From the IMG/VR virus record IMGVR_UViG_2534681978_000013: a stretch of DNA of 12,586 nt. One strand, written 5' to 3'. The stretch comes from a virus. Lineage: Duplodnaviria; Heunggongvirae; Uroviricota; Caudoviricetes. The position numbers were made by a program, and so were the translations under genes. This document shows, piece by piece, positions 1 through 12,586 of this stretch (the first letter of the stretch is position 1; the number at the start of each line of letters is the position of its first letter). Below the pieces are notes generated by a model. The model made no database searches, had not been told where the DNA came from, and was given only the letters and a program-made list of their open reading frames with translations.

Positions 1-674
1 GAACAGAGCGGCAATAAGTCGTCATCCCATGTTTTATCCAGGGCGATCAGCAGAGTGTTAATCTCCTGCATGGTTTCATCGTTAACCGGAGTGATGTCGC
101 GTTCTGGCTGACGTTCTGCAGTGTATGCGGTATTTTCGACAATGCGCTCGGCTTCATCCTTGTCATAGATACCAGCAAATCCGAAGGCCAGACGAGCACA
201 CTGAATCATGGCTTTATGCCGTAACATCCGTTTGGGATGCGACTGCCACGGCCCCGTGATTTCTCTGCCTTCGCGGGTTTTGAATGGTGCGCGGCGACAT
301 TCATCCATCCACTCGGTAACGCAGATCGGGTGATTGCGATCTTTGCGGTAAATCCGGCATGTACAGGACTCATTGTCCTGCTCAAAGTCCATGCCATCAA
401 ACTGCTGGTTTTCATTGATAATGCGGGACCAGCCATCAACGCCAACCACCGGAACGATGCCGTTCTGCTTATCAGGGAAGGCGTAAATTTCTTTCGTCCA
501 CGGATTAAGGCCGTACTGGTTGGCGACGATCAACAATGCGATAAATTGCGCATCGCTGGCATCACCTTTAAATGCCGTCTGGCGAAGAGTGGTGATTAGT
601 TCCTGTGGGTCGACAGAATCCATGCCGACACGTTCAGCCAGCTTCCCTGCCAGCGTTGCGAGTGCTGTACTCAT
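1..674 (-). CDS. bet: Bet-like single-strand annealing recombinase, partial (C-terminus runs off the window start)
   Basis: Hand translation of the minus strand from ATG at 674 gives MSTALATLAGKLAERVGMDSVDPQELITTLRQTAFKGDASDAQFIALLIVANQYGLNPWTKEIYAFPDKQNG..., which matches my recollection of lambda Bet almost residue for residue. Not in the ORF track because no stop lies within the window. Confidence 0.9.
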   Translation of the reverse strand, partial: MSTALATLAGKLAERVGMDSVDPQELITTLRQTAFKGDASDAQFIALLIVANQYGLNPWTKEIYAFPDKQNGIVPVVGVDGWSRIINENQQFDGMDFEQDNESCTCRIYRKDRNHPICVTEWMDECRRAPFKTREGREITGPWQSHPKRMLRHKAMIQCARLAFGFAGIYDKDEAERIVENTAYTAERQPERDITPVNDETMQEINTLLIALDKTWDDDLLPLC

Positions 675-679
675 CCGTT

Positions 680-976
680 TTATACCTCTGAATCAATATT
701 AATTTGGTGACGGGCGATGGTTTCAGCCATGTAGCGGATGTGTTCTGCCATGCGTTCCTGAAAATCGACATCGTCATCAAATGCACGGGAAATAGCTTTT
801 TTGCTGGCCCCGTGACGTTGCAGATTATCGATGCATAGCGATTCAAACAGGTGTTGGGGCAGACCTTTTTCCAGGTCGTCTGCCAGCTCAGCTTCAGTTT
901 CTTCACGGGCAATTTGCTGGTAGTGTCGTGCCCATGACTGCTCTTCAATGCGATCGGGGATAAGCCAGGCATTCAT
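680..976 (-). CDS. gam: Gam-like RecBCD inhibitor, 98 aa (short form)
   Basis: Protein [26 protein letters not shown]...[20 protein letters not shown] closely resembles the C-terminal 98 aa of lambda Gam. Stop TAA lies 5 nt upstream of the bet ATG; the start overlaps the stop of the upstream 690-aa ORF (ATGA). Confidence 0.85.
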
Positions 977-3045
977 GATTTATCACCTCCGAAATTTTCA
1001 AGCCTGTTGGCAATCATGATGGCGATATCAGGGATTGCTGGCGCTGTGGCTATACATGCGGGGTTGGCGCACAAACCATAGACGGCGGCAATCACGAGCT
1101 GTCTTTTCCAGTCGAGAGTTACTGGCTCAGAATTGGCGTCATCGCCGGACGTATCACTGCCTGGCTCGTTCTGAACAACGGTTTCGCCCTCCTGAGCGGC
1201 ATCAACAGAGTTTTCCTGAATGATCTTCTCCTCAGTTTGTGCTGAGTCTTCTCCATCAGCGGCGTCATTTTCTCCAAAAGTTTCAGCGTAAGTTTCATCT
1301 CCCATTACTGGACCACAGTCAGGGCAATGGCCGCCACCGTTCCGACTGCATGTGGTGCAAACCTTTTCCACTTCCTGTTGCATTACTGGCCCTGGCTGTT
1401 GCTCTTCTGGCCCGTTTTGTTGCGTATCCGGGCTGTTTTGTCCCGCTTCTGGGGCAATTTGTTCCACTTTGGACTGATTCTGGTCCTCAGTGTCGCGAGT
1501 CTGGATCCCCTTCACCCACTTCGGATCAGCAGGGTTACTGATGCATTCAACGAATTCTCCACGCGAGGCAGCCAGTAATTTGTCGGCATCGACTGGATTT
1601 TTTGGGGGGATGTTTTCCCTGGCTTTATTGAGTTCCTCCCTCAGTTCCTGGTATTTCGTTTCTACAGATGAGACATTTTCCAGTGATTGCGTGTCCTCAT
1701 TATGTTTAACTGGAATTTCTTCCACTGATTCAGGCGCTGCCTGTTCATTAGCCATTGTGTCCGATGCTTGTTGCTTTTCTTCATCGCCATGTTTTCCTTC
1801 TGCTGTTCCGCACTGCGGCATCGGTGCTGATGAGCGACCGCAGGCAATTTCCACGATTTCCGGATCCGGGTTAGCGTGATCGGTTTCGGTCAACACTTTG
1901 TTGAGATATTCAGTCACGCGTGCCGGGATGGCCTCAATGCCGATTGGTGCTTCTTTCACGGAAGCCACCACAATGGCGCGGGAATAATCCAGCCCACCGG
2001 GCATGGCGATAAATTTGTCGCGAAAAACAGAAAAGGGCGGCTTATTCTCTGACACGATTTCTTCAACGCGTTTTGCGTGTGCTGGGTGCAGGTTATAAAT
2101 ATCCACATCCATTGAACGGGCCAGAACGCCGGTGGCTACATCTCGTGCGAGTGATGTCTTATCATGTTTGAATCCTTCACCACGATCGGTAATATTTCCG
2201 CCGCCAGCGTTAGCACCGGAAGGCGTACGGGTAATGCCTGAAACATAATTTCCGTTCTGCCATTCTTTTGTCAGCAGGCCCTGATCAAGGTAGTCAGTTT
2301 TCATCCAGGTGGAAATGAACTTGTCGAATTCAGCCGGGCTGATTCGATGATTTGCAGAGTGGGGGAATGCTTTCCCTACAGATTCAGCCAGGCGACTAAG
2401 GTGATAGTTCGTCAGTTTATCCAGTTCATGATGCGCGGCGCGCACAGCAGTAAGCAGGCTCTGAAGGTAACTGTCCTCTGTGTCCATCTCCATACGGATC
2501 ACGTTATTGCGTTGTTCTGGTGTGGCATGATGCCGGTATTTTCCATCTTCATCTTTGCTGAATAAGAAGAGGTGAAGGAAGCGATGAGTAAGGCTCAGAG
2601 TGGCGACGGGAATTTCACACTCAGAACAGTCATCGTCGCTGTCCGGGGATTCGCTTTTCTCCACATCATCCGGAATAGTTCCGTCCAGGTTATCGTTGTC
2701 ATCGCCAGCAGTTGTGGCATCTTCACCGTTGATGTTGTCATCGAAGGGGATAGCCATCATGGTGATGCCATCGTTACCGCCTTTTTCATAGCGGTTGCAG
2801 AATTCAGTATCAAACACGCCTTCCGGTGGAAGGTCATTCACGACGGGGAAATTTACGCGAACGGGTTTTTTGAAATCATCCTCGTCGTAGCCTGCATCGT
2901 CCATGGCTGCAATGCAGCGGGAAACTGCGACAGAAAGTTTTCTGGCCTCGGTCCAGAAAAAACCGCCTTTGATGCCAAGGCGTTTTCTGACTTTATCGTT
3001 TTTTGCTTCGCAGTGTAGTGCAAAAGTCTGTTTATCAGCGCTCAT
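973..3045 (-). CDS. Large acidic hypothetical protein (690 aa) with a CxxC-x7-CxxC zinc-ribbon motif; possibly related to the non-nuclease N-terminal region of RecE-family proteins
   Basis: Long uninterrupted ORF co-oriented with the pL operon. Contains D/E-rich low-complexity stretches and [15 protein letters not shown]. The block ...[16 protein letters not shown]...[58 protein letters not shown]... resembles, from memory only, the N-terminal part of Rac RecE. No C-terminal nuclease domain: the ORF ends where gam begins. Confidence 0.8.
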
Positions 3046-3152
3046 TGTATTTAAACCTCTGGCTGGATTAGAATTAGCGGCCCTTTGTCTGATTTCTCCG
3101 AATACGGTGACGCAGGGAGAAATCCGGTAGCCTGCGCTGCCGGATTTTTATT

Positions 3153-3539
3153 TCAGTGGAAGGTTGCCTGGTTTGCTGTTTTGTGAGTTGTTTTTCCCTT
3201 TTCGTGCTGGCATTCAGGGCAGTCGCACTCAGAATTTTCTCTTGCAAACTCAAGAGCCTGTGCAAGTGTATGGATTTGTTGTACTCCAATGTTGCTTCTG
3301 ACAACTTCACGTGCAGCATGAATATATGGGCTTGGTGTTTTGCCATTTAACCCACATAAAACAAAACGACTGTCCTTATATTCGTTATTTCCAACTTCTG
3401 TAAGCACTGAAAAAGAAAATACAAAGTCGATTTTGTATTCTTTGCATATTTTACTGATGCGTTCTGCAATTTCTTTGAGTTCATTTATTGCATCAGGACT
3501 GGTTTTGGAAAATATTTCATTTTGCGCAAGTTCTTTCAT
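3153..3539 (-). CDS. Hypothetical protein, 128 aa, AT-rich gene
   Basis: ORF in operon orientation; AT-rich by eye relative to the flanks; C-terminal CDCPEC cysteine cluster; no family recognised. Confidence 0.55.
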   Translation of the reverse strand: MKELAQNEIFSKTSPDAINELKEIAERISKICKEYKIDFVFSFSVLTEVGNNEYKDSRFVLCGLNGKTPSPYIHAAREVVRSNIGVQQIHTLAQALEFARENSECDCPECQHEKGKTTHKTANQATFH

Positions 3540-3622
3540 TTTGATTTTTCCGTGATTGATAATTAATGCGGTTTTATTTCGGCTTGTCTGTTACAGATAT
3601 GGAAGGTGTATTTTATTACTCG

Positions 3623-3862
3623 TCACAACGACGCTGCTTTTACGGGTAAGCCATCGCGCCCGATGAAAACTTTAATCATGCAGTCGGTAATGCATGTTTT
3701 TGTTGTGAAGTTACGAATATAGAGTTTTCTCTTTTCAATATTGTTTGCTGAAGCGATATATGTCCGACCTTCATGAAGAACATAATCGCCAGGCGTCACG
3801 CACTGACGTGGTATTTCATCAGTTTCGAAGTGATGAGCAATCATAATTATCTCCATTTTCAC
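3623..3862 (-). CDS. Hypothetical protein, about 77-79 aa (GTG at 3862 or ATG at 3856)
   Basis: ORF upstream of the 128-aa gene in the same AT-rich block; weak ribosome-binding site; no family recognised. Confidence 0.4.
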
Positions 3863-4017
3863 AAATGAACTTTGTTGATGCGGTGCCTGGTGCCTCCAGG
3901 TGACGTTAACCAGTTAACAACTAACGCCGGGTCAGGGGACGATGACTTTCCGTGACATCCTGTCGGTTTAACTGTTCCGCGTGCGCATAGCCGCATTCAC
4001 CGCATCACAAAATTCAC

Positions 4018-4061
4018 TTTAAAAAGGGCGGACATCAGCAATCGGCAAACCGATGTCCGCC
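4018..4061 (-). terminator. Intrinsic terminator for leftward transcription
   Basis: Perfect 10-bp GC-rich stem ggcggacatc (4027-4036) / gatgtccgcc (4052-4061); on the minus-strand RNA it is followed by CUUUUUAAA (reverse complement of 4018-4026). Confidence 0.55.
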
Positions 4062-4300
4062 AAGGGCTACACACAGCAATGTTGTTATTCACAACCGGAA
4101 GCGCACGGTCGAAGAAATCTAACGACAAGCCTTCAATGGGTAAGAGTCTTCGCCGTGCACTTTCGTGTTGTACCCTGGCTTTCAGGGTAATGTCTGTTCA
4201 GTAAACTGAGACTGCCGGAACTCACCCGTGTCCGGCGCACGATCTCCACCTCACCCGTGGAGAACTCCTCAACTACAAACCCCGTAAGGAGAGTGAATTT

Positions 4301-4510
4301 ATGACACAAGAAGAAAAAGTGATGTTTCTGATGCGGCTGGCTGTCGATACCCACAACACACAATTCAGGGAGAAAGATATACCTCAAAAGGCAGTTCCTG
4401 CCGCGGTAGATAAGGGCGGTGCTATTGCCGTATTTTACGATGCATTTGAATCATTTTTTGATGAAAAACTCGACGCTGTTAGCGACTTCGGAACATCGAG
4501 TAATAAATAA
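4301..4510 (+). CDS. Small hypothetical protein, 69 aa, transcribed opposite to the pL operon
   Basis: Strong Shine-Dalgarno AAGGAG 9 nt upstream of the ATG (gtaAGGAGagtgaatttATG); clean ORF ending TAA; a weak hairpin plus T-run follows. Confidence 0.6.
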   Translation: MTQEEKVMFLMRLAVDTHNTQFREKDIPQKAVPAAVDKGGAIAVFYDAFESFFDEKLDAVSDFGTSSNK

Positions 4511-4527
4511 CGTTCATTACGGTTCTT

Positions 4528-4562
4528 AAACAACAATCAGTGGGTTTGATGTTGTTCTTTTC
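4528..4562 (+). terminator. Possible weak intrinsic terminator after the 69-aa gene
   Basis: Imperfect AT-rich inverted repeat aaacaacaatca / tgatgttgtt followed by cttttc. Confidence 0.3.
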
Positions 4563-4712
4563 AAGCTCACTTGCCATCACTTCCATTATTCTTGCACTTA
4601 CACGAATTATTTGGTGGCTGTAAGCGACGCAACTGTCGCTGATATTGCTGTTTATTTCTATTACTTCATTTTCACTGGCGGCGCTAAATTTGGATATGCC
4701 GTTTCCATTGTC

Positions 4713-4838
4713 CTATTTCAGTGCTTTTTCTGCCATCTGGATGCGTGTCAGCGTTGCGGAATTTGGGCTAAGTCGATAAACCTGTCTGGCATCTTCCAGA
4801 AGCAGGGCGATAATGTGCTTCAGTTCTGTTTCATTCAT
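4713..4838 (-). CDS. Candidate small ORF, 41 aa (MNETELKHIIALLLEDARQVYRLSPNSATLTRIQMAEKALK)
   Basis: Found by hand translation, below the ORF-track threshold. GGAG 9-12 nt upstream of the ATG; lies between the 238-aa gene and the divergent gene in operon orientation. Confidence 0.25.
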   Translation of the reverse strand: MNETELKHIIALLLEDARQVYRLSPNSATLTRIQMAEKALK

Positions 4839-4869
4839 AGTTAACTCCGGTAGTTGCAATTTATTAATA

Positions 4870-5586
4870 TCAGGCGGTCAGCTCTTTAAGCTTCTGAACT
4901 GCTTTATTCATTTCATCCATACAGTCGATGAATTCGTCCAGTTTAAGCTGCATTTTTCCGGCGGCCTGAAGAATTTCAAGTTTTAAGGGCGCAAGTTTTT
5001 TGTTGAATGCATCATCTTCCTGGCGTTTTTTCTCCGCAATTTCGGCGGCTTTCAGCAATTCTTCAGCCTGTTTTCTGAGTATTTCTGGTGAAGGTGAAAC
5101 TGCTTTGAGGTTATTCATTTCAGGTTCCTGTTGTTGCAGAATTAATTTGTTGCATTCTCTGCGTGAGCGTTTCATTGCAGATTCGCACTTCTTGCAATAA
5201 ATGGCTCTCCCGTCACGCTTGCTGGCATCTGAATAAAAATCATTGACTGATTTTGTCTGCCCGCATCTGGTACATAATTTTGATTGAAGGTCCTTAATGA
5301 TTGTGACGTTTCCTTCCCGTTTGGGATATCCATATTTTTTGTGGCGGAAAAAGGTTACTCCGTTACCAGAACCTTCTTTTCTGACCTTAAATACAATGAT
5401 GCTTTCCCGTTTATCGATAAAATCTATGAGCTGGTTTCTCTCCTTTCCTGACAGTTCGGCAAATGTCTTAACTTTTTTAGTAACTTCCGTAAGGCGAACT
5501 CCATCAGGCATTTTTTCAACGAAGTTTTTAATCTCTGCAAGCGGACGCCATAATTTTTGCGGCAAAACTGAAGGCGTGGTCATCAA
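4870..5586 (-). CDS. Hypothetical protein, about 237 aa, with a zinc ribbon (CTRCGQ...CKKC) and a Lys/Glu-rich coiled-coil C-terminus
   Basis: The ATG at 5583 (or TTG at 5586) directly abuts the TGA stop of the N-like gene (tgaTTGATG), implying translational coupling with N. Occupies the sieB/ral-like position. Confidence 0.7.
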   Translation of the reverse strand: MMTTPSVLPQKLWRPLAEIKNFVEKMPDGVRLTEVTKKVKTFAELSGKERNQLIDFIDKRESIIVFKVRKEGSGNGVTFFRHKKYGYPKREGNVTIIKDLQSKLCTRCGQTKSVNDFYSDASKRDGRAIYCKKCESAMKRSRRECNKLILQQQEPEMNNLKAVSPSPEILRKQAEELLKAAEIAEKKRQEDDAFNKKLAPLKLEILQAAGKMQLKLDEFIDCMDEMNKAVQKLKELTA

Positions 5587-5970
5587 TCACCTCGCCGTCA
5601 GTTGTTTTGATTTCCGGTAGCCTGCCGCGTAAATGGCTACGTTTGGAAGACATACACCAGTTTCTGGTTGCTTATGTCCAAACTCATTCGCGTACACAAT
5701 GGCTGCTCGCTCCAGATTGCGTCTGTATTCTTTCTGTTGCCAGATCACGTCCTGTGCCATGAACTTAATTGGCTTAGCGTCTTCTATGCGCTCAGGCGTT
5801 TCGTGAGTACCTTTAGCCTGAATCTGCGCTCTGCTTAGAGTAGGGCGGTGTAATACTTCTGAACTTATTGCTTCTTCGCGGGCCAGCACGCCGTTAGCTA
5901 ATGCCTTTGCCTTTAAACGCTCACGACGATGAGAGCGTGAATTGCCTTTGAACTGAGTTCTGCGTGTCAT
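5587..5970 (-). CDS. N: N-like transcription antiterminator, 127 aa (non-lambda type)
   Basis: First gene downstream of pL. Perfect SD AGGAGG 5 nt upstream of the ATG. N-terminal arginine-rich motif MTRRTQFKGNSRSHRRERLKAKA; C-terminus ...AAGYRKSKQLTAR resembles my recollection of P22 gp24 / H-19B N. Cognate GACAA-loop boxB hairpins lie in both leaders. Confidence 0.75.
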   Translation of the reverse strand: MTRRTQFKGNSRSHRRERLKAKALANGVLAREEAISSEVLHRPTLSRAQIQAKGTHETPERIEDAKPIKFMAQDVIWQQKEYRRNLERAAIVYANEFGHKQPETGVCLPNVAIYAAGYRKSKQLTAR

Positions 5971-6135
5971 ATAGACCTCCTGATGAACTTTGGTGGTGTG
6001 GTAGGTGGGAGACCCATTTCGACCTGTTTCGGCCTACTTCAATTCGGCAATAGTCCCGCAGGCCCCGCCGCTTTACGTGCGACATATTCCCGTCCATGAA
6101 CCCTTCACCACACCCCAAAGTTCACTTTGGTTATT

Positions 6136-6150
6136 GCGCTTTGTCAGCGC
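6136..6150 (-). promoter_or_regulatory. Putative nutL boxB hairpin (GCGCUGACAAAGCGC in the leftward transcript)
   Basis: 5-bp stem with GACAA loop between pL and N, the same loop as the nutR candidate. I could not identify a convincing boxA upstream. Confidence 0.4.
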
Positions 6151-6210
6151 CGTAGATTCATATTTGAATCGTTGTATATTCACCGCCCTGGTGAGTAGTG
6201 CGTCCTGCTG

Positions 6211-6247
6211 ATGTGTTTAGTATCACCGCCAGTGGTATTTATGTCAA
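6211..6247 (-). promoter_or_regulatory. pL promoter
   Basis: -35 TTGACA (plus-strand tgtcaa, 6242-6247) and -10 GATACT (plus-strand agtatc, 6219-6224), arranged as in lambda pL and overlapping OL1/OL2. Confidence 0.85.
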
Positions 6248-6281
6248 CACCGCCAGAGATAATTTATCACCGCAGATGGTT
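6221..6281. promoter_or_regulatory. OL operator array: OL1 6221-6237, OL2 6245-6261, OL3 6265-6281
   Basis: Exact 17-mers tatcaccgccagtggta, caacaccgccagagata and tatcaccgcagatggtt, equal to lambda OL1/OL2/OL3 as I recall them. Confidence 0.9.
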
Positions 6282-6440
6282 ATCTGTATGTTTTTTATAT
6301 GGATTTATTTTTTGCAGGGTTGAGTGGCTTGGGAGGTGATCGAGAGATCTGAATTGCGATGTTTAGTGAGTTGTATCTATTTATTTTTCAATAAATACAT
6401 TTGGTTATGTGTCTTTAGGTGGGGGGGTGAGGCAAAGAAA

Positions 6441-6466
6441 ACCCGGCGCTGAGGCCGGGTTTTTCT
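6441..6466. terminator. Bidirectional intrinsic terminator, end of the cI-cargo operon
   Basis: aaagaaa-ACCCGGC-gctgag-GCCGGGT-ttttct: a 7-bp GC stem flanked by an A-run and a T-run, immediately after the TAG stop of the 258-aa ORF. Lambda has the same hairpin left of rexB. Confidence 0.8.
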
Positions 6467-7241
6467 AGGCTACCAGAGACTCAATCCAAGAGTCTCTGGT
6501 ATGGAATGGCAACACTCGTGCGGTATCATTAAATAGTAGTGATAGTTGCTGTAGCTCAGGTGTTAACCCATCGCTGTCAACTATTACAAATCTATTGTTT
6601 ATGTCAGGAACGACCTGACTTAAGTCAACAATCTTCCCAACTGTTGAGTGGGCAGTATTCCATCCCTTACTGCTGGCAAGGCTTACCGTAAACCCGCGTT
6701 TTGGTGGTATTAGTCGAGACTCATTCCTTAGCGTTAACGGAACAGTAATGTTATGCCCACTAATACCTTTCACTTTTTCCTTTAAGGCTAGTCGCTTCCC
6801 AAGCCCTGCTGATTTTAAGTAACTGATTACACATTTTTCGAACTTATCGTCTTTGACCTCAGCATACCAATCAGCAGTTTGGGCGGATGCAAGAATCCCA
6901 CCACGAATAACATTTGCAGTTACCTGTCCAACGGACGACTCATCTGCCCACGCAGATATCTCTCCAGAGTCATTTAATGAAATTCCTTGCGAAGCGAGTG
7001 ATGACCTGATCAGATCAATTTTCTTTTTAGTCAGGTGGATGCCGCGTGATTCAATATTCATCAATGTATCGCAGTAGTCTGTAACCCTATACTGACCACT
7101 CATCTCTTGAACGAATACACTTATCTGCTCACAATCATCGTAGTATGTGAATGGACTAATAACGCGCAGCAACGTGTCGCTCATTGGGTGGCATTCAAAC
7201 CCGAGCTTAGATATGACTGTTGAACACGTTACATTTCCCAT
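6465..7241 (-). CDS. Hypothetical protein, 258 aa (alternative start at 7184), distal gene of the cassette in the rexB position
   Basis: Long ORF co-oriented with cI, overlapping the upstream 180-aa ORF by 13 nt; AT-rich by eye; no RexB similarity and no family recognised. Confidence 0.7.
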   Translation of the reverse strand: MGNVTCSTVISKLGFECHPMSDTLLRVISPFTYYDDCEQISVFVQEMSGQYRVTDYCDTLMNIESRGIHLTKKKIDLIRSSLASQGISLNDSGEISAWADESSVGQVTANVIRGGILASAQTADWYAEVKDDKFEKCVISYLKSAGLGKRLALKEKVKGISGHNITVPLTLRNESRLIPPKRGFTVSLASSKGWNTAHSTVGKIVDLSQVVPDINNRFVIVDSDGLTPELQQLSLLFNDTARVLPFHTRDSWIESLVA

Positions 7242-7771
7242 GATAACTGACCTGATTTATCTTGATTAGGTAAAGGTGGGCTGCCTTCATATATGATATT
7301 AAGCGCCTCGCAAAAATAATTCCAGTAGCCAAAAAAATCATCTGGCTTGATGTTCGTTTCAAGCTTAAGTGCAATTTCTTCCCCAGCTGATTCGAAGTAC
7401 ATGTGATAGTGAGGACCTCGAGCCACCTCAACAAAATCTGGATGGTTCACTATAGATTTATTACGGTGTGGCTTGTTATCCGCAGGGTACGGATCAAGCG
7501 CGTAAATGCGCCTGTCATGAAGAAACATCACAAATGAAATCTTCACTATATCCACCCCTTCAACGATAGGAGGACGCCAGTGAAGCATAAATCTTATGCC
7601 TGTGATTGGGTTGCCAATTTCATCAAAAGCTTTGAGATCCAATTTAAACCAGATTGGGGTTCGTCCCTCACTTCCGGTCCATGTAACTCCGCTAAAAGTT
7701 ACTTTTTTCAAGCGAGTAATAGCTTGGTCAACCTCTTTCTGGGTAGGCTTAAAGTCGCCTTTTTTAGCCAC
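7229..7771 (-). CDS. Hypothetical protein, 180 aa (GTG start), proximal gene of the cassette in the rexA position
   Basis: ORF begins 46 bp downstream of the cI stop with a GTG start and a GGTGA SD-like element upstream; no RexA similarity and no family recognised. Confidence 0.7.
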   Translation of the reverse strand: MAKKGDFKPTQKEVDQAITRLKKVTFSGVTWTGSEGRTPIWFKLDLKAFDEIGNPITGIRFMLHWRPPIVEGVDIVKISFVMFLHDRRIYALDPYPADNKPHRNKSIVNHPDFVEVARGPHYHMYFESAGEEIALKLETNIKPDDFFGYWNYFCEALNIIYEGSPPLPNQDKSGQLSWEM

Positions 7772-7817
7772 TGATTCGTATCACCATGAAAGCTATTGTT
7801 AATACCTGTGCTTCTTG

Positions 7818-8534
<717 letters not shown>

Positions 8535-8541
8535 TTAAATC

Positions 8542-8605
8542 TATCACCGCAAGGGATAAATATCTAACACCGTGCGTGTTGACTATTTTACCTCTAGCGG
8601 TGATA
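8542..8605. promoter_or_regulatory. OR operator array with PRM/PR: OR3 8542-8558, OR2 8565-8581, OR1 8589-8605; PR -35 TTGACT 8579-8584, -10 GATAAT 8602-8607
   Basis: tatcaccgcaagggata (OR3) and taacaccgtgcgtgttg (OR2) match lambda exactly; OR1 reads tacctctAgcggtgata, one base different from lambda TACCTCTGGCGGTGATA (position 8596). Confidence 0.9.
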
Positions 8606-8631
8606 ATGGTTGCATGTACTAAGGAGGTTGT

Positions 8632-8832
8632 ATGGAACAACGCATAACCCTGAAAGATTATGCAATACGCTTTGGGCAAACCAAGACGGCTAAAGATCTC
8701 GGCGTATATCAAAGCGCGATTAACAAGGCCATTCATGCAGGCCGAAAGATTTTTTTAACTATAAACGCTGATGGAAGCGTTTATGCGGAAGAAATAAAGC
8801 CCTTCCCAAGTAACAAAAAAACAACTGCATAA
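8632..8832 (+). CDS. cro: Cro repressor, 66 aa
   Basis: [66 protein letters not shown] is near-identical to lambda Cro (two conservative differences by recollection). SD AAGGAGG upstream. Confidence 0.95.
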
Positions 8833-8839
8833 GTAACAC

Positions 8840-8885
8840 CGCTCTTTTCACAATGGACATTCGTCCTACGTCGCTGACAAAGCGA
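8840..8885 (+). promoter_or_regulatory. Putative nutR: boxA-like CGCTCTTTT (8840-8848) and boxB hairpin TCGCTGACAAAGCGA (8871-8885)
   Basis: boxA-like 9-mer right after the cro stop; 5-bp stem with GACAA loop matching the nutL candidate. The 22-nt spacing is longer than in lambda. Confidence 0.45.
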
Positions 8886-8970
8886 GTCCCAATATATCTG
8901 ACCAACTAAGGCCATATGCGTTTCCACGCATACCTTTCAACTAACTATTCACTATTGGAAATCTTAAGAA

Positions 8971-9267
8971 ATGGAACAAACAAGTTACAGCAAACTATCA
9001 CAGCGCGATATCGATCGCGCTGAAACGGATTTACTTATCAACCTGTCAGCTCTGACGCAAAGGGGACTGGCGAAGATGATTGGCTGTCATGAATCGAAGG
9101 TCAGTCGTACCGACTGGCGATACATCGCGGCGATTTTATGCGCGTTTCAGATGGCATCTGATATCAGTCCGATCAGCCGGGCTTTCCAGCATGCCATTAA
9201 CGTTCATGCAAATAAAAAACGTCCGGTTGGGGCCGGACGTTCTGAGCAAATCCTGATGAATATCTGA
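8971..9267 (+). CDS. cII: CII-like transcriptional activator, 98 aa (non-lambda allele)
   Basis: Position immediately right of cro/nutR; C-terminal NKKRPVGAGRSEQILMNI parallels lambda CII NKKRPAATERSEQIQMEF; helix-turn-helix-like segment in the middle. Confidence 0.65.
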   Translation: MEQTSYSKLSQRDIDRAETDLLINLSALTQRGLAKMIGCHESKVSRTDWRYIAAILCAFQMASDISPISRAFQHAINVHANKKRPVGAGRSEQILMNI

Positions 9268-9338
9268 TATTCAGGCAGGGCATGGAGCAATACACGGGAA
9301 TAATTCTGCCACATCTGGAAGAATTTCGCCAGCAACAA

Positions 9339-9397
9339 CACCAACCGCAGCAGCCTGAAGCCGATTGGGTTAACCCGGGAGATACCGGGACCGTCTG
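9339..9397. repeat. 59-bp direct repeat, copy A, in the cII-O intergenic region
   Basis: caccaaccgcagcagcctgaagccgattgggttaacccgggagataccgggaccgtctg; contains the 10-bp palindrome GGGTTAACCC. Confidence 0.9.
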
Positions 9398-9429
9398 TGA
9401 AGATGTGCAGTCACACCAATGTGCAGTCA

Positions 9430-9488
9430 CACCAACCGCAGCAGCCTGAAGCCGATTGGGTTAACCCGGGAGATACCGGGACCGTCTG
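9430..9488. repeat. 59-bp direct repeat, copy B (identical to copy A)
   Basis: Same 59-mer 91 bp downstream of copy A; a 15-bp tandem gtgcagtcacaccaa x2 lies between and into it (9405-9435). Confidence 0.9.
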
Positions 9489-9521
9489 CGGTATGGAGTA
9501 AATCTTGTATGCGAGGGGACT

Positions 9522-10604
9522 ATGCGTAATTACGCAACAATTTCACCTCAGTTCTGGTTAGGCGAAACAGGGAGAAAACTAAGGAAGTCTGGTCCGGAAT
9601 GTATGGTAGTGGCGTTGTATATGATGACCTCGCCTCATTCCAATATGCTGGGCCTTTATTACCTGCCTGTTTTGTACATTGCTCACGAAACCGGACTTGA
9701 TCCTGAAGGGGCTTCTAAGGGGCTTCAAATGGCTTGCGAGGCTGGTTTTTGCAGCTATGACCATGATTCTGAGGTTGTATGGGTGCATGAAATGGCAGCA
9801 TGGCAGGTTGGTGAATCGCTGAAACCTGGCGATAACCGTTGTGCTGGGGTAAGAAATGAATATTCCGCGTTGCTGGAAAATCCTTTTTTATCATCCTTTT
9901 ATGATAGATATAAGGATGATTTCCACCTGGATGTCAGACGTGAATCATGTCGGAAAATTGAAGCCCCTTCAGAGCCCCTTTCAAGCCAAGAACAGGAACA
10001 GGAACAGGAACAGGAAAGGGATAAAACCCTTCTGGTCCATGGCGAAAAAATCGCCACGGACCCACAGGGGGATTTTTGTCCTGTTCTGACTGAACGTCCA
10101 GGACCAGATGGCACGACACCGGAAGCAGATTCCGGGCGTTGTGTGCAGCAGGTGCTGATCGTCGAACCGGAGCAACAACGCCAACCGCAGCAGCCTGAAG
10201 CCGATTCCGCGATGAGCGGGAAGCCGATTGGGTTAACCCGGGCGATGCCGGGACCGTCTGCGGGACGAGTTGATTATCCTGACGTGTTCGAACGGGTCTG
10301 GCGTGAATATCCGCATCGGGCAGGGTCAAACCCGAAGAAATCCGCGTTCAATGCCTGGAGGGCCAGATTACGCGAAGGGGTGTCACCGGATGTCGTGCTG
10401 GATGGCGTGAGGCGTTACGCAAGATACCTGGAGGCTACCGGGAAAGCGGGAACTGAATTTGTTCAGCAGGCATCGACGTTTTTTGGCCCGAACAGGAATT
10501 TCGAAAATCCGTGGTCGCTGCCGAAGGCTGGCGCAGTCAGCCTGCGTTGCGTGAATCACATTTCTGAACCGGACACCGAAATTCCGCCGGGTTTCAGGGG
10601 GTAA
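9522..10604 (+). CDS. Putative replication initiator in the O position, 360 aa
   Basis: Long ORF with GAGGGGA SD, in the lambda O position; N- and C-terminal domains separated by a Gln/Glu/Pro-rich linker; followed within 6 nt by the DnaC-like gene. Not lambda O by sequence. Confidence 0.75.
   Translation: MRNYATISPQFWLGETGRKLRKSGPECMVVALYMMTSPHSNMLGLYYLPVLYIAHETGLDPEGASKGLQMACEAGFCSYDHDSEVVWVHEMAAWQVGESLKPGDNRCAGVRNEYSALLENPFLSSFYDRYKDDFHLDVRRESCRKIEAPSEPLSSQEQEQEQEQERDKTLLVHGEKIATDPQGDFCPVLTERPGPDGTTPEADSGRCVQQVLIVEPEQQRQPQQPEADSAMSGKPIGLTRAMPGPSAGRVDYPDVFERVWREYPHRAGSNPKKSAFNAWRARLREGVSPDVVLDGVRRYARYLEATGKAGTEFVQQASTFFGPNRNFENPWSLPKAGAVSLRCVNHISEPDTEIPPGFRG
9987..10016 (+). repeat. Hexanucleotide repeat caagaa + (CAGGAA)x4 encoding (QE)n in the initiator linker
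   Basis: Perfect tandem CAGGAA units at 9993-10016, in frame (SQEQEQEQEQER). Confidence 0.9.
10171..10263 (+). repeat. Gene-internal homolog of the 59-bp repeats, with a 23-bp extra segment flanked by gaagccgatt direct repeats
   Basis: agcaacaacgccaaccgcagcagcctgaagccgatt[ccgcgatgagcgggaagccgatt]gggttaacccgggcgatgccgggaccgtctgcgg; shares the GGGTTAACCC palindrome. Confidence 0.85.
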
Positions 10605-10610
10605 TCAGCC

Positions 10611-11351
10611 ATGAAAAACATTTCGACAGGAGGGATTCTTGAACGGGTGCGCCGTCTGGCACCACCGCACGTGGCAGCACCGTTCCGGACGACCGACGAA
10701 TGGCGGGAATGGCAACTGGCTGAGGGCCGTAAGCGCAGCGAGGAAATTAACCGCCTGAATCATCAGGCGCGGGTTGAAAAAATCCTGAACCGTGCGGGCA
10801 TCCAGCCGCTTCACAGGAAGTGCTCATTCGGGAACTACCGGGTGCAGAACGACGGTCAGCGCCATGCTCTGAGCCAGGCGAAATCCATTGTCGATGAATT
10901 GATGACCGGTTATACAAACTTCGTGTTCAGCGGGAATCCGGGAACCGGAAAAAATCATCTGGCGGCGGCTGTGGGTAATCGTCTGCTGAAGGCCGGTAAA
11001 TCCGTGATAGTGGTCACCGTGGCGGATGTGATGAGCGCGTTACATGCCAGCTATGACGACGGACTGTCAGGAGAAAAATTTTTGCGTGAACTGTGCGAAG
11101 TGGACCTCCTGGTTCTTGACGAAATTGGCATCCAGCGTGAGACGAAAAACGAGCAGGTGGTACTGCACCAGATTGTTGACCGCCGGACGGCATCACTGCG
11201 CAGTGTCGGGATGCTGACAAACCTGAATCATGCCGCAATGAGCACGCTTCTTGGTGAGAGGATTATGGACCGGATGACCATGAACGGTGGTCGTTGGGTG
11301 AATTTTAACTGGGAGAGCTGGCGGTCAAACGTTGGACGTCAGGGTATGTGA
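10611..11351 (+). CDS. DnaC-like helicase loader (IstB-like AAA+ ATPase), 246 aa
   Basis: Walker A GNPGTGKNHLAAA and Walker B LLVLDEIG; occupies the P position directly after the initiator gene. Confidence 0.85.
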   Translation: MKNISTGGILERVRRLAPPHVAAPFRTTDEWREWQLAEGRKRSEEINRLNHQARVEKILNRAGIQPLHRKCSFGNYRVQNDGQRHALSQAKSIVDELMTGYTNFVFSGNPGTGKNHLAAAVGNRLLKAGKSVIVVTVADVMSALHASYDDGLSGEKFLRELCEVDLLVLDEIGIQRETKNEQVVLHQIVDRRTASLRSVGMLTNLNHAAMSTLLGERIMDRMTMNGGRWVNFNWESWRSNVGRQGM

Positions 11352-11376
11352 GAATTTTTGACGAGGTAAATTTTCG

Positions 11377-12147
11377 ATGGAAACCGTATTGCATGCACTG
11401 AAAGCGATGGGAAAAGCCAATTCTGTTGAACTGGCGGCGCGGCTTGATATCAGCCGTGAAGAAGTTCTCAACGAACTGTGGGAGCTCAAAAAAAATGGCG
11501 TTGTTGATAAAACGGGTCACACCTGGTTTCTGGCTGTCGAAGGTGAAGCCGGGGTAACCGAAGGGCAGGCACTACAACCTGAAGCGCCGGATGTGGTAAC
11601 CGAAGAGGTCGCTCCAAAAGTTACCGCAGACATGATGATTGAGTTTATCGATCAGGATGGGGCTAAAACGTGTGAGGAACTGGCGGGGAAGTTCGGTGTC
11701 AGCACTCGTAAGGTTGCTTCCACGTTGGCGGTGGTAACAGCAACGAGACGCCTGGTACGCGAGATCAGCAACGGAAAATTCCGTTACAAAATGCCTGATG
11801 TCGAAAACGGCGATTTGAGCGCTTTATCATCGCAGAATAAGCAATCACACCATGACGCAGAAAACAGCGTGGCAGGCGATGAAATGAATCGTTTTCCGTT
11901 GGCATCAGAGAGCACGGCAAAGGCCAGTACAGATGAGTTTATCCGAGAAGTTCCATCATTCACCGAAAAATCTGCCAGTTCGGTGATGCTTCCATCGCTG
12001 CATGCTGCCAGTCGAGAACTTCGTCGCGCCAAAAAACAGGTCCAGAAGTGGGAGCGAGTCTGCGCCGCGCTGCGGGAGCTGAACAAGCACCGGGATATTG
12101 TTCGACAGATTGTCGATTCATCCGGTCGTATTGTGTCGGAAAAGTGA
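11377..12147 (+). CDS. Hypothetical protein, 256 aa, with an N-terminal winged-helix-like segment
   Basis: SD GAGG upstream of the ATG; N-terminal LKAMGKANSVELAARLDISREEVLNELWELKKNGVVDKTGHTWFL resembles a winged-helix fold; repeated WH-like segments; function unknown. Confidence 0.65.
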   Translation: METVLHALKAMGKANSVELAARLDISREEVLNELWELKKNGVVDKTGHTWFLAVEGEAGVTEGQALQPEAPDVVTEEVAPKVTADMMIEFIDQDGAKTCEELAGKFGVSTRKVASTLAVVTATRRLVREISNGKFRYKMPDVENGDLSALSSQNKQSHHDAENSVAGDEMNRFPLASESTAKASTDEFIREVPSFTEKSASSVMLPSLHAASRELRRAKKQVQKWERVCAALRELNKHRDIVRQIVDSSGRIVSEK

Positions 12148-12586
12148 TTGCCGGAGGGCTTGTGGCAAAAGTTTTTACACAAGAAGAGCGGGAGAAAATT
12201 AAAGGGCAGGTTGTTGAACTCGTACGCCAGAGTGGGCGCGAGACGTTACGACAACTGGAAACTAAAACTGGGGCAACAAGATATCTGATGAGCGTTCTGG
12301 CCAGAGAACTGGTTGCCAGTGGCGATGTATACAACTCTGGTTACGGGTTATTCCCGTCTGAACAGGCGCGTAAGGACTGGCAAAATGCTCGCAAAAAACT
12401 CTCAAGGGCAAAGGTGAAGAAACCTGCAGTGGTTGATCCGGACCTTATCTGGTCGTTACCAGACGGCGAAATACGCCGCTACGACAGGCGNCNGAANATA
12501 ATCTGTCGCGAGTGCCGGAAGAGCGAAGTTATGCAGCGCGTACTGGCGNTTTATCANGGTAANTTTCAGGNNGTAGCGCAGTGAGT
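12144..12586 (+). CDS. Hypothetical protein, partial (runs off the window end), probable GTG start overlapping the upstream stop
   Basis: GTG at 12144 overlaps the TGA at 12145-12147 (GTGA) and is in frame with track ORF 12048..12584; the ATG at 12048 lies inside the upstream gene. The 3' end contains ambiguous bases. Confidence 0.5.

Follow-up and report, generated by a model that had tools for sequence, protein, structure and literature searches.

A RecE-N / YdfE-like protein without a nuclease domain is encoded next to lambda-type gam and bet in a lambdoid prophage

A 690-aa open reading frame, coupled in translation to a lambda-type gam gene, is intact and evolves under purifying selection. 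Alignments and profile matches place its product in a RecE-N / YdfE-like family and show that it is no exonuclease. The ORF forms part of a lambdoid prophage's leftward early operon, within a stretch of 12,586 nucleotides (hereafter, the window) in which the genes are ordered N ... kil - 128-aa ORF - 690-aa ORF - gam - bet. The elements around the coupled junction are the following:

3056..3060, minus strand: AGAGG, a Shine-Dalgarno-like motif read from the sequence, 10 nt 5' of the ATG
973..3045, minus strand: 690-aa ORF for a nuclease-less protein of the RecE-N / YdfE-like family, with an ATG start and with its TGA stop (973-975) included
680..976, minus strand: gam, 98 aa, equivalent to the GamS form of lambda (PF06064, E 5e-65)
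1..674, minus strand: bet, a lambda Red-beta type annealase, first 224 codons, leaving the window (PF03837, E 2e-33 over 3..674)

The stop codon of the 690-aa ORF (975-973) and the start codon of gam (976-974) share the tetranucleotide ATGA. The encoded protein is strongly acidic, with 125 aspartates and glutamates among its 690 residues (18%) as opposed to 67 lysines and arginines, and a net charge of -58. Its acidic runs span aa 104-144, 421-450 and 571-645, and a cysteine motif, C563-x2-C566-x7-C574-x2-C577, is present as well. An earlier note on this DNA had described a very long ORF coupled to gam, extremely rich in D and E in places and bearing a CxxC-x7-CxxC zinc ribbon, and all three observations were confirmed. 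The low dN/dS and the thousands of close homologues recovered by database search indicate that this is a real gene and no chance frame. Relative to the ortholog in the 75/02 Stx phage, dN/dS is 0.23 overall, 0.07-0.19 in the folded parts and 0.07 in the C-terminal tail, whereas the acidic linkers evolve almost neutrally (0.6-1.0). An Rfam scan of the window returned zero RNA families, and a search of the window for an internal promoter gave no credible candidate.

The relationship to RecE is extensive. BLASTP aligned aa 58-601 of the query with residues 50-555 of E. coli K-12 RecE at 53% identity (E 5e-176). Identity reaches 84% over aa 240-410 (RecE 205-375), 75% between aa 457-513 and RecE 425-481, and 53% between the zinc-ribbon segment and RecE 514-544, but is just 14-37% over the first ~240 aa. 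In Pfam the protein matches PF06630 (Exonuc_VIII, E 2e-12), and the match covers the N-terminal domain from aa 55 on. The NCBIfam equivalog for exonuclease VIII, NF007259, is matched over model positions 1-598 of 877, at 731.4 bits against a cutoff of 1269. No PD-(D/E)XK domain was detected in the protein by Pfam, or by phmmer with two RecE-type nuclease domains as queries, and a tblastn search of the window, translated in six frames, with two such domains gave zero matches. The exonuclease activity of RecE sits in residues 564-866 (PMC11611040). Because this catalytic domain is missing, the 690-aa protein is predicted to lack Mg-dependent 5'-3' dsDNA exonuclease activity.

The likeness of the central block to the N-terminal region of RecE, which the earlier note had suggested, is borne out by alignment. 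Its further claim, that no nuclease domain follows at the C-terminus, also stands: gam begins at the stop codon of the ORF, and the six-frame search revealed no domain concealed by a frameshift. The note called the function of this region not established, and reviews call the role of the N-terminal ~560-600 residues of RecE unknown or unclear (PMC11611040, PMC11610958). Our literature search found no post-2019 paper that gives the RecE N-terminal domain a role. In the passages of these reviews that cite Fu et al. 2012, full-length RecE outperforms the nuclease domain alone in linear-linear recombination (PMC11611040, PMC11610958).

According to AlphaFold2 (AF2) models, the protein resembles beads on a string, comprising an alpha/beta domain, a helical core, a helical segment, a zinc ribbon and acidic disordered linkers. 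From the N-terminus, its parts are:

2737..3045, minus strand: N-terminal alpha/beta domain, aa 1-103 (AF2 pLDDT 85-98)
2614..2736, minus strand: acidic linker 1, aa 104-144, predicted disordered (pLDDT <50; 11 D/E per 30 aa)
1816..2613, minus strand: all-helical region, aa 145-410 (AF2 pLDDT >90; dN/dS 0.13-0.15)
1678..1815, minus strand: acidic linker 2, aa 411-456, predicted disordered (pLDDT 41-58; dN/dS ~1)
1507..1677, minus strand: conserved helical segment, aa 457-513, with the sequence YQELREEL (pLDDT 64-91; dN/dS 0.13)
1369..1506, minus strand: Q/P/E-rich linker 3, aa 514-559, predicted disordered (pLDDT 30-46)
1261..1368, minus strand: zinc-ribbon-like CxxC-x7-CxxC (C563, C566, C574, C577) followed by a short helix, aa 560-595
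1117..1260, minus strand: acidic linker 4, aa 596-643 (pLDDT 33-41; dN/dS 0.6)
976..1116, minus strand: conserved C-terminal tail, aa 644-690, in the position of the nuclease domain (hmmsearch, alignments, AF2)

The helical region contains the conserved core of the family (aa ~263-395), with the motifs SGAxAGGGxxTDR, MDxDIY, LDYSRA and LTETDHxxP. Residues G282, D287, R288, Y317, S355, R356, E387 and H390 are invariant in the alignment, and all invariant positions of the core alignment (A3) are found in the 690-aa protein. The polar residues that are invariant or nearly so are T286, D287, R288, D315, Y317, Y354, S355, R356, E387 and H390. The linkers probably act like spacers, given their predicted disorder (pLDDT <50, or 41-58 for linker 2) and dN/dS of 0.6-1.0; linker 3 contains a 21-aa insertion relative to the protein P0115. 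The zinc ribbon was considered as a hallmark of the family and dropped, as the motif is present in just ~10 of 87 family representatives, and it is an optional sub-module. Comparison of the predicted models of the folded parts with the PDB and BFVD found no structural relatives. Searching the sequences of solved structures with the 690-aa protein likewise gave 0 matches; the sole solved RecE structure is that of the nuclease domain.

Homology to nuclease-bearing relatives stops at about aa 598, at the start of acidic linker 4, beyond which the protein ends in its conserved tail. The consensus of the last ~45 aa is LTYxQQLTIAALQGLCANPA...DDIPxMA, predicted to form a helix, a short helix and a further helix (pLDDT 72-83 when AF2 was run on the tail alone). 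A profile built from 27 tails, the query's own among them, matches aa 644-684 of the query in hmmsearch (E 2.5e-21). An independent pairwise BLASTP between the tails of the query and P0213 gave 45% identity (E 3e-9), and the invariant A-A, G and N-P of the tail are present in the 690-aa protein. The tail is kept at the extreme C-terminus of proteins that are just 20-25% identical overall. Its conservation in such divergent proteins, its dN/dS and its predicted helical structure suggest that it is a real, selected element.

In a census of the 87 representatives of the family that reach 450 aa or more, the tail occupies the C-terminus of 23, and an equal number (23/87) end in a RecE-type PD-(D/E)XK exonuclease. 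A DEDDh Rv2179c-like exonuclease (PF16473) is found at the C-terminus of 14/87 and another domain in 8/87, while 0 of the 87 combine the tail with a nuclease domain. P0124, a fusion of the N-terminal module to a truncated RecT, is a clear deletion derivative within the family. When a profile of just the tail was run against a collection of 5.8 billion proteins, the search was shallow, with 65 candidates scored; it returned six short proteins (43-65 aa), three of which are annotated exodeoxyribonuclease VIII, and within that depth no occurrence of the tail in other protein families was evident. The idea that the tail has a dedicated partner encoded next to it was dropped, because the downstream genes are unrelated (gam, DUF1187 and ORFs encoding 181-aa, 67-aa HTH-like and 80-aa proteins).

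Regarding the genomic setting, homologues are placed likewise in the leftward early operon of lambdoid prophages, between the kil/dicB region and xis/int. Whether exo follows bet lies beyond the window edge here, but it does so in PhiR5_2 (99% identical) and in the 75/02 Stx phage (90% identical); past bet, PhiR5_2 carries exo, an 83-aa hypothetical ORF and int. Of 5426 complete E. coli genomes, 79 contain the junction of the ORF with gam, as do several Stx phages, and the copies are annotated "exodeoxyribonuclease VIII" throughout. The suggestion of an unusual hybrid recombination module holds with two qualifications. The lambda-type gam-bet setting was correctly recognized, and a RecE-N module does stand beside it, but the arrangement is recurrent rather than unusual. 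Nor is it a simple RecE/Red hybrid, given that nuclease-less homologues with the tail are found in recombinase-free prophages. In four of the seven tail-type contexts examined (L005, L007, L008/9 and L012), no recognizable recombinase or exonuclease is encoded downstream. At L010, as for the 690-aa ORF, the operon of a family member includes a gene for lambda Exo/YqaJ, and at L017 a DEDDh exonuclease has a gene of its own, two genes upstream of another family member.

We tentatively favor the reading that the 690-aa protein is a non-catalytic adaptor for phage DNA-end processing, although we hold this at somewhat less than even confidence. The N-terminal module would be a targeting or scaffolding unit, itself without catalytic activity, for the exonucleolytic processing of phage DNA ends. 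In RecE it is covalently joined to a 5'-3' PD-(D/E)XK exonuclease, and in other relatives to a 3'-5' DEDDh exonuclease. In the present phage it could act in trans with the separate lambda-type Exo and Bet (and Gam), the C-terminal tail being a docking or oligomerization element that replaces the covalent link. The fusions to PD-(D/E)XK and DEDDh domains, together with the exonuclease genes in the same operon or nearby (L010, L017), form a Rosetta-stone pattern that ties the module to exonucleases. On the other hand, the immediate downstream gene of the tail-type homologues varies in every case, and since four of the seven tail-type contexts have no recombinase or exonuclease downstream, docking specific to Red cannot be general. 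A core with so many invariant polar residues is also what one would expect of an enzyme, or of a site that binds a specific ligand, as opposed to a passive scaffold.

A bolder form of the adaptor reading, which we consider rather doubtful, is that the RecE-N / YdfE module constitutes a new class of phage DNA-end factor. It would have an orphan fold, a conserved polar pocket that binds a DNA end or a host replication/repair hub, and a C-terminal slot for exchangeable effectors (a 5'-3' exonuclease, a 3'-5' exonuclease or a 45-aa docking tail). Its free-standing form might give Red the linear-linear capacity of full-length RecE.

Among the alternatives, a host-takeover or anti-defense factor that works independently of recombination is somewhat less likely than the adaptor. 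Such an acidic protein would neutralize a host DNA-processing or defense complex, as Gam and Kil do, and the nuclease fusions would be secondary. The gene does sit among the host-directed early genes (kil, gam) of the pL operon, gam adjoins family members in four contexts (the window, L010, L011 and L016), and the tail-type homologues in recombinase-free prophages are consistent with this reading. The net charge of -58 also speaks for it, and the invariant polar core residues would fit a specific binding site. However, inhibitors of the Gam or Ocr type present structured DNA-mimic surfaces, whereas the acidic runs of the 690-aa protein fall in predicted disordered segments that evolve nearly neutrally (dN/dS 0.6-1.0). 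This argues against a structured mimic, although a disordered one would be conceivable. Repeated fusion to two unrelated exonuclease folds is also hard to explain for a pure inhibitor. PADLOC, whose models describe defense systems and not anti-defense proteins, found nothing for the ORF, and a literature search found no published defense or anti-defense assignment.

It is less probable still that the helical core is an enzyme of a new fold acting on DNA or nucleotides, whose activity is modulated or localized by the C-terminal modules, including the tail. This would account for the concentration of invariant and near-invariant polar residues in four motifs (GGGxxTDR, DxDIY, LDYSRA and LTETDH) among sequences that are 36-52% identical, and for the lack of structural relatives of a helical region whose prediction confidence is very high. 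Nevertheless, a sizeable sub-family (for example P0132, P0136, P0137 and P0163) keeps the rest of the architecture without these motifs, and searches of Pfam, NCBIfam and PHROGs revealed neither a known catalytic signature nor a cofactor motif.

We regard as very improbable that the ORF is a decaying remnant of a Rac-type recE that lost its nuclease domain by recombination with a lambda-type gam-bet-exo block. Homology to nuclease-bearing relatives does break off within an acidic linker, and deletion derivatives such as P0124 are known in the family. This reading is largely refuted already by the selection and conservation data, as the frame is intact, constraint extends past the junction into the tail, 23 divergent clusters of the family share that tail, and the architecture persists both in the 79 complete E. 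coli genomes and in Stx phages that are viable and inducible. Least credible of all is a genuine exodeoxyribonuclease VIII, for which only the names in GenBank, RefSeq and PHROGs speak ('exodeoxyribonuclease VIII', 'RecE family exodeoxyribonuclease', 'exonuclease VII'), against the partial, below-cutoff match to NF007259 and the missing counterpart of RecE 564-866.

The locus offers a natural experiment, in which a RecE-N module uncoupled from a nuclease is maintained by purifying selection beside lambda Red. With the module free of the nuclease and next to Red, the role of the RecE N-terminal region becomes directly testable; full-length RecE underlies direct-cloning technology. The interchangeable C-termini narrow the hypotheses to DNA-end processing or a host target common to these effectors. 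In addition, hundreds of database entries name a nuclease-less protein an exonuclease, an annotation that needs correction.

Several known systems provide points of comparison. YdfE-type proteins of Qin-like prophages share with the 690-aa protein a layout of N-terminal region, helical core, disordered linkers and the same C-terminal tail; they too are nuclease-less and are encoded at an equivalent operon position. The core of one of them (P0213) is 38% identical to that of the 690-aa protein (E 2e-23). They differ in that their N-terminal ~220 aa come from another sequence family, the zinc ribbon is absent, and the genes downstream of theirs are small unrelated ones and xis/int instead of gam-bet-exo. 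Precomputed tables annotate them with PF27430 (YdfE_N) and PF27432 (YdfE_C), whereas the N-terminus of the query is of the PF06630 type, and BLASTP between K-12 YdfE and the 690-aa protein detected zero similarity. What ties the 690-aa protein to the YdfE family is its core and tail rather than its N-terminus. A functional study of YdfE was not found in the literature.

Rac RecE has the helical core, the 457-513 segment and the zinc ribbon in common with the 690-aa protein, and both genes are located between kil and xis/int, as members of the early-left operon. Unlike RecE, the 690-aa protein has no equivalent of residues 564-866 (the PD-(D/E)XK nuclease and tetramerization domain) and bears the 45-aa conserved tail instead. 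The neighbors differ as well: recT is directly downstream in Rac and at the P0115 locus, whereas the 690-aa ORF is followed by gam and then a lambda Bet-type annealase, as part of gam-bet-exo. The DEDDh fusions (PF06630 plus PF16473; P0123 and P0145) have the same N-terminal module and prophage position, and their E. coli versions also share the zinc ribbon and linker, but their C-terminus is a DEDDh 3'-5' exonuclease and not the tail. In one locus (L013), such a fusion is the only gene between the small ORFs of the immunity region and xis/int.

The resemblance to lambda Red (gam-bet-exo) is one of setting: translation of the ORF is coupled to that of a gam gene of the lambda type, bet comes next, and exo is present in near-identical phages. 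In canonical lambda, kil stands immediately 5' of gam, and no gene of this type is known there. The 690-aa ORF is an extra gene beside the Red set, and provides none of the three Red functions.

The protein encoded directly upstream of gam and bet is a nuclease-less member of the RecE-N/YdfE-like family that ends in a conserved C-terminal tail; the sequence family itself is already known from Pfam, NCBIfam and PHROGs. Its gene and its parts, as modelled with AlphaFold2 from an 81-sequence alignment (mean pLDDT 74), are:

973..3045, minus strand: RecE-N-like ORF, 690 aa, ATG start, TGA stop
aa 1-103: N-terminal alpha/beta domain, modelled confidently
aa 145-410: all-helical region, pLDDT > 90
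aa 457-513: helical segment
C563-C577: zinc ribbon at the Cys motif, weakly predicted
aa 104-140, 422-456, 514-560 and 591-644: four disordered linkers

Pfam PF06630 (Exonuc_VIII) matches aa 55-197, the NCBIfam ExoVIII equivalog is matched over model positions 1-598 of 877 (731 bits versus a cutoff of 1269), and PHROG 607 over positions 1-618 of 883. BLASTP against E. coli K-12 RecE (sequence from NC_000913) aligned residues 58-601 with RecE 50-555 at 53% identity (E 5e-176), so the resemblance to the RecE N-terminal region proposed in the earlier note is strong. Identity reaches 84% across aa 240-410 and 75% at aa 457-513; the zinc ribbon is 53% identical and the first 240 aa only 14-37%. The protein has nothing equivalent to RecE residues 564-866, which form the RecE nuclease domain (PMC11611040). 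A phmmer search with two RecE-type nuclease domains did not match it, and tblastn across all frames of the window detected no nuclease remnant; the claimed lack of a nuclease is thus borne out, and no frameshift hides one in the window. A closely related 1049-aa protein (P0115) is 81% identical over its BLASTP alignment, but similarity stops at about aa 598 and a PF12684 PD-(D/E)XK domain follows; recT comes directly after the gene. The architectural switch point is therefore inside an acidic linker.

The junction between the ORF tail and gam occurs in 79 of 5426 complete E. coli genomes (coverage at least 80%) and in the Stx phages PhiR5_2, phiSTEC1589-Stx1c, 75/02 Stx and POCJ13. At every occurrence the product is labelled "exodeoxyribonuclease VIII", "RecE family exodeoxyribonuclease" or "exonuclease VII". 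Judged by sequence, none of these names is warranted and the protein is misnamed in databases, which flags a widespread error: exonuclease names on nuclease-less proteins. The family is narrow, with only 204 clusters (50% identity) matching among 1.84 billion representatives at E <= 0.001.

The window comes from a lambdoid prophage and spans its early region, with bet (partial), gam, the ORF, a 128-aa ORF, kil, a 238-aa ORF, N, two accessory genes and a lambda-like cI on the minus strand and cro, cII and replication genes on the plus strand. The long acidic ORF, zinc-type Cys motif, ATGA overlap and adjacent Gam and Bet described earlier are all present: D+E number 125 versus 67 K+R (net -58), with acidic residues clustered in four runs; the motif is C563-x2-C566-x7-C574-x2-C577; the gam ATG overlaps the TGA stop; and Gam (PF06064, E 5e-65) and a Bet-type annealase (PF03837, E 2e-33) lie downstream. 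AGAGG precedes the ORF's ATG by 10 nt. In the 99%-identical PhiR5_2 and the 90%-identical Shigella phage 75/02 Stx, exo does follow bet, the order being kil, 128-aa ORF, ORF, gam, bet, exo, a hypothetical ORF of ~83 aa and int. The ORF shares a transcript with gam-bet(-exo), to which it is translationally coupled.

Several neighbouring features were also observed. The conserved 128-aa ORF (3153..3539, minus strand; phrog_2016, E 2e-78), flanked by kil and the RecE-N-like gene, carries a CDCPEC motif at its C-terminal end and keeps its position in PhiR5_2 and 75/02 Stx. In the 107-nt gap between these two ORFs, an inverted repeat (AATCCGG-N12-CCGGATT, 3121..3146, minus strand), uncalled by a terminator scan because it has no T-run, may form a stem-loop in the RNA transcribed from pL. 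The 238-aa ORF (4870..5586, minus strand), directly downstream of N, has a CxxC pair (CTRCGQ...CKKCES) and a C-terminal region resembling a coiled coil, and matched nothing in Pfam or PADLOC. Directly downstream of cI, the position of rexA/rexB in lambda, two overlapping minus-strand ORFs (7229..7771, 180 aa; 6465..7241, 258 aa) show weak matches to PDC-M24, a candidate defence system in PADLOC (PDC-M24A, E 4e-4; PDC-M24B, E 5e-7), as well as to Pfam DUF6978 and DUF1828, and may be a prophage-encoded defence cassette. Eight ambiguous bases (12491..12572) near the right end, which leave some residues of the last ORF (12048..12584, plus strand) as X, concern sequence quality and not biology.

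The ORF is intact, and purifying selection acts on it. Comparison with the 75/02 Stx ortholog gives a dN/dS of 0.23 for the whole protein, 0.13-0.19 for the folded parts and 0.07 for the tail, versus 0.6-1.0 for three linkers. The gene is a working one whose linkers behave like spacers, and it is no remnant. Eight core residues (G282, D287, R288, Y317, S355, R356, E387, H390) are invariant across sequences 36-52% identical.

The tail comprises the last ~45 residues (family consensus LTYxQQLTIAALQGLCANPA...DDIPxMA). Among 87 family representatives of at least 450 aa, it stands at the extreme C-terminus of 23, including proteins just 20-25% identical to ours overall, and never co-occurs with a nuclease domain. 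Its place is taken by a RecE-type PD-(D/E)XK domain in another 23, by a DEDDh Rv2179c-like 3'-5' exonuclease in 14 (Pfam-confirmed for two, P0123 and P0145) and by a ~230-aa domain of unknown type in eight; the rest have other endings, one an obvious deletion fusion to RecT. The 703-aa P0124 lacks the nuclease domain and joins the RecE-N module in frame to a RecT domain beginning at profile position 39, as if derived by deletion from a Rac-type recE-recT pair. About 10 of the 87 have the zinc ribbon, making it an optional sub-module. A model of the tail by itself, built with 22 tails, has a helix, a short helix and a further helix (pLDDT 72-83). A tail profile search (65 candidates scored) matched six short proteins (43-65 aa), three annotated exodeoxyribonuclease VIII.

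Downstream of the tail-type gene, the prophage loci carry:

gam-bet-exo: this window and L010
gam and an AAA_24 protein: L011
only small unrelated ORFs, then xis/int: L005, L007, L008/9 and L012

A recognisable recombinase is absent from four of seven tail-type contexts. Elsewhere, xis/int lie directly downstream of a DEDDh-fused member, recT downstream of a PD-(D/E)XK member and gam upstream of a 230-aa-class member, and at L017 a member without a DEDDh exonuclease domain has a stand-alone gene for such an exonuclease two genes upstream. At L011 (3416..4815, the P0122 locus), a 365-aa AAA_24 protein follows gam where bet-exo would be, and the recombinase module appears to have been exchanged while the RecE-N-like gene and gam ahead of it are retained. 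Most prophages with family members (L007, L008/L009, L010-L013, L015) share one chromosomal integration site, adjoining genes with YebY, CopD and CopC Pfam domains and, in several loci, genes with DNA_pol3_theta and ExoX-like domains after these.

Reviews credit the RecE N-terminal region with better linear-linear recombination (PMC11611040, PMC11610958). Together with the module's fusion to two unrelated exonuclease folds, or its place beside stand-alone exonucleases, this suggests that it may be a targeting or scaffolding unit for exonucleolytic DNA-end processing, the tail standing in for the covalent link to the nuclease as a docking or oligomerisation element. This is the most economical model, though a tentative one given the four contexts without a recombinase. 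Its main rival, a host-directed or anti-defence role independent of recombination, is somewhat less likely. An enzyme with a new fold is a further, improbable reading. The folded parts resemble no fold among solved structures or viral predicted structures. Pseudogene and true-exonuclease readings are both effectively excluded.

We found no paper on the nuclease-less form, conserved tail or interchangeable C-terminus in a search that reached few subscription journals. The protein offers a natural handle on a long-standing question, the role of the RecE N-terminal region. PF27430 YdfE_N and PF27432 YdfE_C, precomputed labels on several divergent tail-type proteins, tie the family to the Qin-prophage pseudogene ydfE; these proteins share the core and the tail with the one described here, whereas the N-terminus differs.

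Follow-up and report, generated by a model that had tools for sequence, protein, structure and literature searches.

The question raised by positions 3153-4061 of the window, a stretch of 12,586 nucleotides of virus DNA, is whether two small ORFs lying below a strong hairpin on the minus strand form a self-regulated module of their own, or belong to an ordinary early operon. The region is very probably the division-inhibitor segment of the N-dependent pL operon of a lambdoid prophage with lambda immunity, and not an autonomous module. Its content is mostly ordinary, a known kil segment and one AT-rich orphan gene, here called orf128. The features named by an earlier note on this DNA are real; overall, its observations on the region are partly confirmed and its interpretation partly supported, the idea of a self-regulated moron or a toxin-antitoxin pair being mostly wrong. 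Read without annotation, the stretch looked like an insulated gene pair; it is the kil module known from lambdoid and Rac-type prophages, which is well studied, and therefore a new system need not be proposed. The account below is built on sequence identities, synteny, RNA structure with its covariation, base composition and distribution among genomes, and the features are collected in Table 1.

Along the minus strand, the order is a KilS-type sRNA ending in an intrinsic terminator hairpin (4061-4027), a conserved folded leader of 176 nt that is related to STnc100 and has a closing helix ending just before the ribosome-binding site of kilR, then kilR itself, a swappable slot that here holds the orphan orf128, and finally a recE-like gene and gam. 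In close relatives bet and exo come next.

Table 1. Features of the region, listed in minus-strand order.
Feature	Positions	Strand	Evidence or remark
KilS homologue (Hfq-dependent sRNA of K-12 Rac)	4021..4124	-	alignment; 5' end approximate
Intrinsic terminator hairpin of the KilS homologue	4027..4061	-	perfect 10-bp stem; z -3.85
Structured leader RNA of kilR	3845..4020	-	covariation, homology; diverged STnc100 relative
P1 closing helix, 5' strand	3998..4018	-	pairs with 3864-3885
Hairpin H1 (GCGGC...GC.GC)	3979..3994	-	5 pairs, 100% paired, 14 sequences
Hairpin H4 ('gttaac-cag-ttaac' repeat)	3902..3928	-	11 pairs, 3 compensatory, 89% paired
Hairpin H5, CCUGG-AGGCA-CCAGG (cctgg/ccagg repeat)	3886..3900	-	covarying middle pair
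P1 closing helix, 3' strand	3864..3885	-	stops 9 nt short of the kilR Shine-Dalgarno (GGAG, 3854-3851)
kilR, 73-aa Rac-type Kil protein	3623..3844	-	NCBIfam NF008465, PHROG 294, synteny
Variable cargo slot, kilR to recE-like gene	3066..3609	-	similarity break-points; boundaries approximate
orf128, AT-rich orphan gene, putative Cys4 metal site	3153..3539	-	PHROG 2016, E 1.9e-78
12-bp hairpin just after the orf128 stop, inside the slot	3120..3147		inverted repeat I6, 92% complementary

kilR and the KilS-type RNA

Two small ORFs of 79 and 128 aa had been described, and both exist, but the start of the smaller one was wrong. As read (3623-3862, minus strand) it begins with a GTG, which is itself part of an RNA helix; all homologues use the ATG at 3844 as their start, which is preceded by GGAG at 3854-3851 and gives a protein of 73 aa. 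The statement that neither protein resembles Kil was wrong in substance, since this smaller ORF is KilR. Residues 1-72 of the 73 match NCBIfam NF008465 with 150.1 bits (cut-off 92), the match to PHROG 294 has an E of 1e-34, and the protein is 89% identical to K-12 KilR. All close records carry a kil or kilR annotation, and precomputed PF27398 matches are found on the KilR of relatives. The gene is an ordinary conserved early gene of lambdoid and Rac prophages, and not part of a moron; for this ORF, the outcome that the earlier note had named as refuting its idea has thus come about.

KilR is a proven toxin that inhibits FtsZ and the organisation of MreB (PMC5793797, PMC12482147). Its activity needs an intact C-terminal region of about 12 residues (PMC12482147), and in the window this region is full length when compared to K-12 KilR. 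By its sequence, the product is predicted to be an inhibitor of FtsZ and of the organisation of MreB. KilR here and lambda Kil have no sequence similarity, as reported for KilR before (PMC5793797); KilR is the functional counterpart of lambda Kil, not a sequence homologue.

A homologue of the sRNA KilS was found 176 nt upstream of kilR, at the same position as kilS in K-12, with 80 of 90 aligned nt identical to K-12 kilS (b4833). It is thus homologous in sequence, lies 5' of kilR and ends in an intrinsic terminator. Compared with Rac KilS, it carries 11 inserted nt close to the 5' end, and its terminator loop is shorter. K-12 KilS has been validated by RIL-seq and northern blot (PMC8175672); a discrete Hfq-associated RNA of the KilS type may accumulate here. 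No Rfam family matched anywhere in the window at its gathering threshold. Against DicF (RF00039) the sRNA scores 29.5 bits, compared to a gathering score of 48 and to 76.7 bits for K-12 DicF; the two have the terminator half alone in common, and the 5' seed differs. Against RprA (RF00034) it scores 29.7 bits (gathering score 70, E 0.46), and a 14-nt run with its flanks is all that is shared.

The strong intrinsic terminator with a 10-bp stem and a U-run on the minus strand, described earlier, was confirmed. Its arms (4027-4036 and 4052-4061) pair without a mismatch over 10 bp, the stem grows to 13 bp in the minimum-energy fold, and a run of five U follows 3' of it at 4025-4021 on the minus strand. 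The fold has a z-score of -3.85, and none of 200 shuffles folds equally well. It is absent from the output of our consensus scan because its loop exceeds 8 nt. The 3' half of the terminator, the trailing CCCUUUUUAAAGUG and the downstream sequence are invariant in kilS of Rac and dicF of Qin. Rather than insulating a moron, the hairpin is the 3' end of the KilS-type sRNA.

The arrangement is like that of kilS-kilR in K-12 Rac, where the sRNA with its terminator is followed by a leader of about 176 nt and the 73-aa KilR; apart from the two genes already compared, the leaders are identical at 145 of 168 nt. Rac, however, is a defective prophage under RacR and continues with ydaE-racC-recE, whereas the window has lambda immunity and N, orf128 replaces ydaE and racC, and a 690-aa RecE-like protein and then gam follow. 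In dicF-dicB of Qin, the terminator 3' half, the trailing sequence and the leader (146 of 160 nt identical) are homologous to those of the window, and next comes, as here, a small gene for a division inhibitor. The Qin sRNA arises from the polycistronic dicBF transcript. Qin differs in the seed of the sRNA, and it encodes DicB, which is unrelated to KilR.

The folded leader of kilR

The 165-bp stretch upstream of the ORF had been regarded as non-coding. The stretch is not a mere spacer, it is part of a conserved leader RNA. The fold of the leader has a z-score of -3.64. Its structure comprises 42 pairs, with 96.1% of cells paired as compared to 35-43% when the partners are slid, and 13 of the pairs show compensatory changes; none of 500 shuffles reached the observed values. 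The inverted repeats that had been noted here are real, and they are helices of a structure conserved far beyond chance. The closing helix P1, of which inverted repeat I3 is a part, has 21 pairs; compensatory changes are seen in 9 of these, and 98% of the cells are paired. In H1, G-C to G-U changes are seen at one position among the 14 sequences. The stem of H4 has a wholly different sequence in other copies of the STnc100 class, with self-complementarity kept. The arms of H5 (CCTGG/CCAGG, 3886-3890 and 3896-3900) enclose the AGGCA loop, and at their middle pair 8 of the 14 sequences have U-A and the other 6 have G-C. Across all sequences collected the H5 motif occurs 145 times, and the middle pair is G:C in 112, U:A in 20 and A:U in 2 of these.

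The architecture is that of STnc100 (RF02076), an RNA element of Enterobacterales prophages. A helix GGUGAA ... CACC closes both, and both have an invariant hairpin, CCNGG-AGGCA-CCNGG, directly preceded by a variable one; covariation supports this common architecture. With 31 bits (E 1.4e-4) the leader stays under the gathering score, 47, and the K-12 leaders of dicF-dicB (34.4 bits) and kilS-kilR (28 bits) are also below the threshold, while a near-identical leader from Pseudescherichia reaches it with 47.8 bits. There are differences as well. The first hairpin is GCGGC...GCGC in the leader and CCCCC...GGGG in STnc100, so that H1 is a subgroup-specific variant of the latter, and the closing helix is longer, at 21-28 bp. 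Furthermore, a ribosome-binding site and an ORF come after the leader, whereas many STnc100 copies run into a seed-like stretch and a terminator, or into a tRNA. The element recurs in the kilS-kilR and the dicF-dicB intervals, and the wider leader family is spread across Enterobacterales.

It is highly improbable that the stretch instead works as the gene of a 45-aa protein (3859-3996), or at the DNA level through operators or palindromes. A 45-aa ORF does exist, with a short match to PHROG 24763, and GTTAAC is a palindrome in DNA. The ORF is, however, not conserved, being broken or frame-shifted in the homologous leaders of Rac and Qin, the substitutions in the stretch are compensatory on RNA helices, and related elements are found within transcripts in many different settings, some of them between tRNAs.

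The folded leader, strongly covarying and common to kilR, dicB and many other prophage cistrons, lies exactly where the expression of a toxic gene must be controlled. We infer that it may set the translation or processing of kilR, by analogy with the structured N leader of lambda. The leader of N in the window has the same closing-helix ends as that of kilR. Processing by RNase III within the dicF-dicB leader was considered and dropped, since the published site in the dicBF transcript is upstream of dicF and outside the leader; two RNase III cleavage maps make no mention of dicB or kilR. Nor is the leader specific to division inhibitors, because other long-helix leaders precede ORFs of diverse kinds. 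PasD, from the PasD/STnc100 literature, was rejected as a counterpart, as it is found in the late region, at another locus.

Probable transcription from pL

Upstream of the region, on the same minus strand, are lambda-type cI and cro, the pL/OL operators and the N gene, together with a boxB hairpin, GCGCUGACAAAGCGC. The earlier note had inferred a regulation of its own and named the surroundings of 3863-4020 for a promoter prediction; our consensus scan found no promoter-like site there or in 3540-3622, nor anywhere on the minus strand from 4130 to 3040. A search for boxA with GCTCTTTA gave no more matches than expected by chance. Since pL/OL, boxB and N are upstream and the scan gave no internal promoter-like site, the genes of the region most likely belong to the pL operon, as delayed-early genes that depend on N. 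The gene order is N, a 237-aa protein, a 118-aa protein, KilR, orf128, an Exonuc_VIII-like protein, Gam, RecT/Bet and YqaJ/Exo, and it is fixed in nearly all examined relatives, even in those with a different immunity region.

In lambda, the expression of a toxic division inhibitor and of the recombination genes is gated by an intrinsic terminator (tL1) that lies downstream of N. The presence of N, boxB and pL likens the region to this delayed-early logic, and the hairpin at 4027-4061 would act like a tL-type gate before kilR within an N-antiterminated operon; unlike tL1, it doubles as the 3' end of an sRNA. In a lysogen, pL would be shut off by cI, stray transcripts would end at the KilS terminator, and Rho/NusG would block as well, as shown for Rac, and therefore the toxic kilR would stay silent. 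The terminated or processed RNA could build up and bind Hfq as a small RNA. With N bound at nutL after induction, RNA polymerase would pass the terminator. Delayed-early expression would follow for the leader, kilR, orf128 and the recombination genes, and KilR would stop Z-ring formation and the organisation of MreB. We infer from this arrangement that N gives read-through of the KilS terminator, and that orf128 is co-transcribed. For Rac it has been reported that NusG/Rho silences kilR and that OxyS lifts this silencing (PMC5793797).

orf128 and its slot

The similarity to kilR-bearing phages that lack orf128 breaks off at about 3609, and the similarity to recE-bearing genomes that lack it at about 3059-3065. 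Elsewhere the slot is filled with ydaE and racC, with a DUF1482 gene, or with ydaE and orf128. In base composition, both ORFs were said to be markedly AT-rich, which is true for orf128 alone. Its GC content is 0.382 (GC3 0.295), at the 3rd percentile of all 387-bp windows, as compared to a mean of 0.477 in the window and 0.42-0.50 in its flanks; the minimum over the whole window (0.339) starts at 3356, and the spacer at 3540-3622 has 0.325. The gene kilR, at 0.419 and the 18th percentile, resembles the other early genes here (0.41-0.45). Among 5426 complete E. coli genomes, orf128 is present in 81 and kilR in 1960, and more than 95% of the kilR copies are without orf128, so the two ORFs do not make up one unit. 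All relatives of orf128 were found in E. coli/Shigella prophages, and the gene occurs in Stx-converting phages and in E. coli O104:H4.

The pair could be thought of as the toxin KilR together with orf128 as its antidote or regulator, in a toxin-antitoxin or toxin-modulator system, which we regard as very unlikely. KilR is indeed toxic, and in every context examined orf128 adjoins kilR, or kilR-ydaE, immediately on the downstream side. A single phage lineage that has kept its synteny, however, accounts for this constant linkage. The difference in frequency among the genomes speaks against co-occurrence as a unit, ydaE lies between the two genes in some relatives, and the genes are 83 nt apart, with no overlap and no promoter predicted by the consensus scan, and do not show the coupling of a type II system. 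Profile searches with toxin-antitoxin, PADLOC and anti-restriction families gave no matches for either ORF, which goes against a toxin-antitoxin, anti-restriction or anti-defence module as proposed earlier.

A horizontally acquired moron fits orf128 only, and not kilR. It is conceivable, though somewhat unlikely, that orf128 alone is such a moron-type gene in the kil-recE slot, an anti-defence or host-takeover effector that is possibly expressed to some extent by itself. Its GC content is the lowest in the window, it is an extra gene in a slot with discrete boundaries that holds other cargo in other prophages, it is rare, and it is placed in early-left accessory territory beside Gam. Furthermore, its dN is 0.21-0.24, about seven times the value of KilR and Gam (about 0.03), its dS is also higher, and its alleles look mosaic. 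A hairpin follows directly after its stop codon. The low GC, the discrete boundaries and this 3' hairpin are not explained by the operon reading. In being an extra gene of deviant base composition between conserved neighbours, orf128 is like the morons as defined for HK97 and lambda. Where a moron would have a promoter and a terminator of its own, the consensus scan found no sigma-70-like site, and no terminator in the sense orientation was detected: the U-run after the hairpin (TTTTTATTT) is on the plus strand only, and the hairpin thus faces against the operon. It has also no match in PADLOC, Pfam or NCBIfam and belongs to no known anti-defence family, its fold models are of low confidence, and its dN/dS stays below 1.

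The dN/dS of 0.19-0.62 implies that orf128 is a real gene. It matches PHROG 2016, of the category 'unknown function', over its full length. Three cysteines, C32, C107 and C110, are invariant, and exactly one further cysteine is found at position 62 or 66 in all 14 sequences. In Pfam, DUF1281_C was the sole match, at an E of 0.028 and below the cut-off, NCBIfam and PADLOC gave none, and nothing significant was obtained with known anti-defence families in PADLOC, Pfam and the PHROG categories. No similarity was seen to RacC, which has the same position in Rac. The remote-homology and structure searches, which had been suggested as a check, gave no reliable relative or fold. A likeness to the N-terminal part of Dbh/Dpo4 in the PDB search with the single sequence (E 0.5-0.9) was gone with the family profile, which matched a designed propeller instead (E 0.002); both matches were treated as chance. 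A deep profile search against 1.84 billion representatives returned members of the orf128 family and one repetitive protein of 412 aa, and the latter match is spurious, as its hhalign probability is 8%. Two AlphaFold runs gave pLDDT values of 67 and 58 and no reliable fold; the models are all-helical although the sequence is strand-prone in places, and the five models within each run disagree in confidence.

Most likely, orf128 is a small metal-binding accessory early protein with a target in the host or in a competitor. A more specific reading, which we hold to be unlikely, is that of an unrecognised small zinc-binding effector for anti-defence or host takeover, a fast-diversifying and exchangeable kil-adjacent cargo of Stx-type lambdoid phages, without relatives outside the prophages of E. 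coli/Shigella. It would be a sensible choice for screens of accessory or anti-defence genes in phages.

Organisation and control of the locus

By its ORFs and profile matches, the window comes from a lambdoid prophage, of which it covers the immunity and early-left part; the minus-strand order is N, the 238-aa ORF, the region studied here, a 690-aa RecE-like protein, and Gam. Identity to the E. coli O104:H4 FDAARGOS_349 chromosome is 99.7% over 3000-4900, and identity to Escherichia phage PhiR5_2 is 98.8% over 3000-4300. The locus adds a new orthologous copy of the known arrangement of KilS-type sRNA, leader, and kilR; it appears to sit within an N-controlled operon, with one uncharacterised cargo gene, orf128, aboard.

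Features of the window mentioned in the text
Feature	Position	Strand	Remark
cI, lambda-type	7818-8531	minus	right part of window
cro, cII, replication genes			right part of window
180-aa and 258-aa genes	6465-7241 and 7229-7771	minus	between cI and pL
Terminator after this pair	~6466-6435		strong
lambda pL/OL operators	~6290-6220		left part of window
boxB hairpin	~6151-6137		left part of window; GCGCUGACAAAGCGC
N-gene leader	5968-6128	minus	z -3.66
N gene	5587-5970	minus	Pfam N_peptide
238-aa ORF	4870-5586	minus	directly downstream of N; PHROG 2539, unknown function
119-aa ORF	4479-4838	minus	PHROG 2982
KilS homologue	~4124 to 4021	minus	
Run common with RprA	4065-4078	minus	AUUGCUGUGUGUAG
KilS terminator	4027-4061	minus	
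Leader closing helix	3998-4018 with 3864-3885	minus	
Leader hairpin H4	3902-3928	minus	gttaac repeat
Leader hairpin H5	3886-3900	minus	cctgg/ccagg repeat
79-aa ORF (kilR)	3623-3862	minus	kilR from ATG 3844
orf128	3153-3539	minus	
Hairpin after orf128	3120-3147		12 bp

The earlier note had proposed two ORFs, both of which are present, and had held the 79-aa product to be unlike the Kil set. Read from its internal ATG, with GGAG 7 nt upstream, this ORF encodes a product of 73 aa. Its score on NCBIfam NF008465 "FtsZ inhibitor protein" is 150.1 bits (cut-off 92 bits), PHROG 294 (Kil) is matched at E 1e-34, and identity to KilR of the K-12 prophage Rac is 89%. All close public records annotate it as kil or kilR. 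Judged by its sequence the product is KilR, so the ORF is an ordinary kil-type early gene, an outcome that the earlier note itself had named as refuting its reading. KilR acts as an inhibitor of FtsZ and interferes with MreB as well; in K-12, kilR is silenced via NusG/Rho-dependent termination and de-silenced by OxyS (PMC5793797, PMC12482147). Codon 7 (window 3825) is Glu in the window and Gly in the O104:H4 copy, PhiR5_2, and K-12 KilR.

A regulation of its own had also been suggested for the pair, but a consensus scan of the minus strand from 4130 to 3040 gave no promoter-like site. The simplest reading of the region is a lambda-like delayed-early control, since pL, boxB, and N lie upstream. 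Antitermination by lambda N is well established, and the read-through step supposed here is taken from it: the KilS terminator would halt unmodified polymerase, and N-modified polymerase would pass through.

The KilS-type sRNA and the folded leader

The strong intrinsic terminator noticed earlier was confirmed, with a perfect 10-bp stem and U5 on the minus strand; in the minimum-energy fold the stem is 13 bp (z -3.85). The alignment indicates that it belongs to a KilS-type sRNA: in the K-12 annotation, about 175 nt separate the 98-nt ncRNA kilS (b4833) from kilR downstream of it, and 80/90 aligned nt are identical in the window, terminator and U-run included. Hfq RIL-seq data led to the prediction of KilS, which a northern blot confirmed (PMC8175672). 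From the 3' half of the hairpin onwards, the window homologue shares its sequence with DicF of the K-12 prophage Qin, but scores only 29.5 bits on the DicF model (gathering score 48) because the seed differs. It also has an exact 14-nt run, with similar flanks, in common with the core-genome sRNA RprA; in K-12 KilS the run is 16 nt. The run sits just 5' of the terminator in both RNAs, and of 200 shuffled versions of the window just two reached a 14-nt match. From this likeness the KilS homologue and RprA could have targets in common; we found no mention of the sequence sharing in the literature.

The inverted repeats of the supposedly non-coding, palindrome-rich stretch are real, but the stretch is a conserved folded leader RNA in which they form H4 and H5. 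Window 3864-4031 has a match of ~86% in most of the 4616 complete E. coli genomes, among 5426, that match the 3000-4900 query. The leader is identical at 145/168 nt to that of kilS-kilR in Rac and at 146/160 nt to that of dicF-dicB in Qin, and all three score 28-34 bits on Rfam STnc100, under its gathering score of 47. For the subgroup resembling the window, RNAalifold gave four helices with 42 pairs; 96.1% of cells are paired, as compared to 35-43% with slid partners, and 13 pairs carry compensatory changes, the observed values being reached by 0/500 shuffles. Between the end of the closing helix, which is longer in the single-sequence fold, and the kilR Shine-Dalgarno there are 9 nt. In the dicBF transcript, the RNase III site that is known is found upstream of dicF. 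A 45-aa ORF inside the leader is not kept in Rac or Qin. We found no experiments on the function of the kilR leader and no established function of STnc100 in the literature.

In the O104:H4 copy, otherwise 99.7% identical, C replaces U at 3898, which turns the middle pair of H5 into a C-A mismatch. The N-gene leader has a long closing helix too, whose ends nearly match those of the kilR leader (5' AAAGUGAAyUUUG..GGUGAA, 3' ACCrCAyCA.CAAAGUUCAU), the 3' one lying directly ahead of the ribosome-binding site; the N-gene leader has no match to Rfam STnc100.

The wider STnc100-class family

Scanning a genome collection with the core CACCNGGAGGCACCNGGCAC gave more than 120 DNA stretches, mostly from many genera of Enterobacterales. 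Among the 145 motif occurrences over all collected sequences, pairing at the two N positions is G:C in 112, U:A in 20, and A:U in 2; other combinations are mostly chance matches outside Enterobacterales. Many of the loci score 47-90 bits on STnc100, and they are often in arrays with tRNAs, isrI, isrK, and C4. The closing helix flanking GGUGAA...CACC covaries in 104 distinct copies (one position, U:A 55 and C:G 43; the next, G:C 83 and A:U 12), with 88.7% paired in register and 19-46% out of register.

Tandem arrays hold up to four modules per 2 kb (L041, L063, L091, L099, L113), interleaved with tRNA genes and isrI, in Enterobacter, Superficieibacter, and Pantoea; isrK and C4 matches occur at other scanned loci. 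Behind many copies of the module come ~30-60 variable nt and then a terminator, as if it were a scaffold to which different sRNA 3' parts are joined. The phage P7 copy (L138, 2501-2616) lies in the ban operon, between tRNA-Thr and terB.

orf128 and other genes of the window

Over its whole length orf128 matches PHROG 2016 (unknown function); Pfam, NCBIfam, and PADLOC gave no match. In word-indexed and exhaustive profile searches the only relatives were E. coli/Shigella prophage proteins, the lowest identity being 58%; a single outlier match was spurious. The gene occurs in six phage records from four phages (PhiR5_2, phiSTEC1589-Stx1c, Shigella phage 75/02 Stx, and POCJ13). Its place is the same in all contexts read, with kilR (or kilR-ydaE) before it and the RecE-like gene after it, then gam, bet, and exo, although the immunity regions differ. 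Similarity to genomes without it ends at ~3609 towards kilR and at ~3060-3066 towards recE. In Rac-type prophages the same slot carries ydaE and racC; O157 Qin-like prophages have a DUF1482 gene there. Between orf128 and RacC there is no similarity.

The pair had been described as AT-rich and as a possible toxin-antitoxin module carried on a moron. Windowed GC bears out the first for orf128 (GC 0.382; GC3 0.295, the 3rd percentile of 387-bp windows), where the window-wide GC minimum falls, but not for kilR, whose 0.419 is ordinary for the early region; the 83-nt spacer between them has 0.325. A toxin-antitoxin pair fails on co-occurrence, kilR being found in 1960 and orf128 in 81 of the 5426 genomes. 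The moron reading does not apply to the rest of the locus, and holds only in part for orf128 because no promoter or sense-oriented terminator was seen.

With dN/dS of 0.19-0.62, orf128 is a real gene. It changes far faster than the genes around it: its dN is 0.21-0.24, whereas KilR and Gam have ~0.03 and the RecE-like gene has 0.09; its dS is also above that of its neighbours, and the alleles look mosaic. C32, C107, and C110 are invariant and exactly one Cys is at 62 or 66 in 14/14 sequences, a pattern which suggests a putative four-cysteine metal site. Fold and PDB searches were uninformative and two AlphaFold runs were of low confidence. For the hairpin that adjoins the orf128 stop codon, a U-run (TTTTTATTT) exists only on the plus strand; the hairpin thus resembles a terminator facing against the early-left operon.

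The last ORF has X residues in its translation, which points to ambiguous bases near the right end of the window (12500-12586). The 119-aa ORF, conserved in relatives, has an amber at codon 42 (4713-4715); position 4715 is A in the window and G in PhiR5_2 and O104:H4 FDAARGOS_349. In the 238-aa ORF, a central cysteine-rich segment (~residues 100-165) matches PHROG families labelled endonuclease VII, HNH endonuclease, and Lar-like restriction alleviation. The 180-aa and 258-aa genes, at the place of rexAB in lambda, weakly match Pfam DUF6978 and DUF1828 and the PADLOC candidate defence pair PDC-M24A/B (E 4e-4 and 5e-7).

Follow-up and report, generated by a model that had tools for sequence, protein, structure and literature searches.

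A two-gene cassette in the rexA/rexB slot of a lambda immunity region: candidate repressor-operon defence cargo from a divergent branch of a DUF6978-like and DUF1828/DUF1829 candidate family

The window analysed here is the whole 12,586-nucleotide stretch of IMG/VR virus record IMGVR_UViG_2534681978_000013 (Caudoviricetes), and it is 100% identical to a prophage that E. coli O104:H4 carries at ynfG. It carries an immunity region of lambda type in which two genes, orfA and orfB, occupy the whole interval from the cI stop codon to the t_imm hairpin (Table 1). The six-frame list of open reading frames, which also gives an ATG start for orfB and a cI repressor of 237 aa, agrees with the two overlapping frames seen in a preliminary description of this DNA. 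BLASTN against lambda (NC_001416) aligned window 6180-6466 with lambda 35550-35831 at 89.5% and window 7818-8846 with lambda 37227-38255 at 97%. Since both flanks align to lambda, window 6467-7817 (1351 bp) stands for lambda 35832-37226 (1395 bp), the segment that holds rexA and rexB. The breakpoints fall at the cI stop codon and in the last rexB codons beside the t_imm hairpin, and the replacement is as precise as that description had claimed. Its further statement that the operators and the repressor are close to those of lambda also stands: cI differs at three residues from lambda cI, OL1-3 (6221-6281), OR2 and OR3 are identical to the lambda operators, and OR1 has one mismatch. The cassette had further been called AT-rich, which is correct in a mild sense, the GC content being 0.431 in the cassette, 0.454 in cI and 0.477 in the window; the bias is slight.

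Table 1. Features of the immunity region, with positions in the window
Feature	Position	Strand	Description or basis
orfA	7229..7771	-	180-aa soluble protein, GTG start, narrow family
orfB	6465..7241	-	258-aa soluble protein, DUF1828 N-domain and DUF1829-like C-domain
orfA stop/orfB start overlap	7229..7241	-	13 nt
cI-orfA spacer	7772..7817	-	46 nt, SD-like GGTGA, no promoter-like site
t_imm-equivalent intrinsic terminator	6434..6466	-	fold and homology to lambda 35550-35831
cI repressor, lambda immunity	7818..8531	-	ORF list, BLASTN, three substitutions against lambda cI
OR3-OR2-OR1 (P_RM/P_R region)	8542..8605	+	OR1 with one mismatch to lambda; 97% identity to lambda
OL1-3 and pL	6219..6281	-	operators identical to those of lambda; downstream hotspot boundary

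The preliminary description had the cassette co-oriented with cI, and in agreement with this all three genes lie on the minus strand, the cassette has no promoter of its own, and it ends at the lambda terminator. A promoter scan of the whole region returned 5 promoter-like matches against 5.2 expected, with no internal promoter above chance. The spacer between cI and orfA has no promoter-like site, and consequently we read orfA and orfB as the distal genes of the cI (P_RM/P_RE) operon; the OR region (P_RM/P_R) is presumed to be the source of cI-orfA-orfB transcription in the lysogen. An SD-like GGTGA is found at 7781-7785, 9 nt before the orfA GTG, and the overlap of the two frames (4 nt in other alleles) implies that their translation is coupled. 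At the distal end, a hairpin at 6436-6466 followed by the U-tract UUUUCUUU (-22.5 kcal/mol, z = -4.0 against shuffled sequences) overlaps the orfB stop codon. Rfam identified no RNA family in the window, and there are no meaningful repeats in the cassette or its surroundings.

Judged by their sequences, orfA and orfB are real genes, coding far above chance. Comparison with alleles that are about 90% identical gave dN/dS values of about 0.05 for orfA and about 0.015 for orfB, with synonymous sites saturated; both genes are thus under strong purifying selection. Related loci, 98 in all, were collected from phage records, GTDB genomes, IMG/VR and assemblies, and in 97 of them orfB is directly preceded and overlapped by an orfA homolog; the sole exception at 1e-5, gp48 of Burkholderia phage phi644-2, was picked up at a relaxed E of 7e-7. 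In prophages of beta- and epsilon-proteobacteria the upstream partners, of 150 aa, are related to orfA with a probability of 96.8% in hhalign. Identities of the A and B proteins to the window allele co-vary closely (r = 0.99). A is in every case the faster-diverging of the two, which mildly favours orfA, rather than orfB, as the putative sensor of the pair.

Both proteins are predicted to be soluble, with maximal 19-residue Kyte-Doolittle values of 1.22 (orfA) and 0.79 (orfB) and no signal peptide or transmembrane segment in either. The orfA family is narrow: a search of 1.84 billion cluster representatives found only 22 members at E<1e-3. The protein belongs to phrog_2017 (E 7e-74), and its C-terminal part alone resembles DUF6978 (PF22398; E 7e-5, 23.6 bits, under the gathering score of 29.6); such matches, all below threshold, occur in 7 of 16 members of the family. 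Residues R88, D93, N104, H121 and H123 are among those invariant throughout the family, H102 and G119 are nearly so, and the family signature consists of R88, D93 and the motifs H102-x-N104 and G119-x-H121-x-H123 (G-x-H-x-H). Members of the enterobacterial clade also share an invariant C-terminal tail, SGQLSWEM. No fold assignment was reached for orfA, and the histidine motif was compared with those of cupin-like, JAMM-like and HNH-like proteins without a good fit to any defining pattern.

The orfB protein, which belongs to PHROG family 1960, matches DUF1828 (PF08861) over residues 30-112 with 40.9 bits against a gathering threshold of 22. The AF2 model has two domains (pLDDT 79.8). The N-terminal one (residues ~1-125), which corresponds to DUF1828, has a T3SS-chaperone/YbjN-like fold, and for the C-terminal one (~130-258), which is DUF1829-like, a match to the restriction-endonuclease-like fold of the PD-(D/E)xK clan is supported. 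DUF1829 itself (PF08862) is not matched by the window protein at E<=1 in Pfam; two homologs, gp47 of phi644-2 and a Helicobacter protein, exceed its gathering score, and Table S5 of the DefensePredictor study lists the B protein of a sister allele (described below) with an HHpred match of 98.8% to DUF1829, clan PDDEXK (PMC13092281). The closest known systems include the CRISPR/CBASS-associated PD-(D/E)xK effectors Can2/Card1 and NucC and the type II restriction endonucleases NgoMIV, PspGI and BstEII. Foldseek gave no significant match for orfB, and sequence-profile searches of the PDB found no match to either protein at E<=10. Across distant homologs the invariant residues are D36, D55, D58 and G93-E94-I95 in the N-domain and only G159, S161, H163 and D206 in the C-domain, with K181 kept solely within the enterobacterial clade. 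In this alignment the canonical catalytic motif D...(D/E)xK of beta2/beta3 is not conserved, so that nuclease activity of orfB is doubtful. A reading of S161, H163 and D206 as a Ser/His/Asp triad was set aside as a poor fit to the defining pattern.

In every context examined the pair lies directly downstream of a prophage repressor and in the same orientation, with the repressor divergent from cro. These contexts include Erwinia, Klebsiella (in a Rac-like element), Yersinia, Burkholderia phage phi644-2, Pseudomonas phage phPA-G, a Helicobacter prophage, Eoetvoesiella, Cupriavidus and metagenomic contigs. The genes immediately upstream sort into 15 clusters, and at least 10 of these represent distinct repressors, of the S24 type or of the short HTH type; at a few loci one additional small gene stands between the repressor and the pair. 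Strict linkage to the repressor is equally expected of an accessory of lysogeny control. The interval between cI and N has been described as a mosaic hotspot housing rexAB and bstA (PMC8585504), and comparison with other cargo at the rex position, to which the preliminary description had pointed, adds the sister allele to these two occupants.

This sister allele, 40% (A) and 51% (B) identical to the window pair, occupies the identical slot in phages ev207, ev017, PhiR57_1, PhiR63_2 and Stx1_121427, and is also present in prophage 3 of E. coli Nissle 1917. The ECOR temperate phages PhiR57_1 and PhiR63_2 probably stem from Brenes & Laub 2025 (Cell Host Microbe 33:1004). Against PhiR63_2, DNA homology extends from the flanks into either end of the cassette, as expected for alleles swapped by recombination at a hotspot. 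Of 5426 complete E. coli genomes surveyed, 61 carry the window allele, 239 the sister allele and 99 lambda rexAB. Bury et al. 2018 showed that the prophage 3 repressor of Nissle protects partly against lambda and stx phages, and left another factor of this prophage unidentified (PMC5987069). The sister cassette is the next member of the operon after that repressor, an arrangement that is at most suggestive of its being the other factor.

Although the preliminary description could place the two proteins in no named family, such families exist: DUF1828 is matched above its gathering score, both proteins have PHROG assignments, and both give weak matches to the PADLOC-DB candidate system PDC-M24. 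For orfA the match to PDC-M24A is confined to residues 98-160 (3.8e-4, 18.8 bits), and for orfB that to PDC-M24B is confined to residues 5-169 (5.4e-7, 27.5 bits). The sister allele matches the PDC-M24B model over its full length (7e-10), and distant homologs match it at 1e-10 to 5e-13, and three PDC-M24A models are matched by 5, 4 and 2 of the 16 members of the orfA family, with a best E of 3.8e-4. Both systems place a small A upstream of an adjacent B of ~250 aa that has DUF1828 followed by a DUF1829-like domain; they differ in that the enterobacterial A is longer (180 against ~148 aa) and has the extra invariant tail. Given these weak and partial matches, the pair would be a divergent sister branch of PDC-M24 rather than a clear member. 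No other PADLOC family is matched by either protein or by their homologs, and no characterised defence, toxin-antitoxin or NCBIfam family is matched by the pair in Pfam, NCBIfam or PADLOC. Homology to a characterised system, RexAB included, would have spoken against the earlier reading; none was found, matches being confined to the candidate PDC-M24. PDC-M24 still has to be regarded as a computational candidate, because our literature search found no paper on it; searches with DUF1828, DUF6978, the protein accessions and the PHROG identifiers returned nothing relevant in main texts.

A second computational flag comes from DefensePredictor, and it corrects the earlier description of the genes as novel. 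Tables S5 and S10 of that study already list both sister-allele genes as 'Predicted novel defense gene', under accessions WP_001062368.1 (whose cluster identifier, WP_001074607.1, is the accession of orfA in the window) and WP_000968518.1/WP_000968517.1, with mean log-odds of 4.9-6.3, the strict threshold being 4 (PMC13092281). No other listing of the sister allele came up in the literature searched. These accessions are absent from Table S6, which gives the units that were screened; of the predictions tested, 45% were validated and 55% did not protect (PMC13092281). In the same study DUF1829 is 'newly implicated in defense' solely via DS-6/HipAD (PMC13092281), the only experimentally validated DUF1829 defence system found in the literature. 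DS-6/HipAD resembles the present pair in having two proteins, its DUF1829 protein being the non-kinase partner, predicted to bind both the other protein and DNA. It differs in that this other protein is a HipA-like kinase, no kinase being present in orfA/orfB, and in that the N-domain of its DUF1829 protein is DUF3037, not DUF1828.

We consider it probable, if by no means assured, that orfA and orfB form a lysogen-expressed two-protein module against phages, of the superinfection-exclusion or abortive-infection type, in the slot used by rexAB and bstA. We infer a defence role from the precedent of this slot together with the two independent computational flags, PADLOC and DefensePredictor. In the literature that we searched, Brenes & Laub 2025 apart, where the sister allele may have been tested, we found no experimental result on the pair. 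The earlier suggestion of a two-component anti-phage system is accordingly retained as the best reading, without its claim to be a new candidate, since PADLOC and DefensePredictor flag the family already. Our own description of the cassette is that of candidate defence cargo of the repressor operon, a divergent branch of the DUF6978-like and DUF1828/DUF1829 candidate family. BstA, of BTP1 and relatives, resembles it in occupying a repressor-adjacent slot of the rex type, and strict linkage to the repressor is documented for it; BstA differs in being a single protein that comes with an anti-BstA DNA element.

A mechanism for such a module can be sketched only speculatively. In the lysogen, transcription from P_RM would supply the two proteins constitutively in small amounts, and these could assemble into a soluble cytoplasmic A-B complex. 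The chaperone-like N-domain of orfB would bind a peptide or protein and act as an interaction or sensor module, and the enterobacterial C-terminal tail of orfA could dock on it. The DUF1829 C-domain, of the PD-(D/E)xK clan, might bind or cut nucleic acid, and the cluster of H102, N104, H121, H123 and D93 in orfA, which is typical of a metal site, may hold a metal. Some signal of infection by a heteroimmune phage would then switch the complex on, and by acting on nucleic acid of the phage or the host it would bring the infection to a halt.

A bolder proposal, which we put forward tentatively and would sooner doubt than accept, is that the A-B pair constitutes a mechanistically new immune family, linked to repressor operons and widespread in proteobacterial prophages. 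It would combine, in a soluble complex, a T3SS-chaperone/YbjN-like and degenerate PD-(D/E)xK protein, with S-x-H in place of D/ExK, with a small metalloprotein bearing the histidine motif and having no assigned fold. This complex would detect and counter infecting phages by a route that no characterised system uses, and would also explain cases of prophage-dependent phage resistance such as the 'other factor' of Nissle prophage 3. If the cassette does protect, it would be among the commonest occupants of the rex slot: its two alleles together account for ~300 of the 5426 complete E. coli genomes and rexAB for 99, and among the carriers are the O104:H4 lineage of the 2011 outbreak and the probiotic strain Nissle 1917. 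Protection would also give functions to DUF1828, DUF1829 and DUF6978-like proteins, and would extend the rule that temperate phages of many bacterial classes store lysogen-protecting cargo in the repressor operon. The conserved residues of both proteins are ready targets for mutation.

Four other explanations were weighed against a defence module. The pair could be an addiction or stabilisation pair of toxin-antitoxin type, serving prophage maintenance and defending only secondarily, in which the toxin would be either the metal site of orfA or the restriction-endonuclease-like domain of orfB, neutralised by the other protein. Tight translational coupling, strict co-inheritance and co-divergence are all in keeping with such a pair, as is the DUF1829 protein of DS-6/HipAD, the proposed antitoxin-like partner that binds the HipA-like kinase and DNA (PMC13092281). 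We nevertheless think this explanation unlikely, for no known toxin or antitoxin family is matched in Pfam, NCBIfam or PADLOC, the cassette has neither a promoter of its own nor an autoregulatory HTH, and one IMG/VR copy (L065) exists in which a frameshifted cassette has both genes disrupted. Roles of toxin-antitoxin type and in defence can coexist in practice.

Alternatively, the two proteins could be accessories of the lysogenic switch, modulating the level of repressor, its cleavage or induction. Their position directly downstream of a repressor in all contexts examined, including those of the remote beta- and epsilon-proteobacterial homologs, would fit this explanation. However, the partner repressors are mutually unrelated and range from S24-type cI proteins of many immunities to short, non-cleavable HTH proteins, and at some loci an unrelated gene is interposed between repressor and pair. 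Furthermore, phages that share this cI and these operators, lambda among them, function without the pair, their slot holding rexAB or other cargo, and BstA, a defence protein, is linked to repressors just as strictly (PMC8585504). We regard a role in lysogeny control as quite unlikely.

Less probable still is a lysogenic conversion gene pair, or moron, that contributes to host fitness or virulence independently of phages. Expression from a lysogen promoter and the presence of the cassette in a pathogen, O104:H4, and a probiotic strain, Nissle 1917, would be compatible with it. Against this, both proteins are cytoplasmic, lacking signal peptides and membrane segments, their domains are of nucleic-acid-related and chaperone-like kinds rather than envelope- or host-directed, and their distribution tracks prophage immunity regions over very different hosts and niches. 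These observations make a fitness moron improbable.

RexAB is a close precedent in arrangement, and the pair shares with it the identical slot from the cI stop to t_imm, the orientation and the number of genes, together with a presumed co-transcription with cI from P_RM/P_RE, which would make expression specific to the lysogen as for RexAB. The two differ in domain content and have no similarity in sequence or fold, and since neither orfA nor orfB is a membrane protein, an ion-channel or depolarisation mechanism of the RexB type is excluded. That orfA and orfB are highly diverged RexA and RexB has a negligible chance of being correct, and we reject it on sequence, topology and fold: despite the shared position, gene number and terminator, BLASTP of both proteins against RexA gave only E > 0.5, Pfam gave no RexA or RexB match at E<=1, RexB is a polytopic membrane protein, with a maximal 19-residue hydropathy of 2.39 and 51 windows above 1.6 against the low maxima of orfA and orfB, and sizes and order differ, 180 and 258 aa against 279 and 144 aa. 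The preliminary description had been right to separate the cassette from RexA/RexB.

The sister allele of the cassette, a variant 40% and 51% identical to orfA and orfB of the window, is found in E. coli Nissle 1917 directly after the repressor of a lambdoid prophage (L109 4001-5307, corresponding to NZ_CP022686.1 4789150-4790456). We take this prophage to be the one designated 'prophage 3' by Bury et al. 2018. Those authors showed that the cloned prophage 3 repressor gave only partial protection against lambda and stx phages, and they invoked an additional prophage 3 factor, which they leave unidentified (PMC5987069).

A homologous locus is carried by Pseudomonas phage VB_PaD_phPA-G (L011 2180-3504), where the orfA homolog (L011:2920-3504, E 1.5e-26) is without annotation in the record. 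At this locus the CI-like repressor is separated from the A-B pair by a 216-aa protein that matches PDC-S48 (3e-6), a computationally proposed defence family of PADLOC. The slot may thus hold two putative defence cargos in tandem at this locus. In Providencia/Izhakiella-type and Yersinia loci (L015/L020 ~3044-3393 and L009 4895-5377), too, the repressor is followed by an extra small gene, of 113 aa or 160 aa, before the A-B pair begins; neither product could be assigned.

One copy of the cassette is broken. In IMGVR_UViG_2548876529_000017 (L065 2588-3896) it is frameshifted, with orfA in two pieces and orfB truncated N-terminally, and this copy shows that no obvious addiction barrier prevents loss of the pair. 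A 518-bp contig of Actinomadura rugatobispora (L021) encodes the orfA end and the orfB start, with 57% identity to the enterobacterial proteins, and most likely represents contamination of that actinomycete assembly.

Further open reading frames (ORFs) of the window, outside the cassette
Feature	Position	Strand	Observation
N antiterminator ORF, 127 aa	5587-5970	-	intact; Pfam N_peptide, 3.7e-14
238-aa ORF	4870-5586	-	starts directly after the N gene, in the pL operon; CxxC...CxxC motifs
128-aa ORF	3153-3539	-	CDCPEC motif; located where the window is most AT-rich (GC 0.33-0.39)

For the identical prophage of O104:H4, RefSeq annotates at the position of N only a 69-nt partial 'regulator' pseudogene, a call that is probably an annotation error. 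The neighbouring 238-aa ORF, named there as a hypothetical protein (WP_000211196.1), had no match in Pfam or PADLOC; in lambda, the pL operon holds accessory genes of the sieB/ral type. The 128-aa ORF, with no match in the family search, may be another moron. Eight ambiguous (non-ACGT) bases fall within 12491-12572, close to the window's 3' end, and give rise to X residues in the final ORF of the list.

The immunity region was compared with lambda. OL1-3, OR2 and OR3 do not differ from their lambda counterparts, and OR1, at 8589-8605, has one mismatch (TACCTCTAGCGGTGATA in the window vs TACCTCTGGCGGTGATA in lambda). The window cI carries three substitutions, T3A, K71N and V202M.

Follow-up and report, generated by a model that had tools for sequence, protein, structure and literature searches.

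The tandem repeats between cII and the replication gene of this prophage are probably a variable-copy recombination scar derived from the linker of the replication gene itself, with no replication, regulatory or RNA function indicated, and the open reading frame (ORF) running across them is probably accidental. The array belongs to a known class, that of variable-number tandem repeats (VNTRs) or segmental duplications at phage mosaic joints. The window, i.e. the whole stretch of 12,586 nucleotides analysed here, was found to be a contig of the draft genome of E. coli O104:H4 strain 01-09591 (HUSEC41), and it covers the immunity and replication region of a lambdoid prophage. Its features are as follows.

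7818–8531, minus strand: cI (Peptidase_S24 and HTH).
8632–8832: cro.
8971–9267, plus strand: cII, the left neighbour of the repeats (Pfam Phage_CII, E = 3.8e-26).
9215–9293, minus strand: oop-like antisense RNA, with a terminator hairpin at 9243–9216, overlapping the 3' end of cII.
9282–9449, plus strand: ORF across the repeats, probably accidental; 55 aa here, 72 aa (to 9500) in most relatives.
9331–9397, no strand assigned: upstream copy 1 of the linker fragment; exact part 9338–9397, palindrome GGGTTAACCC at 9367–9376, extra G at ~9377.
9403–9434, no strand assigned: 16-nt tandem sub-repeat ATGTGCAGTCACACCA, two units, forming the spacer and the left flank of copy 2.
9429–9491, no strand assigned: upstream copy 2 of the linker fragment; exact part 9429–9488, palindrome at 9458–9467.
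9522–10604, plus strand: replication initiator/organiser gene, 360 aa, consisting of an N-domain, a QE-rich and PEAD-rich linker, and a C-domain.
9706–9727, plus strand: iteron-like cluster 1, AAGGGGCTTC twice with an 11-bp period; candidate initiator-binding sites.
9870–9929, no strand assigned: AT-rich trough (GC 0.32) with an imperfect palindrome at 9890–9920; candidate unwinding element.
9958–9980, minus strand: iteron-like cluster 2, inverted, followed by (GAACAG)4.5 at 9990–10016.
10171–10263, plus strand: gene-internal parent copy in the linker; palindrome at 10230–10239, extra 23 nt at 10207–10229.
10611–11351, plus strand: DnaC-like helicase loader, the right neighbour (Pfam IstB_IS21, E = 1.1e-19; phrog_50).
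11377–12147: DUF1627 gene.

The replication gene had been labelled O-like in the preliminary description, and this label turned out to be positional only. The full-length 360-aa protein corresponded to phrog_1701 ('DnaD-like helicase loader', E = 3.7e-152), its C-terminal half matched PHROGs described as 'replication initiation protein', with phrog_3729 also matched, and no Pfam family was found at E ≤ 0.01. In sequence searches against Pfam, NCBIfam and PDB, the only family assignment was that from PHROGs, plus a weak DnaT-like tail. The C-domain was common to many E. coli prophage replication genes at ~82% DNA identity (seen in most of the 2,502 records within the 80–90% identity band, and in phage hits). 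Judged from these matches, the gene is the positional counterpart of lambda O and not a demonstrable homologue. The C-terminal 25 aa (10525–10601; CVNHISEPDTEIPPGFRG) weakly resembled the C-terminus of DnaT, with E of about 0.01 against PDB and NCBIfam, which probably explains the 'primosomal protein I' annotations in phage records.

On the other side of the repeats, the minus strand of 9205–9300 gave a fold with z = –4.23 and contained a strong intrinsic terminator. The 3' half of this oop-like RNA was like that of lambda oop by eye, and its 5' end at ~9293 was placed according to the 77-nt length of lambda oop. Neither a sigma-70 consensus promoter (scan of 8900–9700) nor an Rfam match was found for it. 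The oop-like RNA accounts for part of the intergenic conservation, and it does not overlap the repeats.

Self-comparison of the window showed a direct repeat that was exact over 60 nt, at 9338–9397 and 9429–9488, with a spacing of 91 nt. Two identical 59-bp repeats had been described before; the exact repeats are real, but their length is 60 nt and their identity is confined to the window, as explained below. The homology of copy 1 extended more loosely leftward to 9331, and that of copy 2 to the in-gene copy stopped at CTGCGG. The nested tandem, earlier given as 15 bp, actually consisted of two 16-nt units at 9403–9434, and in other alleles this sub-repeat was expanded (P0002) or contracted (P0004). 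The left flank of unit 2, in which GTGCAG is joined to TCACACCAAC, resembled a linker of the common type lacking 27 nt internally, indicating that the array itself is mosaic.

As had been noted, a palindrome was present in every copy. GGGTTAACCC, a perfect 10-bp palindrome, had exactly three occurrences in the window, one per upstream copy and one in the in-gene copy. When up to one mismatch was allowed, four sites were found in the window against 0.17 expected, and none of 200 shuffles reached four. A second short inverted repeat, CCCGG..CCGGG, was also shared by all copies. The GC content was 0.55–0.60 over 9330–9480 and 0.60–0.67 over 10140–10260, and an AT-rich flank was absent. The RNA fold z-scores of the array and of a single unit were –0.45 and –0.37, no better than those of shuffles, and the reading of the array as a structured RNA was dropped for this reason. 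The scan of 8900–9700 gave no sigma-70 consensus promoter on either strand and thus no support for a promoter role of the repeats or for an exact oop promoter. An Rfam scan of the whole window returned no match, and literature searches covering POCJ13 and the iterons and replication modules of such phages turned up no mention of the repeats.

It had also been described that the same sequence recurs inside the gene linker, and this was confirmed at 10171–10263. The in-gene copy was 97% identical to the upstream sequence over its first 36 nt and 92% over its last 49 nt, and its 23-nt interruption was bounded by GAAGCCGATT at 10197–10206 and 10220–10229. The linker was surveyed in 120 IMG/VR loci that have the word CAGCAGCCTGAWGCCGAT in common. 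Among related replication genes, the linker met most often contained GAAGCCGATTCCGCCATTCAGCGGGAAGCCGATCGGGTAGTCCCGGAAAACACCGGGCAGCCTGTG, coding PEADSAIQREADRVVPENTGQPVG, and it had CGGGTAGTCCC...CAGCCTGTG where the upstream and in-gene copies share the palindrome and GACCGTCTGCG. Among the linkers surveyed, the palindrome together with GACCGTCTGCG was seen only in this lineage's own linker. The alleles keeping the 23 nt had a CGATGAG variant which was likewise common to their upstream copies and their own linker. Because the upstream copies carry such lineage-specific characters, the parent is this gene's own linker. The earlier proposal that slipped or illegitimate recombination left a scar here, the copy inside the gene being the parent, is therefore supported by characters (the palindrome, GACCGTCTGCG and CGATGAG) that, among the linkers surveyed, occur in this lineage only.

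Compared with the commonest linker, the window linker was of equal length and carried a –1 then +1 compensated frameshift at 10197–10245, by which the palindrome was created. About 13 residues were replaced in this patch (SGKPIGLTRA versus IQREADRVVPE...). The linker evidently tolerates frameshifts and deletions, like an unstructured spacer. The upstream and in-gene copies also varied together. Both had CCTGATGCC and GAGATGCC, with GAT and GAGATG, in the ~79% identical relative L006, and both had CCTGAAGCC, with GAA, in the window. As these later substitutions were shared lineage by lineage and the array flanks were common to both lineages, the comparison points to continuing gene conversion between the upstream and in-gene copies.

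The copy number of the array was then counted in 5,426 complete E. coli genomes, about 80 of which retained it, and was found to be distributed as follows.

68 genomes: at least one inter-copy junction (two or more copies).
3 of the 68 (TOE17, 23CRST047 and 23CRST049): two junctions (three copies).
65 genomes: exactly two copies, the dominant allele.
About 10 genomes: one copy.
3 genomes: a precise fusion of the upstream and in-gene copies.

Two or more copies were also present in four Stx phages, and the same one-copy and two-copy classes were found among the IMG/VR loci. The unit spacing in relatives was 90 or 113 nt. L006, a locus in the complete genome of E. coli 23CRST049, contained three copies of a 113-nt unit keeping the 23-nt segment. 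In the allele L040 the palindrome was broken and read GGGTTATCCC. The spacing from the upstream to the in-gene copy varied among E. coli alleles in 6-nt steps (766, 772 and 778 nt). In the fusion allele (L005:1501–1640; E. coli SW071611 and two sister genomes), recombination between the upstream and in-gene copies had produced a 772-nt deletion, which took out the initiator N-domain together with the iteron region, and the gene was annotated by PGAP as a pseudogene. The sequences available for these comparisons were very close to one another, with only one relative at ~79% identity, and they resolve evolutionary constraint poorly.

For the insertion history of the array, we infer that a 70–93-nt fragment of the low-complexity linker of the replication gene was copied into the cII–rep intergenic region. 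The resulting layout is a linker copy, the 5' flank of the gene, the N-domain with its iterons, the linker again, and the C-domain. We infer further that an illegitimate join, or else one crossover within the linker, brought in the N-domain/origin module; a linker/N-domain/linker layout such as that observed would be the expected footprint of either event. The array has then grown and shrunk to one, two or three units by unequal crossing-over or slippage, which also changed the 16-nt sub-repeat and the presence of the 23-nt segment. It appears to exchange sequence with the in-gene copy by gene conversion, and occasional recombination between the array and the in-gene copy deletes the 772-nt N-domain module. 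These later steps can each be read from the alleles described above.

In several respects the array is like other VNTRs at lambdoid mosaic joints. Its head-to-tail units of ~90–113 nt were polymorphic in copy number among near-identical genomes, it contained nested short sub-repeats, and deletions were bounded by direct repeats of 7–10 nt. An identifiable parent with shared derived characters was found at 10171–10263, and the products of recombination between dispersed copies were recovered as the 772-nt deletion in L005 and its two sisters. It differs in that the unit copies the coding linker of the adjacent gene and is placed upstream of that gene, so that the dispersed copies bracket the N-domain/origin module.

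Several observations count against the reading of the array as a scar. All copies keep the 10-bp palindrome and CCCGG..CCGGG, which are typical of dimeric DNA-binding sites; the array is kept in ~80 of the 5,426 complete genomes, with two copies dominant; and unit 1 of the dominant allele is exactly 90 nt long and keeps the 72-aa ORF open, phrog_2751 being a curated family. The co-evolution of the upstream and in-gene copies could reflect functional coupling as an alternative to gene conversion. We regard it as quite improbable that the bracketing linker copies are more than a passive scar. They might then allow a dimeric protein to loop or handcuff the array to the in-gene copy, with the copy number tuning initiation, or they might make an excisable, exchangeable origin-specificity cassette, which would pass from one prophage to another when a single crossover occurs in the linker that both share.

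The preliminary description had considered the repeats as an origin or as auxiliary initiator-binding sites. In such a reading, the palindrome units would be putative auxiliary sites for the initiator or another dimeric protein, which would titrate, loop or handcuff across the origin and thereby tune initiation. The perfect palindrome in three copies, strongly over-represented in the window, and the lineage-specific co-variation of the upstream and in-gene copies agree with this, and there is a precedent in lambda, whose record has four iterons annotated within O, in keeping with the stated premise that lambdoid origins lie inside the initiator gene. Nevertheless, the reading is unlikely, because neither the unit nor the palindrome occurred in any of the other genes examined that have this N-domain, which came from at least 14 E. 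coli loci and from Klebsiella, Acinetobacter, Ralstonia and Fraca/CharmingMan phages. The same type of N-domain with a non-palindromic linker was found in 14–18 loci (18 by BLAST classification), and the upstream flanks of 14 such loci contained no linker copy, the search pattern matching once only, inside the gene. The N-domain homologues of Klebsiella, Acinetobacter and Fraca phages had no linker of this kind, and 81 loci had an unrelated N-domain (phage_rep_org_N-like) carrying the common linker. The repeats were thus not co-inherited with the DNA-binding domain of the initiator.

The form of the array also argues against auxiliary sites. Iterons are short, regularly phased repeats of about 11–22 bp next to an AT-rich unwinding region, whereas the array consists of 60-nt repeats at a 91-nt spacing, its copy number varies freely from one to three, and it is GC-rich with no AT-rich neighbour, the sole trough lying at 9870–9929. 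The palindrome is broken in L040, and a better, separate set of iteron-like sites exists inside the gene at 9706–9980. It was observed that GAAGCCGATT is like the iteron GAAGCCCCTT at 8 of 10 positions, but both mismatches lie within the GGGG/CCCC core, which is kept better than any other part of the iteron sites found. Because of these core mismatches, and since the PEAD-coding words also occur in linkers with unrelated N-domains, GAAGCCGATT was set aside as a relative of the iteron.

Compared with the lambda origin, which has four 18-nt iterons and an AT-rich region in O, the array is similar in that its repeats have dyad symmetry, with one copy in mid-gene in the linker, and in that the gene occupies an equal map position between cII and the helicase-loader gene. 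It is different in that the unit is 60–113 nt and not 18 nt, only a single copy lies in the gene, and the copy number is variable. Furthermore, an AT-rich region is lacking next to it, the unit and the DNA-binding domain are not linked across relatives, and the 360-aa gene, having no Pfam match, is not a detectable homologue of lambda O. For the initiator G38P of phage SPP1, initiator boxes lie inside the initiator gene (oriL), with a second set elsewhere (oriR). The idea of sites in two places, one of them within the gene for the initiator and the other non-coding, would be the same here; the difference is that the putative second set in this prophage is hypervariable and absent from relatives.

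The iteron-like sites within the N-domain behaved differently from the array. The motif AAGGGGCTT(C) formed 11-bp-spaced pairs flanking the only AT-rich trough of the gene, and it was found at the same gene offsets (185 and 196; 440–463) in all nine homologues examined, which came from phages of four host genera, Escherichia, Klebsiella, Acinetobacter and Ralstonia. The orientation of cluster 2 was flipped between homologues, which altered the encoded peptide (EAPSEPL versus EGASKGL), and the Acinetobacter phage had an additional, non-coding iteron pair just upstream of the start codon. At alignment columns with an invariant residue, the codon was also invariant in 4 of 4 iteron columns, compared with 3 of 49 elsewhere in the N-domain. 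The flipped orientation, the non-coding pair and the frozen codons point to selection on the DNA rather than on the protein in the iteron clusters. Judging by this conservation, the iterons at 9706–9980 are likely, as candidates, to be the initiator-binding sites and the origin of this initiator family.

Next to cluster 2, the QEQEQE-coding (CAGGAA/GAACAG)n microsatellite at 9990–10016 was conserved across genera as DNA, with a pairwise nucleotide identity of 0.90, while the remainder of the N-domain had 0.66. It differed in length between homologues, and the 6-nt spacing steps of the E. coli alleles (766, 772 and 778) were consistent with variation at this site. The microsatellite may be part of the origin.

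It may also be asked whether the repeats encode a genuine small protein. In the common two-copy allele, the 72-aa ORF corresponded to the full length of phrog_2751, annotated as of unknown function (E = 4e-55), and to WP_000438870.1, a hypothetical protein; the 55-aa ORF of the window matched residues 1–47 of phrog_2751. A product of this family might modulate the initiator or the loader. The ORF is called by PGAP and by phage annotators, a PHROG family exists for it, the 90-nt unit preserves the frame in two-copy and three-copy alleles, and the start codon and the first 28 residues are near-constant across alleles. However, phrog_2751/WP_000438870.1 is apparently a family made up of the alleles of this array, of which the window copy is a frameshifted one. 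The alleles in the protein databases, all starting with MEQY and all from E. coli, were 102, 88, 76, 72, 62, 58, 51, 46 and 42 aa long. The 102-aa allele consisted of three 90-nt units, those of 88 and 76 aa had an expanded or contracted 16-nt sub-repeat, and those of 42, 46, 51 and 58 aa had just one unit, in which the 23 nt were either present or absent.

The C-terminal half differed in frame and length between alleles, ending in GDTGTVCGME, GLTREIPGPSAVWSKSCMRGDYA or GLTRRYRDRL. In L006 the ORF stopped after 41 codons, and PGAP annotated no CDS in the cII–rep interval. In place of the conserved frame and length and the purifying selection expected of a small protein, lengths from 41 to 102 aa and at least three C-terminal frames were found. 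In the part of the ORF shared by the window and L006, all 5 substitutions were non-synonymous. The variation in frame and length and the handful of non-synonymous substitutions were seen among relatives that are very close to each other. The first part of the ORF was in the frame of the parent linker (QQQHQPQQPEAD) and the second part in the ancestral or lineage frame; the ORF is open because both frames were inherited from the parent coding sequence. In addition, the Shine-Dalgarno-like AGGG ends 1 nt before the ATG, no domain match was found, and the ORF occurred in E. coli only. A functional small protein is thus an improbable explanation of the repeats, and the ORF is better regarded as a by-product of the copied linker.

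It was also considered whether 9282–9330 might be the stump of the N-terminus of an older replication gene. A tblastn search of the one-copy ORF against phages returned only the same four phages, in six records, and no longer gene starting with MEQY..., so that the stump was not confirmed. Comparison by hand of 9282–9330 with the 5' end of the present gene gave ~37% identity, which was unconvincing.

That the whole duplication is an assembly artefact of the draft contig, as had been allowed for, is refuted: the window does come from a 2011 Ion Torrent/MIRA draft contig, which alone has the additional G at 9377, but the duplication was present in 68 complete genomes, in 65 of them with the two-copy structure, and in 4 phage genomes, all sequenced independently and including complete O104:H4 genomes, so that suspicion is limited to the 1-nt G, for which an artefact is probable.

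Copy 1 of the window read CCCGGGAG, and all other recovered sequences, namely the 4 phage records, all region-bearing complete E. coli genomes and the two-copy IMG/VR loci, read CCCGGAG, with one G fewer and a unit of 90 nt. The extra G at 9377 makes the two window copies identical and truncates the 72-aa ORF to 55 aa, a form that was found on this one contig only. None of the 82 matching genomes, out of 5,426 complete E. coli genomes searched, was 100% identical over 9268–9521, and the best match was 99.6% with a single gap. Compared with the closest complete O104:H4 genome, only 3 indels were counted over 12.2 kb, namely the extra G and two more, one of which fell at the extreme end of the alignment; over 5,000–9,999, the differences from complete O104:H4 genomes were one substitution and the extra G. 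The 01-09591 draft was assembled from 2011 Ion Torrent PGM reads with MIRA and CAP3, and its authors report that 51 of 1,144 core genes had homopolymer errors, which they corrected (PMC3140518). As the extra G is private to this Ion Torrent draft, it is most likely a sequencing or assembly error, of the homopolymer or repeat-consensus kind; at most, it would be a private gene conversion from copy 2.

Relative to L158 (O104:H4 C227-11), the window had 84 substitutions, which were concentrated at its ends (1–1000 and 10000–12196), with 7 in 2,000–9,999, and another 1-nt indel was found at 12157. The clustering of substitutions at the ends suggests recombinational mosaicism between the HUSEC41 prophage and the prophage of the 2011 outbreak.

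Taken alone, the array is small and ordinary, an unstable repeat scar at a mosaic joint. The module that hosts it is a widespread replication module of E. coli and Shigella prophages, including the Stx1 phages 75/02 and POCJ13. The array and the phrog_2751 ORF should not be taken for an origin or for a conserved gene, and the array can be regarded as a hypervariable marker. Its dispersed copies can delete the N-domain of the initiator, after which the prophage no longer has an intact gene for it. For this initiator family, which has been little studied, the probable origin is relocated to the conserved 11-bp repeats at 9706–9980, which offer a concrete, testable target, and these 11-bp iterons are a more useful lead than the array.
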